64,000 bases of DNA. Source: an uncultured delta proteobacterium. GTDB lineage: Bacteria > Desulfobacterota > Binatia > UBA9968. Numbering within the stretch: position 1 is the stretch's first letter; every line of letters starts with the position of its first letter. The stretch spans positions 96,001 through 160,000 of the forward strand of contig CAWDPO010000015.1 of the NCBI GenBank assembly GCA_963804165.1, in the 5' to 3' direction. Made by a program: the position numbers and the translations under genes. This document shows positions 1 to 64,000 of this stretch, in pieces. The notes beneath the pieces were generated by a model. That model had not been told where the DNA came from and did no database searches. It saw only the letters and a list, made by a program, of their open reading frames with translations.

Positions 1-2
1 GT

Positions 3-2387
3 GTGCCTTATCATGCGGCCGATCCGTATATTCAAAAATTGCTCGAGGCGGGTCACAAAGTGGCAGTTTGCGAGCAGATGGAAGATCCCGCGAGCGCGAA
101 GGGCATCGTCAAACGGGAAGTGGTGCGGGTGATTACCCCCGGGACGATCACCGCCGCAGAAGCGCTCGATGCTCGAGGCAATAATTTCTTGGCTGCAATA
201 TGCCATGGCCAAAGCGGCTTCGGATTGGCTTTCAGCGATGTCACCACTGGCGAATTTCGCTTTACAGAGGTCGCCGACGAAGTGGCGCTCTTGGACGAGC
301 TCGGCCGCATCCATCCGAGCGAGCTTTTGATCGCGAACCGCGACGGCCGCCTGCGCGAGCGGCTCTACAAGGAATATCCGCTCATTCATTTCACTTCGGT
401 GGGTGACGAGCTGTTCAGCGACACGGCGAGTAGGCGAGTGGCAGCGAAGAGCGCCGCCGGCACGCAAGAGTTAGTCGACGGTCTGGGTGCCGCATCGGCA
501 ATCTTGGGCTACCTGGAGGCGAACGCGGCTGAGTCGCTGAAGCTGATCGGCGACCTAGAACCGTACCGGGTGTCCAACTACCTCGTATTGGATGAGACGA
601 CACGGTCGAATCTCGAGCTCATCACCAATTATCAAGGTGATCGGCACGGCTCCTTGCTGACCATCCTCGATTGCACGTTGACTTCGATTGGCGCGCGCCG
701 ACTGCGCCGTTGGCTATTGTATCCCTTGCTTGATCCGAAGGAGATCGGCGCGCGTTATGATGGCGTGCAAGAGCTGGTTGACGGCTTCTCCTTTCGTCAA
801 GAATTGAAAGCCGGATTGGCGAAGATTCAAGATCTCGAAAGGCTGGCGGGTAGAGTTGTCTCCGGCAGCGCTCTACCCAAGGATCTGGTCGCCATCAAGG
901 AAACGTTGCGTGCGGTAAATGAGATTCAAACGCAGCTCGCGGGCGTCCGGGCGGCACTTCTAGCGCGCATTCGCGGCGATTTGGCCAACCTTCCGGAGGT
1001 TGTCGATCTAATCGATCGCGCCATTGTCGATGATCCGCCGTTTTCGCTCAAAGACGGCGGCTTTATACGCACCGGGTTCAACGCCGAGTTGGATGAGATT
1101 CGCGCTATTCGCACGCATGCGAAGGAGTGGATCCGGCAATTTGAAGCCGGTGAGCGGCGGCGCACCGGCATAAATTCGCTCAAGGTGCGTTACAACCGCG
1201 TGTTCGGCTATTACCTCGAAGTGACTAATTCGCATCTGAAGTCGGTGCCGACAGATTATTTGCGCAAGCAAACGTTGGCCAATGGCGAGCGCTACATCAC
1301 GCCGGAGCTCAAAGAGTACGAAGCTAAAGTGCTCAACTCGGAAAGCCTGATGGAGAAACTCGAGGGCGCTATCCTAACGCGGGTGCGCGAACAAATCGCA
1401 GCCCACTATCCGGCATTGAAGAACGTCAGCGACGCATTGGCGGACTTGGATGTGTTGGTTTCTCTAGCGGAAGTCGCTGAGGCGCGCCATCTCGTCCGGC
1501 CCGAAATCGACGCCGGAGCGTGCTTATCGATTCGCGAAGGGCGCCATCCAGTCGTCGAAGCCGCTGTCGGCCGCGGCGCGTTTGTCCCCAATGACTGTTT
1601 GATCGATCCCGAGTCTCAACAGATCATCCTTCTCACCGGACCGAATATGGCCGGTAAATCGACGTATATGCGCCAGGTGGCGCTGATCGTGATCCTCGCG
1701 CAGATGGGCAGCTTCGTACCTTGCGCCGAGGCGCGCATCGGCATCGTCGATCGGATCTTTACGCGCATCGGCGCCAACGACTCGCTGGCGCGCGGCGAAT
1801 CCACTTTCATGGTGGAGATGAAGGAGACCGCGAATATTCTGCGCCATGCAACCGCCCGGAGCTTGATCCTGCTCGACGAAGTGGGCCGCGGCACCAGTAC
1901 TTTCGACGGTATTTCGATCGCGTGGGCCGTCGCCGAATCACTGCACGACGTCGAGTGTAGGCCCCGGACGCTTTTTGCCACGCACTATCACGAGCTCACC
2001 GATTTGGCGCAGTCGAAGGAGCGGCTCAAAAACTATAACTTCGCCGTCAAGGAATGGCGCGGTGAAATTATTTTTTTGCGCAATCTAGTCGAGGGAGCGG
2101 CGAGCCACAGCTACGGGATTCATGTGGCGCGCCTGGCCGGGATGCCAGCGAATATTATCGCCCGCGCCAAAGAGATCCTCGCTCGACTTGAAGGCAGTCA
2201 TGACCGCAAGGTGGACGATTTCGAGTTGGGCGGCCGAACCGCCAGCGGCGCGCCGACGCAAATGGGTCTATTCAATTCCGCTGACGATGTTTTGCGCGAC
2301 CGCTTGAGTCGTTTGGAGCTGTCCAGCATGACACCCATCGACGCGATGAACGTGCTTTATCAGTTGACCGAAGAGGCAAAAAAATGA
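3..2387 (+). CDS. mutS: DNA mismatch repair protein MutS (5' truncated by window edge)
   Basis: TGPNMAGKSTYMRQ Walker A, GESTFMVEM, DEVGRGTST, FATHYHEL and SYGIHVARLAG MutS motifs. Confidence 0.98.
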   Translation: MPYHAADPYIQKLLEAGHKVAVCEQMEDPASAKGIVKREVVRVITPGTITAAEALDARGNNFLAAICHGQSGFGLAFSDVTTGEFRFTEVADEVALLDELGRIHPSELLIANRDGRLRERLYKEYPLIHFTSVGDELFSDTASRRVAAKSAAGTQELVDGLGAASAILGYLEANAAESLKLIGDLEPYRVSNYLVLDETTRSNLELITNYQGDRHGSLLTILDCTLTSIGARRLRRWLLYPLLDPKEIGARYDGVQELVDGFSFRQELKAGLAKIQDLERLAGRVVSGSALPKDLVAIKETLRAVNEIQTQLAGVRAALLARIRGDLANLPEVVDLIDRAIVDDPPFSLKDGGFIRTGFNAELDEIRAIRTHAKEWIRQFEAGERRRTGINSLKVRYNRVFGYYLEVTNSHLKSVPTDYLRKQTLANGERYITPELKEYEAKVLNSESLMEKLEGAILTRVREQIAAHYPALKNVSDALADLDVLVSLAEVAEARHLVRPEIDAGACLSIREGRHPVVEAAVGRGAFVPNDCLIDPESQQIILLTGPNMAGKSTYMRQVALIVILAQMGSFVPCAEARIGIVDRIFTRIGANDSLARGESTFMVEMKETANILRHATARSLILLDEVGRGTSTFDGISIAWAVAESLHDVECRPRTLFATHYHELTDLAQSKERLKNYNFAVKEWRGEIIFLRNLVEGAASHSYGIHVARLAGMPANIIARAKEILARLEGSHDRKVDDFELGGRTASGAPTQMGLFNSADDVLRDRLSRLELSSMTPIDAMNVLYQLTEEAKK

Positions 2388-3781
2388 TGTGTCCGAAGGC
2401 GGGTGCTCTGATGAAACAAAGAATGATTTATCATTTAGCTGGTTTGGGTCTGCTCGCGATGGCGACGTCGTCGCCGCTCATATTCCCAGTTTTGGCGCAG
2501 AATCAGAAGACGGGCCCGATGACAGAGCAGGGTGAAGCTGGAACTTCGACGATCCAGGCAAGACCGAACGACATGGAGCCGGTTGCAAACGGCGATCCTT
2601 CCAAGAGCGTAGAAGAAGAGAAACCAAGCCCCGGACCGTCTTCCGACAAGGTCCAAGTGACGGCCCTGCGTTTTTTATCCTGGAACGGTTACACGCGGAT
2701 CATGCTGGATCTGTCGCGGGAAACGCAATATCAAGTGCGCCGTCTAAAGGAGGATCCGGCGAAGGGAATGCCACCGCGAATTTATATCGACATCCTTGGC
2801 GCGCGGTTGGCGCTCACGTCCAAGGAACCGGTGCCGGTCGACGATGGACTTCTGCGTCAAGTCCGTCTGGGCCAGTACAGCGGCGACATCGTGCGTGTGG
2901 TGCTGGATATGAATAGCGTTCGCGATCACAATGCTTTCCTTCTCGCCGACCCTGATCGCCTGGTGATCGACGTTTACGGATCGAAGGCTCAAGAGCGCAT
3001 AGCGGTCAGGGAATTGTCTGCGACATCAGCATCGAGCGGACGCAAAGTTACGGCGAAAGTAAGCAATCCGAGCGCTCCGCCACAGGCGAGTTCTGGCCTG
3101 AGAAAGATCGTATTGGATCCGGGTCACGGCGGCAAAGATCCGGGCGCGGTGGGTCCGGGCGGGATAACGGAAAAAGACATCGCGCTCGCCGTCGCTAAAA
3201 AGTTAGCCGCGAAGCTGAAGAACGAAATGGGCATTCAGGTGGTCTTGACGCGCAAAGACGACCGCTTTATTGCGCTGGAAGATCGAACGGACCTGGCGAA
3301 TAAAGAAAACGCTGACCTGTTTATCTCGCTGCACGTGAACGCCAGCCCGAACGTCGAGGCCAAAGGCATCGAGACCTATTATCTCGACAATACGACTGAC
3401 GAAGCCGCGATCCGGCTGGCCGCCCGGGAGAACGCCACTTCACGCAAGAATATCTCTGATTTACAATTCATCTTGAGCGACATGACCCAAAATGTGAAGC
3501 TCGAGGACTCGATCACCTTGGCCCACCGCATACAAAATTCACTGGTGAGCGGGATGGCTAAAGTCATGGGCGACGTTAGAGACTTGGGCGTGAAGAAAGC
3601 GCTCTTTTACGTTCTTGTCGGCGCGCGCATGCCGAGCGTCTTGGTGGAGATGTTCTTTATCACCAACCGCAGCGAAGGCCGCGCCATGAGCCAGGGTAGC
3701 TATCAAGACGCCATGGTCGAGGCGCTTTTTGAAGGCATTCAAAAATTTAGTCAATCCAACCTGATCGCCAAGACGCTTTAG
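2384..3781 (+). CDS. amiC: N-acetylmuramoyl-L-alanine amidase with AMIN domain (AmiC-like)
   Basis: Signal peptide, AMIN-like segments (PPRIYIDI, PDRLVIDV), Amidase_3 motifs LDPGHGGKDPGA, FISLHVNAS, PSVLVE. Confidence 0.92.
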   Translation: MMCPKAGALMKQRMIYHLAGLGLLAMATSSPLIFPVLAQNQKTGPMTEQGEAGTSTIQARPNDMEPVANGDPSKSVEEEKPSPGPSSDKVQVTALRFLSWNGYTRIMLDLSRETQYQVRRLKEDPAKGMPPRIYIDILGARLALTSKEPVPVDDGLLRQVRLGQYSGDIVRVVLDMNSVRDHNAFLLADPDRLVIDVYGSKAQERIAVRELSATSASSGRKVTAKVSNPSAPPQASSGLRKIVLDPGHGGKDPGAVGPGGITEKDIALAVAKKLAAKLKNEMGIQVVLTRKDDRFIALEDRTDLANKENADLFISLHVNASPNVEAKGIETYYLDNTTDEAAIRLAARENATSRKNISDLQFILSDMTQNVKLEDSITLAHRIQNSLVSGMAKVMGDVRDLGVKKALFYVLVGARMPSVLVEMFFITNRSEGRAMSQGSYQDAMVEALFEGIQKFSQSNLIAKTL

Positions 3782-3794
3782 GGACACCTTATCC

Positions 3795-6512
3795 ATGGAT
3801 GCGGTTGCCATCTCGCTTGCGCTGCTCGAAGAAGTACAGGCCGATCATCACCTCAAACGGGTGACACGCCAATACGTCGACCATGGCCGGCGAATGCTAT
3901 TTGACAGACACCGCGCGGGTGCGGCTGGGTTGGAGGTCGTCTCGGCCTGGTCCACTGTGATGGATCACTTGATTCGGCATTTGTTCGCAGCCATCAGTGC
4001 GGAATACAAAAATCAGTTTCCCGCGCCGAACCGGCGTTTTGCTCTTGTCGCCCAGGGAGGCTACGGGCGCGGCGAGCTCAACCCCCAATCGGACATCGAT
4101 CTGTTGTTTCTGTACGGCTGGAAAGTTTCACCGTTTGTCGAAACCGTCACCGAAAAGTTGCTTTATACGCTATGGGACGCGGCGCTGCAGGTAGGCCATG
4201 CCACCCGGAGCATCAGCGAATGCGTGAGGTTGGCGGCGAGTGACATGAAAGTACGTACGTCACTTCTGGATGCGCGATTTCTCTGCGGGGACTATGCGCT
4301 CTACGAAGACTTTGAAAAGAGGGTGGAGTCGCGCCTCGTTACAAAAGGGGTGAAACGGTTCATTCGCGAGAAGCTCGAAGAGAACCGCGCGCGCCACGAA
4401 CAGTTCGGCGGTTCGGTTTATCTGCTTGAGCCCGAAGTCAAAGAAGGAGAGGGAGGGCTTAGAGATATTCAGACGGCGCGGTGGATTGCGCGCGCTAAGC
4501 TCCGAGTCAAGGATTTGGACGCGCTCGCGCTCAGCGGCGTCGTCAGCGCGACGGATATCGCGCACGTGAAAGAGTCCCAGGATTTTTTGCTGCGGGTGCG
4601 CAACGAGCTGCACTTCTCGACCGGCAAACACCAGGACCAGTTGACCTTTGAACATCAAGAAAAGGTGAGTTCGGCGTTGGGTTTCGAAGGCGAGGGCACA
4701 TTGCGCGGGGTGGAGGTGTTTATGCGCAGCTATTATCTCCACGCAGCCCAGATCAACCGACTTTCCGAGCTTATCGTGCACCGCGTCACCGATTGCGACA
4801 AGCCGCGCTTCGGCGCTGCATACGTATTTGGCCGCACGCTACGCGAAGGGATTCGCCTCTCGAAAGGCCACCTGACGGTCACCAAGCCCGAGGTTCTCAG
4901 AACCAGTCCGGAAAACCTCATCCGCGTCTTCGACGACGCGCAGAAATACAACTGTCGACTCACCCATGAAACCCGCGAACTATTGCGCCAGAATTTAGAC
5001 TTGATCGACGATGATTTTCGCCGCTCGGCGGAGGCCAACGCGCCGTTCTTTAGTATCCTTAAATGGAAGGAATCGGTTTACGAAACGTTACTGGAAATGC
5101 ACCGCGCCGGCGTGTTGAGTGCGTTTATTCCGGAATTCGGCCGGCTTCTTTGCATGGTGCTGCACGACGCCTATCATATTTACACCGTCGATCAACATTC
5201 CCTGCGTCTGATCAAAGAGATCGAACAGCTCAAAGCCGGCGACTACGCCGAAACCTCGCCGTTGCTGACGCAGTTGGCGCGCGAAGCCGAAGAGATCGAG
5301 CTACTCTATCTCGGCCTGATGTTCCATGACATCGGCAAAGGCTTCGGCGGCGGCCATTCGGAAATCGGTGCGCGCATGGTGCGGACGATCGCGCGGCGCA
5401 TGCGCTTGAACGCCGACGCGGGTGCCTTGGTTGAGTTTCTCGTGCGCCACCACCTGCTGATGACCCACACGGCCTTTCGCCGCGATTTGGAGGATGAGAA
5501 AACAATTTTTGACTTCACTAAAGTCATGGGCAGCGTGGGCAATCTGAAAATGCTTTACTTGCTCACGTTTGCCGATGTCAAAGCCGTGGGCCCCGAAGTT
5601 TGGAATCCTTGGAAAGCGTCGCTGTTGGGTGAGCTCTATGTAAAAGCATTGCATCTCCTGGAGGAAGCGGAAAAGGGTGAAGTCCACCGCGAGGACGTCC
5701 GCGGCGCGTTGCGCCGCGTTCAGACGAGAGTGCGGCGCCAGTTATTGAAGGAGTATGAAGAAGACAAGGTTGATGAGTTTTTGGCAGTCATGCCGGAACG
5801 ATATTTTCTATCGACGCCCGAGGAGGACATCCCCGAACATTTTAAGTTGATGGACCGCTTCCGCGGCAAGAGGGCGGAATTGTCGGTCGAGCATTTTTCG
5901 GAGCGCGACTGCACTGCGGTCGTCATTTGCTGCCAGGACCGTCCGGGTTTGTTCGCGTCCATCACGGGCGTTTTTTCTGCGCTCAATTTCGATATTCTTA
6001 ACGCGAGGATTTTTACGGCCAGTGATGGGCGGATTCTTGACGTGTTTCGAATTTCCCATCACGGACGCGCTGAGATCGTCACGGCGGAACAAAAGTGGTT
6101 AAAATTTCGCGCTGTGTTGGACGGCGTGTTGGACGGCAAAATCGATATTGCTCGCTTGGTGGGATCGTTCAAGCCTTCGCTGTTATTTCAGAAACGGACC
6201 CCGAAGGTACCGACGGCAATCAATATCGACAATGACGCGTCCGATGATTTTACGATCGTCGAGGTGTTCACGGAGGATCGCATCGGCGTTCTGTTTACGA
6301 TTACCTACAGCTTACACCAGCTCGGATTGTCGATTCATGTGGCGAAAATCTCGACCAACGTGGATCAAGTGGCCGATGTATTCTACGTGACCGATGAAGC
6401 CGGCGGGAAGATTGCCGATCCCGAACAGGTCTCGATCATCCGTAAATCCCTGCATCAGAATTTGACGCCGCAAAATGAAACCAGCGAAAGACTTGCTGAG
6501 CCCCTCCATTGA
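3795..6512 (+). CDS. glnD: [Protein-PII] uridylyltransferase/uridylyl-removing enzyme
   Basis: AQGGYGRGELNPQSDIDLL nucleotidyltransferase motif, KEGEGGLRD, HD domain (YTVDQH...FHDIGKG), two C-terminal ACT domains. Confidence 0.97.
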   Translation: MDAVAISLALLEEVQADHHLKRVTRQYVDHGRRMLFDRHRAGAAGLEVVSAWSTVMDHLIRHLFAAISAEYKNQFPAPNRRFALVAQGGYGRGELNPQSDIDLLFLYGWKVSPFVETVTEKLLYTLWDAALQVGHATRSISECVRLAASDMKVRTSLLDARFLCGDYALYEDFEKRVESRLVTKGVKRFIREKLEENRARHEQFGGSVYLLEPEVKEGEGGLRDIQTARWIARAKLRVKDLDALALSGVVSATDIAHVKESQDFLLRVRNELHFSTGKHQDQLTFEHQEKVSSALGFEGEGTLRGVEVFMRSYYLHAAQINRLSELIVHRVTDCDKPRFGAAYVFGRTLREGIRLSKGHLTVTKPEVLRTSPENLIRVFDDAQKYNCRLTHETRELLRQNLDLIDDDFRRSAEANAPFFSILKWKESVYETLLEMHRAGVLSAFIPEFGRLLCMVLHDAYHIYTVDQHSLRLIKEIEQLKAGDYAETSPLLTQLAREAEEIELLYLGLMFHDIGKGFGGGHSEIGARMVRTIARRMRLNADAGALVEFLVRHHLLMTHTAFRRDLEDEKTIFDFTKVMGSVGNLKMLYLLTFADVKAVGPEVWNPWKASLLGELYVKALHLLEEAEKGEVHREDVRGALRRVQTRVRRQLLKEYEEDKVDEFLAVMPERYFLSTPEEDIPEHFKLMDRFRGKRAELSVEHFSERDCTAVVICCQDRPGLFASITGVFSALNFDILNARIFTASDGRILDVFRISHHGRAEIVTAEQKWLKFRAVLDGVLDGKIDIARLVGSFKPSLLFQKRTPKVPTAINIDNDASDDFTIVEVFTEDRIGVLFTITYSLHQLGLSIHVAKISTNVDQVADVFYVTDEAGGKIADPEQVSIIRKSLHQNLTPQNETSERLAEPLH

Positions 6513-7407
6513 CCGCTTCCTCGCGATGGTGACCGTGGAAAAGGGCCTCGCCAGGAATACGGTCGAGGCTTACGGGCGCGATCTAGCCAAGCTGCTGGAC
6601 TACCTCGACTCGGCAAAAATATCGTGTTGGACTGATGTCGATTCGACCCGGATTCGCGCTTTTCTGGGCTCTCTTCGCGCCGCGGGCCTGAGTCCGCGAA
6701 GCATCGCCCGCCATGCGGTGACCGTGAGGCGGTTGTTCGCCTTTCTCGAAAGCGAAGGGCTGGCCAAAGAAAATTCCATGCCGCACGTTTTGTCGCCGAC
6801 GACGTCGAGAAAGCTACCGCACACATTATCCGGCGATGATGTTCGCAAATTGCTGGCCCAGCCGGATTCATCGGAGGTTCTGGGCGCCCGTGACCAGGCG
6901 ATGTTGGAACTGCTGTATGCCACAGGCTTGCGTGTGTCGGAACTCGTCGCAATCGAGACCCGGCAGATCAATTTCCAAGGGGATTACGTTACTGTTAGAG
7001 GAAAGGGCGCTAAAGTCAGGGCCGTGCCGTTCGGCAGATGGGCGCGGGAAAAACTGACGATGTATGTCAAGGACGTAAGGCCAAGACTTTTGAAGGGAAA
7101 AGTCAGCGCTTTTGTCTTTACGAACCGTTCGGGCAAACGTCTAAGCAGGCAAGGATTTTGGAAACTGATCCGCCGATACGCGCTCATGGCCGGGATCGAC
7201 AAGCCGGTAACACCGCATACGATGCGTCATTCGTTCGCAACGCACCTACTCGAGGGCGGTGCGGATCTGCGATCGGTGCAATCGATGTTGGGGCATGCAG
7301 ATATCTCAACGACGCAAATCTATACCCATGTCGACGGCGCGCGTCTTAAAAAGGTGCATCGAGAGCATCATCCGCGAGAACGAGGAACTATAAAAAAACA
7401 AGCGTAA
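6475..7407 (+). CDS. xerD: Site-specific tyrosine recombinase XerD
   Basis: EKGLARNTVEAY N-terminus, LLYATGLRVSEL, SRQGFWK, TPHTMRHSFATHLLEGGADLRSVQSMLGHADISTTQIYTHV, C-terminal HHPR. Confidence 0.93.
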   Translation: MKPAKDLLSPSIDRFLAMVTVEKGLARNTVEAYGRDLAKLLDYLDSAKISCWTDVDSTRIRAFLGSLRAAGLSPRSIARHAVTVRRLFAFLESEGLAKENSMPHVLSPTTSRKLPHTLSGDDVRKLLAQPDSSEVLGARDQAMLELLYATGLRVSELVAIETRQINFQGDYVTVRGKGAKVRAVPFGRWAREKLTMYVKDVRPRLLKGKVSAFVFTNRSGKRLSRQGFWKLIRRYALMAGIDKPVTPHTMRHSFATHLLEGGADLRSVQSMLGHADISTTQIYTHVDGARLKKVHREHHPRERGTIKKQA

Positions 7408-7429
7408 GATGGAGGACTGGAGCGAGGGA

Positions 7430-7489
7430 GTAGGGGTGATCCCCCTGTGGTCGCCCCTAACGAGGGCACGCACAGGGGCGTGCCCCTAC
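7430..7489. repeat. GTAG-type REP doublet (inverted pair)
   Basis: GTAGGGGTGATCCCCCTGTGGTCGCCC...GGGCACGCACAGGGGCGTGCCCCTAC; GTAG/CTAC ends with GC-rich imperfect palindromes; related copy at 56855. Confidence 0.7.
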
Positions 7490-7569
7490 ATTTATCCATT
7501 CCGTTTTCGCCTTGTCTTTTCTCCAACCTTGCCGTATTCATATCAAAGTAGCTCTCCCGCAGGACGCTT

Positions 7570-8241
7570 TTGGAAGATACAATCCGTCAAATCGCAATTT
7601 GGGCGCTGCCTGTCTTAGTGGCGGTCGTCTTTCACGAAGTTGCCCATGGGTGGGTGGCAAATTTGCTCGGCGATCCGACCGCCGCCCGGCTTGGCCGGCT
7701 GACGCTCAACCCCATCGCGCATATCGATCTATTCGGCACAATCCTGGTGCCCTTGATGCTGATCGTCGCAAACGCACCGTTCGTATTCGGCTACGCTAAA
7801 CCGGTGCCGGTAAATTTTAATAATTTGCGCCATCCCAAACGCGATATGATCTGGGTGGCGGCGGCCGGGCCCGCGATGAATCTCGTTTTGGCATTCGTTT
7901 GTACGCTTATCTGGAAGTCGCTCGCGCCCATGGTGACTGGGCACGCGGACCAGTCGGGATCGTCCGGCGCGGCCGGTTACCTCGGCGCCGTCGTTTTGAT
8001 GGCTCAGAGCGGGATTTTGATCAACATCGTCCTGGCAGTTTTCAATGCATTTCCGCTGCCTCCGCTCGACGGCGGCCGCGTAATGGTTGGCTTGTTGCCG
8101 CATCCGCTGTCGGTGAAATTGGCGAGAGTAGAGCCATTTGGATTCATCATCCTGATCGTACTCCTGATGACCCGTACTTTGGACTATATCATCGATCCGC
8201 CCACCGAGTTCTTGTTGAAGCTTTACTTAGGAGCATTTTAG
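7570..8241 (+). CDS. Site-2 protease family (M50) membrane metalloprotease
   Basis: HEVAH zinc motif, GRLTLNP, AAAGPAMN and FNAFPLPPLDGGR motifs; TTG start. Confidence 0.93.
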   Translation: MEDTIRQIAIWALPVLVAVVFHEVAHGWVANLLGDPTAARLGRLTLNPIAHIDLFGTILVPLMLIVANAPFVFGYAKPVPVNFNNLRHPKRDMIWVAAAGPAMNLVLAFVCTLIWKSLAPMVTGHADQSGSSGAAGYLGAVVLMAQSGILINIVLAVFNAFPLPPLDGGRVMVGLLPHPLSVKLARVEPFGFIILIVLLMTRTLDYIIDPPTEFLLKLYLGAF

Positions 8242-8253
8242 TTTAGCCAAGTC

Positions 8254-9231
8254 ATGGAAACGATCGTTAGCGGCATGCGCCCGACGGGGCGGCTTCACTT
8301 GGGGCATTTGCATGGCGCGCTCAAGAATTGGTTGAGGCTTCAAGAGCAGTATCAATGTTATTTCTTCGTCGCCGACTGGCATGCGCTGACGACCGATTAC
8401 GCGACCCCGCAGGGCATTCAGCAGAGCACGATAGAAATGGTCATGGATTGGCTGAGCATTGGGCTCGATCCAGCGAAAGCAGTTTTGTTTCGTCAATCGC
8501 GCGTCAAGGAGCATGCCGAGCTCCATCTGCTGTATTCGATGATCACACCGGTGCCGTGGCTCGAACGCAATCCGACGTATAAAGAACAGATCAAAGAGGT
8601 CGTGGGCAAGGATCTCTCCACCTACGGATTTCTCGGCTATCCGGTCTTACAAGCCGCCGATATTACGATTTACAAAGCGAACAAAGTTCCGGTGGGCGTG
8701 GACCAGGCGCCGCATGTCGAGTTGACGCGCGAGATCGTCCGCCGCTTCAATCAGATTTATCAGCCGATTTTCCCGGAGCCGGAAGTATTATTGACGGAAA
8801 CGCAAAAAATGCCCGGCTTGGACGGCCGCAAGATGAGCAAGAGTTACGGCAATGCAGTGTTTCTCTCGGATACGCCGACGGAGATCGATCAGAAGTTGAG
8901 CCGTATGATGACGGATCCGGCGCGGGTAAGACGAAGCGATCCGGGTGAGCCGGAAAAATGTCCGGCGTTTCAACTGCACAAGGTCTACTGTACACCTCAG
9001 GAAATCGATGAGGTTTCGCAAGGCTGCCGGACCGCCGGCATCGGCTGCCTGGATTGCAAGAAAATCATGATCAAGCACGTCATCGATGAGCTCGCGCCGT
9101 TTCGCGAAAAGCGCGCGTATTATCAGGATAAGCCGGGTGAAGTTGAGGCTGTTTTGGCGGCGGGAAATCAGACGGCACAGAAAGCCGCCGCGGCGACGAT
9201 GGACGAAGTGAGAGGAACCTTAGGGCTGTGA
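8254..9231 (+). CDS. trpS: Tryptophan--tRNA ligase
   Basis: SGMRPTGRLHLGH (HIGH-like), YPVLQAADI, VPVGVDQAPH, KMSKS. Confidence 0.97.
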   Translation: METIVSGMRPTGRLHLGHLHGALKNWLRLQEQYQCYFFVADWHALTTDYATPQGIQQSTIEMVMDWLSIGLDPAKAVLFRQSRVKEHAELHLLYSMITPVPWLERNPTYKEQIKEVVGKDLSTYGFLGYPVLQAADITIYKANKVPVGVDQAPHVELTREIVRRFNQIYQPIFPEPEVLLTETQKMPGLDGRKMSKSYGNAVFLSDTPTEIDQKLSRMMTDPARVRRSDPGEPEKCPAFQLHKVYCTPQEIDEVSQGCRTAGIGCLDCKKIMIKHVIDELAPFREKRAYYQDKPGEVEAVLAAGNQTAQKAAAATMDEVRGTLGL

Positions 9232-9998
9232 GCACTCACGTTCAGTTGGAAATTTTCGAGGGGCCGTTGGATCTCTTGCTCCATCTGATCAAGAAGAACG
9301 AAGTCAACATCACCGACATTCCGATCGCGACGATCACCGAGCAGTATTTGGCGACGCTCGATCTCATGCAGACTCTCAGTCTCGACGTCGCCGGCGAGTT
9401 CCTTGTCATGGCGGCGACGCTGATTCACATCAAGTCGCGCATGTTGTTACCTGCGGGGGACGACGAAGCCGATGAAGACGAGGGTGTCGATCCGCGCGAC
9501 GAGCTCGTGCGGCGATTATTGGAGTACCAGCGCTATAAAGACGCGGCCACGGAACTGGAACAGCGCGAGATCCTCACTCGCGACGTGTTTGTTCGTGCCG
9601 CGCCTTCGGTGGAGGAAACCGGCCCGCGTGGATTTCGTGAGGTATCGATTTTTGAATTGCTCGGCGCCTTGAAGCGGGTCATCGAACGATTGCCGAAAGA
9701 CGTCTTCCACGAAGTGACCCTGGACAAAATAACCGTGCGCGAAAAGATGACGCTGCTGCTCGATAAATTGCGCAGCCAGAGTCAAATCCTATTTGAAGCG
9801 CTCTTCGACGACGTGAAAACTCGCATGGAAGTCGTGGTGACGTTTCTCGCCATGCTGGAGCTGGTCAAAGTGCGGGCGGTGCGAATTGTGCAAGAAGAAA
9901 TGGCCGGACCGATTATGATCGAGGCCGCGGCGGGCATGGATGAAGCGGCCGAGCGCGTGGTGCTGGACGAAACCGAGGAAAAACAAGATGGAGCGTGA
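9228..9998 (+). CDS. scpA: Segregation and condensation protein A
   Basis: FEGPLDLLLHLIKK, FLVMAATLIHIKSRMLLP, VVTFLAMLEL. Confidence 0.96.
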   Translation: MSTHVQLEIFEGPLDLLLHLIKKNEVNITDIPIATITEQYLATLDLMQTLSLDVAGEFLVMAATLIHIKSRMLLPAGDDEADEDEGVDPRDELVRRLLEYQRYKDAATELEQREILTRDVFVRAAPSVEETGPRGFREVSIFELLGALKRVIERLPKDVFHEVTLDKITVREKMTLLLDKLRSQSQILFEALFDDVKTRMEVVVTFLAMLELVKVRAVRIVQEEMAGPIMIEAAAGMDEAAERVVLDETEEKQDGA

Positions 9999-10563
9999 TG
10001 AAATAAAATCCGTCCTGGAGAGTCTTCTGTTTGTCGCGGACGGGCCGCAGTCAATTCAGCGTCTCGCCGAGGTGCTCGATCAAGTCGACCGAGAAACCAT
10101 TGAGATACTGCTTAGGGAATTACAGAATGACTCCAAAGCGCAGAACCGCGGGATTCGTTTGGTGGAGGTCGCCGGTGGATATCAGTTGCGTACGCCGAAA
10201 TCGAATTCGGAGGCGGTCAAAAAATTTCTCGGCGGGCGGCCCGCCCGGATGGGTAAAGCGACGCTCGAAACCCTGGCGATCATCGCCTATCGCCAGCCGA
10301 TCACTAAGGCCGAAATCGAAGCCATCCGCGGCGTTGACGTCGACGGCGTGATCACTACCTTATTGGAACGTAATTTGATCCGCGCGGTGGCGCGTAAAGA
10401 TGTTCCGGGCCGGCCTTTTCTCTACGGCACGACGCCCGAGTTCCTACAGCTTTTTAATATGAAGGATCTCTCTCAATTGCCCACCCTCAAAGAGATGGAT
10501 GAAATCTCGCTGCCAGAAATTCCCGGCGACACGATTGCCATCGACCAGCTCGAAGAAAGCTGA
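9988..10563 (+). CDS. scpB: Segregation and condensation protein B
   Basis: LESLLFV, VAGGYQLRT, LETLAIIAYRQPITKAEIEAIRGV, PGRPFLYGTT; ATG at 9988 overlapping scpA end. Confidence 0.96.
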   Translation: MERDEIKSVLESLLFVADGPQSIQRLAEVLDQVDRETIEILLRELQNDSKAQNRGIRLVEVAGGYQLRTPKSNSEAVKKFLGGRPARMGKATLETLAIIAYRQPITKAEIEAIRGVDVDGVITTLLERNLIRAVARKDVPGRPFLYGTTPEFLQLFNMKDLSQLPTLKEMDEISLPEIPGDTIAIDQLEES

Positions 10564-10575
10564 TGGCGCTGAGCT

Positions 10576-11310
10576 ATGGAACGGCTACAGAAGATTCTCG
10601 CCCGGGCGGGCTTGGCGTCCCGGCGCGAGGCAGAACGTTGGATTGTCGAAGGGCGCATCACGGTCAATGGCAGCGTTGTCCGCAAACTGGGCTCCCAGGC
10701 AGATCCGGCGAAAGACAGCATTAAAGTCGATGGCAAACGCATCAGACCGGCAGCGTCGCCGCTCTACTATGCGTTGCACAAACCGCCCGGCGTTATCACC
10801 ACGCTGAACGATCCCGAACACCGTCCCGATCTCACTCCATACCTGGCGCGCCTCGGCGAAAAAAAGCGGGTTTTTCCCGTCGGCCGCCTCGATTACAACA
10901 CGACCGGACTCTTGCTCCTAACCAACGACGGAGACTTGGCGCTACGGCTTGCCCATCCGCGCTATGGCGTCAAGAAACTTTATCGCGCAAAGTTAAGCGC
11001 CTGTCCAAGCGAAGATGATCTTGCCCGATTGCGCAAAGGGATTCGCCTGGAGGACGGTATGAGCGCACCAGCGCGAGCGCGAATCGTCGATAAGCTCAAA
11101 AAAAACGCTTGGGTAGAGATCGAAGTTCAAGAAGGACGCAAGCGCGAAGTGCGCCGCATGTTCGAGGCGTTGGGATTCTTTGTCGAGAAACTGATACGCA
11201 TTCGGATCGGTTCGGTTTCGCTCGGTCCCTTGCCACAAGGAGAACTGCGGCCGCTAAGCCAGATTGAAGTCAAATCGCTCAAGCGGGACGTCGGCCTCCA
11301 GCGCTCTTGA
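10576..11310 (+). CDS. rluB: rRNA pseudouridine synthase (RluB/RsuA family)
   Basis: S4 domain ERLQKILARAGLASRR, catalytic GRLD, EGRKREVRRMF; usual neighbour of scpAB. Confidence 0.9.
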   Translation: MERLQKILARAGLASRREAERWIVEGRITVNGSVVRKLGSQADPAKDSIKVDGKRIRPAASPLYYALHKPPGVITTLNDPEHRPDLTPYLARLGEKKRVFPVGRLDYNTTGLLLLTNDGDLALRLAHPRYGVKKLYRAKLSACPSEDDLARLRKGIRLEDGMSAPARARIVDKLKKNAWVEIEVQEGRKREVRRMFEALGFFVEKLIRIRIGSVSLGPLPQGELRPLSQIEVKSLKRDVGLQRS

Positions 11311-11343
11311 GTTCGATTGTCACCTGGTTGTTCACTAAAAACG

Positions 11344-11373
11344 AAAAGGGCGGTTTTTTGAACCGCCCTTTTT
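11344..11373. terminator. Bidirectional rho-independent terminator between convergent rluB and moeB
   Basis: AAAAGGGCGGTT-TTTTG-AACCGCCCTTTTT, 12-bp stem with A/T tails on both sides. Confidence 0.85.
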
Positions 11374-11398
11374 ATTCTTCGAAAAAACATTTCTCGGC

Positions 11399-12570
11399 TT
11401 AATGCCGCAAGCTGCAGAACTCTTCGTAATCGATTAGCTCCTTGATCGTCGGGTGATCGCCGCACATCGGGCAATTGGGATCGCGGCGCAGATTAAGAGT
11501 GTTGATCTCCATCGTCAGCGTGTTGAAGCAGAGCAAGCGGCCGATGAGATGATCGCCTTTACCCAGGATCAGCTTGATTGCTTCCAATGCTTCGATGACA
11601 CCGATCAGCCCCGGCAGGACGCCCAAGCACGCCCGCTTCGGCGCAGCTCGGCGCTAGCTCCGCCGGCGGCGGTTCCGGATAAAGACAACGATAGCAAGGA
11701 CCTTTTCCCGGGTAGAAAACCGACGCCTGGCCTTCAAACTGAAAGATGCTGCCGTGCACATTGGGCTTCCCTGTGAGCACGCAAGCGTCGTTCACTAGAT
11801 AACGCGTCGGGAAGTTGTCGCAGCCGTCGACCACAAAGTCGTAGTCTTTGATGATCTCCATGATGTTTTCTGACGTCAGCTTGGCTTGATAGGGGATCAC
11901 TCTAACGTCTGGATTCAACGCCTCGAGGGTTTTCTTGGCCGACTCGACCTTGGGCATGCCCACACGATCGTTGGCGTGCAGAATTTGCCTCTGTAAGTTG
12001 GAAACATCGACCACGTCATTGTCGATGATTCCTATCGTGCCTACTCCGGCGGCAGCCAAATAATAAGCCGACGGCGAACCGAGACCACCCGCGCCCACCA
12101 TAAGGACTTTCGCTTGCAGCAGTTTGGCCTGGCCCTCTTCGCCGACTTCAGGCAAGGAGAAAATGGCGGCTGTATCGGATCAATTGGTCCGGCGTGTATT
12201 GAAAATCCTGAACCCACTTGAAGCCGCCGTTCTTCCAGGCCGCATAGCCGCCGGCCATCGATGAAACGTTCTGGTAACCCATTTCCTTCATGACCTTGGC
12301 TGCGAGTAGCGAGCGCACGCCACCGGCGCAGTATGCAATGATCGGGGAATTTTTGTCGGGAACGGTGCTTTCTACTTTGATTTCAAGAAAACCTCGAGGC
12401 AGCGGCAGGGCTCCTTCCAGATGCCCCTGCCGCCATTCATCGCTTTCTCTAACATCAAGTAAGACAGGTGATTTCCCGTTATTTTTAAGTAACTCGTTTA
12501 CTTGTTGGGCGCTGACTTCCGGCACTTCCTTGCGTGCCTCGGCCATTATTTCTTGAAAGTTTTTGGCCAT
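11399..12570 (-). pseudogene. moeB: Rhodanese-MoeB fusion (molybdopterin-synthase adenylyltransferase, MoeZ-type) split into three ORFs by two +1 frameshifts (real or sequencing error)
   Basis: Rhodanese LDVRE...YCAGGVRS then RYSRHFLL|PEVGEEGQ junction at ~12152; GAGGLGS, CYRC, CAEAGVLG|VLPGLIG junction at ~11623; C-terminal CPMC. Confidence 0.88.
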
Positions 12571-12599
12571 AGTTCCTCCGAGATGGACCTTATGAGTCC

Positions 12600-12628
12600 A
12601 AGTTATGCACCGGCCCGATGAATGTCAA
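12600..12628 (-). promoter_or_regulatory. Putative sigma70 promoter of moeB
   Basis: Minus strand TTGACA-N17-TAACTT, ending 30 nt upstream of the moeB ATG, which has GGAGGA RBS. Confidence 0.55.
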
Positions 12629-12871
12629 GACGAGTGCCCGATATCCGTGAATGAGCGATGTCCAGCGGCGATGCGCAGCGCGGCAACCGTACGCCCATCT
12701 GGAGCCCCTGGTATGTTTGTAAACAACGTGATCAATTTACCGTCGCATCCCGGATTTCACAGGTGATCTCGCCGTCTTTTGTCTCTGAGTGAGATCCGAA
12801 TTCAAGGGCTGATTGTCTTGAGATTAGCTGGAAACTTTTGTCCACGTCAAGCTACCGTCGACAGTCCACCC

Positions 12872-13141
12872 TTATTTCTGCCGGACGAAGCCGCGCGATT
12901 CCAACTGCCTTGCGCAACCTTCGACCGCACCGGCAAGCACCGAAGGGTCGCTCCGCGCCAGCTGATCGCTCGCATTGCAAGCGAGTGTCTGGTTGGTTTC
13001 CGGATTGTACATTTTAATCGACAGCGGCCCTGTCGCTGAACTACAGCCGTGCAGAAATATTTCGATCGCTGCAGATAAACAGAAGAATAAGGCGGCTTGG
13101 CACGAGCCTCTGCGCGGGTGCGGCCGGCGGTCCGAGCTCAT
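12872..13141 (-). CDS. Small hypothetical lipoprotein
   Basis: Hydrophobic leader with LHGC lipobox-like motif; two further Cys; 89 aa from ATG 13141. Confidence 0.6.
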   Translation of the reverse strand: MSSDRRPHPRRGSCQAALFFCLSAAIEIFLHGCSSATGPLSIKMYNPETNQTLACNASDQLARSDPSVLAGAVEGCARQLESRGFVRQK

Positions 13142-13183
13142 CGTTCTTGAAGGCAATTGCCGAGATAAATAAATCATCGTTGA

Positions 13184-13213
13184 TTGACCCCACTTTGTGA
13201 TTGATGGTAACAA
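13184..13213 (+). promoter_or_regulatory. Possible native promoter of the tRNA-Arg locus, now upstream of the 5' tRNA fragment
   Basis: TTGACC-N18-TAACAA with TG at the extended -10 position, about 47 nt before the tRNA 5' fragment. Confidence 0.35.
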
Positions 13214-13258
13214 ATAGTGGAGTCTTCGACAAAGCAAATCGCATTGGACTGGCGTTGT

Positions 13259-13299
13259 GCGCCCCCGTAGCTCAGGTGGATAGAGCGCAGGATTCCTAA
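13259..13299 (+). repeat. att site: 41-bp direct repeat equal to the 5' half of tRNA-Arg(CCT)
   Basis: GCGCCCCCGTAGCTCAGGTGGATAGAGCGCAGGATTCCTAA identical to 18015-18055; identity ends at the end of the anticodon loop. Confidence 0.95.
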
Positions 13300-13807
13300 A
13301 AGTGCTCACCCGTTCAACTGAGTTCCTTTCCGTTCATATCAGCTAGAAAAATCAAGGTTTAAGTGAGTGCTGATTCAAGTCAGTTGACTTGTCTCAGGCA
13401 CAGCCTTGGCACAACTCACGGTGATTTTTCATGGCTGCTTTTCCAACACTCCAACAGACCGAATCGAGATGGCGCATAAAGAGGTTCGTAGAGAGAAGCC
13501 AGCGACCGGCATACTCGGCGCTCAGCGGCAAATCTTTTTCGAAGGCGAGGCTGAGTATCAAGAGCATTTGCGTTTCGGGCGCTGGCCGCGGACCGCGCCG
13601 AACTGGACGAAGTGACGCGGCGCGCCTTTCGTGAAGGTATGGCGGTAATCAAGAAAATCGATTTACCCGGAACCCGTATATCCGTGCCGAATAAAAGTTT
13701 GCCTTAGCTAGAAAAGCCAAGGCGCCCAGAGGCAAAGACCCCGGAGCGCCTTTGATCTTGTGCAACCGCGCCGACCAGAGCGCGATCAATGGAAAGGAGC
13801 AGGACGA

Positions 13808-14092
13808 ATGCAACATCAACCGAAACCCCGTCCCACGTCAACAATCGCGAAATCTGCGGCCATCACCGAGCAGCTTCAATCGAGGCTTCTTGGTAATGGC
13901 CGTTTTTTTTGCGGCCATTCGCTCATGGAAAGAGCCCCCGGAGGATACCCGACTGATGGGACTGCGACGCGGAGCACCGCGCAGTGTTCGTGGAGTCGAT
14001 GCGAACCAGAACCCGTGAGTGTGATTGTGAATTGGCTGATGCGAAGCGTTTTGATGGCTGAATTTTTTAATTCCCGTGGTGTCTCGGCGTAA
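13808..14092 (+). CDS. Hypothetical protein of the integrated element
   Basis: ATG at 13808 preceded by AAGGAG RBS; no recognisable motif. Confidence 0.3.
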   Translation: MQHQPKPRPTSTIAKSAAITEQLQSRLLGNGRFFCGHSLMERAPGGYPTDGTATRSTAQCSWSRCEPEPVSVIVNWLMRSVLMAEFFNSRGVSA

Positions 14093-14303
14093 GCCGGGGT
14101 CACCGTCCAAAGGGCGCCGGTCGAAACGAGATTCCGGCTGCTAACTTTCCAAGTTTTCCACCCATAGGAAACCTCTGGAGGGAACGAAACAAGGACGGTG
14201 GTTGGGGCCGGTGGGTGAGGTGGAGCCAGCCAGGAGCGAGCGCGGGGGGGTGGGGCAGAGGGTACCCGTTTATCCAGAATTCAGAAAATGGGGGACTTCT
14301 CCA

Positions 14304-14522
14304 GTGGAAAAAAAAGTTGAAGCCGAGATCATGTCGAAGCAAACCCTGCGCGGTGGGTGGACTCGTGGGCAGTTGGCCGAATGGGGAATTTGCTGGCCGC
14401 CACCGTCGCGATGGAAGGAATTGATGATCAAACACAACACGCTCGATTACGTGGAAGCGATGCATCGAGAACTCGATGCGGAATGCGACAACGCCAGGGA
14501 CAACGACCGATGGCAAAAATAG
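14304..14522 (+). CDS. Small phage-type hypothetical protein
   Basis: RGGWTRGQLAEWGICWPPPSRW motif resembles small phage/ICE proteins (from memory); GTG start. Confidence 0.55.
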   Translation: MEKKVEAEIMSKQTLRGGWTRGQLAEWGICWPPPSRWKELMIKHNTLDYVEAMHRELDAECDNARDNDRWQK

Positions 14523-14833
14523 TGATCAATAAAGTCCAAGAAGTTTTTGGCGGTGGCAGGGTCTGCGTCGAGGACAAGCCGTTATTTTGCCCGCACTGCG
14601 ATAGAGATCTGTTGAAGGAATATCGTCGCCTATACGACACAGCACCGGTAAGCGAACTGATCGCGCTCATAAAAAAACGCACGACAAGAATCGTAGAGCG
14701 GAAATGGCCGGATGGCCGGCGCGAGTGGCAATGTCACGGCTGCGGGCGATTAAGACAAATCTTGATACGGTATCAAAGGAAGGGAAGCGAAAATGAAAAA
14801 CGAGCCGATAGAGAAGTTGAAGTCATGGCGTGA
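14510..14833 (+). CDS. Hypothetical Zn-binding protein
   Basis: CPHC...CHGC pair; overlaps both neighbouring ORFs. Confidence 0.55.
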   Translation: MAKIVINKVQEVFGGGRVCVEDKPLFCPHCDRDLLKEYRRLYDTAPVSELIALIKKRTTRIVERKWPDGRREWQCHGCGRLRQILIRYQRKGSENEKRADREVEVMA

Positions 14834-14921
14834 CGTTTACAAAGTCCACCCAGCGGCGAGAACGGCAAGCCCGCTGCACTGGATCGGATTGAAGATGCTT
14901 TTGTTGTTTAACGCGGCGTAG
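14793..14921 (+). pseudogene. Probable truncated N-terminus of a phage ParB-like protein
   Basis: MKNEPIEKLKSWRDVYKVHPAA then loss of similarity; xVHPAA resembles the start of phage ParB-N-like proteins; good RBS. Confidence 0.35.
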
Positions 14922-15147
14922 CGGTAATGGCCGTTTAGTTGGCCGCCGAAATGATCCAAAGCAGCATAAGAATGCCAAATCCAGCTATTAGCAACAGGGA
15001 AATATCGAAATTATCTTTCATAAAATATCCCTCTGAGCCTGTGAAAACGCAACGTTTATGCCAGAAGACTTTCGGTGACAAATGAAGATAACCTGCGCTA
15101 CCGCGGGTAAACTTCGGGAAAGAAACTTGTTGAGTGAACCGGCAAAA

Positions 15148-15417
15148 ATGAGCGATCCGGCAAAAAACCCGTTTGATTTACTGCTCGATCAAATCCGCAA
15201 AGTGGTGCGTGAGGAGCTCGCGGCGGGAAACGGAAACGGTCATGGAAAACTGCTTACGGCGGAAGAGCTCGCGAAAGCTCTACAGGTTAATAAAGCGACT
15301 ATTTACGAATGGGTGAAGGCGGGAACGATTCCTTACTATCAATCGGGACGTTTCATTCGATTCAATTTGCATGAGGTATTGGAGAGCCAAAGAAACAAAC
15401 CGGAGAATCCCTCTTGA
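15148..15417 (+). CDS. Excisionase-like helix-turn-helix protein (HTH_17)
   Basis: LLTAEELAKALQVNKATIYEWVKAGTIPYYQSGRFIRF; upstream of the integrase. Confidence 0.88.
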   Translation: MSDPAKNPFDLLLDQIRKVVREELAAGNGNGHGKLLTAEELAKALQVNKATIYEWVKAGTIPYYQSGRFIRFNLHEVLESQRNKPENPS

Positions 15418-15443
15418 CGTGCTATAGACATTTTGCATATAGT
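15414..15443 (+). promoter_or_regulatory. sigma70 promoter with overlapping inverted repeat for the XRE-integrase transcript (probably leaderless)
   Basis: TTGACG-N18-TATAGT ending 8 nt before ATG 15452; no RBS; CTATA-N11-TATAG inverted repeat inside. Confidence 0.6.
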
Positions 15444-15451
15444 CGGTTTGC

Positions 15452-15637
15452 ATGTCAGCACGTGACTTTAAGAAGATGCGCTTAGCAAAAGGTTACAGCC
15501 AATCGCAGTTGGCCCGCGAGCTCGACGTGGCGGTTATGACCGTCTCTCGTTGGGAGCGTGGAGCAGTGCCAATCCCGCGCATGGCCGAGCTTGCGCTATC
15601 CGCATTGAAGCGAAAACCGAAAGGGAAGGGGGATTAA
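15452..15637 (+). CDS. XRE-family helix-turn-helix regulator
   Basis: FKKMRLAKGYSQSQLARELDVAVMTVSRWERG, HTH_3 pattern. Confidence 0.88.
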   Translation: MSARDFKKMRLAKGYSQSQLARELDVAVMTVSRWERGAVPIPRMAELALSALKRKPKGKGD

Positions 15638-16439
15638 ATCATGGCGGCTGTTTACAGGGTGGGTAAGAAGTGGCGGGCGGATTGGATCGATAATGAGGGC
15701 GTTAGGCATCGCCAACGATTCGAGACTAAAGGAGCGGCCGACGAACATCTTGATAGCATCAAGGCGAAGCTTCGGAACGGCACCTATGTTGCGCCGCAAA
15801 AGGTCTGGCTCTTTGGCGCCTTGGCCGATTCGTGGATAGCCAACCGGATTGAGCAGTCACGCACACCCGGCGCCGGCTATCGTCCCTCGAGCCTCGCACA
15901 GTGGCAAAGCCACGTCGCTCACATGAAGGTTTGCTTTGAGAACGAAAGGTAAACGCGCTCGATGCTAAGGCAATCGAACGAGCTATTGCAGTGTTTCAGT
16001 TGCCAAAAGAGCAGGGCGGCCGCGGACTGTCGCCGCGAACCGTCGCCAAAGTGCTCACCACCATGAGCCGGGTTTTTAGGTTCGGGATACGTAACCGTTG
16101 CGGCATTGAAGCGGATCCGACAAAACTAATCGAGCGGGTCAAGGAAAGTTCGGGCGAGCAGAACGAAACCGGCGAGGCTCTTTACAGCGGACTTCATGAA
16201 GTCACGGAAAAAGAGGTTTTGACTCCGCAGGAAACGAAGCAGGTTGTACTTGCAGCGAAGCCCGGGCTTTACCGGACTATCATTCAGACGGCAATCTATA
16301 CCGGCGCTAGAATCAGCGAACTACTTGCCCTCAGGTGGGCGGACGTGGATCTTGACCGCGGAATGGTCGCAATCCGGCGCACAGTGTCGACGGCGCGGGT
16401 AAAAGGGGAGACGGCAGGGGAGAGGCACCGCTGGTTTAA

Positions 16440-16957
16440 TCGCTGCGGGTTAATTCCCCGCAGCTTGCTGCGATATAGTGGCTCGTATGAGCCGATATAT
16501 CCATAAGAGTCATAATGTTTCAGTACTGCTGTATCACATTGTTTGTCCGGCTAAGTACCGCAGAGTGGTTTTTACACCACCGGTGGACCAAAAGGTCAAA
16601 GAGACCTGTCTGGAGATCAGCAAACGGTACGAGATGGCGTTTATTGAGATAGGGACAGACGAAGACCACGTGCACTTTTTGGTGCAGTCGGTGCCAGTGT
16701 ACAGTCCGAAGAAGATCGTGCAGATCATCAAGAGCATCACCGCCCGAGAAATCTTTAGGCTGTGCCCGGAAGTGAAGAAGAAGCTGTGGGGAGGAGAGTT
16801 TTGGAGTGACGGGTATTTCATGAGCACGGTAGGGCAGCATGGCAATGAACAGAGCATTAAAAAGTACATTGAGGGTCAAGGTTCACAGTACACGCAGCTG
16901 CACCGCCAACAACTCAGTCTTTTCTGATACCCCGCAGCTTGCTGCGGGGTAGTTCAT
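16440..16957 (+). mobile_element. IS200/IS605-family insertion sequence (tnpA only, about 518 bp)
   Basis: Follows TTTAA (16435-16439); left-end hairpin GCTGCGGG..CCCGCAGC; right-end hairpin ACCCCGCAGC-TT-GCTGCGGGGT then AGTTCAT; removal rejoins integrase codons TTT AAT CCC AAG (boundary ambiguous by 1 nt). Confidence 0.9.
16487..16927 (+). CDS. tnpA: IS200/IS605 family Y1 HUH transposase
   Basis: YHIVCPAKYRR, DHVHFLV (HUH), LWGGEFWSDGYF, IKKYIEGQ (catalytic Tyr). Confidence 0.96.
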   Translation: MSRYIHKSHNVSVLLYHIVCPAKYRRVVFTPPVDQKVKETCLEISKRYEMAFIEIGTDEDHVHFLVQSVPVYSPKKIVQIIKSITAREIFRLCPEVKKKLWGGEFWSDGYFMSTVGQHGNEQSIKKYIEGQGSQYTQLHRQQLSLF

Positions 16958-17349
16958 TCCCAAGACAAAGAAGGGGACCAGGGAAATTCCGGTCGCGGGT
17001 GAACCGATAACCGCACTCCGGCGTGGAAAGAGAAATGCCCAAAGAGCCGGCTGGATCTAGTGTTCTGCAACGAATTCGGCGAACCGTGCGACCGGACCGG
17101 AATCGGGCGTTACGGCTTGGCGCCGGCGCTCGAACAAGCAAATATCGAAAAGGCAGTCACCATGCATGGACTCAGGCATAGCTACGCGAGTATGTTGATT
17201 CTGCTCAAGCGGCCCATCACGGAGATTTCGGAATACTTGGGCCATGCGGATGTTTCAATCACGATGAGAGTCTACGCGCACTTCCTGAAGCAGAAGAAAC
17301 AGGATGCGATGAGCGATTTGGAAAGGTTGATTCAGAACGGTTAGATTAA

Positions 17350-17950
17350 ATGCCACAGCCGCTGATGGTGGGAAACCGTGTCGGGACCGGTCCAAATATT
17401 CTGTTGAAGCGAGCCGAGCTTGCGGCAGAAATCGGAAATATATGCGTAAACTGGAACCTGATCGAGAATACATTGATGCACCTGTATGCTCTAGTAATGG
17501 GAGATTACCAGCCTAAGTTGTCGGCGGACGTTATAGCGCAACTCGAACGCGAGGCCGGGACAAAATTGTATTTTCTCCCGTCGACGCACCCGGTAGGTCT
17601 CCAGATCTTTGAGGCATTAAATGCGTTTAATCCGAGACTTCAGTTTTTGGAAAAACTGCTCGTCTGGAGGGTTTCAAAGGAAAGGGTCAAATATTTCAGG
17701 GAAACCATCATGCCGCGTCTAAGAAAGCGCTTCGCCGAGAGGAGTCTCATAGCTCACGGACGCTGGGGTATCTGCGACAAGTACCCAGACGAGCTTATAC
17801 TCATGGCTACCTTTGGGACAAGCATGAGATATAAGAAGCGTGATCCAAGATGTGTCGAAACGGATCGTAGCTGATTATCAAATTCTTACTAAGTATAGCC
17901 AGGAACTTTATCAAAGCCGCATGCCCGCCCAGTCCGACGAAAAGTGTTAG
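17350..17950 (+). CDS. Hypothetical cargo protein, probably frameshifted near 17843
   Basis: 174-aa ORF ending at 17874; a second frame continues QDVSKRIVADYQILTKYSQEL to TAG at 17948-17950; contains RSLIAHG (RxxxxH, HEPN-like pattern). Confidence 0.55.
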
Positions 17951-18009
17951 GCACGCTAAGGCACAGTTTGACACGGGAGGAAAAAAATAGTTTGGTAACT
18001 AGCTGATAT
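17950..18009. promoter_or_regulatory. Putative integrase arm-type repeats and IHF site at the right end of the element
   Basis: GGCAC/GGCAC/GACAC at 10-bp spacing (17950, 17960, 17970), matching GGCACA x2 at 13397 and 13408; minus strand TATCAGCTAGTTA fits IHF consensus WATCARNNNNTTR. Confidence 0.6.
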
Positions 18010-18016
18010 TACGCGC

Positions 18017-18090
18017 GCCCCCGTAGCTCAGGTGGATAGAGCGCAGGATTCCTAATCCTGAGGCCACGCGTTCGAATCGCGTCGGGGGCA
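18017..18090 (+). tRNA. tRNA-Arg(CCT), CCA not encoded
   Basis: Acceptor GCCCCCG/CGGGGGC-A, D arm GCTC..GAGC, anticodon arm CAGGA-TTCCTAA-TCCTG, T arm ACGCG-TTCGAAT-CGCGT. Confidence 0.97.
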
Positions 18091-18141
18091 TTTTTCGGTC
18101 AACATGGCGTAGCGAAGAGTATTACGCAGGGAGTAGGCGAG

Positions 18142-18882
18142 ATGGCACTGTCGAGCAAAGATTTCGTTTTCGAGATACAGCGCATGGTGCGCGCTAAACA
18201 CTCCAAGGATCACCCCATTATTGGCATGATCGAAGAGGGCAAGCTCGACCGCGCGCAGCTCAAGGGCTTCGTCGGCCAATTCTATCTGTTTTTCCCCAAG
18301 CCGTTTCCGAAGCCAATCGCGGCGATGTTGAGCCGCTGCCCGGACGATCCGGAGATGGAAAAAATGTGGATCGAGAACGTCGTCGAAGAAGGGACGGGCG
18401 AGATCACGGGAACGGATAGCCACAAGGGACTGTTTATTCGGTTTGCCAAAGGCTGCGGATACAGCAAGGAAGAACTGGATCGCGTCGAACCGCTGCCGGA
18501 GACGGAGGCATTTCTCGACTGGCGCGAGCTATTGATGTATCAGCGAAGCTGGTTGGAGCTTTACGCCTGCCAAGGGTTTTGTCTCGAAGGCACCGCCGGC
18601 GAGCGCATGACGCGCATCGTCAACGGTCTAACGAAACATTACGGATTTGACCGGGAGTCGGACGATATTCGTTACTGGACGCTGCACATGGGGGTCGACG
18701 AAGAGCATATGAAGGTCGGTCCCTTCGCGGTGGAACGTTACGCCGTGAGCGAGCCCCAACAAGCGACGGTGCGCGCTTCGGTACAAAAAACCCTCGACCA
18801 GTTTTGGCTTGCTTTTGACGGCATCAAACGCGCCTTTGTCGACAAGGATCCAGTTTATGCCCGCTGGCGCAACGGCAAGTAA
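18142..18882 (+). CDS. Heme-oxygenase-like diiron enzyme (CADD/PqqC/TenA superfamily)
   Basis: N-terminal HP..., ENVVEEG...SH, CLEG and HMGVDEEH (HxxxDxxH) metal-ligand pattern. Confidence 0.85.
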   Translation: MALSSKDFVFEIQRMVRAKHSKDHPIIGMIEEGKLDRAQLKGFVGQFYLFFPKPFPKPIAAMLSRCPDDPEMEKMWIENVVEEGTGEITGTDSHKGLFIRFAKGCGYSKEELDRVEPLPETEAFLDWRELLMYQRSWLELYACQGFCLEGTAGERMTRIVNGLTKHYGFDRESDDIRYWTLHMGVDEEHMKVGPFAVERYAVSEPQQATVRASVQKTLDQFWLAFDGIKRAFVDKDPVYARWRNGK

Positions 18883-18897
18883 CCAAGGAGTCAAAGT

Positions 18898-19554
18898 ATG
18901 GAAATGGTCGATCTATCGCGGCTGATTTACGACGGCATGCCGAAAATTCCCATCTTGCCGGAAGTTCACGTACAAAAGTTTTTGAGTCTGGAAAAAGGCC
19001 ATCCATTAAACGTCACCGAATTGTCGCTGCCGTGTCACGCCGGCACTCACGTCGACGCGCCCATTCACATCGTGCCCAATGGAAAGTCCATCGAACAGCT
19101 GCCGCTCGATGCGTTCGTGGGGCCGGGCGCGGTGATCGGCGTTAAAAAAAACGGCGGTGAAGAAGTGACGGCAAAAGATCTTGAAACGTCCGGCGTGCCG
19201 GTAAACCGCGGTGATATTCTGATGCTCTACACCGGCTGGGACGAGAAATTCGACGGCCCGGAGTACAATCTACATCCATATTTATCCGTCGATGCCGCCG
19301 AATGGATGGTGCGAAAGGGCATCAAGTTGTTCGGCATCGACTGCATCACGGTGGATTTGCCGACACCGCTTCGACCGAAAGGATTCGATTTTCCAGTGCA
19401 CAAAACGTTGCTCGGCAATGAAGTCTTGATCGCCGAGAACGTCGCCAATCTTGGCAGCATCGTCGGCAAGCGCACGCGCATCATGGCGTTGCCGTTGCGC
19501 GTGAAGGGCAGCGATGCCGGCCACGCGCGCATCATTGCGGAGATCTTGAACTGA
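18898..19554 (+). CDS. Cyclase family metal-dependent hydrolase (kynurenine formamidase-like)
   Basis: HAGTHVDAP motif, GIDCITVD, VHKTLLG, ENVANL, PLRVKGSD. Confidence 0.92.
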   Translation: MEMVDLSRLIYDGMPKIPILPEVHVQKFLSLEKGHPLNVTELSLPCHAGTHVDAPIHIVPNGKSIEQLPLDAFVGPGAVIGVKKNGGEEVTAKDLETSGVPVNRGDILMLYTGWDEKFDGPEYNLHPYLSVDAAEWMVRKGIKLFGIDCITVDLPTPLRPKGFDFPVHKTLLGNEVLIAENVANLGSIVGKRTRIMALPLRVKGSDAGHARIIAEILN

Positions 19555-19558
19555 TCCC

Positions 19559-20527
19559 ATGGCGCTCACGAAGCCGATCAAAGGAATCATCGGTGCTTGT
19601 CTGACCCCGTTCGATGAGAACGACCGGGTAAATTACAAAGCCCTCGAGAAAGAAATCGATTTCATCGTTGCCGATTGCGATGCGATTACGATCGCCGCCG
19701 TGGAAGCCGCGGAGTACACCATGCTCTCGCGCGACGAGCGTAAAGAAGTCCTAAAAGTCGCCACGGAGATGGTGAACAGACGAGTGCCTGTGATTCTCGG
19801 CTGCTCGAGCCCGTCGCCCAAAGAGGTGTTAGAATTGGCGGAGTATTCGGCAAAAGTGGGCGGCGATCTGGTTCAGGTGTTGATGCCGCTACGGCCGTGG
19901 GGTGGCCAGCCGACCATCGCCGAGTTGATGGAATTTTATACTCAAGTCGCTTCGGCGAGCCCATTGCCGGTGACTTGTTACCATAACCCCGGGCCCGGCG
20001 CGGACCCACCGCAAGACGCTTTCGTTAAGATCAGCGAGATCGACAACATCCGCTATTTCAAGGAGAGCTCAAGAGACATCACGAAAATCTCGCGGTTGAT
20101 CGAACAGATAGATCTTGCGGGACGCGGTCATTATTTCACCACGATGCAGCCGCTTCTGGTTACGTTGATGCTCGGCGGTTCGGGCGCGACGATGCCGCCG
20201 CCGGGAACACGCATCGGTTCGCAGATTGTAAAAGCATTCAGGGCAGGGGATTTAGACAGGGCGCGCTTCTGGGCGCGTTGCTACGCGCTGTTTCCCGGCA
20301 AGTGGGCAGCCTATGGCCTGCCGCCGGTGATGAAGTCGGCGATGAAGCATTTCGGCGTCGACATCGGCAATCCTTGCCGGCCCTACGCGCCGGTGAGCCC
20401 GCGCGACCACGCGCAGATCGGTCAATTTCTGCGACAAGTGGGTTTGATCGGTGAAGCGGGACCGACGCCTCAAGCCTTGCTCGATGCCCAGGATACACTC
20501 CGGCAGGAAGATACCTTTCTGCGTTAG
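19559..20527 (+). CDS. Divergent DapA/N-acetylneuraminate lyase family aldolase
   Basis: LTPFD, YHNP, Schiff-base Lys in YFKESS; usual GTTGE motif replaced by AVEAAE. Confidence 0.85.
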   Translation: MALTKPIKGIIGACLTPFDENDRVNYKALEKEIDFIVADCDAITIAAVEAAEYTMLSRDERKEVLKVATEMVNRRVPVILGCSSPSPKEVLELAEYSAKVGGDLVQVLMPLRPWGGQPTIAELMEFYTQVASASPLPVTCYHNPGPGADPPQDAFVKISEIDNIRYFKESSRDITKISRLIEQIDLAGRGHYFTTMQPLLVTLMLGGSGATMPPPGTRIGSQIVKAFRAGDLDRARFWARCYALFPGKWAAYGLPPVMKSAMKHFGVDIGNPCRPYAPVSPRDHAQIGQFLRQVGLIGEAGPTPQALLDAQDTLRQEDTFLR

Positions 20528-20592
20528 CGAATCAGAATCGGAGAGTTGCAGAATCACCTGCGCACCCACAGCGCGCGACGGCGTAGTGATTT

Positions 20593-20775
20593 ATGGAATG
20601 GATCAAAGATCTGTCGGATAGATTGGTCATCTGGTTATTGCGAGCGTCTTCGGGATTCGGCAAAGAGCTGACAGCGGATGGCAAACGAGAACAGGAGCTC
20701 TGGCGCGAACAGCGGCTGCGCAATTTGCGCGGTTTGACCTTGCGCGCGCGGCAAGGCTTCGAACGCAAAGATTAG
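20593..20775 (+). CDS. Small hypothetical protein (60 aa)
   Basis: ATG-start ORF filling the gap between aldolase and SQR genes on the same strand. Confidence 0.5.
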   Translation: MEWIKDLSDRLVIWLLRASSGFGKELTADGKREQELWREQRLRNLRGLTLRARQGFERKD

Positions 20776-20797
20776 CCTCACCTCGCGTAAAGTTTTC

Positions 20798-21955
20798 ATG
20801 CAATTCTCAATCGGGCGCAAGAAAATCGTCATTCTCGGCGGCGGCTGCGGCGGCGTCGTCGCGGCGACCCACCTGGGCCGCAAGCTCGGCCGGGACCACG
20901 ATGTGATTCTTATCGACCGGCGCGCCGAGCATCTTTTCATGCCGGCATTTCTTTTTATCATGCTCGGTGAACGCCAGCCGCGCGATATCACCAGGAGCTT
21001 AGCATCGTTGGAGAAGCGCAACGTAAAAGTCATTCAGTCGGAAGTACTCGGCATCGATCCTGTTCGCCAGGAAGTTTCGTTTGAGAAAGAAAAAATCAAT
21101 TACGATTATCTGATCGTTTCTCTGGGTCTGCAAACGAGGCCTGATTTAGTTCCAGGTTTCGCCGAATCATCGCAGCACCCTTGGGAAATGGAATCTGCAG
21201 TGCGATTGCGTGACACGCTCGCGTCCTTTCGCGGCGGCAGAGTCGTCGTTGGGGTTCCGCTCGGGCCGTACCGCTGCCCGCCGGCGCCGTATGAAGCGCA
21301 ATGGATGCTCGACGGGTATTTCCGGCAAAGAGGCATTCGCGAGCGGGTCGAGATCGAATACTTCACGCGCGAAGCCGAACCCACCGGCGAGGCTCACGAT
21401 CCGGTGGTTTGGATGGACGCCGAAAGCAAACGGCGCGGCATCAAGCAAAACTACGAGTTCGTGGTTCGCTCCATCGATCCGGAACGAAGATTGGTCCAAG
21501 GCTTGTACAATTACAAAATACCTTACGACCTGCTGGTCATGGTGCCGCCGCACCGGCCGGCGCAGGTGTTGCTCGACAGCGGCCTAGCCGACACTGAAAC
21601 CGGTATTAGAGTGGATTACGACACGTTGGAAACCAAATGGGAAAACGTCTTCGCCATCGGCGACTGTGCCGACATGCCTGCGTCCAAAGCCGGCGGTGTG
21701 GCGCACCAGGAGGCCGACGTTCTGGCGCATAACTTGGCCGTTCAGATCACCGGCAAAGGTCGGCCGGTGGATCTCTGGCTGCACACGATATGACTGCTGG
21801 CGTTCGGCGCTGGACGCGCCGCCGCGAATCGAACGACTTATCCCACCGGCTGGCCGCCATTCGGCGTCACGGACCCAAAAACCTGGGGTCCGTCAAGAAT
21901 GATCTATTGGGCGAAAATCGGTTTCGAGAAATGGTGGCTCTGGCGTTACTTCTGA
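20798..21955 (+). CDS. Sulfide:quinone oxidoreductase-like flavoprotein, predicted selenoprotein (UGA at 21791-21793 = Sec332; 385 aa)
   Basis: GGGCGG FAD site, YRCPPAPYE (Cys160), AIGD, PASKAG; frame stays open after TGA for 53 codons ending PSRMIYWAKIGFEKWWLWRYF, an SQR-type C-terminal amphipathic helix. Confidence 0.85.
21794..21825 (+). promoter_or_regulatory. Putative bacterial SECIS hairpin
   Basis: GCG-TT-CGGCGC-[TGGAC]-GCGCCG-C-CGC; apical loop starts 17 nt after the UGA with G at position 2. Confidence 0.65.
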
Positions 21956-22090
21956 TCTTGGACTCTCATTGAAAACTAGAATCTCAATGCTCTCGGTTCG
22001 CACGCTAATTCTTGCTGTGCAGCGGAGGGGAGAAGGCGATGTTCGGTCTTTGCCTTAGGACGGGTGGATCGAAAATCACCTTGGATATAA

Positions 22091-22118
22091 AGTTTACATA
22101 ATATCTCTTATCAGACGT
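22091..22118 (-). other. dif site (XerC/XerD chromosome dimer resolution site)
   Basis: Minus strand ACGTCTGATAA-GAGATA-TTATGTAAACT, 11-6-11 layout with conserved TTATGT XerD arm; intergenic, AT-rich, at the switch of gene orientation. Confidence 0.85.
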
Positions 22119-22140
22119 TCTCGATACTAATAAAATTGCT

Positions 22141-22824
22141 CTATTTTGCCGGTGCCGGCACCGAACTCCTCGCTTCCAATTCCGCCACTTTTACAGCCAA
22201 CGGTGAGCCGGGGTTCTCCTTCACATAATCCTTGTAAGCTTGCACCGCTGTCTTCGTGTCACCCAGCTGCTCGGCGCAGCGCGCCTTGCCGAGCACAGCA
22301 CGGGACTGTAACGCGCCGACGATTTTTTCCGCCTCGGCAAAGTGTTCGATGGCCGCTTTACACTGTTTCAACTGTTCTTCGGTCTCCGCTCGCGTGACGA
22401 GCGCTATCTGCCGATACAGGCTGTCGGGTTTGGTGGCGACCACGGAGCGCTCGGCTGCGTTGAGCGCCTTGTCAAGTTGATTCGTCGCCAAATAACTGTT
22501 GGCGAGATAAATATGCGCTAGCACTGAATAGCGGGACCATCGGAAGGTTTGGGTTTTTTCGAAGCCGGCAATCGCGTCGCTATATTTTTGATTCTGGTAC
22601 AATGACAATGCTCGGGTGAATTCGCGTGACGCCGAGACGTTCTGGGATTCCTTAAATGACTGCCAAGCCCACAATGCCAAGGCTAATATAATGATAGCAG
22701 CCGTTGCCGCGAGGACGGCCGTTTTGTGCCCGCCGAGGTACTCCAAAGCGGAGTCGGAGCCGACCTGAAACCAGTCGGGTTGACGCAATTGTTTTCTGCT
22801 GATGCGTCTGCTTGCAGTTGCCAT
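22141..22824 (-). CDS. Membrane-anchored tetratricopeptide repeat protein (YfgM-like)
   Basis: SRKQLRQPD N-terminus, one TM helix, TPR-like helices. Confidence 0.8.
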   Translation of the reverse strand: MATASRRISRKQLRQPDWFQVGSDSALEYLGGHKTAVLAATAAIIILALALWAWQSFKESQNVSASREFTRALSLYQNQKYSDAIAGFEKTQTFRWSRYSVLAHIYLANSYLATNQLDKALNAAERSVVATKPDSLYRQIALVTRAETEEQLKQCKAAIEHFAEAEKIVGALQSRAVLGKARCAEQLGDTKTAVQAYKDYVKENPGSPLAVKVAELEARSSVPAPAK

Positions 22825-22910
22825 GAGTCTATTGACGTGCGGCAGACAGAGTAAAACTACACTTCTGCTTGGGTATGACGGGCAGTGTAATTTGCCAGAG
22901 AACGATAAGT

Positions 22911-23438
22911 CTACTGCTTATACTTAAAATCGTCCGGCCCCATTTTTTCTAAAATTTCCGCCCATTTTTCCTTGGAGACGTTGGAGACGTTTTCAACTCC
23001 GCGCTCGTTGGCGTCCTCGTTTTGCTGTAGCATGCTCGAGGCCTCGAGCACGGCCTTAGCGACATAGATCGGGCTTTTCGTGCGTAGTGCCAACGCGATC
23101 GCATCGCTTGGACGCGAATCGATCATCACCTCGCGGCCAGCCAATTTAAGATTGACGGCGGCGTAGTAGGTATTTTCCTTGAGCTCGGTGATCTCCACGC
23201 TTTCGACGGAGCAACCGACTTCCCCAAGAATCGATTTGAGTAGATCGTGGGTCATCGGGCGCGCCATCTTGATCCCTTCGATTTCAGTGGCCATGGCGGT
23301 GGCTTCTAAAAGACCGATCCAGATCGGCAGATTGAGCTTGTTTTCGGTATCCTTAAGGATAACGATGGGCGTCTTGGTGACCGGGTCCAGCGTCAAGCCG
23401 CCGACTGCCATTTGGATGGTATCTTCTCTTTTCATCAT
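22911..23438 (-). CDS. Bifunctional nuclease family protein (DUF151)
   Basis: LPIWIGLLEA, RPMTHDL, DSRPSDAIALA. Confidence 0.93.
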   Translation of the reverse strand: MMKREDTIQMAVGGLTLDPVTKTPIVILKDTENKLNLPIWIGLLEATAMATEIEGIKMARPMTHDLLKSILGEVGCSVESVEITELKENTYYAAVNLKLAGREVMIDSRPSDAIALALRTKSPIYVAKAVLEASSMLQQNEDANERGVENVSNVSKEKWAEILEKMGPDDFKYKQ

Positions 23439-24805
23439 GCCATGTCCCCTTTTAATAACTGGGAGTTCAAATAAGGTGTATCCGAGAAAGCGTCGCCAAT
23501 CAACGAGTTCGCCGTCGCGCCGGTAATTCTCACCGGTAACATTCTACCGACGAAATTCTCCGGTCCGATCACGTTGACGATTCGATTGCCGCGCGTGCGG
23601 CCCATCACTTGCCCGTTCCTCAATTTCGACCGCCCGTCGACCAATATTTCCTCCAGCTTGCCGATCCGTTGGCGATTCTTTACCAGTGATGTTTGCCGTT
23701 GCAGCGCTTGCACGGTCTGTAGACGGTGACTCTTTATTTCACTGGGAATGTCATCGTCGTAAAGTTTTCCTGATACCGTTTGCGGCCGTGGCGAATAACA
23801 GAACGAATAAATTTCATCATACTGCACTTGCTTCAGCAATTCTAGGGTTTGTTGGAATTCCGCGTCGCTTTCGCCGGGAAATCCAACGATGATGTCGGTG
23901 CTGAGCGCGACGTCGGAGCGGCGCTCACGCAGGCGCTCGATGCGGCTTAAATATTCGTCGCGCGTATAACCGCGCCGCATGCGCGCCAGGACGCTGTCGG
24001 CGCCTGACTGGACGGGTAAATGCAGATGCTCGCAAAGATGGTCAAGCGTGGCGAACGCCTCGATCAGTTCCGGCGAGAGATCCTGCGGATGGGAAGTCGT
24101 AAAACGAATCCTGCGCAGGCCGTCGATCGCATCGATACGAGCTAAAAGTTGTGCAAAGCTCAACTCGCCCTGTGTGAGCTTGCCGTACGAGTTAACATTT
24201 TGTCCCAATAGCATCACTTCGATGAAGCCCTTGGCGACTAACGATTCGACTTCAGCGATAATCTTGGCGCTCGGCCGGCTGAGTTCACGGCCGCGCACAT
24301 GGGGCACGATGCAAAAGCTGCAAACCTTGTTGCATCCTTGCATGATGGTCACGAAGGCTTTGACGCCGTGCACTTCCGTTTGCCCGTCGGTGTCCTCCAT
24401 ATACGCCGGATCGCGGTAGAACGCGATTTCCACCGGCCGTGCCTGCGATTCCTGGACTTGCTCGACCATTTGCGGAAGCTTATGAATATTATGCGTGCCA
24501 AACACCAAATCGAGGTGCGGCACCCGTTTCAGCAGATTCGCGCCCTCTTGCTGCGCGACGCAGCCGCCGACGCCGATAATCACGCCGTCGCGATTGTTCT
24601 TGTATTCCTTCCAGCTGCCGAGCGCGCTGTAAACTTTTTGTTCCGCTTTATCCCGTACGCTGCAGGTGTTGAGCAAAATCAGGTCAGCCGCGTCGATCCG
24701 CTCGGTTTGGTCATAGCCGTGGCGCGCCATGACTTGTACGATTCGTTCCGAATCATACTGATTCATCTGACAGCCATAGGTTTGGATAAAGACCGTCTTA
24801 TTCAT
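23435..24805 (-). CDS. miaB: tRNA-2-methylthio-N6-dimethylallyladenosine synthase
   Basis: TYGCQMN, NTCSVRDKAEQK, GCVAQQEG, CNKVCSFC radical SAM motif, C-terminal TRAM domain. Confidence 0.97.
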   Translation of the reverse strand: MNKTVFIQTYGCQMNQYDSERIVQVMARHGYDQTERIDAADLILLNTCSVRDKAEQKVYSALGSWKEYKNNRDGVIIGVGGCVAQQEGANLLKRVPHLDLVFGTHNIHKLPQMVEQVQESQARPVEIAFYRDPAYMEDTDGQTEVHGVKAFVTIMQGCNKVCSFCIVPHVRGRELSRPSAKIIAEVESLVAKGFIEVMLLGQNVNSYGKLTQGELSFAQLLARIDAIDGLRRIRFTTSHPQDLSPELIEAFATLDHLCEHLHLPVQSGADSVLARMRRGYTRDEYLSRIERLRERRSDVALSTDIIVGFPGESDAEFQQTLELLKQVQYDEIYSFCYSPRPQTVSGKLYDDDIPSEIKSHRLQTVQALQRQTSLVKNRQRIGKLEEILVDGRSKLRNGQVMGRTRGNRIVNVIGPENFVGRMLPVRITGATANSLIGDAFSDTPYLNSQLLKGDMA

Positions 24806-26208
24806 GGGGCAATCAAATCGACGATTTTATAAAGCTGAGTAATGCTCCGGCACTCTTCGGCGACGTGACAATGGGGCGCGTAGCGCGGCATTTCACTGTC
24901 GCCGATGCCCCAGGTCATGCGGCTTTCGGGATTCAACCAGATCAGTTGCTTGGCTTTCTGCTGGATCTCGCGCAGCACCCAATCGTTGGGACGATTGTAG
25001 TTATTGCGCCCGTCACCGATGATCAGCACCGTCGTCTTGCTATTTACCGCCGAGAAAAAGTTCTTGTAGAACTGTTCGAAGGCGCGGCCAAAATTAGAGT
25101 GGGAAAAAACGTCGATGACGTCGCCTTTCAGGGCCGCTTCGACCGCCGCCTGAATATCATTTTCTTCGAACAACTTCGTGACCTCGCCGATCTCCGCGAC
25201 GAACACGAAACTGCGCACCTTGGAATAGAGATCCTGCACCGAGTAGACAAACTGCAGCATGAAACGCGACGCGTTGAGCACCGAATCAGAAATGTCGCAT
25301 AGGACCATCACCTGCGGTTTGGTTTTCTTGCGCCGGTCGAGCCGGATATGAAACGGCACGCCGCCGTACTGCAGATTCGAGCGCAGCGTTTTTTTGACGT
25401 CGAAGCGGCCGCGTGCAGCCTTCTTGCGCCGCACCGACAAGCGATTTTTCAGCCGCTGTGCCAGACGGGCGACTGCGTCGTTCATGCGCCGGATATCGTC
25501 TTCGGTGTAGAACGCGAAGCTCTTGTCGGCCAGCGAACTGCGCTGGGAAAAGTCCCTCGGTTCTACGCCTTTTTTGCGCTGCTCCTGCTGGATAACTTCC
25601 CGCAACAGCCGGTTCAAGTCGCGCATGCGCTCGTCGAGGTAGCGCAAAACATTTGGCAAATCCTCGCCGTTTTCGCCGAGCATTTGCAGCATGCCCTTGA
25701 AGCGCTCGATCTCGCTTTGCACCCGGTCGAGCTGCAAGCGCGCCGCCATTCGGGTATAAGGCGTAAAACGAAAACTATCCGGCGTACCTTGCTCCATTTC
25801 CTGCTGGATTGCGTCTCGAAGCAACCGTTCGAGCTCGCCGCGATTGTTGTTCAGTAATGCGCGCGTCAGCTCGGAAAGATCCCCTTCCATTTCCTTGAGC
25901 AAGCGCTGGATCTGTTCGAGCATCTGTTGAAACTGTTCGGGCGATAACCCGAGTTCCTCCATAATGCGCCGGTCGATCGTATCGAGTGCTTGACCGATGC
26001 CCAAGAAAAAATAATCGAACAGCTCTTCGAAGGGCTTGACGTCGCTGACGCGTTTGACCAGCGTGGTGCGCAACGTGTGGCGAAAAAGCAATGGATCTTC
26101 GATGCCGATCAACTCGAGAGCACGAAACGCGTCCATGTTTTCGGACGGTGACACGTGGATGCCGTTGCGTCGCAATACACCGGCAAATTCGATAAGACGC
26201 TCTTCCAT
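24802..26208 (-). CDS. VWA domain protein (CoxE-like)
   Basis: CDISDS MIDAS-like motif, GDGRNN, WLNPE; paired with a MoxR ATPase. Confidence 0.9.
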   Translation of the reverse strand: MEERLIEFAGVLRRNGIHVSPSENMDAFRALELIGIEDPLLFRHTLRTTLVKRVSDVKPFEELFDYFFLGIGQALDTIDRRIMEELGLSPEQFQQMLEQIQRLLKEMEGDLSELTRALLNNNRGELERLLRDAIQQEMEQGTPDSFRFTPYTRMAARLQLDRVQSEIERFKGMLQMLGENGEDLPNVLRYLDERMRDLNRLLREVIQQEQRKKGVEPRDFSQRSSLADKSFAFYTEDDIRRMNDAVARLAQRLKNRLSVRRKKAARGRFDVKKTLRSNLQYGGVPFHIRLDRRKKTKPQVMVLCDISDSVLNASRFMLQFVYSVQDLYSKVRSFVFVAEIGEVTKLFEENDIQAAVEAALKGDVIDVFSHSNFGRAFEQFYKNFFSAVNSKTTVLIIGDGRNNYNRPNDWVLREIQQKAKQLIWLNPESRMTWGIGDSEMPRYAPHCHVAEECRSITQLYKIVDLIAP

Positions 26209-26222
26209 GCGAAACCAGCCGG

Positions 26223-27182
26223 TTAGTGCAGATGATCTTTGTCGCTGCCGGCGACTCCGGGACGTTGCGCCTGCTTTTCGGCGAGGTAAGCTTTCAACTC
26301 CTGATGCGCCTTGCGGATGTCGGCCTCGTATTTCATCAACGTGGAAAGAGTCTCTTCTACCAGGTCATGGTCGAGCTCTTTGATATTGAGCAAAGTCAAC
26401 GCACGCACCCAGTCGAGGGTTTCGCTGATGCTCGGAGTTTTCTTCAAATCCAATTTTCGCAGACGGTGCAGCAGCCGTACAACTTCATCGGCGAGCTGAT
26501 TGCCGACATCGGGTACTTTGAGCTTGATAATTTCCATTTCGCGCTGAGAATCGGGGAAATCTATATAAAGGTGCAGACAGCGCCTCTTGAGAGCGTCCGA
26601 CATTTCACGGCTGTTGTTACTGGTTAATATGACCAGTGGAACCTGCTTTGCCTTGAGGGTGCCGATCTCCGGGACTGAAATTTGAAAATCGCTCAAGATC
26701 TCCAGGAGAAACGCTTCAAACTCCGCGTCGGATTTATCAACCTCATCAATCAGCAACACGCAGCGTTTTTCCGAGAGCAAGGCCCGTAGCAACGGGCGCG
26801 GCAACAAAAATCGATCGGAAAAAAACACGCCGTCCTGATTGGCGACGCAATCGACCGCTTCCTGCAGCGTCTGCGAACCTTGCAAAATGTCGCCGATCTT
26901 TTCCTTGAGAATCTGCGTGTAGAGAAGCTGCTTGGCGTATTCCCACTCGTAAAGCGCCTTGGCTTCGTCGAGGCCTTCGTAGCACTGCAAGCGTATGAGC
27001 TCCATGCCGAGCGTCTCGGCTAGCACTTTACCCAGCTCCGTCTTGCCCACTCCAGCCGGCCCTTCGACCAGTATCGGTTTTTGCAAAGTCGTGCCGAGGT
27101 AAACGACGGTCGCAACATTCTTGTTGCAGATATATTTTTGCGTGCCGAAACCCGCGATGACATCATTGACGGATTGAAACAT
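26223..27182 (-). CDS. MoxR-family AAA+ ATPase (CoxD-like)
   Basis: EGPAGVGKT, RLQCYEGLD, LLIDEVDK, SDALKRRCL; ATG at 27182. Confidence 0.93.
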   Translation of the reverse strand: MFQSVNDVIAGFGTQKYICNKNVATVVYLGTTLQKPILVEGPAGVGKTELGKVLAETLGMELIRLQCYEGLDEAKALYEWEYAKQLLYTQILKEKIGDILQGSQTLQEAVDCVANQDGVFFSDRFLLPRPLLRALLSEKRCVLLIDEVDKSDAEFEAFLLEILSDFQISVPEIGTLKAKQVPLVILTSNNSREMSDALKRRCLHLYIDFPDSQREMEIIKLKVPDVGNQLADEVVRLLHRLRKLDLKKTPSISETLDWVRALTLLNIKELDHDLVEETLSTLMKYEADIRKAHQELKAYLAEKQAQRPGVAGSDKDHLH

Positions 27183-27282
27183 GGCGTCCCTTTCCAATTT
27201 TTTCAAGCTAACACAAAGCCTCATTGACGACAATCAAGCGGCACGTTTGCAGATACGCGACCATTCTGCAAAGCTTGGTCGC

Positions 27283-28047
27283 GTGTGTACTCTGGCATTG
27301 TATTTTCGCATGTTTGAGGATTATCCACTGGTGGTCGCCGCCAACCGGGACGAACAATATGACCGGCCGTCGTTGCCGCCGACCTTGTTGGCGACGACGC
27401 CAAAGATTATTGCGGGAAAAGATCTTCGCGCTGGCGGCACTTGGCTGGGTGTCAACGAAACGGGCTTGGTGACGGGTATTCTTAACCGCCATTTCGATGG
27501 GCAGAATTCCGTTGCCGCGGGCGCCCGCTCCCGCGGCTTGCTCTGTATGGACCTACTCGAGCGCTCGTCGGTCGTCGGGGCGAATGAATTAATTCAAACT
27601 GATCGATTCCGTTACAATCCGTTTACCCTGCTTTTCGCGGACAGAACCGATGCTTTCGTTGCCTACAATGACGAGCAAAGAATTATCACCCAGAAACTCG
27701 ATCGAGGGCTTCACGTGTTCAGCAGCGCTGGCGCTTTTGATTTGCATTCGGCAAAGGCAGAGCGCGCCTACGCGCTTTTCGGGCGGCCGGAAATCCGCAC
27801 GAGTGTTGCGCGCGGCGATTTGAGCGACTCAGTCGCCGCGCTGCAAGCGGTGCTGGCCGATCATTCGCTTGCGCCAGGCTCGGACAATCCAGGCGACGCC
27901 ATCTGTGTTCATCGCGACGGCTCGGGAACGGTCTCGTCGAACATTCTGATCTATTCCCAATCGCAGTCTCGTTTTGAGAGTTTCTTCTGCGCCGGTCCGC
28001 CTTGTCGCAACCGTTTCGGCGACGCCATGACTCTTACCGTCCGGTGA
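27283..28047 (+). CDS. NRDE/TANGO2 family protein
   Basis: Starts (M)CTLAL; AANRDE, GKDLRAGGTWLG, SRG, GTVSS. Confidence 0.92.
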   Translation: MCTLALYFRMFEDYPLVVAANRDEQYDRPSLPPTLLATTPKIIAGKDLRAGGTWLGVNETGLVTGILNRHFDGQNSVAAGARSRGLLCMDLLERSSVVGANELIQTDRFRYNPFTLLFADRTDAFVAYNDEQRIITQKLDRGLHVFSSAGAFDLHSAKAERAYALFGRPEIRTSVARGDLSDSVAALQAVLADHSLAPGSDNPGDAICVHRDGSGTVSSNILIYSQSQSRFESFFCAGPPCRNRFGDAMTLTVR

Positions 28048-28760
28048 GCAATCAAACGAAAGTAAAACAAGCGGCGACCGTAATCCTGCTGCGACGGGCG
28101 GCGCCGAAAGGGTTCGAAGTATTCCTTACTCGGCGTCCCGACACGATGCCGTTTCTTGGCGGCATGTATTGTTACCCCGGCGGCGCCGTGATCAAGGAAG
28201 ATTATGGCTCTCGAGTGATCGAACGGTCTTGGGGAGTGACCGGTGATCAAGCGCGTAAGCGTATCGGGGCGCACTTCAGTCCACAAAAGGCCCTCGGGTT
28301 TTGGATTGCCGGGATTCGCGAACTGTTCGAAGAGGTCGGAGTATTACTGGCCGTCGATCCCTCCGGCGCGCGCGTTCTGATGAGTCGAACGCGAGCAAAG
28401 CGACTGGCGCAAAATCGCCACGCGCTGCTCAACAAATCGCTGAGTTTCGTTGCACTGCTCGAAAACGAAGATCTATGCTGCGATCTATCGAGCCTGGCAT
28501 ACTTGTCTCATTGGCAGACGCCGGCGCACACTTCACTGCGTTTTGACACGCGATTCTTTCTGGTCGCGTTGCCCGAAGACCAAACTCCAATGTCGACTTC
28601 CTACGAGGTTGCCCACAGTCTCTGGCTTACTCCCGACCGTGCGATCCAGCTCTTTGAGCGTGGCGAGTTGCCGTTGATATTTCCAACTTTCGCGACCCTC
28701 CGAATGTTGGCAGATTTCGAAACTCTGGAGAGCGTGTTCAAAGATTTTGACGGTCGTTGA
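28044..28760 (+). CDS. NUDIX hydrolase (Nudt19-like)
   Basis: AATVILLR, YPGG, IRELFEEVG, HWQTP..RFDTRFF, FPT. Confidence 0.9.
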   Translation: MSNQTKVKQAATVILLRRAAPKGFEVFLTRRPDTMPFLGGMYCYPGGAVIKEDYGSRVIERSWGVTGDQARKRIGAHFSPQKALGFWIAGIRELFEEVGVLLAVDPSGARVLMSRTRAKRLAQNRHALLNKSLSFVALLENEDLCCDLSSLAYLSHWQTPAHTSLRFDTRFFLVALPEDQTPMSTSYEVAHSLWLTPDRAIQLFERGELPLIFPTFATLRMLADFETLESVFKDFDGR

Positions 28761-29003
28761 ATCGGGCCGAATTCGGCGGACGCTGCCGCGTCAATGATTT
28801 CGGGAGTGATACTGAGGGATCGTCCCTTCGAACGCGCACGCATGTTAGTTTGCTCGTAAAGTCATTTGCCGACATAATTCCGCTCGCTTCGAGCGTTGTC
28901 ATTGAATTGGCACGGCTAGTCGGTTAATTTGAAAGCTCTCACGCGGGTTGTCGCCCCTTGGGATTTTCCTGTTGCGCTACATTCAACTGCTAGAACGAAC
29001 GAC

Positions 29004-30266
29004 GTGATTCACTCTTTGCGCGGACGCTTGTCCGATCTCTACTACGGCTGGCGCATGATCGCAGTCGGCGCGACGCTGCGGATTTTGGGCGGCGGACTCT
29101 ACTTTTACGGCTTCTCGGTTTTCTTTCTTCCGTTAAGTCAGGATCTTAATCTCAGCCGCGCGTCGACATCTCTCGTGTTTTCTTTGGCGCGCGCTCAGGG
29201 CGCATTCGAAGGTCCCATTGCCGGTTATTTCATGGATCGTCACGGTCCGCGGCCTCTCATGATTATGGCGCTCGTGATGACCGGCGTCGGCCACATGCTG
29301 CTCTCGGGCGTCACCAGTTACGTCATGCTGCTCATCGTTTACATGGGCGTGGTGTCGCTTTCCTTTCATGCCGGCTTCATGGATGCGCCGATGTTAATCG
29401 CCAACACTTGGTTTATTCGCAAGCGAACCATGGCGATGGCATTGGTGAGTGGCTCGATCGGTATCGGTGGGTTTATTTTTACGCCGATATTGTCGGCGGC
29501 GGTTCACGCGTATGGTTGGCGCCAAACGGCTTTCGGTTGCGGCATCGCATTTATCGTCATCGGCATGCCGTTGGCCCTTCTGGTTCGCCGCTCGCCGGAA
29601 AGCATCGGCTTGCTTCCCGATGGCGACCAGATCAGCGGCGCCAACACGGCTCGTTCCGGAGGAGTACAAGCGAACGAAGAGGTGAATTTTACAGTCGCGC
29701 AGGCGCTGCGCACATCGTCATTTTGGTTCATCACCAGCGCGACCGCCATACGCGTCATTATTCTCAGCGCGATCAATGTGCACTATGTCGCGCTCATGGT
29801 CTGGAAAGGTGTCAGCGAGCAGCGCGCGGCGTTTTTCCTGGCCGCGCAGGCGTTCATGTCCGTAGCTGCACATCTCTTGTTCGGCTGGATTGGCGATCGA
29901 CTGAACAAGCCCCGGCTCATGGCGGCGTGTATGCTGCTTGCGATGATTTCCATGTTCGTCCTCGCGCGCGTGCATACGGAATACGCGATTTTGATTTTCA
30001 TCGCGCTATTCAGCGTGGTGGAGTCGACTTTTCCCGTCAACTGGTCGACCGTCGGAGAATATTTCGGGCGGAAAAATTTTGCCAAGATCCGCGGTTCGAT
30101 GGGATTCGTATCGACCTGGGGCAGCGTTATCGGCCCGGTTATTGCCGGCATGATTTACGACCGAACCCAGAGCTATGAAATCGTGATTTGGTCCTCGGCG
30201 GTTTTACTGCTGTTGGCAAGCGTGCTCTACGCGTCAGTCAAAAAGCCGTTACCGCCCGTCCATTGA
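29004..30266 (+). CDS. MFS transporter (OFA-like)
   Basis: About 12 TM segments, GYFMDRHGPR motif A, YFGRKNFAKIRG. Confidence 0.92.
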   Translation: MIHSLRGRLSDLYYGWRMIAVGATLRILGGGLYFYGFSVFFLPLSQDLNLSRASTSLVFSLARAQGAFEGPIAGYFMDRHGPRPLMIMALVMTGVGHMLLSGVTSYVMLLIVYMGVVSLSFHAGFMDAPMLIANTWFIRKRTMAMALVSGSIGIGGFIFTPILSAAVHAYGWRQTAFGCGIAFIVIGMPLALLVRRSPESIGLLPDGDQISGANTARSGGVQANEEVNFTVAQALRTSSFWFITSATAIRVIILSAINVHYVALMVWKGVSEQRAAFFLAAQAFMSVAAHLLFGWIGDRLNKPRLMAACMLLAMISMFVLARVHTEYAILIFIALFSVVESTFPVNWSTVGEYFGRKNFAKIRGSMGFVSTWGSVIGPVIAGMIYDRTQSYEIVIWSSAVLLLLASVLYASVKKPLPPVH

Positions 30267-30287
30267 CCGAGCGCTGTATTTTGGCTT

Positions 30288-31214
30288 TTACACTTTCCAC
30301 GAGTCACAATAGCGCACCGCGACAACTTGATCATAAGCGACTGCCCCCGAAAGATGTCCCACGGATAGCGCGAAGCGGTTCATTTTAATAATCGCATCTT
30401 CAGTGATTACAGGATTGTAGAACTCGGTGTCGCGGGCGACGACGTTCGAAATCAGTTCCGCCGCGTCTTGGGGAAATTTCCGCCTGCCGACTTCGCGTGC
30501 CAATGACGGATCCGCGCGCAGCGCTTTCTGCGCCTTGACGATCGCTCGCACTGCTGCGGCGACGGCTTCCGGTTCCTCAGCGATAAATCTATCGGTCGTC
30601 GCCATTCCGGCGAAAGTGAAGAAGCGCACTTCGTCGGGATCGTCGCCGCGGCGCACGTCAATCAGAATTTTGCCGACTCCGCGACTGACCGCAGTCTCTG
30701 CGCCCATGGCGTTGGCCCAGAATCCGTCTATCTTCCCTGCCTCCAATGCCCGCGCGGCGAACACGCCGAAAGAAACATTGCGCGACTTAGCGCCGGACAG
30801 TTCGACCATGTGCAAGTCGCGAGCGGGATCGATGCCTGCGCCGCTGAGCATTCTTTTGAGCGCCAGGTCCGGTCCTTGCGCCGCAGTCAGACGAAGACCG
30901 CGAAGCGCATTGAGATCTCCGCGCTTCGCCGGCAAATCGGCTCTCACCGTCACGAGCCACGGTGTTCCTTGCGACAGCGCCACGACGATCTTGACGCCCT
31001 GCCAATCCGGAAATTCCGTCAAGACATCGTGCACCGAGCCGGCGATCATCGCGTCGGCGTTGCCGTCACGCAGCGCCTTAGTCGCTCCTAACATTGCGGC
31101 CAGCTCGATGCGCGCGTCCAATCCTTCTGCTTTGAAGTAGCCCAACTCATCCGCGGCGAGAGCGGGGAAACACGTGTTGCTGACCAAATCGACGGCTGCG
31201 ATCCGAAATTGCAC
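30288..31214 (-). CDS. ABC-type substrate-binding protein (NMT1/SsuA-like) lacking an evident signal peptide
   Basis: FPALAADELGYFKAEGLD pattern, PBP2 fold features. Confidence 0.8.
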   Translation of the reverse strand: MQFRIAAVDLVSNTCFPALAADELGYFKAEGLDARIELAAMLGATKALRDGNADAMIAGSVHDVLTEFPDWQGVKIVVALSQGTPWLVTVRADLPAKRGDLNALRGLRLTAAQGPDLALKRMLSGAGIDPARDLHMVELSGAKSRNVSFGVFAARALEAGKIDGFWANAMGAETAVSRGVGKILIDVRRGDDPDEVRFFTFAGMATTDRFIAEEPEAVAAAVRAIVKAQKALRADPSLAREVGRRKFPQDAAELISNVVARDTEFYNPVITEDAIIKMNRFALSVGHLSGAVAYDQVVAVRYCDSWKV

Positions 31215-31348
31215 GAAAACCTCACGATCGAAATTTAGAAAGCGACTATGCGTGATTCAAAGAGTTTGTTCAAACTCGATTGGGTCAAGCACTAGTTGGA
31301 ATGTCTTGTTCGTGCTATAGGCGAGATCATCAAAAAAGGAGTCGACCC

Positions 31349-32071
31349 ATGGCAACAACCAGCTCGGTGCAAATTGGCATTCTCTCGCCCGCAACCCCCA
31401 ATCGCCCGCACTTCAAGTCGCTCGATGGTATATTGCCGGCCGGCGTGTCAATCGCGCATGAAGGTCTCGGTTTGCTCGGCGAATCCTATCAAGATCTTGC
31501 CGGCAAGGAAGACGTGATCATCAGTCGCGCGCGCGACCTCGTCGAAAAACATAAAGTGTTTGGTCTGATGCTCACGGGCGGTTTCGTCACGCTATTCAAT
31601 CCCGGTATAGAAGCGAAGGTCGCCAACGCTATAGGTTTACCCGTCGTCAGCGCAATTTCATCGGCTGTCGCCGCTCTATCGGCGTTCGAAGCCAAATCCG
31701 TACTGCTCATGACTCCTTTCGATCGCGCGTCGAATGAAGGCATCAAAACCCATGTCGATAGACTCGGCTTCACGCTTTATCTCGGCCCCTCGTTCGACAA
31801 CCGTATACCCGGCACGTCTTTGAACCTGAGTCAGGATCAGCTTTTTGGTCTGGTCGAAGAAACATTCCGCAAAATTCCGGCACAAGCAATCTACTTTCAG
31901 GGCGCAACCATGGACCCGCTGCCGATCATTCAACGTATAGAGGATCGCCTTGGTGTGCCGGTCGTTACCAGTAACACTGCTATGATATGGAATCTGTTGT
32001 CGAAGCTCGGCTTGAAATATTCGGTCAAAAACCATGGACGGCTGTTAGCTGAGTGGCCATCGATCCGATGA
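31349..32071 (+). CDS. Arylmalonate decarboxylase / maleate isomerase (Asp/Glu racemase superfamily)-like protein without Cys
   Basis: IGILSP, LMTPF, IEDRLGVPVVTSNTAMIW, GRLL; ATG at 31349 with AGGAG RBS. Confidence 0.8.
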   Translation: MATTSSVQIGILSPATPNRPHFKSLDGILPAGVSIAHEGLGLLGESYQDLAGKEDVIISRARDLVEKHKVFGLMLTGGFVTLFNPGIEAKVANAIGLPVVSAISSAVAALSAFEAKSVLLMTPFDRASNEGIKTHVDRLGFTLYLGPSFDNRIPGTSLNLSQDQLFGLVEETFRKIPAQAIYFQGATMDPLPIIQRIEDRLGVPVVTSNTAMIWNLLSKLGLKYSVKNHGRLLAEWPSIR

Positions 32072-32138
32072 TGCTTGGTTCATTAAAGGAACCGAATCTG
32101 ACCCGCTTGAACTACCGGTCAACTTGCCGCGGCGAAGG

Positions 32139-34052
32139 TTATTTGCTCCCCAATGACGATTTCAATTCCAACGCTTGCCAGCGCTCGTAGGATTCCTCGA
32201 GTTCGCGCTTCACGGCTTCCAGCCGCTCCATTGATGCAGTTATCTCGTCCCTCGATTTTCGATAAAAGGCGCTGTCATTCAGCCGAGCGTGCAGTTCGGC
32301 TTGCTCGGTTTCCAGTACTTCGATCTTGCCCGGTAACGCTTCCAGATCACGCTGTTCCTTGTAGCTTAGTTTGCGCGAAGTCTCGGCACGCTTCGGCGTC
32401 GTAGAACCGGTAATTGATGATGTGTTTGGTCCGGCCCGCTGCAGATTGGGAACTTCGGGGATCGAGCGTTGATAGCGCTCCCAGTCCTGGTAGCCACCGG
32501 CGTATTCACTGAATCTTCCGTCTCCTTCGAACACCAATGTGCTGGTGACGACGTTATCAAGAAAAGTTCGGTCATGGCTGACGAGCAGCAATGTGCCTTC
32601 GTAATCGGCCAGAAGGTCTTCCAGCAACTCCAAAGTGTCGACATCCAAATCGTTGGTCGGCTCGTCGAGCACCATCATATTGGCTGACTGAGTGAAGATC
32701 TTGGCGAGCAGTAATCGGTTGCGCTCGCCGCCGGACAACGCTTTGACCGGCGAGTCGATTCGCTGCGGCGGGAAAAGAAAGTCCTTCAAATAGCCGATCA
32801 CATGACGCGAATGTCCCCTGACCGTGACGTAATCGGAGTCGCTTATGTTCTCGCGCACTGTCTTTTCGCCATCGAGCAAGCGCCGGTGCTGGTCAAAATA
32901 CGCCAGCTGCAGTCGGGTGCCCAAAACGACTTCGCCGCTACTGGGTTTAAGTTCCCCCAGTATCAATTTAAGCAGGGTGCTTTTGCCGGAGCCGTTGGGG
33001 CCGATGATGCCGACACGCTCGCCGCGTAAGATACGCGTCGAAAAATCTCTGACAATCACGTTATCGTCATAGCCGAAATTCACGCGCCTCACGTCGACCA
33101 CCAATTTGCCGGATAGCGCGCCGGCATCAAGGCTGAATCGCGCTTTGCCTTGCGCCTCCAGGCGATCGGCCTTTTCTCGCCGCAGCGTTTGCAGCGCCCT
33201 TACGCGACCTTCATTGCGCGTGCGCCGCGCCTTGATTCCTTGGCGTATCCAAGATTCTTCCTCGGCGAGTTTCTTGTCGACCTTTGCCAAAGCACGTTCC
33301 TCGATATCGAGCAGCTCGTCCTTCTTTTGCAGATAACTATCGAAGTTACCGGGAAAGGACGTCAAGCGGCCGCGATCCAATTCAACGATGCGTGTCGCCA
33401 ATCGGCGCACGAAAGTACGATCGTGGGTGATGAACATCACGCCGCCGTTGTAGTTAAGGAGATATTTCTCCAGCCAAGTGATGGCGTTGATGTCGAGGTG
33501 GTTGGTCGGTTCGTCGAGCAACAAAAGGTCCGGCTCGCTCACCAGCGCGCGCGCCAACATCACTTGCCGGCGGGTGCCACCGGAGCAATCAGCCAGGCGT
33601 TTATCTTCGGGTAAATTCAGGCGGGTTAAAACTGTTTCAACCTTCTGATTGATATTCCAGCCGTTAAGCGTTTCGATGCGCGCTTGGAGCTTGGCCAGCT
33701 CGAGCAGCGACTCGCGCTGCTCCAGGCCATGGCGATGCGTAAGGTTGTGAAATTCCGTGAGCAAAGCCCCAAGCTCGCCGAGCCCGGAAGCAACGACTTC
33801 AAAGATGCTCTGCTCGGTATCCGGCGGCACTTCCTGTTCGAGATGGCCGACGCGCAGCGTCGCCATGCGCCGGACCTGCCCTTCGTCCGGCACGGCCATT
33901 CCGGTGACAACACGAAATAGCGTCGTCTTTCCGGTGCCATTTCGCCCGACGAGACAGACCCGTTCACCCGAAGCGATCTGCAAATCAACGTGGGCAAGTA
34001 AGGGCACATGGCCGTACGCAATGGAGAGATTTTCGAGGCGCAGCAAAGGCAT
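32139..34052 (-). CDS. uup: ABC-F family ATPase Uup
   Basis: Two ABC domains (GRNGTGKT, GPNGSGKS), linker WIRQGIKARRTRNEGRVRAL, C-terminal KLSYKEQR coiled coil. Confidence 0.93.
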   Translation of the reverse strand: MPLLRLENLSIAYGHVPLLAHVDLQIASGERVCLVGRNGTGKTTLFRVVTGMAVPDEGQVRRMATLRVGHLEQEVPPDTEQSIFEVVASGLGELGALLTEFHNLTHRHGLEQRESLLELAKLQARIETLNGWNINQKVETVLTRLNLPEDKRLADCSGGTRRQVMLARALVSEPDLLLLDEPTNHLDINAITWLEKYLLNYNGGVMFITHDRTFVRRLATRIVELDRGRLTSFPGNFDSYLQKKDELLDIEERALAKVDKKLAEEESWIRQGIKARRTRNEGRVRALQTLRREKADRLEAQGKARFSLDAGALSGKLVVDVRRVNFGYDDNVIVRDFSTRILRGERVGIIGPNGSGKSTLLKLILGELKPSSGEVVLGTRLQLAYFDQHRRLLDGEKTVRENISDSDYVTVRGHSRHVIGYLKDFLFPPQRIDSPVKALSGGERNRLLLAKIFTQSANMMVLDEPTNDLDVDTLELLEDLLADYEGTLLLVSHDRTFLDNVVTSTLVFEGDGRFSEYAGGYQDWERYQRSIPEVPNLQRAGPNTSSITGSTTPKRAETSRKLSYKEQRDLEALPGKIEVLETEQAELHARLNDSAFYRKSRDEITASMERLEAVKRELEESYERWQALELKSSLGSK

Positions 34053-34128
34053 ATGGATGCATTTCTACTCGATCAACTGACTGCACTCGACGGTCATGGG
34101 AGCGAAGAAAGTCGAGACTAAGGTGCCC

Positions 34129-34428
34129 TTATTTCATCAGAGCGATAGCGAGTGCGAGGACGGCAATTGTTCCGGTAGCGATCAGGGCGAAGATCACGAT
34201 TTGTAGCCGCTTTTGCGCTTTTTCCAGCAGGGCATGAATAATATTCATTTGCACGTCGATGGTGTTATTGAGGGTTGACTGAACTTCCATGGCATTTTCA
34301 ATCGCGTCGAGGCGAGCTTCCGCGCCGTTTGGACGCGATTCGGTGATTCGCTTTCGCAGGTAACTGACCGCCGCCGCACTTTCTAACACGAGCGGTCCGA
34401 GTTTTTGGATAAGTTCTCTCATCGCCAT
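34129..34428 (-). CDS. Hypothetical protein with C-terminal TM helix
   Basis: 99-aa ORF, coiled-coil then hydrophobic C-terminus. Confidence 0.6.
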   Translation of the reverse strand: MAMRELIQKLGPLVLESAAAVSYLRKRITESRPNGAEARLDAIENAMEVQSTLNNTIDVQMNIIHALLEKAQKRLQIVIFALIATGTIAVLALAIALMK

Positions 34429-34784
34429 GAATTAGCACCGTCCCATAACATCGATATCATACCTGACTTTAAGACAGCGACAAAGCCCAGTGCATCGGAG
34501 TTTTTTGGCTGTTGGACGAAATGCGCCGCTGCAACAAAAAGTTTAGCGGTGGATGAAGGGTCTGGGTTTTATTATAGGAACCGACGGTCTCTGATCCGCA
34601 CGAGCCCCGTAGATGCACGCTCCGGATCGTTCATCTTATTTGAACCAGACGAGGCTGAGAAATTTTCAGATTTCGCCGGAGGATCGAAGAGCAGATCTAG
34701 GATTTCCGAGATCTCCCGCTATTCCCTGCTATGGACGGATGAATAGCGATGACCGTGCGTGGTCGCCCAGCCTTGAGGGCCCAG

Positions 34785-35921
34785 TCAGCCGGTTTGCTTG
34801 CCTAGCTGCTGCATTGGCCGGTCCGGGAGCTCGGCAACCGTGAGGTCCACATGAATCTCTCGTTGATCTCTTTGAACCGTCAGTCGAACTTGCTTCGATA
34901 TCGGTGTACGCGCGATCCATATCGGCAGATCAAGAGCGTCAGTCACCGTCTTACCGTCAAATTCCGTTATGACGTCGCCGAGCTTTATGCCGCTGTGGTC
35001 GGCCGGTCCGCCCTTTATAATGCCGGCGACGAGGGCGCCGCTCGGTTTTTGAAGACCCAACGTATCTGCCAGTGCCGACGTCATTTCCTGGATCGACAAG
35101 CCCGCCCAGCCACGAGTTACTTTTCCCTGGCTCTGGAGCTGTGGCAGGATTTCCTTCACTGAATTAATCGGCGTCGCGAAGCTGATGCCGATACTGCCGC
35201 CGGTGTCACTGACGATGGCCTTGTTCAGCCCGACGACTTGTCCGTTAAGATTGATCAAGGGACCGCCGGAGCTTCCTGGATTGAGAGGCGCGTCGGTTTG
35301 AATGAGACGATCGTACGCTTCACCAATGTGCCGTCCCTTTCCGCTCACGATTCCCGAGCTCACACTGTTGTCCAAACCGAACGGATTTCCGACGGCCATG
35401 ACCCATTCGCCTACTTCAAGACGGTCCGAGTCGCCGAGTCCAATGGTTGGCAAACTCTCTTGTACCGCAATTTTTAACACTGCAACATCCGTCGGCGTAT
35501 CCTTTCCCAGGATCTTGGCCTCGAATTCTCGCTTGTCTCCAAGCTTGACGAAAATCCTCTTGGCGCCTTCAACGACATGTGCGTTGGTCAAAATAATTCC
35601 ATCCGAGCCGATGATAAATCCCGAACCTTGTTGGCGTCGTGGCGCTGGCGCTGCGCGAGGTGGTACGCCAAAAAATTTATCCAGCATTTCATCAGCGGGA
35701 TCATTCTCCTGTGATTGCGCGCCCGGGGGCACAAGGACGGATGGTGCCACCGATGCCGACACGTTGACGACAGCGGGCTGCAGCTGCCGCGCCAGCGTTA
35801 CGAAGTCCGGCCCTCTTTGGGGGGCTGTGCTGGCCATCCGGTCTCTTATGCTCTGGCCGCAGCCAAGCCCGGTCAAAACGATGAGAAGGCAGAATAACAG
35901 ACGCGATATCGTATTACGCAT
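34785..35921 (-). CDS. HtrA/DegP-family serine protease with one PDZ domain, probable lipoprotein
   Basis: GSGFII, TNAHVV, TDVAVLK, IQTDAPLNPGSSGGPL; GLGC lipobox-like motif; GGAGG RBS before ATG 35921. Confidence 0.93.
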   Translation of the reverse strand: MRNTISRLLFCLLIVLTGLGCGQSIRDRMASTAPQRGPDFVTLARQLQPAVVNVSASVAPSVLVPPGAQSQENDPADEMLDKFFGVPPRAAPAPRRQQGSGFIIGSDGIILTNAHVVEGAKRIFVKLGDKREFEAKILGKDTPTDVAVLKIAVQESLPTIGLGDSDRLEVGEWVMAVGNPFGLDNSVSSGIVSGKGRHIGEAYDRLIQTDAPLNPGSSGGPLINLNGQVVGLNKAIVSDTGGSIGISFATPINSVKEILPQLQSQGKVTRGWAGLSIQEMTSALADTLGLQKPSGALVAGIIKGGPADHSGIKLGDVITEFDGKTVTDALDLPIWIARTPISKQVRLTVQRDQREIHVDLTVAELPDRPMQQLGKQTG

Positions 35922-36062
35922 ACGAAACCATCCTCCATGCAAACCTTAGCGATCACCAGAGTTCAAACAAATTACACGGCGTGACGCACCGCGATAAAAA
36001 ACGCCGTTCGTCGCGAGACACAAACGATCCCTAGCGTATCCTTGCCTTGATGAAAGTAGCGC

Positions 36063-36078
36063 GCAAGCTCTATGCCAA
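36063..36078 (-). promoter_or_regulatory. sigma54 (-24/-12) promoter upstream of the HtrA gene
   Basis: Minus strand TTGGCATAGAGCTTGC; GG-N10-GC spacing exact. Confidence 0.75.
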
Positions 36079-36298
36079 AAATACGCTTTCAAAGTTTCGC
36101 CCTAGGAGTGCGATTATTTAGACATTTCGAGATTGTGCACGACGGATGTGCAGGATTTTTCCTGGTTATATGCAGGAATTAACTGAAACATGTTCGTGGT
36201 CTTAGGTTGCGGGTTTGGCCATGAAGTGGCGAGCCGGGTAAGATCGATTCAATACATCTCGATCGAAACACCGTAAAAACTGATTCAGATTCTCCCGG

Positions 36299-36324
36299 TG
36301 AAACCTTTCGAGCATTGGTTCGTC
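36299..36324 (+). promoter_or_regulatory. ECF sigma-type promoter
   Basis: TGAAAC-N16-CGTC, 23 nt upstream of ATG 36348. Confidence 0.7.
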
Positions 36325-36347
36325 AAAACAGATAGAAAGGGAAATTT

Positions 36348-36701
36348 ATGAAGACAGGAAAACAAATTATTGCCGGCATTGCGATGCTTGGAGGAATATT
36401 GACTTTCACGACAGCCGCGTCAGCAGACTGGGGCCACCGCGGACGTGAGCTAGGACACGATCGGCGAGAGCTTTCTGCGGCCAGGCGAGAACTAGGCCGT
36501 GATTTACGCCGTGGTGCGGGGCCGGCTGAGATCGCACGTGACCGGGCTGCTATTGCCCGCGAACGAAGGGAAATTTGGCAGGACAGGCGTGACTGGCGTA
36601 ATGATCGGTGGGGATACCGCGATAATTACCGATATCGCGACTGGGGCTGGCGTGATGATGACCACGGTCACCGTCCCGGCTGGTGGCATTGGGGATGGTA
36701 G
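36348..36701 (+). CDS. Secreted low-complexity R/D/W-rich protein
   Basis: Signal peptide ending ASA-D; repeats RRELxxDRREL / DRRD; AAAGGGA RBS. Confidence 0.8.
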   Translation: MKTGKQIIAGIAMLGGILTFTTAASADWGHRGRELGHDRRELSAARRELGRDLRRGAGPAEIARDRAAIARERREIWQDRRDWRNDRWGYRDNYRYRDWGWRDDDHGHRPGWWHWGW

Positions 36702-36815
36702 GATCACCGTTAGTTAGGGCTGATCGAATGACAGCCTCACTCTAGGCTGACTTAATTAACAAGAATTGCCCGTCACTAAAAGTCACTCAGTCCGCCATGT
36801 GCATCCTTCGAACAA

Positions 36816-36848
36816 TCCCGTGCCGCCCCCGAGATGGGCGGCACGGGA
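36816..36848. terminator. Strong GC-rich hairpin (terminator-like or small repeat)
   Basis: TCCCGTGCCGCCC-N7-GGGCGGCACGGGA perfect 13-bp stem; no clear U-tract. Confidence 0.5.
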
Positions 36849-37107
36849 ACTTATCACAGTGATCGATCCGGGGGACTTCGGGTCTTCCTAGGCAGCAGCT
36901 CTCGATTGAAGGGCATGACCGGGGACGGGCCACGAATGGAAATCGTTTTCTTCGCTTCGCCTCTTGCCTTTTGCCGGCGATGAGCTCACACTATCGCTAG
37001 GTGGACAATTTTCCCGCGTCGCTCACCTAAGACCAGACAAACGAGTCATTGATAAATTAGCTCTTCGCGCCTGCAAAACAGGTCCACCGAGAGAGGAGTT
37101 AATTACC

Positions 37108-37704
37108 ATGTGGAGCCGGTCTTACCGTAATCACGCCATCATGGCGTTTCCCAGTTACGATACGGTGACGAATTCATGGGCACCGCAGGCCGATATCAGT
37201 TGGCCGACCGGATCTGTCCGAGAGTCGGAATTCGTCCGATTTCCGATACGCGTCATGAGCGAAAGTGAGGCGGTTTCATGCGCTTTGAGCCGAGGTAAGT
37301 CATGGATTGATCGACGTCTCAAGCATGTCGATATCGCCCGACACAACGACCAGGGTCGCCTTTTACAACGAGTCGTAACCCTACGAAATAATTTTGCCGA
37401 AACTAATACAAACCAACCCTCGCAATTTCATGTGACCGATCGCGGTAGCTCGGCAAACGCCTTAACGTTTGATCAATTCAAATCGGCAATTGTCAGGCCT
37501 GGCCTGAAGCTGAGTGAAGAGGCCCTGCGTAAAAGCTATGCCGCGCTAATGAGATTGCGCAAGAAGGGTCATTGTTCTTGGGCCGAAATCAAAGCAAAAC
37601 TGAAGCACTCTCAGGAGTGTCTGACACCCATCGATACGTCCGCTAGAGGTGCCAATAGTGCTCGGCTGCCGCTCACTCAGCGAGACTGGCGGCGCATTGG
37701 CTAA
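37108..37704 (+). CDS. Hypothetical protein
   Basis: ATG 37108 after GAGGAG RBS; N-terminal domain ending GKSWIDRRL; no function recognised. Confidence 0.65.
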   Translation: MWSRSYRNHAIMAFPSYDTVTNSWAPQADISWPTGSVRESEFVRFPIRVMSESEAVSCALSRGKSWIDRRLKHVDIARHNDQGRLLQRVVTLRNNFAETNTNQPSQFHVTDRGSSANALTFDQFKSAIVRPGLKLSEEALRKSYAALMRLRKKGHCSWAEIKAKLKHSQECLTPIDTSARGANSARLPLTQRDWRRIG

Positions 37705-37753
37705 ATTGCGGCTGGAGGATTGAACACACTCTTGGGTAAGTCGCGGGCGATAC

Positions 37754-38743
37754 TTAACCCCTGAGAGCAGGTAGAACCTCGTTACCGAGCAGATCGATTT
37801 GCTTCTGCCAATCCGCGTACCGTAGTCTCAAATCATACACAATGTGATCGGCGCCGGACATTTCGTAGGCTTGCGTTTCACGAACGATGTCCGTAGGAGT
37901 TCCAGCGAGCAAAATGCCACGAGCGTTCTCTTCAGGGGAAGAGCTTGCGGACGGCGAGTTTACCCATCTTGTAAAACGTTGAGACTCATCAATTAAGGTT
38001 TGCATGTTGATCCCTCGGAGCGACGTTTCCCGACTCTCGCCAATCGATGTAAGCGGCATGATCGCGGTTTTGAGCATCGGTTTACCCGCACTTCGGCACA
38101 AATCGCGCAGATAGTCGACGCGCCTTGCGAAGGTCGCCAAAGGAATCCGCGCCGGCATCCAGCCGACACCCAAGTCAACTGCGCGGCGGCAAGCTGCCGC
38201 GCTACCGCCGCCGATCCAAATCGGGATGTCGTCGGCGGGCGTGGGTTTGAGGGCGACGTTTTCGAAGCTAAAGTCATCGCTACTGTAAATTACCTTTTCT
38301 CCCGCCCAGAGTCGTCGGCAGATTTCAATGTTGGCCTTCACGAGCTCCACCCGGCCCGCCAGTGCGGTCGGTCGGCCCACTGCGGCAAATTCATGAGCGA
38401 AGCCACCCAAGCCGATGCCAAGAATTACACGACCTTGGGCAATCACGCTCAAGCTGGCGATCAACTGCGCGAGATGAATCGGATGGCGGTGACAGATTGT
38501 CATCGCCGTGCCCAGAGCAATTTTTTGAGTCACTGACGAGACCGCGGACAGTAACAGCAAGCCCTCGATATGAGTGTTATTGTTGCCCTCAATCTCATGG
38601 GGTTTGAACACGAGATGATCCCGTACCCACACAGAGTCGAAGCCATAGGCCTCGGCTTGTCGAGAACCCTCAAGGCACTTTTCTCCCGAGGCATGCTCGC
38701 AAAAATGGGGTAACAACAAACCGAATTTAAGTTGAGTGGCCAT
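37754..38743 (-). CDS. LLM class flavin-dependent oxidoreductase
   Basis: AEAYGFDSVWVRDH, GRVILGIGLG, PIWIGG, GWMP. Confidence 0.92.
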   Translation of the reverse strand: MATQLKFGLLLPHFCEHASGEKCLEGSRQAEAYGFDSVWVRDHLVFKPHEIEGNNNTHIEGLLLLSAVSSVTQKIALGTAMTICHRHPIHLAQLIASLSVIAQGRVILGIGLGGFAHEFAAVGRPTALAGRVELVKANIEICRRLWAGEKVIYSSDDFSFENVALKPTPADDIPIWIGGGSAAACRRAVDLGVGWMPARIPLATFARRVDYLRDLCRSAGKPMLKTAIMPLTSIGESRETSLRGINMQTLIDESQRFTRWVNSPSASSSPEENARGILLAGTPTDIVRETQAYEMSGADHIVYDLRLRYADWQKQIDLLGNEVLPALRG

Positions 38744-38862
38744 TAAGAGTTTTTGACCGACGTTCCGTGCAGGTTCGAGACGGATAAGATTTTACAGGGG
38801 CGATTGGTCTCTTCACTAAGGCAAGGATCCATTGACGGACGCTCGCTGGACTACCGCAAATG

Positions 38863-39393
38863 CTAGAATTCCAAGGTGTATTCCTTTCCCGCGTCGCCTT
38901 TACAGCGCCCCAGTCCGTGCCCCGTGTAGGAAGAACCGATTAGGAAACATTGCATGGTTGTTCGTTTGTCGCCGCGCAGGCTCGCCATCCAATAAAAGAG
39001 CGGCCCCATGACGACATGCGTCGTTTTGCCCGACGCGATGTTGTAGTTTTCGCCGTAGGCGACATCCGCCAGGGTACTTGAGGTCCCGAGCATTCCGGCA
39101 AAAGCGTTGCCGAACTCGGATACGTCCGGGCCGTCGGCATCGATCGTTCCGCCGCCGAAGGTCTTTTGGTAACTCTCAAAAAAGAATTCTCGCGGCACGG
39201 GCTTGAATGAGCCGACCAACATCTCGCCCGCTGATCCAGCGACCTGAATCAAACCGCTGCCTTCGCGCGCTTGCCGCCATTTTCCATCTAATCTTTCGCC
39301 GTCAAGGGAGTGCATGGAGAGACGATTGACGCAGGAATTGAGACTTATCAGAGCAAAGATTGAGGCGATTAGGTGATAAATACAACGTGTCAT
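38863..39393 (-). CDS. Hypothetical lipoprotein
   Basis: LNSC lipobox-like motif; C-terminal MQC...GHGLGRC...GKEY pattern. Confidence 0.65.
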   Translation of the reverse strand: MTRCIYHLIASIFALISLNSCVNRLSMHSLDGERLDGKWRQAREGSGLIQVAGSAGEMLVGSFKPVPREFFFESYQKTFGGGTIDADGPDVSEFGNAFAGMLGTSSTLADVAYGENYNIASGKTTHVVMGPLFYWMASLRGDKRTTMQCFLIGSSYTGHGLGRCKGDAGKEYTLEF

Positions 39394-39551
39394 CGTTGTC
39401 TGATTAGCCGATGAAAACCAAATGTTATAGCAACGCACGACAATGTCGTCTGCCCGACCGCGTCGATCGCTGAACTTCTACGGGATTTCGACAAATTGAT
39501 TAAATCCACCTGCAAGAAACAACGTTCAACTCGATGCTCCATGATGTGGAA

Positions 39552-40064
39552 TTAGCGGCGGCGCGCGCGCCGGAACCGCGAGCGAACCGTTAGCTCGCGC
39601 ACTTTCTCGACGCTGAGAACTTCACGGACGCGCTGGCCGTCCGCCATCTCATATTCGACGCAAATCGCATCGCCGGTCCACGAAATGGTGAAGGCGTGAG
39701 GCTCCACTCGGTCCAGATGCTTGCCCAGAGTCCGCAATAACTGCGAGACGCGCGATGTTCCTGTGGTCTGTGTCGATAAACGCTTTCGCCGTCTTTTTCG
39801 GCCTTGCGCGTCGAGCCATGAAACATAGGTCACATCATATTTGAGAGAACCATCAGATTGGAGTGCGCGGACGTGTCTACGAGTAGAGGCTGGTGCCTCC
39901 CAAACTTTTTCTGACAGACTTTGTTTTACGTTCAAGTCGGAAATATCCGGAAGTGAATCACTGCGCACGACGTAGCTTCGTCCGTTTTTCTCCATGACGA
40001 AGGCGATCACGCCCAGGGCTTCGAGGGACTGTCCGATCGCTCTTAGTGATTTCGCGTGGGACAT
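39552..40064 (-). CDS. Hypothetical protein with internally duplicated LRxxGxxL domain
   Basis: KSLRAIGQSLE ... QLLRTLGKHLD; similar to 41374-41847. Confidence 0.7.
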   Translation of the reverse strand: MSHAKSLRAIGQSLEALGVIAFVMEKNGRSYVVRSDSLPDISDLNVKQSLSEKVWEAPASTRRHVRALQSDGSLKYDVTYVSWLDAQGRKRRRKRLSTQTTGTSRVSQLLRTLGKHLDRVEPHAFTISWTGDAICVEYEMADGQRVREVLSVEKVRELTVRSRFRRARRR

Positions 40065-40128
40065 TGTCAGTGTTAGTGTTAGAGTTGCGTGATCGTTTGC
40101 CGAGAGCCGGCCATTATAATATTTACTT

Positions 40129-41019
40129 TTACGACTTTTGCTTCCATCGTCGGTGCATCCACACCCATTGCTCGGGTGCCGAGCGAATGATTGATTCCAA
40201 ACGGGCCGTCAGCATGGCGGTAAGCGCCAAGACATCGCTTTCCGTGTTGCCGGTCCGCGCGTAATGGATTCGCTCGATGGTGATTTTGTGGCGCTTGGCG
40301 CGACGGTGGTGCCAGCAAAATAGTATTGGTGCTTCTGTCCGCAGCGCCAGGGCGGCGGGAATGGTCGGTGTAAAAGCAGGACGTCCAAAAAATGGCACAT
40401 AATCGCCCGCGGTCTGAGTGTCTTGATCGATTAGGAATGCCATCAACCGATTGCTGCGCAAGACTCGCAGGATCGCCTTGCCGGTATTATCTCCCCGCCA
40501 AACAATTTCGAGCCCGCGTTGGGTCCGCCACTTGTGCAACCATGCCGTTATGCGGGGATCATAGAATGGCTTGGCAATGGTGGCGATCGGATAGCCCGCG
40601 GATGCGATCGCTTGCCCGAGAATTTCCCAGTTTCCGATATGGCCGGAGATGATCACGCCTCCCCTCCCCTCGGCGAGAACTTCATCGAGCACCCGCCGCG
40701 CATCAGGGTCCAATTCCGGAACCTCATGACGCAAACGAGACAGCTCCCAAATCGATTCGGCGAAGTGAACAAACATTCTGCGGATGATTTTGGGCGCGTC
40801 GAGGTGTGGCATCGTGGAGTGAATCTGAGCTTGAGCGCGCCGCGCATCGCGGCGAAACACATAAGGCGCCACACAGCCGACGAGGCGCAGAACACCGCGA
40901 ATCGGGAAGCGCTCGGCTGCCGACCACCCGCTTCGCATTAAGTAGTAAAGGAACGAGTTTTTTAGGCGCTGGCGCCATCGCCAGCGTGCTGGCACTGCCG
41001 CCGCTTGAGAGTCTTTCAT
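40129..41019 (-). CDS. Lipid A / lysophospholipid acyltransferase (LpxL/HtrB family)
   Basis: SGHIGNWE, FLIDQD, VPFFGRPA, PEQWVWMHRRWK. Confidence 0.92.
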   Translation of the reverse strand: MKDSQAAAVPARWRWRQRLKNSFLYYLMRSGWSAAERFPIRGVLRLVGCVAPYVFRRDARRAQAQIHSTMPHLDAPKIIRRMFVHFAESIWELSRLRHEVPELDPDARRVLDEVLAEGRGGVIISGHIGNWEILGQAIASAGYPIATIAKPFYDPRITAWLHKWRTQRGLEIVWRGDNTGKAILRVLRSNRLMAFLIDQDTQTAGDYVPFFGRPAFTPTIPAALALRTEAPILFCWHHRRAKRHKITIERIHYARTGNTESDVLALTAMLTARLESIIRSAPEQWVWMHRRWKQKS

Positions 41020-41373
41020 GAGATTTCTAAAGTAGTGTGCATTCCTGAATACGCTGGCCAGCCTGCTTTCTCATGGCCAGCGCAGGATCGTCAGTGTGAA
41101 GCCGTCACAACGATGTGGATATCAGAATAAGCTGAAGCGCCCATGCGAGCAATATAACATACCTATCCCTGGGTTTCACTTCTTTAGCCGACGCTGAGCG
41201 TCTATATTTGGTCAAATTTGGGATTTCAAGAAAATAAAACCCGCGTTGCGCCAGGCGTCGCAGCTGGCTACGCATGGCTGATTACTGCACCAAGTTTCTG
41301 ATCCGAACATTTGGCCGATCCGAACTAGTTTTAGTTTGCCTAGGGGGCGATTTTGCGCTAGTAAAATCTGCCT

Positions 41374-41847
41374 ATGGCATCACGGGATGAGTTTTCAAAA
41401 GCTCTGCGGGTCATCGGTCAGATTCTCGAGACACAAGGAATCGATTTGTTTGATTTGAAGTGTTCCGGGGAGCAATTCTATCTTCAGTGTGGGGATCCTG
41501 TGCCGCCGCATTTGAGCCTCGTCGAGATCCGTTATTCCACGGACCAAATCAACGCTCTCGACCAAGCAGCGCGACGTAACCGCCAGCGGTCCATTCCCTT
41601 CGTGAACTTCGACGGGCTGCCGGAAATCTTGCGTGCCATCGGACGCCGGTTTGATGTTTCCAACGGCCGGTTACTCAGCGTTAGCAATTCTGAATCGTCC
41701 ACACCTTTCGAATCGATCAAGATCGAATATCAAATCCGCGGCGGAATACGGCACTCCGAAGAGTTTTTTACCGGCACCTTGCGTGAGCAAGCCATGCGTA
41801 TGTATAAAGAGCGCTCACGACGGGTGGATGGGGCGGTCTTGGAATAA
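41374..41847 (+). CDS. Hypothetical protein with internally duplicated LRxIGxx domain
   Basis: KALRVIGQILE ... EILRAIGRRFD; similar to 39552-40064. Confidence 0.7.
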   Translation: MASRDEFSKALRVIGQILETQGIDLFDLKCSGEQFYLQCGDPVPPHLSLVEIRYSTDQINALDQAARRNRQRSIPFVNFDGLPEILRAIGRRFDVSNGRLLSVSNSESSTPFESIKIEYQIRGGIRHSEEFFTGTLREQAMRMYKERSRRVDGAVLE

Positions 41848-41965
41848 ACGAATCAAGCGAGCGATCGGGTCGAATCGGCGTGGCAAACTAACTCGCCAGC
41901 GCGCAGGTCTTTAGAGCCTCTCGGTCTACTTGCGGCGCTTGCATCCGCACAAAGAACCCACATTT

Positions 41966-42448
41966 TCAATCTAGGTATTTCCACTGGCTGAATGTGGCGG
42001 CCTGGCCGTAAGGGGCGCCGCGGTCGTCGATTAAGTTCCACACGCTTGCCTGCTCGATCAGAAAATGCCGGCCGGTTTTAGAAATTCGCACCCCGCGGTA
42101 ATTGTCGATATACCCTTGTCGGCTCACAGTCGCGAGCAAACAAGCCCGCTCTTGTTGGTGCGTCGGTTCAGCGGTAAGGCGCGACGGAAATGTCGTTAAT
42201 TCGTTCCAATTGAGCTCGAAAAGATCCAACCCCGCCTGGTTCGCGTAGTTGAGCAGCGGGTCGGACCCGGTATCGTGCGATAACACGACGAACGGCGAAT
42301 AATATAACTTGCGTGCTTGTTCGGCGGACGGCAAATCCGGTTGAACCAGATTTTTGCCCGTCCAATGGCGGTAGCTCTCGAGCAATCGAGTAACATGGTC
42401 TTTAAGGTATTGGTTTACTTCTCCCGGCTCGTTCCAGCTTGTCGTCAC
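41966..42448 (-). CDS. MEKHLA domain (PAS-like) protein
   Basis: SYRHWTGK, PFVVLSH..DPLLNYAN, PSRLTAE, YRGVRISKTG, GQAATF. Confidence 0.92.
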   Translation of the reverse strand: MTTSWNEPGEVNQYLKDHVTRLLESYRHWTGKNLVQPDLPSAEQARKLYYSPFVVLSHDTGSDPLLNYANQAGLDLFELNWNELTTFPSRLTAEPTHQQERACLLATVSRQGYIDNYRGVRISKTGRHFLIEQASVWNLIDDRGAPYGQAATFSQWKYLD

Positions 42449-42604
42449 AGTTTCTCCACATTAAAGCCATAGGGCAGTTACTCACGGCGAACCAAACAGC
42501 TCCGATTTTTGTCCCGCTGGTCTTGAATGCATTCTCCCCGGGATTCCCGCCTAGTGCCTCGCGGATAGAATTGACGCTTTGTTCGCTTTGGCGAGGCGCT
42601 CCGA

Positions 42605-43666
42605 CTATGGGTTCAGACTGAGCAGTTTACGTTGCGATTCGTCCGCTGGCGCCGGCCACACACCATTTTCCTTATAAAACTGTATGGCCGCCGCATGGTA
42701 TGGAATTGTCGCATCGCTATCGACGGCCCGCTGCCGGGTCCAATCCTTGAAGCTCGGGTGCAGCGGAGGAAGCTTGTCCATGTTGCCCCAAATATTTTTG
42801 AGGACCATGTGAATCACCCGGTCGACGGCTCCCTTGTGGCTGGTTAAATAGATGTCATACGCGTTGACGCAAGTGTCTTCGACGATGGCCGTCGCTTGGC
42901 CGCGCTTAAGCCATTGCGGATAGTAGCCGGGCACGGCGGCGCGCAAACGCTTTTCGCCTTGCGCCGAGCAATCGAGTGAAAGATGGCGCACCCCGATGGC
43001 CGCGTCTGCTTCCTTCACCTTGGCGGAGTCGATGGCGTGCAAACCCACGTCGGCGCGCCCTTGCACCAGCGCGTCGACTCCTTCGTTCGCGCCCGGTACT
43101 GGAACGATCTTGACGTCTTCCCATTTCATTCCGGCGCCGGCCAAAAAACCGAAAAGGTTGTACCAATTCGCGAGCTGCGCCGGATATTCCCCGGTCAGTC
43201 TTTTGCCGCGGATATCGTGAATCGTCTTCATCGTCGAATCCCTGCGCACGAGCAGCGCCGTCATCAGAACCGACCCTCGCATGACCAGGCGCACGTTCGG
43301 CGTGTGTTGAAACGGGTTGCGACCGCCGATCTTCAGTCGCTCCGGCCCCTGATAGGAAAGCGCCATGTCGACGGCATTGTTAATGCCGAAATCGATCTCA
43401 CCCGTATTCAGGAGAGGCAGGAAAGTGCTCGTTCCTGAATAAGGTTGCACGACCAACTGAAATGGCGCGCCATCGCCGGCATACTTTGCGAGGCCGCTTG
43501 CCAGTGCGTAAAAGACCGTCCCCGGCGGATTGGATCCGATCGTGAGCGAGCGCGGCAGCGATTGCGCGTTGACCGTAACCGAGGCGATGAACGCGAAACC
43601 GGATAATAGCGAACCTATGCGCAAACACTGCCGTTGCTTGAGTCGCATAGAGACCGTTCTGCCCAT
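42605..43666 (-). CDS. TAXI family TRAP transporter solute-binding subunit
   Basis: Signal peptide, IGSNPPGTVFY, IPYHAAAIQFYKE. Confidence 0.9.
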   Translation of the reverse strand: MGRTVSMRLKQRQCLRIGSLLSGFAFIASVTVNAQSLPRSLTIGSNPPGTVFYALASGLAKYAGDGAPFQLVVQPYSGTSTFLPLLNTGEIDFGINNAVDMALSYQGPERLKIGGRNPFQHTPNVRLVMRGSVLMTALLVRRDSTMKTIHDIRGKRLTGEYPAQLANWYNLFGFLAGAGMKWEDVKIVPVPGANEGVDALVQGRADVGLHAIDSAKVKEADAAIGVRHLSLDCSAQGEKRLRAAVPGYYPQWLKRGQATAIVEDTCVNAYDIYLTSHKGAVDRVIHMVLKNIWGNMDKLPPLHPSFKDWTRQRAVDSDATIPYHAAAIQFYKENGVWPAPADESQRKLLSLNP

Positions 43667-43735
43667 GGGTGTTTTTAGTCCGCGTTGAAATCACCTGCGG
43701 CGTTTTTCTAACGCGCCGTGCTCAGTCGGTACTTA

Positions 43736-44746
43736 CTAACCCTCCCAACCGTACAGTCGTTTAGCGTTGTCACCGAGAAACTTTTGTTTCGACTCTGCCG
43801 TCACATCCTTGCGGTCGCGAATCGTCGAGACGACGTACGGGAACATGCCGTCCCAGTGCGGATAGTCGGACGCGAAGATAATCTTGTCATCGCCGATGCG
43901 CTCCATGACGTACGCGACAGTGCTCTCCTCGGGCTCGGCGGCGAAGAACCAGTTACCATTGGCAATGTAGTCACTCGGCTTTGCCTTGAGCAAAGGCGCT
44001 TCAGATTGTCGTTTCTCCCATTCCTCGTCCATCCGATCCATCCAGTAAGGTACCCAGCCACAGCCGCACTCGAGAAACGCGATGCGCAACTTGGGAAACC
44101 TTTCCGGCACGCCGCCGTAAATGAGCGCAGCGCAGTCGATCAAGGTCTCGAACGGGCGGGCGATGGTGTGAGCAAACAAAAAAGTATCGAAGCGAATTTC
44201 ACCGACAGGACCTTGGCGGGAATTGTGAACCAAGAGCGGTGCGTTGAGTCTTTCGAGTTCTTCGTAGATAGGCCAAAAAGTCGGCGTGCCGAGATGATCT
44301 TTGAGGCCGAATGACGCGATTGCGATACCCGCCAGGCCGAGTTTGGTGACAGCGCGGTTGATCTCCGCGACGGCAGCCGGTACGTCCTGGAACGGCGCCA
44401 GGCCGATGCCTTTTAAGCGCGGGCTTTCTTTGCAAAGATTAGCGATCCAGTCGTTGTACCCGCGACAAAAGGCGGCGGCATAGTCCTTCTCCGGACTTTG
44501 CGTGATGCCGAACGCGCTGGTGGGAAATAGTACGGAGATGTCGATTCCTTCGCGATCCATATCGCGTAGCCGCGTCGGTACGTCGTGAATGTCCATGCTG
44601 AGTTTTCCGTACATGCTGCTATCCCATTTATCCTTGGCGACGAACGGTCCTCGTCGTCGGCAATACGGTTCCTCCATAAATTTGCGAATCTCCGCGTCGC
44701 GATCCTGGACATGCCCATCGGCATCGATGACCTTGGCATTCTCCAT
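43736..44746 (-). CDS. Amidohydrolase family protein (Amidohydro_2)
   Basis: IDADGH, LFPT, YNDW, ERFPKLRIAFLECGCGW, FASDYPHWD. Confidence 0.93.
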   Translation of the reverse strand: MENAKVIDADGHVQDRDAEIRKFMEEPYCRRRGPFVAKDKWDSSMYGKLSMDIHDVPTRLRDMDREGIDISVLFPTSAFGITQSPEKDYAAAFCRGYNDWIANLCKESPRLKGIGLAPFQDVPAAVAEINRAVTKLGLAGIAIASFGLKDHLGTPTFWPIYEELERLNAPLLVHNSRQGPVGEIRFDTFLFAHTIARPFETLIDCAALIYGGVPERFPKLRIAFLECGCGWVPYWMDRMDEEWEKRQSEAPLLKAKPSDYIANGNWFFAAEPEESTVAYVMERIGDDKIIFASDYPHWDGMFPYVVSTIRDRKDVTAESKQKFLGDNAKRLYGWEG

Positions 44747-44987
44747 AATTGTTCCTTCCTCTGGTTGCCAATTCGCCCATTTAGATTTCAGAGTGGCTTG
44801 AGTGCGCGGGCGGCAACTCGTTTCCGATTACCACAGGGTGATCAATATGGTCAATTGGATTTCACTGTTCGTTTGCCGCCACTGACGCGAATATCGGGCC
44901 AGGGCAAAGATTTATTGAATTTGACGGCCAGCGTTGCGATCAGTTATTGGTGCACACACCATTCGGTAAGTCTCTAGGAGGTACGCG

Positions 44988-45992
44988 ATGATCAACAATC
45001 GATGGCTCCTCGCTTTCTGGGTTGCAGCTTGCTTCAGCCCACTGGCTTCCGCTGACGCCGCCGAGGTGCCGTCCTTACGAAAAATCCGCGTAGCGATCAC
45101 CTCGATATCCGGCTCTATGGCTCCGCCATGGGCAGCCCACGAGGCGGGTATTTTCAAAAGACACGGCTTGCAAGTGGAAGTGATCGCCACGCCAAGCGGC
45201 GTACAGGGCATGAACGCGCTCATCGCGGGAGAAATCGCCTTCGTACAAATTTCCGGCGGCACGACGACAGGCGCGGCGGTGGGCGGCGCCGACGTAAAGA
45301 TCATCGCGACGACGATCGGCACACTCGTGCTCAATTTAGTCGTGCGTCCGGAGATCGAGAAGGCCGAGCAGTTGCGCGGCAAAAACATCGGTATCAGCCG
45401 CTACGGCACTTCGCTGCATACGGGCGCGCGATTGGCCGCGAAACATTTCGGCATGGAGCCCGGAAAAGACGTGCACATCGTCGAGATCGGCGCCGGAGAA
45501 TGGATCGTCAGCGCTCTGCAGGGAGGCAGAGTGCAAGCGGCTGTGTTCGGATATCCGGCAACCAGCCGAGCGACACAACTAGGCAATCGCGTGCTGCTAC
45601 ATATGCCGAGTCTCAATATCCCCTACGCCTCGACCGGTGTTTCGACCCGCGGAGAGATCATCCGCAATGATCCGGATCTGGTGCGCCGCTACTTGTCGGC
45701 TCAGGTTGAGGCGATTGCGCTGATGAAGAAAGACCGTGCGTTTGCCATGAAGGTGCTGTCCAAGTACCTGCGCATCAATGATGCGAACTTGCTCGCGGAG
45801 TCTTATGATATACCGATCGCAAAATATATGATGAAGACTCCGCTGCCGACTGCGGATGCAGTGCGTGCGGTTTTAGAAGAACTCGAGGAAAGAAACCCCA
45901 AGGCTAAAGATCTCGACCCAAACAGATTCTTCGACGACCGCTTCGTGCGCCAATTGCAGGCGGGCGATTTTATCGAATCGCTGTACCGTTAG
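44988..45992 (+). CDS. ABC transporter substrate-binding protein (NMT1/SsuA-like)
   Basis: Signal peptide, WAAHEAGIFKRHGL, LRGKNIGISRYGT, FFDDRFV. Confidence 0.9.
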   Translation: MINNRWLLAFWVAACFSPLASADAAEVPSLRKIRVAITSISGSMAPPWAAHEAGIFKRHGLQVEVIATPSGVQGMNALIAGEIAFVQISGGTTTGAAVGGADVKIIATTIGTLVLNLVVRPEIEKAEQLRGKNIGISRYGTSLHTGARLAAKHFGMEPGKDVHIVEIGAGEWIVSALQGGRVQAAVFGYPATSRATQLGNRVLLHMPSLNIPYASTGVSTRGEIIRNDPDLVRRYLSAQVEAIALMKKDRAFAMKVLSKYLRINDANLLAESYDIPIAKYMMKTPLPTADAVRAVLEELEERNPKAKDLDPNRFFDDRFVRQLQAGDFIESLYR

Positions 45993-46040
45993 AAGATCGA
46001 AGATGCGACGAAGCGCCTCGTCTACAGGAAATCGTTCGTG

Positions 46041-47765
46041 TCACAGTTCCTTCGCCGCGTTGGTGCCAGCAATAAAGCCCTGGGTCGTGCATCGTCCCAG
46101 TCCATGCTGGTTGAAGCCTCCCGCTGATTCACCGGCGCAGTACAGGCCGCGAATCGTCTGGCCGTTCATGTCCATCACCTGACACTTGCCATTGATTCTT
46201 AAGCCCGAGCGCGTGTCGTGTACGTTCGGCGTCGCCCACGCCGCATAGAATGGCGGGGTCTGTATCTTGTGTTTCGGCGCCGGTTTGCCGAAATCACTAT
46301 CCTTGCCGGCATCGACGAACGAGTTGTACCGGTCTACCACGGCCTGCAAGATCGCGCCGTTCATCGGCTTTGCCTGATACTCGTTCTTAATTGCGGCGGC
46401 GAGATCTGAAAGCGTGTTCGCGCTGAAGAAATAACCGTCTGGATCGACGTACGGCGGCGTCACCTTCCAGCCTTCCCGTTTGACCGCGTCAGCGTCGAAG
46501 ATCGCCCAGATCGGACCAGCGGAATAATCCGGCGGTTCGGAATACTCGTTCATCGCTACCGCGGCGTTGAAGAAATTATACTTGTTGGGATGGTAGTCGA
46601 TTTTCTCGTTATTGCGATAATCGTTGGGCGTGTAGGGATTGAAATCGTTGTACACATTGCCATGCGGGTAATCGCCCTTGGTTTCGTCGTAGAATCGTTT
46701 CCCGACTTGGTTGACAAGAATCAAATCGTGCCAGTCTTTTACGCTGAGTCCGGTGGAGCGCACGAGCGGGAAGATCGGACACTCCAGCTCCCAAGTCATG
46801 TAATTCCACTTCGTGGCGAGCACCCGTTGAGTTCGGATATTGTCGCCGTTTTCCAGTGTCTGGTTCACCAGCCCCCAAAGCGAAGCGCCGATCGCCATCG
46901 CTGCCAGCTCGCCGCTGGCATCCTGATAGCTGTAGGGCTCACCGGCGACGGTCAGAACCGCGGTCAATCGCGGATCGAACATGCGGCGAAAATTCAAGTT
47001 GCTCGTCATGCCGCCGGTGGCGACGATGACGGCTTTGTTCGCGCGGATTCGCATCGTCGGTTTGGTGCTGTCGATGTTGCCGTCCGAACGAAAGCTTTTT
47101 AGCGGGGTCGATTGCCCGGGCATGATTCGCGGTGTGTACTCAGCCGTGATGCCGATCACACGTCCGCTGTTCTGCCTTTCGCGGTGAAAGCTTATCATTT
47201 TGTAGTTCAATAAAAACTTAACGCCTTTGGCGCGAGCGCTGTTTTCCAACGGTCGAATCACGCCGGTTCCCGCCCGGTTATTCGGACTTTCATAACCCGG
47301 ACCTTTGGTCCAAAACGCATGATTTTCGCGCGGCGCGGAGTTGCCTAAATTATGCCCCCCTTGATTGTCCGGCGCGACTTCTTTGAACTTGACGCCGTTT
47401 TCAAGCAGAAACTCATAGGTCAACGCGCAATGATCGGCAAACGCGCGCATCACCGCGCGGTCGTTGTAACGGTAATCCGGCCAGCCGTTGGGCTGCACGA
47501 TCGTCCAGTCAGTGAGGTCCGAGAAAACCGTGTCGGGCGTATCCTGAATACCGTACTTCTTCTGCGCGCTCGTGCCGCCGCCAAGGGGCACGTTGCCGCC
47601 GCTGATAATCGCGTGGCCGCCGATATCGTAATTGGCCTCGACAACGATCACGGACGCGCCAGCGTCCGCGGCCTTAATCGCCGCCGGTAACCCGGCGGCT
47701 CCCGACCCGATAATGACGACGTCGGTCTCAAGATCCCAGCTCTGATCTGTTGCTGCTTGCGCCAT
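46041..47765 (-). CDS. FAD-dependent oxidoreductase (fumarate reductase flavoprotein / 3-ketosteroid dehydrogenase-like)
   Basis: DVVIIGSGAAG, VIVATGG, LVNQVGKRFYDE, GLYCAGE. Confidence 0.88.
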   Translation of the reverse strand: MAQAATDQSWDLETDVVIIGSGAAGLPAAIKAADAGASVIVVEANYDIGGHAIISGGNVPLGGGTSAQKKYGIQDTPDTVFSDLTDWTIVQPNGWPDYRYNDRAVMRAFADHCALTYEFLLENGVKFKEVAPDNQGGHNLGNSAPRENHAFWTKGPGYESPNNRAGTGVIRPLENSARAKGVKFLLNYKMISFHRERQNSGRVIGITAEYTPRIMPGQSTPLKSFRSDGNIDSTKPTMRIRANKAVIVATGGMTSNLNFRRMFDPRLTAVLTVAGEPYSYQDASGELAAMAIGASLWGLVNQTLENGDNIRTQRVLATKWNYMTWELECPIFPLVRSTGLSVKDWHDLILVNQVGKRFYDETKGDYPHGNVYNDFNPYTPNDYRNNEKIDYHPNKYNFFNAAVAMNEYSEPPDYSAGPIWAIFDADAVKREGWKVTPPYVDPDGYFFSANTLSDLAAAIKNEYQAKPMNGAILQAVVDRYNSFVDAGKDSDFGKPAPKHKIQTPPFYAAWATPNVHDTRSGLRINGKCQVMDMNGQTIRGLYCAGESAGGFNQHGLGRCTTQGFIAGTNAAKEL

Positions 47766-48105
47766 CGCTTTGTCCTCCGCGGAAAATTTACTTAAATCTG
47801 CAATCGATTACATCCGTGGAGAAAAAAATGCAAGCTATGAAGGAACACAACGACATGAACGTTCAGATTCTCTTAACGAAAATACGCATTGGTGTGTGTG
47901 ATCCGCCGATGTCTATACCGAGGAGAAACGTCGATGGCACGTTGGCGTGAGATCTATGAAGTGACACCCGCACGGAACAGCGGAAATTTTTATTGGGGAG
48001 ATGCGCGTGCGCTGTCGGATTTTACGTGATGGTCCCCATGACGCTCAATGCCTTTGAGATGCGCCGCCTCCTGGGGCAGAAAATGCCAGTCCAGCGCTCG
48101 TCAAC

Positions 48106-48312
48106 CTACGACTTCTTGAATTCTTCCGGTTTTGCCTCCGGATGCTTGCCGATCTGTTCGCCTTTCGGTAGATGCTCATACTTTTGTGTCACCCGACTAT
48201 CCATTGCAGCGTATTTTCGCGCCCAGTCTTCGTCGCTCATCGCTAGAAACTCCTCCACGTAGAATTCCTTGATAGCTTTTTGTCTGAACGTCGCTCGCTC
48301 TTCAAGCAGCGC
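48106..48312 (-). pseudogene. Possible start-less gene remnant
   Basis: Open frame ALLEERATFRQKAIKEFYVEEFLAMSDEDWARKY...EEFKKS* with protein-like composition, preceded by an in-frame stop. Confidence 0.3.
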
Positions 48313-48524
48313 TCATGTCCGGCCGACATCATGTTATGATTGTGCTTCATATAGCAAACGGACAAATCCTCGGACGATCTCAGCTCAGGGCTTGCAGCGT
48401 GAGGCGATGGAAGGCCAAATGATCGGTTTTGAAAACGCTGGCGGTAGTTTCGAGAGGAATTTTGGCAGACAGTTCAGAAAAGCAAGAGGGATCGAAAGCG
48501 CGGCTTGGGAGCTAAACTGGTGGC

Positions 48525-48719
48525 TCAATCAGCCTTCAAAGGAATCTTCTCAGGGTTGTCTGGTTCGCTGAGATGCTCGGTCGGCTGGGTCCCAACCAAT
48601 GGTCTGCGACGCTGTTCGTGTTCCCTTGCTTTGAGAGCATTGAGGCGTTCGCGGAACCAAGTTTTCTCGGGCCATTGCCAGTTTTGATCAAGACTAGGAT
48701 AACTATTCGATTGTTTCAT
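48525..48719 (-). CDS. Small hypothetical protein
   Basis: MKQSNSYPSLDQNWQWPEKTWFRERLNALK...; no motif recognised. Confidence 0.4.
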   Translation of the reverse strand: MKQSNSYPSLDQNWQWPEKTWFRERLNALKAREHEQRRRPLVGTQPTEHLSEPDNPEKIPLKAD

Positions 48720-48975
48720 GGCGATTCTCTTGAGAAATCGAGGAGCAAGCTTCATACCATCCGTAAGCAGTTAATTTATTGGCACTTTGCCCAGGCTTAA
48801 AATTATTTGTTTGAACAAAAATTGTCCCTAGCGGCCAGAAATCGTTATCTGATGGGCAGTTACGTGGCGCGGGATTGATTGCTAAAACCCCATGCCTTGG
48901 CGAGTTTTTGTTGATTCCGCTTGAGTCAAACCTGGGTCGTGACGTATACGAATATCAGGGTCGAGGAGCGCTGCT

Positions 48976-49608
48976 ATGACACATTTGACGATGTTTCGTC
49001 TGACAAGCATGACACTCGCTGGCGGGATAGGGATGATTCTCTTGGCCTCGTCCCCAGGATTTCCGCAGACCGCTGGCACGACGGTCAGAGGCAAAGTCAC
49101 TTCATTTAAAGGCCAAGAATTGATCGTGAGCAGCGCTAGCGGAGACGTGAAAGCGGTCTTAACGGACAAGACCGTAATTCGCGCAGAGGTGCCGATTAAA
49201 CTTTCGGAGATCGGCTCGGGGATGTATCTCGGGACTACGGCGACCAAGCAATCTGACGGGACGTTTCTTGCCTCGGAAGTCCATGTTTTCTCGGAGGATC
49301 AGCGCGGTACCGGGGAGGGGCATCGTCCCCTAGGCTCGGCGCTACAGAGCGGCGCGACGATGACCAACGCCAATGTCGAACACGTCGAAGATGTCGCGAT
49401 AAAGGATATCAAAGGAAGGCAAATTACTCTCAAGTACAAAGGCGGCGAGGTCAAGGTTCAGGTCCCGCCGGATATCCCGCTCGTCAAACGCGTGATCAGC
49501 GACCGAAACTCACTGAAAAGCGGCGTCGAAGTCTCACTTCAAGGAACCCAAGATTCCGCCGGAGCGCTATCAGCGACCCAGATCACCGTGAGGGCGGCGG
49601 GGAAATGA
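48976..49608 (+). CDS. Secreted hypothetical protein (DUF5666-like OB repeats)
   Basis: Signal peptide, VRGKV, EVHVFSEDQRGTGEGHRP, TMTNANV. Confidence 0.75.
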   Translation: MTHLTMFRLTSMTLAGGIGMILLASSPGFPQTAGTTVRGKVTSFKGQELIVSSASGDVKAVLTDKTVIRAEVPIKLSEIGSGMYLGTTATKQSDGTFLASEVHVFSEDQRGTGEGHRPLGSALQSGATMTNANVEHVEDVAIKDIKGRQITLKYKGGEVKVQVPPDIPLVKRVISDRNSLKSGVEVSLQGTQDSAGALSATQITVRAAGK

Positions 49609-49684
49609 ATCTTTAGACTGTAAGCACTCGCGTTTTAACCCTAGTTCGCTTCAGTCTCGATCAGGCAAACAGACGCCAGTTCTA

Positions 49685-50290
49685 TTACGATTTGTCAGCA
49701 TACAGCTTAACGTCGTCCAGCCGAACGGTAATTCCCCGCTGAGCGAAATAGTCGGCAATTGGTTTCAAAGACATGCCCACAGCGGCGAAATAGTCACCGC
49801 TGATCGATTCGACAAGCCTGCTCCCCTGCCCTTGGATCGAGTACGCACCGGCTTTGTCGTGGGACTCATCGCAGCAAAGATAACGCTCAATTTCAATTTC
49901 GGTATAAGGGCGCATTGTGACGGACACCTTCTCCACCGTCCGCATCCCAGGTCCGCCAAAGCCGTCAAGGATCGCCAGGCTGGTGTAAATCTCGTGCGTC
50001 TTGCCGGCCAGCGCGCGCAATATCCGCGCGGCATCGTCGCGGTCGACGGGTTTGCCGATTTTCTCGCCGTCGAGCGAAATCATCGTATCACCCCCGATCA
50101 CAAGGCTATGGGGATTTTTACTGCTTACCGAGCGCGCCTTCCCGACGGCGAATGCGAGAACTTCCTCTTCGATCGATAAATGACGGGAAACCCGTTCGTC
50201 GAATTCGGGCGCGATCACTTCAAACGGCACGCCGAGCGAGGCTAAAATCTCGCGTCGCCGCGGCGAAGTGGAAGCAAGAATCAAGCGCAT
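49685..50290 (-). CDS. maf: Maf family nucleotide pyrophosphatase
   Basis: LILASTSPRRREIL, IGGDT, GKP, DKAGAYSIQG. Confidence 0.93.
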   Translation of the reverse strand: MRLILASTSPRRREILASLGVPFEVIAPEFDERVSRHLSIEEEVLAFAVGKARSVSSKNPHSLVIGGDTMISLDGEKIGKPVDRDDAARILRALAGKTHEIYTSLAILDGFGGPGMRTVEKVSVTMRPYTEIEIERYLCCDESHDKAGAYSIQGQGSRLVESISGDYFAAVGMSLKPIADYFAQRGITVRLDDVKLYADKS

Positions 50291-50302
50291 GGAATGATCG
50301 AA

Positions 50303-51481
50303 TCAGGGAGCGACGAGACTTTCCGGTAAACCGGCTTCAGGATCGGCGGCTGACGACCGGCGCGCGCTTGTACCGGGAAATGCGCAAGACATAAATTCTG
50401 TTAAACAGGCGCGCACCTCTGCGGCGCTATTTGCCCGAGTCATCCGTGCGCGCATCTCCGCCGCGCCGCGAAAATTACGGCAGTACCATGTCAAGTGCTT
50501 ACGCATAGCCATGAAGCGCGAGCGCCCGCAGAGTCGTTCAAAATGCTCGCTGTGCTCGGCGATCACGGCAAATCTTTCGTCAAGGCTGATGAGCGGATCG
50601 GTACAAAGTAATTCGCGGCCAGCGCTGAGTGCTTCCTTGACGGCATGCTTATTTCGAAAGAGCCACGGATTGCCCTGCGCGCCACGGCCGATCAGCACGC
50701 CATCGACCCCCGTATCACGAACGCGCCGAAAAGCATCGCGCAAGTCCTGTACGTCACCGTTGCCAAGAATCAGCGTGCCCGATCCTTTGGCGATTTCGAC
50801 AGCGCAAGCAATCGCGTGCCAATTCGCTTCGCCTTTGTACCCTTGCTCTAACGTGCGGCCGTGGAGGGAGATTGCCGCCGGCTCCTCTTGCAAGAGCGTC
50901 TTCAGCCAATCTTCTATCACGATCCGGTCATAGCCGAGTCGGGTTTTTACGGAGACCGGAATAAGCCGCCGTTCCAACGGTGTTGTCCAGCCGCTTCGCT
51001 GTCGATTCACCTGTCTAACTTGTTCGATCACCTCGCCACAAAAATCGAGGTTTCCCAGGGTCTGGCCACCGTGCCAGTCTCTGATCCCTCGGTGCGCAGC
51101 TCGGATAATTTCACGGGCCAGATCCGGCGCGCGTATAAGCGCCGCGCCACAGCCGCTGGCGGCAACTTTCTTTGCCGGACAGCCCATATTGATATCCAAG
51201 CCGTCGAATCCAAGCTCACAGACGACGTGCGCAACTTTATAAAAAAGCTCCGGTGTCCTGCCGTAAATCTGCGCGACCACCGGCCGCTCGACTTCAGAAT
51301 AGGTAAAATCCTTGAGCAAGGTATGTGGCGAGTAGAACGCCGATTGGATATTGACGAACTCAGTCAGGGTCACATCCGGCGCGCCGTGGTTGGCCGTGAT
51401 GAAACGGAACGACGCGTCCGTAATGCCGTCCATTGGGGAGAGCCCGATGATCGGCTTAATTATGTTCCGCCAAAAATTCAT
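50303..51481 (-). CDS. dusB: tRNA-dihydrouridine synthase
   Basis: LSPMDGITD, DINMGCP, GAALI, VSVKTRLG, LHGRT, GNGDV, IGRGAQGNPW. Confidence 0.85.
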   Translation of the reverse strand: MNFWRNIIKPIIGLSPMDGITDASFRFITANHGAPDVTLTEFVNIQSAFYSPHTLLKDFTYSEVERPVVAQIYGRTPELFYKVAHVVCELGFDGLDINMGCPAKKVAASGCGAALIRAPDLAREIIRAAHRGIRDWHGGQTLGNLDFCGEVIEQVRQVNRQRSGWTTPLERRLIPVSVKTRLGYDRIVIEDWLKTLLQEEPAAISLHGRTLEQGYKGEANWHAIACAVEIAKGSGTLILGNGDVQDLRDAFRRVRDTGVDGVLIGRGAQGNPWLFRNKHAVKEALSAGRELLCTDPLISLDERFAVIAEHSEHFERLCGRSRFMAMRKHLTWYCRNFRGAAEMRARMTRANSAAEVRACLTEFMSCAFPGTSARRSSAADPEAGLPESLVAP

Positions 51482-51571
51482 GCCCTTAATTCACATTATC
51501 ATCGCCGCATTCTCCTCTCAAACCAGCGGCCAGTGGAGTCCGCGGATCGACAACCTCATATCCTCGGATCG

Positions 51572-51835
51572 TCAATCGCGCCGTTTGAGAATCTCTTCCA
51601 GCTTCTTGCGGTCTTCTTCGAGGATCTTCTCTCGCGGCCGCTTGGTCGGCGCGGATTCGCTCCGATTCGATTTAGCGGCCGGCTTGAGCTGTTCATTGGC
51701 CGGCGTGAACGAGGCAGCGATTTCGCGCCAGTAGAACCAAATGGCAAACGCTATCAACCAAACAACGAGCGGAACGAACGTATAGAGAAGAAGCGTCTTG
51801 AGCCAGCTCCGCTTCTTGCGCTTTCGGGTAGCCAC
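51572..51835 (-). CDS. Small membrane-anchored hypothetical protein
   Basis: Basic N-terminus, TM helix, EKILEEDRKKLEEILK tail. Confidence 0.7.
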   Translation of the reverse strand: MATRKRKKRSWLKTLLLYTFVPLVVWLIAFAIWFYWREIAASFTPANEQLKPAAKSNRSESAPTKRPREKILEEDRKKLEEILKRRD

Positions 51836-51865
51836 TTTCAGCGCGGATCAACTGAACGTGGAACT

Positions 51866-52816
51866 TTAGTAATTGGGCTTGTGCTCAAAATAATGGGTCG
51901 CATTGATAACGCGAATGGTTTTGGTCTTGGAGCGCATCACCACGGACTGAGTGGTCGCCCCGCCCGAGAAAAAGTGCACGCCGCGCAGGTAATCGCCATC
52001 CGTGACTCCCGTCGCCGCGAACATGACATCCCCGGCAGCCAGCTCCTCGATCTGGAATTTTTTCTTGATGTCCTTGACGCCCATCTTTTTGGCCCGCTCG
52101 ATCTCTTCATCGTTGCGCGGCGCCAAACGGCCCTGAAACGCGCCGCCGACGCAGCGCAGGGCGGCCGCGGCCAGCACGCCTTCCGGGGCGCCGCCAATCC
52201 CCATCAGCAGATCGATGCCGGTTTCCGGCTTCGTCGTCGCTATCGCAGCCGAAACGTCGCCGTCGCCGATCAAGCGAATGCGTGCGCCGGCTTTGCGCAC
52301 TTCCGCGATGAGCGCTTCGTGGCGCGGGCGCGATAAAATGATCACCGTTAAATCTTCGACCTTGCAACGCTTCGCTTCCGCCAGGGCGTGCAGGTTTTCC
52401 GTCGGTGATTTATCGAGGTCGATCACCCCGTTACCGACCGGACCGGCGGCGATCTTGGCCATGTACGTATCCGGGCAATGCAGCAAATTACCGCCGTCTG
52501 CCATGGCGATGACCGCGAGTGCATTCGGCGCTCCCGTCGCGCAAATCGTCGTGCCTTCAAGCGGATCGAGCGCGATATCGACCTTCGGACCACCGGAACC
52601 GACTTTCTCGCCGATGTAGAGCATCGGCGCTTCGTCGCGCTCGCCTTCGCCGATCACCACCGTGCCGTCGATCGACAGCGCATCGAACGCCTTACGCATG
52701 GCGTCGACGGCCGCCTGGTCCGCGGCTTTTTCGTTGCCGCGACCGGTCCAGTGTGCGCAGTTCAATGCCGCTGCTTCAGTTACTCGAATAGCCTCCAGAG
52801 CTAAATTTCGGTCCAT
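51866..52816 (-). CDS. glpX: Class II fructose-1,6-bisphosphatase
   Basis: RVTEAAA, VIGEGERDEAPMLYIGE, DPLEGT, GIGGAPEGV, FAATGVTDG. Confidence 0.97.
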   Translation of the reverse strand: MDRNLALEAIRVTEAAALNCAHWTGRGNEKAADQAAVDAMRKAFDALSIDGTVVIGEGERDEAPMLYIGEKVGSGGPKVDIALDPLEGTTICATGAPNALAVIAMADGGNLLHCPDTYMAKIAAGPVGNGVIDLDKSPTENLHALAEAKRCKVEDLTVIILSRPRHEALIAEVRKAGARIRLIGDGDVSAAIATTKPETGIDLLMGIGGAPEGVLAAAALRCVGGAFQGRLAPRNDEEIERAKKMGVKDIKKKFQIEELAAGDVMFAATGVTDGDYLRGVHFFSGGATTQSVVMRSKTKTIRVINATHYFEHKPNY

Positions 52817-54021
52817 GTCGGCCTCCCTTCAATCAGCGCTTCCATTAATCGATAGGCTTTCCTGGCTACAATACCGGTTTTTAGCGCGTCAATCTCGTTG
52901 TAGCCGAGATTGCCATTTTCTTGCGGCGCGTCGGCGGAAAACAAAACAAACGGCACCGGATCGGCGACGTGGGTCTTGAGCGCGATGGCAGTCGGATGAT
53001 CCGGCATCAATAGAATTCGATAATCTTTGCGGTGCGCCATTCCCTTCAATACCGTGCCGACGACTTTTTCATCGAAATCTTCCAGCGCTTGAATCTTTTT
53101 TTCCACGTCACCCATGTGGCCGGCTTCGTCGGTGGCCTCGACGTGGATGAACACGAAGTCGTTTTTTTCGAGCGAGCGCACGCCGTATTCACCTTTGCCG
53201 ACGTAATTGGTGTCGAGAAAACCGGTAATGCCCGGCACATCGATTCGCTCCAGCCCGGCATAAACACCGAGCCCGTGGATAATATCGACGGCCGAGATGA
53301 CGCCGCCTTTGATGCCGAAGCGTTTGGTCAAGGGTGGTAGCTGCGGCGCTCTCCCCTGCCCCCAGAGCCAAATCGTCGTCGCCTGGCGCTGTCCGGCTGC
53401 TTGACGTTTTAGATTCACCGGATGATTTGCCACTACTGGCTGCGAAGCTCGCATGAGTTGCAGCAAGCGTTCCGCACCGTCGCCTTTCGGCATATACGAG
53501 GCAATTTTTTGCTCGGTGATGTCGTGCGGCGGTGTGGTGGTCATCTGCTCTTTGCCGTCACGCCAGACCATCAAGTGGCGGTAACTCACACCGGGGAAAA
53601 ATTCGATGCCGTCGCCGCCGAGCTCGCGTCCGAGGTCGCGGATGATCACAGCGGCTTCTTCGGTCGAAATATGGCCGGAGGTGAAATCCTCCATGAAAGT
53701 TTCATCGCCGTCGCCGCCCAGCGTCACGAGATTACAGCGAAATGCGATATCCTTCGGCCCCAAAGCCACCCCCATGCTTGCCGCTTCGAGTGGCGAGCGC
53801 CCGGTGTGATAAATCGCCGGGTCGTAACCCATGATGCTCATGTTACCGACGTCACTGCCCGGAGGAAAACCTTCTGGGATCACATGAGCAATGCCATATA
53901 CGCCGTGCCGCGCAAGCCAGTCCATGTTCGGCGTGCGCGCCGCTTGCAGCGGTGTTCGCCCGCCCAAAACCTCGAGCGGATAGTCGGCCATGCCGTCGCC
54001 TTGCAGAATAATGTACTTCAC
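52801..54021 (-). CDS. apgM: Cofactor-independent phosphoglycerate mutase (ApgM family)
   Basis: GDGMAD, TPNMD, PGSDV, SYRHL, HVEATDEAGH, PDHPT; GTG start at 54021 after GGGAG. Confidence 0.9.
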   Translation of the reverse strand: MKYIILQGDGMADYPLEVLGGRTPLQAARTPNMDWLARHGVYGIAHVIPEGFPPGSDVGNMSIMGYDPAIYHTGRSPLEAASMGVALGPKDIAFRCNLVTLGGDGDETFMEDFTSGHISTEEAAVIIRDLGRELGGDGIEFFPGVSYRHLMVWRDGKEQMTTTPPHDITEQKIASYMPKGDGAERLLQLMRASQPVVANHPVNLKRQAAGQRQATTIWLWGQGRAPQLPPLTKRFGIKGGVISAVDIIHGLGVYAGLERIDVPGITGFLDTNYVGKGEYGVRSLEKNDFVFIHVEATDEAGHMGDVEKKIQALEDFDEKVVGTVLKGMAHRKDYRILLMPDHPTAIALKTHVADPVPFVLFSADAPQENGNLGYNEIDALKTGIVARKAYRLMEALIEGRPTWTEI

Positions 54022-54040
54022 GCTTGCTCCCAATGCGAAA

Positions 54041-54098
54041 AGTTCCGGGTTTCAGGTTCAAAGTTCAACGTTGAACTCGGAACCTTGAACGTTGAACC
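54041..54098. repeat. Inverted array of 7-bp tandem repeats
   Basis: AGTTCCG GGTTTCA GGTTCAA AGTTCAA CG TTGAACT CGGAACC TTGAACG TTGAACC. Confidence 0.8.
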
Positions 54099-54117
54099 GC
54101 GCGACAGCGCCGCCGCG

Positions 54118-55512
54118 CTATTTCCCGCCCCAAATCGGAAACCAAACCGGATCAATTACGATATAATCTCGATTTCGGATGGAATCCAGAGCCCTGCGCA
54201 TTTGCCGCAAAGTGGTGCGCTCCAAGGTCATAACGAAGGGTAGCATGCCCTGATATTTTTGCTTGAGCTTAGCGCTCTGCTTCAAGCTCTGTATCTCTTC
54301 CTCGACGTGCCGAAGCTGCCAAATTTCTGAAATGTTCACACCGATACGGCCGAAAGTCCGGCCGATATCGCCGACTATCCCGGCACGATCTTTGACCACG
54401 AAGCGCACGTAAAACGGCACGTCGATGTCGTTTTCGGCTTGAAGCTTGAGCATCCGCGGTGGAATGAGGCTAGGCACACCGCTAAATTTGCGTTCGCTGC
54501 GCGCCAGCTCGCACACATCGCCGAGCACCGCCACGGCCGTCGGACCACCGCCCGCGCCCGGCCCGACGAGAACATAATCGCAGTCGCGCTCGCCGCGCCC
54601 GCCGCTGCTGCTCTTCCCCGCGAAACAGATCGCGTTGGTCGCACCGTCGACGCTCGCCAGAAAATTTTCTCTTGCCACCAACGCCGGCGAGACAAAAACT
54701 TGCACCACTTGGCCTTTGCGCCGAGCCACCGCGAGCTGCTTAATTGTGCTGCCACCGATGCGTGCGGCATAGCGAAAATCCACAGCTTGAATACCTTCTA
54801 TGCCCTTGCGCCAGATCCTGCCGGGTTGGATCTGCAGACCAAAGGCAACCAAACTCAAGAGCAGCAGTTTGGCCTCGGCATCGCTGCCGTTCACATCCGA
54901 CGCCGGATTCGTTTCCGCGTAGCCCTTTTCCTGGGCTTCTTTTAGCGCCTCGGCGTACGGTTTGCCGCTCTTTTCCATCTGCGAAAGGATGTAGTTACAG
55001 GTGCCGTTGACGATGCCGAAGATCGATTCCGGTTCTTCGATCGCGAAGCTCTCGCTGAGCGAGCGAATCACCGGGATGCCGCCGCCGACGCAGGCTTCGA
55101 AGCGCAGCTGCTGTCCGGACTTTTTCGCCGCCGACCAAATTTCCTTGCCGTAGCGCGCCAGAACCGCTTTGTCGGAAGTGACGACGGATTTTCCGTTGCG
55201 AAAAGCGCGCAGGATATAGTCGCGAAACTGCGGCAGCTGCCGAGCGGACTGAAAGCCCAAGGCCTCGATCACGATATCCACGCCGGGATGATCGAGCACT
55301 TCTTCGGGGCGGCTTGTGAACAGCGGCCGGCGCTTGCTGTACCATTTTTTCCCCTTGGGATTGCGTGTGTAGATCTTGCGGAGCTCAAGGCCGATTTCTT
55401 TGCCTAGCGCACCGCTGAGGTCGCGAAAAAGAATATCCTGGATCGCTTCGCCGACCACGCCCGAACCGAGCAGGCCGACGCCGACTTTTCGTCGTGTGTT
55501 CACTGATGCCAT
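54118..55512 (-). CDS. hom: Homoserine dehydrogenase with ACT domain
   Basis: GSGVVG, FEACVGGGIP, NGTCNYIL, GYAETNPASDVNG, GPGAGGGPTA. Confidence 0.95.
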   Translation of the reverse strand: MASVNTRRKVGVGLLGSGVVGEAIQDILFRDLSGALGKEIGLELRKIYTRNPKGKKWYSKRRPLFTSRPEEVLDHPGVDIVIEALGFQSARQLPQFRDYILRAFRNGKSVVTSDKAVLARYGKEIWSAAKKSGQQLRFEACVGGGIPVIRSLSESFAIEEPESIFGIVNGTCNYILSQMEKSGKPYAEALKEAQEKGYAETNPASDVNGSDAEAKLLLLSLVAFGLQIQPGRIWRKGIEGIQAVDFRYAARIGGSTIKQLAVARRKGQVVQVFVSPALVARENFLASVDGATNAICFAGKSSSGGRGERDCDYVLVGPGAGGGPTAVAVLGDVCELARSERKFSGVPSLIPPRMLKLQAENDIDVPFYVRFVVKDRAGIVGDIGRTFGRIGVNISEIWQLRHVEEEIQSLKQSAKLKQKYQGMLPFVMTLERTTLRQMRRALDSIRNRDYIVIDPVWFPIWGGK

Positions 55513-55554
55513 TGTAAGTCTTCTGAAGTATTCGAGAGCTTATTGAAACGCCGG

Positions 55555-56733
55555 CTAGTCGAGAAGTTCGCCGAGCGCGCGCTTGATCTTTCGAACGGCT
55601 TGTTTCGTCCGATGCTCATTTTCGATCAGCGCGAAGCGCACATGCTCGTCGCCGTATTGGCCGAAGCCGATGCCCGGCGACACCGCCACCTGGGCTTCCT
55701 GGAGCAAATATTTGGAAAACTCCACCGAACCCATTTTTCGCGCCGGCTCGGGGATCTTCGCCCACACGAACATGGTTCCCTTGGGTTTGGGAATGTACCA
55801 GCCGGCGCGCTCGAGACCATCGATCAAGGAGTCGCGGCGTTTCTGATACATCAAGCGAATGTCTTCGACGCAATCCTGTGATCCGTTCAAGGCTTGAATC
55901 GCAGCGATTTGAATCGGCTGGAAGATCCCGTAGTCAAGATAGCTCTTGATCCGCGCCAGCGCATGGACGACGTCTTTGTTGCCGACGCAAAAGCCGACGC
56001 GCCAGCCCGGCATGTTGTAGCTTTTCGATAGCGAAAAGAATTCTACGCCGACCTCTTTGGCCCCCGGCACCTGAAGAAAGCTCGGCGCTTCATAACCGTC
56101 AAAGGTGATATCCGCGTAAGCGAGATCGTGAACCACGATGAAGCCATGCTCCTGGGCGGCCTTCACGACGCGCTCGAAAAAATCGAGTTCGACGACTTCC
56201 GTGGTCGGATTATGCGGAAAACTGATGATCAGCATTTTTGGCTTGGGCCAGGTCTGGCGAATCGCCTCTTCCAGGTGGGCGAAGAACGTTTCACTCGTCG
56301 TCAACGGAATGCAGCGCAGATCGCCGCCGGCTAAAACCACGGCGTACTGATGAATCGGGTAAGTCGGGCTCGGGCAAAGTACCACGTCGCCAGGGTCGAT
56401 GGTCGCCCACGCAAGATGGGAGATGCCCTCTTTAGCGCCGATGGTGACGATCGCTTCGGCGTCCGGATCGAGGCTCACTTGGTAGCGTCGCTGATACCAG
56501 TCGCATATCGCCACCCGCAGTTTGTAGATGCCGCGTGACACCGAATAGCGGTGATTCTGCGGCTTGCTCGCGGCTTCGACGAGCTTAGCGACGACGTGCG
56601 GCGGGGTTGGCAAATCAGGGTTGCCCATGCCGAAGTCGACAATATCTTCACCACGATGACGCGCCGCCATTTTCATGCCATCGATGATGCTAAAAACGTA
56701 GGGCGGCAGCCGCTTAATCCGTTGAAATTCCAC
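55555..56733 (-). CDS. alaC: Class I/II PLP aminotransferase (AlaC-like)
   Basis: [49 protein letters not shown]. Confidence 0.85.
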
Positions 56734-56854
56734 GCGTGGTTACCTGATCCCTTCTAAGCAAATAATTCTTTCATTTTATAAAGCATCGTCGTAGCCGGCG
56801 CAACTAAAACGTTTCTCGCGTGATGGTTCCACTTACCTACACCGACGCGGCGTT

Positions 56855-56914
56855 GTAGGGGCCGACCTGCGTGTTGGCGCTATCGGTCAGGCAACGGAAT
56901 CGGGTCGCTCCTAC
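56855..56914. repeat. Degenerate GTAG-type REP doublet
   Basis: GTAGGGGCCGACCTGCGTGTTGGCGC...GGGTCGCTCCTAC; same 60-bp length and ends as 7430-7489. Confidence 0.6.
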
Positions 56915-56954
56915 GCAACGACCGGCGTTGATGACGCCGAAAATTGCGCTGTGT

Positions 56955-59147
56955 TCATCCGACCAAGCCCAACTGCAATGTCATTCCCCAGCGGTGCCGA
57001 AGGATTTGCTTCATGCCTGCCGAAGCTTTGCTTTTCAGCTCTGGGTCCTTGTCCAGCCAGGCAAGAGCCTCCTTGCGCGCCTCGGCGAGCAAGCGCGTAT
57101 CGCGCGCCAAATTGGCGAAGCGAAAGTCAACGAGCCCGGATTGCCGCGCGCCAAGCATTTCCCCAGGACCGCGCAGGCGCAGATCGGCTTCAGCGATCTT
57201 AAAGCCGTCGCGCTCATTTTCCATTACGCGAAGACGTTCGGCAGCCAGGGCGCTGCCTGTGCCGCGATTGACCAATAGGCAGTGACCCGACGCGGAACCC
57301 CGTCCGACGCGGCCGCGCAGCTGGTGCAATTGCGCCAGTCCGAAGCGCTCGGCGTGCTCGACCACCATGACCGTGGCGTTGGGAATATCGATGCCGACTT
57401 CGATCACGGTCGTCGCGACCAGAAGTCCGAGCTTGCCGTCGCGAAACGAGCGCATGATTTGCTCGCGCTCTTCGGTCTTTAAGCGGCCGTGGACCAGGCC
57501 GATGCCGTAGTCTTTGAACAGCGTCTGGCGCATTTTCTCCGCCATCTGAGTGGCGTCGCGCACTTGTTGAAGCTGTTCCGAGGCCTCTACCAGAGGCAAT
57601 ACGACAAATGCCTGATGGCCGCGTTTTAATTCGTCAAGCACGGTGGCGTAGACTTGCCGGCGCTCGCGCTCGGTGAAAACTTTGGTTTGCACCGGCGTTC
57701 GTCCCGGCGGCATTTCGTCGACGAACGAAACTTCCATATCGCCGTAAAGCACCATCGCCAAGCTGCGCGGGATCGGCGTCGCGCTCATCATCAGCATATG
57801 CGGTTGACGGCTCGACGGCGACGCGGTTTCCGAGCCGTCGATCAGGCGCTGGAGCGAGAGGCGCTGCATGACGCCGAAGCGATGTTGTTCGTCGATCACA
57901 CCCAAGCCCATGCGCGGCGCGCGCACTTCTTCTTGGATCAAGGCGTGGGTGCCGACAACGAAAGAAATCTCGCCGCGCGAGATCCGTCCAAGCAGCAATC
58001 GTTTCTCTTTTACCGGCGTCGCCGCGGTCAGCAGCGCTGCCGAGACGCCCAGAGTATCGGCAAACTTTTTCAAGTTGCGGAAATGCTGCTCGGCCAAGAT
58101 TTCCGTGGGCGCCATCCAGAGCGCTTGATAGCCGTTGTCGATCGCCTGCAGTGACGCCAACCAAGCGACCATGGTTTTTCCCGAACCCACGTCGCCTTGG
58201 ACGAGGCGCTGCATCGGTTGATCGCCGCTCATGTCTTCGCTTATTTCCTTTAGAACGCGTTGCTGTGCGGCGGTGAGTTTGAACGGCAAGCGCTCGCGCA
58301 TGCGAGCGCCGAGCGGCGCGCTTGGAGCCATAAAGCGAATCCCCGCGCTCTTGGCGCGGGATCGCTTACGCAGACCCAGTCCGAGTTGAAGATAGAATAG
58401 CTCGTCAAAGATGACCGTTCGGTGTGCCGGTGAAGCAAATTCGTTGAACGCGCGGATATCGATTTCAAGCGGCGTCTCGTGCAATTGCGCGAGCGCATCA
58501 GCGACCGTCATCAAACGGTGACGTTGAACGATTTCCTCGGGCAGACGGTATGAAAAATAGCGGCCGTATTCGCACAACGCCTGGGCCATCCACCGACGCA
58601 TCAGAGACAACGGCAGGCCCGTTGGTCGAACGTACATCGGCAGGATGCGTTGCAGCTGTTGCTCTTCTATTGTTTCGATGACTTCGAAATCCGGATGAAC
58701 AATGCGCAGCCGCCCCGGCATTCCTGGTTCGACTTTGCCGTGGACTAAAAGCGTCTGGCCGTTGGTGAGGCCATTGGCCAGGTATCCCGGCGCGCGATAC
58801 CAGATCAAATCGACGCTGCCGGTGTCATCCTGCAGCGCCCCGAGAAGCAGTTGACTACGGCGGCGCGGGTTATATTTCTTTTGCAAAGCGAGCAAACGGC
58901 CGACAAAGCTCGACTCCTCGCCCGGCGTCGCGCTGGCGATTTTCCTAATCTGGCGCCGATCTTCATAGCGAAACGGCAAGTGATAGAGCAGATCTTCGAT
59001 GGTCGTCAGTCCGAAGGATTCGAGCTGGCTCGCGCGCTTCGGACCGACGCCTTTGAGACTTTGAATCGGCGTGCCGAAGGCGCGCAGGCAAGCTCGAACG
59101 CCAATGGGCGACGGATGAGTGGCGGAATCTGCGCCGGACGGCTTCAT
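56955..59147 (-). CDS. recG: ATP-dependent DNA helicase RecG
   Basis: LKGVGPK, QGDVGSGKT, IDEQHRFG, MSATPIPR, QLHQLRGRVGRG, DLRLRGPG. Confidence 0.97.
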   Translation of the reverse strand: MKPSGADSATHPSPIGVRACLRAFGTPIQSLKGVGPKRASQLESFGLTTIEDLLYHLPFRYEDRRQIRKIASATPGEESSFVGRLLALQKKYNPRRRSQLLLGALQDDTGSVDLIWYRAPGYLANGLTNGQTLLVHGKVEPGMPGRLRIVHPDFEVIETIEEQQLQRILPMYVRPTGLPLSLMRRWMAQALCEYGRYFSYRLPEEIVQRHRLMTVADALAQLHETPLEIDIRAFNEFASPAHRTVIFDELFYLQLGLGLRKRSRAKSAGIRFMAPSAPLGARMRERLPFKLTAAQQRVLKEISEDMSGDQPMQRLVQGDVGSGKTMVAWLASLQAIDNGYQALWMAPTEILAEQHFRNLKKFADTLGVSAALLTAATPVKEKRLLLGRISRGEISFVVGTHALIQEEVRAPRMGLGVIDEQHRFGVMQRLSLQRLIDGSETASPSSRQPHMLMMSATPIPRSLAMVLYGDMEVSFVDEMPPGRTPVQTKVFTERERRQVYATVLDELKRGHQAFVVLPLVEASEQLQQVRDATQMAEKMRQTLFKDYGIGLVHGRLKTEEREQIMRSFRDGKLGLLVATTVIEVGIDIPNATVMVVEHAERFGLAQLHQLRGRVGRGSASGHCLLVNRGTGSALAAERLRVMENERDGFKIAEADLRLRGPGEMLGARQSGLVDFRFANLARDTRLLAEARKEALAWLDKDPELKSKASAGMKQILRHRWGMTLQLGLVG

Positions 59148-59155
59148 GACGCCCG

Positions 59156-62100
59156 CTACGGCAAGACCGGCGCCTCGTAGTCTTGTAAGGCTTTGACTTC
59201 GAAGTCGCACTGCAACAAGAATTCGATTCCATCGGCGGCGGCATCGGCTCCCGCCATCGTCGTAAAGTACGGCACCTGGTAATCTAAAGCGCAGCGCCGG
59301 ATCGCGTAGGAATCCGCCTGGGAGCGGCTATCCTCGGGAGTGTTGATCACTATTGCGATCTCGCCGCTTTTGATCTGGTCGCCGATATGCGGGCTGCCGT
59401 CCTGTATCTTGTTGACGACCTCAGTGGGAATTTGCCGCTCTTCGAAACAGAGCGCCGTGCCACGTGTTGCAACGATTTGAAAACCGATGCGGTACAGTTT
59501 CCGCGCGACAAAAGTCGCCATCACCTTGTCGTCGTCGCGTACGCTGATAAACACTTTCCCGCTCCGCGGCAAGCGCATGCCGCTGCCGAGTTGCGCTTTG
59601 GCGAATGCGATGCCGAAATAATCGTCGATCCCCATGACCTCGCCGGTGGATTTCATTTCCGGACCCAGCAGTGTATCGACGCCGGGGAATTTATTGAAAG
59701 GAAACACCGCCTCTTTGACAGACACATGCTTCGGCACAATCTCTTTGGTTAAACCCAGATCCTTAAGTTTCTTTCCGACCATGATGCGCGCGGCGATTTT
59801 CGCGAGAGGTACCCCGATGGCTTTGCTGACGAACGGCACCGTGCGCGACGCCCGCGGATTCACTTCCAGCACGAAAACATTATCTCCCTGGACCGCAAAC
59901 TGAGCGTTCATCAAACCCCGAACATTGAGCGCGATGGCGATCGCGACAGTGTGCCGGCGAATTTCATCTTGAATATCCGGGTGGATCGACTTCGGCGGCA
60001 GACTGCAGGCGCTATCTCCCGAGTGAACCCCAGCCCGCTCGATATGTTCCATGATCCCGCCGATGATCACCTGCTCGCCGTCGCCCAGCGCGTCGACATC
60101 GACTTCGATCGCGTCGTCGAGGAATTTGTCGATCAGCACCGGGTGCTCCGGCGACGCTGACACGGCGCGCGTCATATATTCTCTTAGCGCGTCGCCGTCG
60201 TAGACGATTTGCATCGCACGCCCGCCGAGCACGTAGGAGGGCCGCACTAAAACCGGGTAACCCAACCCCTCGGCGATCTTGAACGCTTCGGCGTAGGAAC
60301 GCGCGATACCGTTTTCTGGCTGTTTGATATCCAGTTTTTTAATTAATTGGGAAAAACGCTCACGGTCCTCCGCAAGATCGATACTGTCCGGCGACGTGCC
60401 GATGATCGGCACGCCGGCGCGTTCCAAGGGCAGCGCCAGCTTGAGCGGGGTCTGGCCGCCGAATTGGACGATGACTCCGTCCGGCTTTTCGCGGTCGACG
60501 ATATTCATCACCTCTTCCATGGTCAGGGGCTCAAAATAGAGTTTATCCGAGGTATCGTAATCGGTGCTCACGGTTTCAGGATTACAATTCACCATGATGG
60601 TCTCGTAACCCTCTTCCCTGAGCGCAAAGGCGGCATGCACGCAGCAGTAGTCGAATTCGATGCCTTGGCCGATGCGATTCGGGCCGCCGCCCAAGATCAT
60701 GATCTTCTTGCGTGACGTCGGGTTCGATTCATCCTCGCCTTCATAGGTTGAATAGAGATAGGGAGTAAAAGCCTGAAATTCCGCGCCGCAGGTATCGACG
60801 GAATTGAACACCGCCTCAACGCCCTTGGCTTTCCTGGTGTTTCGAACTTCAGCTTCGCTCGCACCGATGAGAGTGGCGATACGCGCGTCGGCAAATCCCC
60901 ATTGCTTCCACTGCCGCAATAATCTCGCATCTAATTGAGTCAGCGACCCTGTGGCGCGAGCGATGTCATTTTCGGTCGCGATGATCTCGCAAATCTTTTC
61001 GAGAAACCAGGGATCGATGGCGGAGAGCTGAAAAATCTCGTCCGTGGTCATACCGACCCGGTAAGCGTCACCCAAGTACCAAAGACGCTGCGCGTTGGGC
61101 TGCTTTAGTTTTTCACGCACGATCGCGAGCGACTCCGATCGGGCCGCTTCGGCCAAGTCGACTTTTGGTTCGAAGCCAAAGGAGCCGGTTTCCAACGAGC
61201 GCATCGCCTTTTGCAGCGATTCTTTGAACGTTCGTCCGATGGCCATCGCTTCGCCCACGGACTTCATTTGCGGCGTCAACAGGTCTCTGGCTTGAGGAAA
61301 TTTCTCGAAGGTAAAGCGCGGAACCTTGACGACGACGTAATCGATGGTCGGCTCGAAACAAGCGGGTGTTTCGCGCGTAATGTCGTTGCGAATCTCGTCG
61401 AGGGTGTAACCGACCGCGAGCTTCGCCGCGATCTTGGCGATGGGAAAGCCCGTCGCTTTGCTCGCCAGCGCGGAGCTGCGCGAGACACGCGGATTCATTT
61501 CGATGACCACCATGCGACCGTTTTCGGGGTTCACGGCAAATTGAATGTTCGAACCGCCGGTGTCGACGCCGATCTCACGAATCACCCTTAGCGCGGCGTC
61601 GCGCATGATTTGATACTCTTTATCGGTCAGGGTTTGCGCCGGCGCGACGGTGATCGAGTCGCCGGTATGGATGCCCATGGGATCGAAGTTTTCGATCGAG
61701 CAGATGATCACCACGTTGTCTTTATGGTCGCGCATCACTTCGAGCTCGAACTCTTTCCAGCCGAGCACCGACTCTTCGATCAACACTTCGTGCACCGGCG
61801 AAATACTTAAACCCGCCTGAACGACTTCTTTAAAATCGTCTGCTCCATAGGCAAAGTTCCCACCGCTGCCGCCGAGCGTGCGCGACGCGCGGATGATTAC
61901 CGGAAAGTTCAAGCGCTTTTGAATGCGCATGGCGTCGCGCATGCTGCGCGCGTAGCCGCTGCGCGGCAGATCGAGGCCGATGCGTCGCATGGCTTCTTTG
62001 AACAGATCGCGGTCTTCGGCTTTTTTGATCGAATCGATCTTGGCGCCGATCATCTCGACGCCGTAGCGCTCGAGAATTCCTTTCTCGGCGAGATCGATGG

Positions 62101-62395
62101 CGAGATTGAGCGCCGTTTGACCGCCCAGGGTCGGGAGAATCGCGTCGGGCTTTTCCTTGGCGATGATCTTTTCGACGATGTCGGTTGTAATTGGCTCGAT
62201 GTACGTGCGCGCGGCAAATCCAGGATCGGTCATGATTGTCGCTGGATTAGAGTTGACGAGAATGACCCTGTAGCCTTCTTCTTTGAGAGCTTTCAAGGCT
62301 TGCGTGCCGGAATAGTCGAACTCGCAGGCTTGGCCGATAATGATCGGTCCAGCACCGATCAGCAGAATCGATTCGATATCCGTTCGTTTCGGCAT
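59156..62395 (-). CDS. carB: Carbamoyl-phosphate synthase large subunit
   Basis: MPKRTDI...[10 protein letters not shown], two ATP-grasp halves, C-terminal MGS domain. Confidence 0.99.
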
Positions 62396-62400
62396 GGGTG

Positions 62401-63567
62401 TTACTTGCCTCGATGCTTTGCCATCATGTCGGTAAATCGCTTGAACAAATAATTAGCGTCATGCGGCCCAGGCGAAGACTCGGGATGATATTGCACGGAA
62501 AAGATCGGCAACTCGCGATGCACCAGGCCTTCGACGGTGTTGTCGTTCAAGTTCAGGTGCGTTACCTCCGCCGCCCCTTTGAGTGAATCCGCGTCGACGG
62601 CAAAACCGTGGTTTTGCGCAGTGATCTCGACTTTGCGCGTGGTCAGATCCATCACCGGCTGGTTGCCGCCGTGATGCCCGAACTTGAGCTTGTAAGTTGT
62701 GCCGCCGAGGGCGAGTCCCATGATCTGATGGCCGAGGCAAATGCCGAATACCGGCTTCTTGCCGATCAACTTCTGCACGTTTTCCTTGGCATAAGGCACG
62801 GCGTCGGGATCACCCGGGCCATTGGAAAGAAAAATGCCGTCCGGATTCAGCGCCAACACATCTTCAGCCGGAGCCGCCGCAGGCACGACTCTGACCCGAC
62901 AGCCGGCCTCGGTGAGATTGCGCAGAATGTTGTATTTGATGCCGTAGTCGTAGGCGACTACGAAATACGCCGGCGAGTCAAACGTTCCTTTCCGTCTGCG
63001 CGTCGAAGCAGTACTCGAAACGTCGCGCTGCTTATAGCCATCGTCAAGTCGCCACATCCCCTGATCCCAGTCATACGCTTCGTCGCAGGTCACCTCGCGG
63101 ACAAGATCGACGCCGACCAAACCCGGCGCAGCTTTGGCTTTTGCGGCGAGGTCATCGGCGTTGCCGGTCAATGTCGAAATAATACCTTCTTGGGAACCAT
63201 GATCGCGCAGGTGGCGCACCAGCGAGCGGGTGTCGATGCCGTGGATGCCGACGATACCATGCGCTTTCATGTACTCATGCAGCGGCTGGGCCGCGCGCCA
63301 ATTACTCGGCTGCGGCGTATAATCTTTGACGATAAAACCGTTCATAAAAGGGCGGCGCGACTCGACATCCTCGGAATTGACCCCGACGTTGCCGATCTCC
63401 GGGTAGGTCATGGCGACAAGTTGACCTTGGTAGGAGGGGTCGGTGAGGATTTCCTGATAGCCGGTCATGCTGGTGTTAAAAACCACTTCGCCGGACGCCT
63501 CGCCTTCGGCGCCAAATGCAACCCCTTCGAAGAATCGTCCATCCGCCAGAGCTAAAAACGCCTTCAT
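62401..63567 (-). CDS. carA: Carbamoyl-phosphate synthase small subunit
   Basis: [33 protein letters not shown]. Confidence 0.99.
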
Positions 63568-63571
63568 AAAA

Positions 63572-64000
63572 CTACTTCGTAGCAGTCATCACCGCGTCAC
63601 CCGATGGCTGGAATCCTTCTTCGCTCGGATTGATAATCGAATACATCACGACCTGATCGCGTTCCTCCTGGTCAAGCTCGCGCAGTTTGACGCGCACCCG
63701 ATCTTTTTCCGAGCTGGGTATATTTTTGCCGACGTAATTGGGGCGCACCGGCACCTCGCGATGGCCGCGGTCAATCAAGACGGCCAAGCGCACCGACTGC
63801 GGCCTGCCGGAGCGAAAAATAATGCTCAGCGCGCTCTTGACGGTTCTACCGGTGAAGATGACGTCATCGACGAGAATGACTTCGCGGTCTTTTAAATTCA
63901 GCGGTCCAGCGTCGGGATCGCCCGGCGGGATCCGTCGCAGTTCTTCGCCGCCGCTATAAATCTCAATCTCGCCGACCTCCGGCTTGCGCCCGCGTTGCTT
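63572..64000 (-). CDS. pyrR: PyrR-like phosphoribosyltransferase / pyrimidine regulator (5' truncated by window edge)
   Basis: Frame from 64000 reads ...[18 protein letters not shown]...[31 protein letters not shown]. Confidence 0.85.

Follow-up and report, generated by a model that had tools for sequence, protein, structure and literature searches.

A candidate selenocysteine-containing flavoprotein of the sulfide:quinone oxidoreductase type in uncultured Candidatus Binatia bacteria

The window, a stretch of 64,000 nucleotides from a MAG that is 80.9% complete with 5% contamination, carries a gene for a flavoprotein with the fold of sulfide:quinone oxidoreductase (SQR) and flavocytochrome c sulfide dehydrogenase (FCSD). 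The gene is interrupted by an in-frame TGA and is preceded on the same strand by a micro-protein gene and a DHDPS-like gene. The features of the locus are as follows:

19559..20527, + strand: DHDPS-family (class I aldolase-like) gene, PF00701
20593..20775, + strand: conserved gene for a 60-aa micro-protein, with 22 nt between it and the SQR start
20798..21955, + strand: full coding sequence of the predicted selenoprotein, an SQR/FCSD-fold flavoprotein of 385 codons with selenocysteine (Sec) at 332, plus the terminal TGA
20837..20854, + strand: FAD-binding motif GGGCGG in the N-terminal Rossmann fold, residues 14-19 (from sequence and conservation)
21275..21277, + strand: TGC codon of Cys160, the first redox-active cysteine, in YRCPPAPYE (from alignment to human SQOR)
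21791..21793, + strand: UGA, in all likelihood read as selenocysteine 332, in LHTI-U-LLAFGAGR with the motif HxxU (from orthologues and alignment)
21794..21952, + strand: 53 read-through codons, for three beta-strands and a C-terminal amphipathic helix (from the diversity pattern and AF2)
21805..21821, + strand: SECIS-like hairpin, stem 21805-21810/21816-21821 and loop UGGAC 21811-21815 (from an RNAalifold consensus)

The ATG at 20798 starts an open reading frame (ORF) of 331 codons, closed by the TGA at 21791-21793 (LWLHTI-*-LLAFGAGRAA), and the same frame stays open for 53 more codons up to a TGA at 21953-21955, giving the C-terminus ...PSRMIYWAKIGFEKWWLWRYF. The ORF, the TGA, the continuation, the hairpin and Cys160 had all been described in an earlier sequence-only reading of this DNA, and each was recovered at these positions. 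Read through from 20798 to 21955, the gene yields a 385-aa SQR/FCSD-fold flavoprotein, in which the Pfam domains Pyr_redox_2 (PF07992) and FCSD_central (PF21706) were detected. In the FAD-binding motif, G14 and G19 are invariant and G16 is nearly invariant among 64 aligned homologues, and the GxGxxG two-Rossmann-domain FAD fold, which serves as a criterion for the SQR/FCSD family, was recognized by Pfam, AF2 and Foldseek. The AF2 model (pLDDT 94.1, pTM 0.92) found its best Foldseek matches in SQRs (Aquifex, human and A. ferrooxidans) and FCSD, with TM of 0.79-0.85. Within the SQR fold of this model, residues 329-385 form confident strands (329-337, 340-347 and 359-366) and a predicted helix (367-384, corresponding to 21896-21949), with pLDDT of 70-97 over the block, and the helix has many Trp, Phe and Lys residues.

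By estimate, an open continuation of 53 codons is nothing unusual in GC-rich DNA. Taken from the window sequence alone, the codon, the frame and the hairpin amount to no more than chance; the signal becomes decisive only by comparison. TGA was found at codon 332 in 40/40 fetched orthologous loci (one of them, L042, from the unpublished genome G005), in 79/79 named genome loci covering the codon, and in 80/80 metagenome loci. The 40-locus and 79-locus sets were drawn from overlapping genome collections, and there are 83 distinct DNA sequences among their 112 ungapped full-length copies. As well, one TGA is present in all 53 matches spanning residue 332, which come from 52 of the 61 related genomes and from three families of the order. 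The TGA-bearing loci span 65-94% protein identity, and the conservation of the codon across independent assemblies excludes a sequencing error. Nucleotide diversity at the three codon positions is 0.12/0.085/0.44 downstream of the TGA vs 0.21/0.12/0.52 upstream. None of 39 orthologues has an in-frame stop downstream of the TGA, and the other two frames contain stops in 24 and 19 of the 39; on account of these stops in the non-gene frames, an alternative 60-aa ORF from an ATG overlapping the TGA (21790-21972), which lies in one of these two frames, was rejected.

Such an interrupted frame could be taken for a nonsense mutation, where the TGA cuts short an SQR that once contained Cys, and the frame beyond it is decaying. 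It is true that gene callers give a 331-aa product and that the hairpin, folded as a single sequence, is no better than shuffles. In addition, 119/120 of the best database homologues are 327-331 aa long, under titles such as 'sulfide:quinone oxidoreductase' or 'FAD-dependent oxidoreductase', just as the sequence-only reading had anticipated when it held that standard gene callers would truncate the protein. However, all three sets of loci have the TGA fixed at this one codon despite their divergence, the constraint on the 53 downstream codons is no weaker than that on the upstream part, and truncation would remove three strands and the C-terminal helix from a fold that is predicted with confidence. 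The comparative data already refute the pseudogene explanation, whose probability is regarded as negligible.

The source genome possesses selA (610 bits), selB (357 bits), selD (385 bits) and tRNA-Sec (76 bits), all above curated cutoffs, and the anticodon of the tRNA is TCA; thus, the search for Sec genes that the sequence-only reading had proposed found selA, selB, selD and tRNA-Sec(UCA) all present. The gene selD itself contains a TGA, at AAG-U-AAK, and selA scored above the cutoff in 56/61 relatives. A UGA can also be read without selenium, either through a reassigned code, in which TGA stands for Trp or Gly, or through near-cognate insertion of Trp or Cys. UGA followed by C is a leaky termination context, and C follows the UGA in 38/40 orthologues. 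Nevertheless, the terminal stop of the gene varies among 39 orthologues (TAG in 15, TGA in 12 and TAA in 12); TGA hence serves these organisms as a normal stop too, which speaks against reassignment. The complete Sec system with its Sec-containing SelD, the Cys that homologues have in the same column (a classic Sec/Cys pair), and the conserved hairpin at bSECIS distance argue further against read-through without selenium, and we consider it very improbable.

The hairpin is composed of a CGGCGC stem arm, a TGGAC loop and a GCGCCG arm, that is, a 6-bp stem and a 5-nt loop, of which the stem begins 11 nt and the loop 17 nt after the UGA. It has a G at loop position 2 and GG at positions 2-3, and a folding energy of -11.1 kcal/mol for 23 nt. 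Bacterial SECIS elements are described by a loop of 3-9 nt that has a G within its first two positions, a stem of 4-16 bp, a distance of 16-37 nt between the UGA and the loop, and an MFE <= -7.5 kcal/mol (PMC13188914). The hairpin falls within all four of these published criteria. As a single sequence it shows no excess of stability over shuffles (z = +0.46 for 60 nt and -1.25 for 23 nt), and since this z is not significant, the hairpin is no evidence by itself. A comparison with relatives, which had been proposed along with the hairpin, showed that both the TGA and the hairpin are retained, with 99.1% of stem cells paired across orthologues. Moreover, the two scorable four-fold sites of the stem rank first and second in conservation among 35 such sites (diversity of 0.048 and 0.093 against a median of 0.533, in 83 distinct sequences), the changes at these sites are C to T only, by which G-U pairing is kept, and the four-fold sites of the loop and the flanks vary freely. 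The conserved stem bases are also those of the preferred C-ending codons of this GC-rich genome. Among the 6 stem pairs, 0 changed on both sides and 4 are invariant; as compensatory covariation is absent, the RNA-level support rests on synonymous-site conservation. No SECIS or other relevant family of Rfam was found in 20500-22200, and the SECIS region of selD from the same genome, when folded, is without obvious likeness to the SQR hairpin.

Both redox positions of SQRs are occupied in the read-through product. C160 aligns with the Cys of 'pvkC' in human SQOR (chain index 161), and its column is Cys in 123/135 homologue representatives. U332 aligns with the 'ytsC' Cys of human SQOR (Cys379 column), which is the second redox Cys, and its column is Cys in 110/135 representatives; the idea that residue 332 corresponds to the conserved second redox Cys was therefore borne out.

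The UGA at 21791 almost certainly encodes selenocysteine, and the locus very likely represents a bacterial selenoprotein of the SQR type, FAD-dependent and membrane-associated, in which Sec332 replaces the second redox Cys. During translation, the 17-nt GC hairpin starting 11 nt after the UGA would recruit SelB-GTP-Sec-tRNASec, presumably by binding SelB, and by this recruitment the UGA would specify Sec instead of ending translation. Sec332 in its beta-strand, together with Cys160, would form a redox centre beside FAD, which, by homology with solved SQRs, may take the form of a selenenylsulfide or of an Se...S pair bridged by sulfur. The same homology suggests that sulfide would attack this centre, electrons would flow via FAD to membrane quinone, and sulfane sulfur would be passed on. 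An altered chemistry towards sulfide, persulfide or selenide, as the sequence-only reading had proposed for the Cys/Sec site, may follow from such a centre. Attachment to the membrane is probably provided by the C-terminal helix 367-384, aided by the upstream micro-protein.

No SQR other than the Sec form was found in the genome. Close relatives with Cys in place of Sec would have pointed to a simple mutation, and only one rare Cys form was seen, P0024, which has 74% identity and reads HTIC; the genome collections contain no Cys orthologue. The peptide of P0024 departs exactly where the hairpin is encoded (FEPGKAA vs FGAGRAA), and, judged from this peptide, the Cys form appears to be without the hairpin. 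The DNA of P0024 was not found in metagenome contigs, where the best match is 76% identical and TGA is present in all 80 loci. The 327-331-aa truncations, together with a curated Sec-SQR model that misses the clade (see below), mean that the only SQR detected in an order-level lineage is mis-called, without one catalytic residue and the membrane helix.

Cys-type SQRs of known structure, from human (SQOR; 6oi5, 8dhk), Aquifex aeolicus (3hyv), Acidithiobacillus ferrooxidans (3sz0, 3t31) and Acidianus ambivalens (3h8i), have the same fold as the window protein (TM 0.72-0.84, E-values 1e-34 to 1e-13) and share both redox positions and the C-terminal helix, while all of them have Cys at the second position and are only 22-25% identical to it. 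The FCSD flavoprotein (1fcd, 3vrd, 5n1t) also has the same fold (TM 0.83-0.85) and the FCSD_central domain in common. FCSD is soluble and paired with a cytochrome c subunit, whereas the window protein has a Trp/Phe-rich C-terminal helix and a cytochrome gene is absent alongside. Mammalian thioredoxin reductase is likewise a pyridine-nucleotide-disulfide oxidoreductase flavoprotein with a Cys/Sec selenenylsulfide redox centre, but its Sec lies in a C-terminal GCUG tail and its SECIS in the 3'-UTR, unlike the window protein, whose Sec takes the place of an active-site Cys in the interior of the chain and whose SECIS is inside the coding sequence.

Sec-containing SQRs have been predicted before. 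One was predicted in Desulfosediminicola by deep-Sep in 2025 (PMC12013277), a Sec-SQR with the motif HxxU is listed in PMC13188914, and NCBIfam contains the model NF049943, "type III SQR, selenoprotein subtype" (SQR_III_seleno), also with HxxU. The novelty suggested by the sequence-only reading was accordingly overstated in view of these computational predictions, and what holds of it is that a characterised Sec-SQR was not found: the literature searched, in which subscription journals were mostly outside the search, contains computational reports only and no biochemical characterisation. Within the same limits, no paper was found that connects Binatia or Binatota with selenocysteine or selenoproteins.

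NF049943 and the clade of the window protein, both known from sequence only, are alike in being SQR-like NAD(P)/FAD-dependent oxidoreductases with Sec in the same alignment column and His at -3 (HATU in the members, HTIU in the window protein); the window protein thus carries HxxU with Sec at the second redox position, as the model describes. The NF049943 member P0169 (525.3 bits) stops just one residue short of the Sec column, and at the DNA level TGA follows GHAT in L153, L155 and L156. However, the window protein scores 262 bits against the cutoff of 525 (255.9 in the genome search), P0169 is 35% identical to it, and the two groups lie in different, strongly supported halves of a FastTree tree with Cys forms between them. 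Their SECIS elements are unrelated as well: in that of NF049943 the stem has 8 bp, includes A/U and begins 17 nt past the UGA, and RNAfold places a 4-nt apical loop GGUC ~25 nt after the UGA, while that of this clade has a 6-bp GC stem and the loop NGGNC. NF049943 was found in 22/401 genomes overall, in other families of the phylum and in 0/16 genomes of the window's class; genomes that have it often encode a Cys paralogue as well (G332, G360, G433). The window protein may be linked to type III only in so far as NF049943, named type III by NCBI, is its best-scoring model. We regard the clade as a second, independently evolved Sec-SQR lineage with an unrelated SECIS, the two cases being verified at DNA level. 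The novelty is modest, since Sec-SQRs are already described, and this clade is separate from them.

The micro-protein gene has a tblastn match in 118/120 loci, and 7 residues of its product are invariant in 42 sequences. It is fused in frame to the SQR in 5 loci (L105, L124, L138, L139 and L142), it has a TM-like segment in some lineages, and it matched none of the known families. These features suggest that the micro-protein is probably an accessory or anchor subunit. Further upstream, the DHDPS-like gene is present in 40/40 loci and scores below every NCBIfam cutoff. The upstream neighbours in the window are haem-oxygenase-like/TENA, cyclase and DHDPS-like genes, and those downstream encode TPR, bifunctional nuclease, MiaB-like radical SAM, VWA and AAA proteins. 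A sulfur operon formed by the window neighbours was rejected, because the flanking genes are not sulfur genes. A rhodanese ORF at 12148-12570 was set aside as well; it has a ThiF-family ORF next to it and resembles a sulfur-carrier system of the MoeB/ThiF type, not sulfide oxidation.

Since the neighbours in the window are not sulfur genes, the sulfide assignment leans on the fold, the catalytic residues and the neighbourhood in sister families, where a Lactamase_B + Rhodanese (persulfide dioxygenase-rhodanese) gene lies directly downstream in 34/120 orthologous loci; the window genome has a 59%-identical orthologue of that gene on another contig, C35. A selenoprotein with the SQR fold might instead act on selenide, on a low-molecular-weight thiol or in polysulfide/persulfide reduction, perhaps linked to the DHDPS-like gene. 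This would agree with the absence of sulfide-oxidation genes near the locus in the window, with the DHDPS-like and micro-protein genes as the universal neighbours, and with the score below the NF049943 cutoff. Two titles also suggest selenide handling, namely that of 3sz0, the A. ferrooxidans SQR in complex with sodium selenide, and that of a bioRxiv preprint on SQOR reducing ubiquinone with selenide. Nevertheless, the protein keeps both redox positions and the SQR fold, and the persulfide dioxygenase-rhodanese fusion stands immediately downstream in the sister families and has an orthologue in this genome, so a substrate other than sulfide seems rather unlikely, and sulfide is probably the substrate of the enzyme.

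The clade occurs in MAGs mostly titled Candidatus Binatia, from uncultured soil bacteria, and a Sec-SQR would link sulfide handling by these abundant organisms to selenium supply. P0024 would be a natural Cys revertant, and its pairing with the Sec form would make the benefit of selenium to SQR testable. For expression, no RNA run for this genome was found among the sequencing runs listed, in which the best DNA share was 0.12. It can be speculated, with considerable doubt, that selenium was recruited independently several times to the same catalytic position, and that in this order a Sec form anchored by a dedicated micro-protein has almost entirely replaced the Cys form. Under this reading, selenium would be required for sulfide oxidation in these widespread uncultured soil bacteria, and the Cys/Sec centre would bring a kinetic or oxygen-tolerance advantage, measurable against the natural Cys revertant. 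Finally, the gene calls of three representatives, P0165, P0183 and P0246, end exactly one residue before the column of residue 332, which may hint at further Sec cases.

From the ATG at 20798 the frame runs for 331 codons (ending DLWLHTI) to TGA 21791-21793, beyond which a further 53 codons, LLAFGAGRAAANR...PSRMIYWAKIGFEKWWLWRYF, remain open in the same frame as far as TGA 21953-21955. The sequence-only reading had proposed this ORF, its internal TGA, the 53-codon continuation and a SECIS-like hairpin with its loop 17 nt past the UGA, and each was recovered in the window:

20798-21955, + strand, SQR-like (sulfide:quinone oxidoreductase-like) coding sequence, read through TGA 21791-21793
21805-21810 and 21816-21821, + strand, hairpin stem CGGCGC/GCGCCG, with loop UGGAC at 21811-21815

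The hairpin starts 11 nt past the UGA, and in the single window sequence its stability did not exceed that of dinucleotide shuffles (z = +0.46 over 60 nt and -1.25 over 23 nt), while an open continuation of 53 codons is, by our estimate, unremarkable in GC-rich DNA. Therefore, taken from the window alone, the TGA, open frame and hairpin are within chance, and the case for selenocysteine (Sec) is a comparative one.

A search of 61 related genomes, representing three families of one order, returned 53 matches spanning residue 332 in 52 genomes, each reported with one TGA. TGA was located exactly at codon 332 in 40/40 fetched loci of 68-92% protein identity (39/39 without L042, a locus from the unpublished genome G005), in 79/79 loci covering the codon in named species-representative genomes (an eightieth locus ends before it) and in 80/80 metagenome-contig loci, although the 40-locus and named-genome sets overlap in origin: their 112 full-length copies without gaps reduce to 83 different DNA sequences. 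Averaged over sequence pairs, nucleotide diversity at codon positions 1, 2 and 3 was 0.12, 0.085 and 0.44 downstream of the TGA, compared with 0.21, 0.12 and 0.52 upstream. The frame past the TGA was free of stops in 39/39 orthologues, while the other two frames contained stops in 24/39 and 19/39. Translation is thus predicted to continue beyond TGA 21791-21793. The final stop of the gene varies among orthologues (TAG in 15, TGA in 12 and TAA in 12), and TGA is therefore also an ordinary stop in these organisms.

The read-through product carries both Pfam domains Pyr_redox_2 and FCSD_central (FCSD, flavocytochrome c sulfide dehydrogenase), and among proteins of solved structure it is closest in sequence to human SQOR (1e-34), followed by Acidianus SQR, FCSD, Aquifex SQR and A. 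ferrooxidans SQR. As had been proposed for the redox pair, C160 and U332 align with Cys residues of human SQOR at chain indices 161 ('pvkC') and 339 ('ytsC'), so that the window protein has Cys and candidate Sec where human SQOR has Cys at both positions. With an offset of 40, these indices correspond to Cys201 and Cys379, the catalytic pair. Among 135 homologue representatives (50%-identity clusters, members of at least 300 aa), the residue-332 column is Cys in 110; another five stop at the residue immediately preceding it, and the remaining 20 show a different residue, a gap or an earlier end. A rare full-length Cys form of the window's own clade, P0024, is 74% identical and reads HTIC-LLAFEPGKAA. 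An AlphaFold2 model of the read-through product, built with 64 aligned homologues (pLDDT 94.1, pTM 0.92), places U332 inside strand 329-337, followed by strands 340-347 and 359-366 and helix 367-384; because the model gives it these strands and the helix, the segment behind the TGA is predicted to be integral to the SQR-like fold. SQRs and FCSD ranked first in Foldseek (TM 0.79-0.85).

The window's genome, a MAG that is 80.9% complete in 46 contigs, possesses the Sec machinery for which a search had been suggested. The genes selA (610 bits), selB (357 bits) and selD (385 bits) are adjacent on contig 16, and a tRNA-Sec (76 bits, anticodon TCA) is also present:

contig 16 (G000:C16), 139949-144339, all on one strand, selD, selB and selA (loci L001, L009 and L010)

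The selD gene has its own in-frame TGA at the active-site motif AAG-U-AAK, and SelD is therefore itself a selenoprotein in this genome. Among the 61 relatives, selA scored above its cutoff in 56, and the five misses are genomes 60-93% complete.

The bacterial SECIS (bSECIS) model, as given in section 5 of PMC13188914, has a loop of 3-9 nt, a stem of 4-16 bp, a G at loop position 1 or 2, mostly with G or U after it, a UGA-to-loop distance of 16-37 nt and an MFE of at most -7.5 kcal/mol. The window's hairpin lies within all of these ranges (loop 5 nt, stem 6 bp, N-G-G, 17 nt, -11.1 kcal/mol). The 40 orthologues comprise 39 different sequences, for which RNAalifold returned one consensus helix, pairing positions 15-20 with 26-31 (U of UGA = 1) around a loop N-G-G-N-C. 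The minimal E. coli fdhF SECIS likewise has an 11-nt spacer ahead of a 17-nt stem-loop. In 19 of the 40 sequences, 99.1% of the stem cells were paired, four of the six pairs were invariant, and no pair had changed on both sides, giving no compensatory covariation. The stem overlies codons GGC-GCN-GGN-CGC-GCC, where amino-acid conservation is a confounder, and for this reason 35 four-fold degenerate sites with invariant first two bases were compared across the 83 distinct sequences. Two stem sites could be scored, at the third position of codons 337 and 341, and these were the most and second most conserved of all 35 (diversity 0.048 and 0.093 versus a median of 0.533), although the same bases also give the preferred codons and the sequences are relatives of one another. 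Both vary only from C to T, which retains a G-U pair; free sites lie in the loop (codon 339, 0.547) and just beyond the stem (codon 342, 0.639).

Comparative sequence evidence (the conserved TGA, downstream constraint, the Cys column, Sec machinery and the conserved hairpin) upholds the decoding of this UGA as Sec and identifies the locus as a real, strongly conserved selenoprotein gene. Truncation by gene callers had been anticipated, and 119/120 of the best database homologues are 327-331 aa long. The locus offers a clean correction of annotation across an entire lineage.

The suggestion of novelty stood only in part. No characterised Sec-SQR was found reported, and no paper was found that links selenocysteine or selenoprotein to Binatia or Binatota, in literature excluding most subscription journals. 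However, Sec-SQRs are already known, as predictions only: the catalogue table of a 2026 review (PMC13188914) includes such a family with motif HxxU, credited to the deep-Sep paper (its reference 65; PMC12013277), and NCBIfam holds the selenoprotein subtype of type III SQR as NF049943. The window protein scores 262 bits against this model, whose cutoff is 525; the member P0169 (525.3 bits), to which it is 35% identical, ends ...GHAT one residue before the Sec column, and in NF049943 members of the same phylum the TGA follows GHAT. Their hairpin has an 8-bp A/U-containing stem from 17 nt past the UGA, with the apical loop about 25 nt downstream, whereas that of the window is an unrelated GC hairpin; Cys paralogues in the NF049943 set are without the 8-bp hairpin. 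A FastTree tree of 140 rows separates NF049943 from the window's clade: each falls in its own starred half, Cys forms lie in between, and the label 'Sec or ends at the column' requires at least five changes. By these comparisons, the window's clade is not the first Sec-SQR, and it represents what appears to be a second, independently evolved lineage missed by the curated model. Of 401 genomes sampled from the phylum, 22 had an NF049943 score above cutoff, none of them belonging to the window's class, and 9/25 of the model's matches carry TGA. Each of three genomes (G332, G360 and G433) has a pair of SQR genes at NF049943 level, of which only one contains TGA, and these are Sec and Cys paralogues in one genome. 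As well, the SQR-like proteins P0165, P0183 and P0246, at different tree positions, have gene calls stopping exactly one residue before the Sec/Cys column and may be further truncated Sec forms.

Records of the window's clade are mostly titled 'Candidatus Binatia bacterium', others being delta proteobacterium, Thermodesulfobacteriota, Syntrophobacter-type and, for four at 65-66% identity, Acidobacteriota. In a phylum sample of 300 genomes, only four others matched at 1e-60 or better, all about 40% identical and with no stop. Sec forms surround the Cys form P0024 in the tree, and a deeper branch leads to the Sec-truncated P0124, suggesting a secondary Sec-to-Cys reversal; the P0024 peptide departs from the Sec forms exactly over the hairpin codons. 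Such a natural Sec/Cys pair offers a means to test the role of selenium in SQR.

Sulfur context is absent among the neighbours of the SQR gene in the window, where the upstream genes are:

18142-18882, + strand, haem-oxygenase-like/CADD-PqqC-like gene
18898-19554, + strand, cyclase/arylformamidase-like gene
19559-20527, + strand, DHDPS-family aldolase-like gene, below all NCBIfam cutoffs
20593-20775, + strand, 60-aa micro-protein ORF, directly upstream of the SQR gene

The first three form a conserved run, also found in locus L110, and the DHDPS-family gene lies upstream in 40/40 loci. The 60-aa ORF has a tblastn match in 118/120 loci; across 42 sequences, seven of its residues never vary and twelve are nearly invariant, a pattern indicating a real protein, and it matched no Pfam or NCBIfam family. 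In several lineages the protein begins with an added hydrophobic, TM-like stretch. At five loci (L105, L124, L138, L139 and L142) the micro-protein ORF continues into the SQR in the same frame, uninterrupted by a stop, and these natural fusions argue for a subunit or anchor of the SQR-like enzyme, a putative partner previously unnoticed.

In sister families, a metallo-beta-lactamase-fold and rhodanese fusion gene lies directly downstream of the Sec-SQR:

L110, 4260-5297, + strand, metallo-beta-lactamase and rhodanese fusion, immediate downstream neighbour of the Sec-SQR

It is downstream in 34/120 orthologous loci (co-directional in 30, convergent in four), and we read it as persulfide dioxygenase-rhodanese, the usual SQR partner. 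In the window's genome its 59%-identical orthologue is on another contig (G000:C35:50910-51947), and a search with the SQR query found no second SQR-like gene there. The fold, the catalytic pair and this downstream gene in sister families support sulfide oxidation as the probable function of the Sec-SQR.

Elsewhere in the window, a rhodanese ORF (12148-12570) overlaps a ThiF-family ORF (11559-12155) by 8 nt, both on the minus strand, and 11559-12570 looks like a MoeB/ThiF-type sulfur-carrier activating system split over two ORFs. An HTH_17 (excisionase-like) ORF and a short phage-integrase-family ORF with only 60 residues matching (15082-16506, + strand) may be a mobile-element remnant. Downstream of the SQR gene, 22911-27233 on the minus strand encodes a bifunctional nuclease domain, a MiaB-like radical SAM protein (UPF0004, Radical_SAM and TRAM), a VWA CoxE-like protein and an AAA ATPase.
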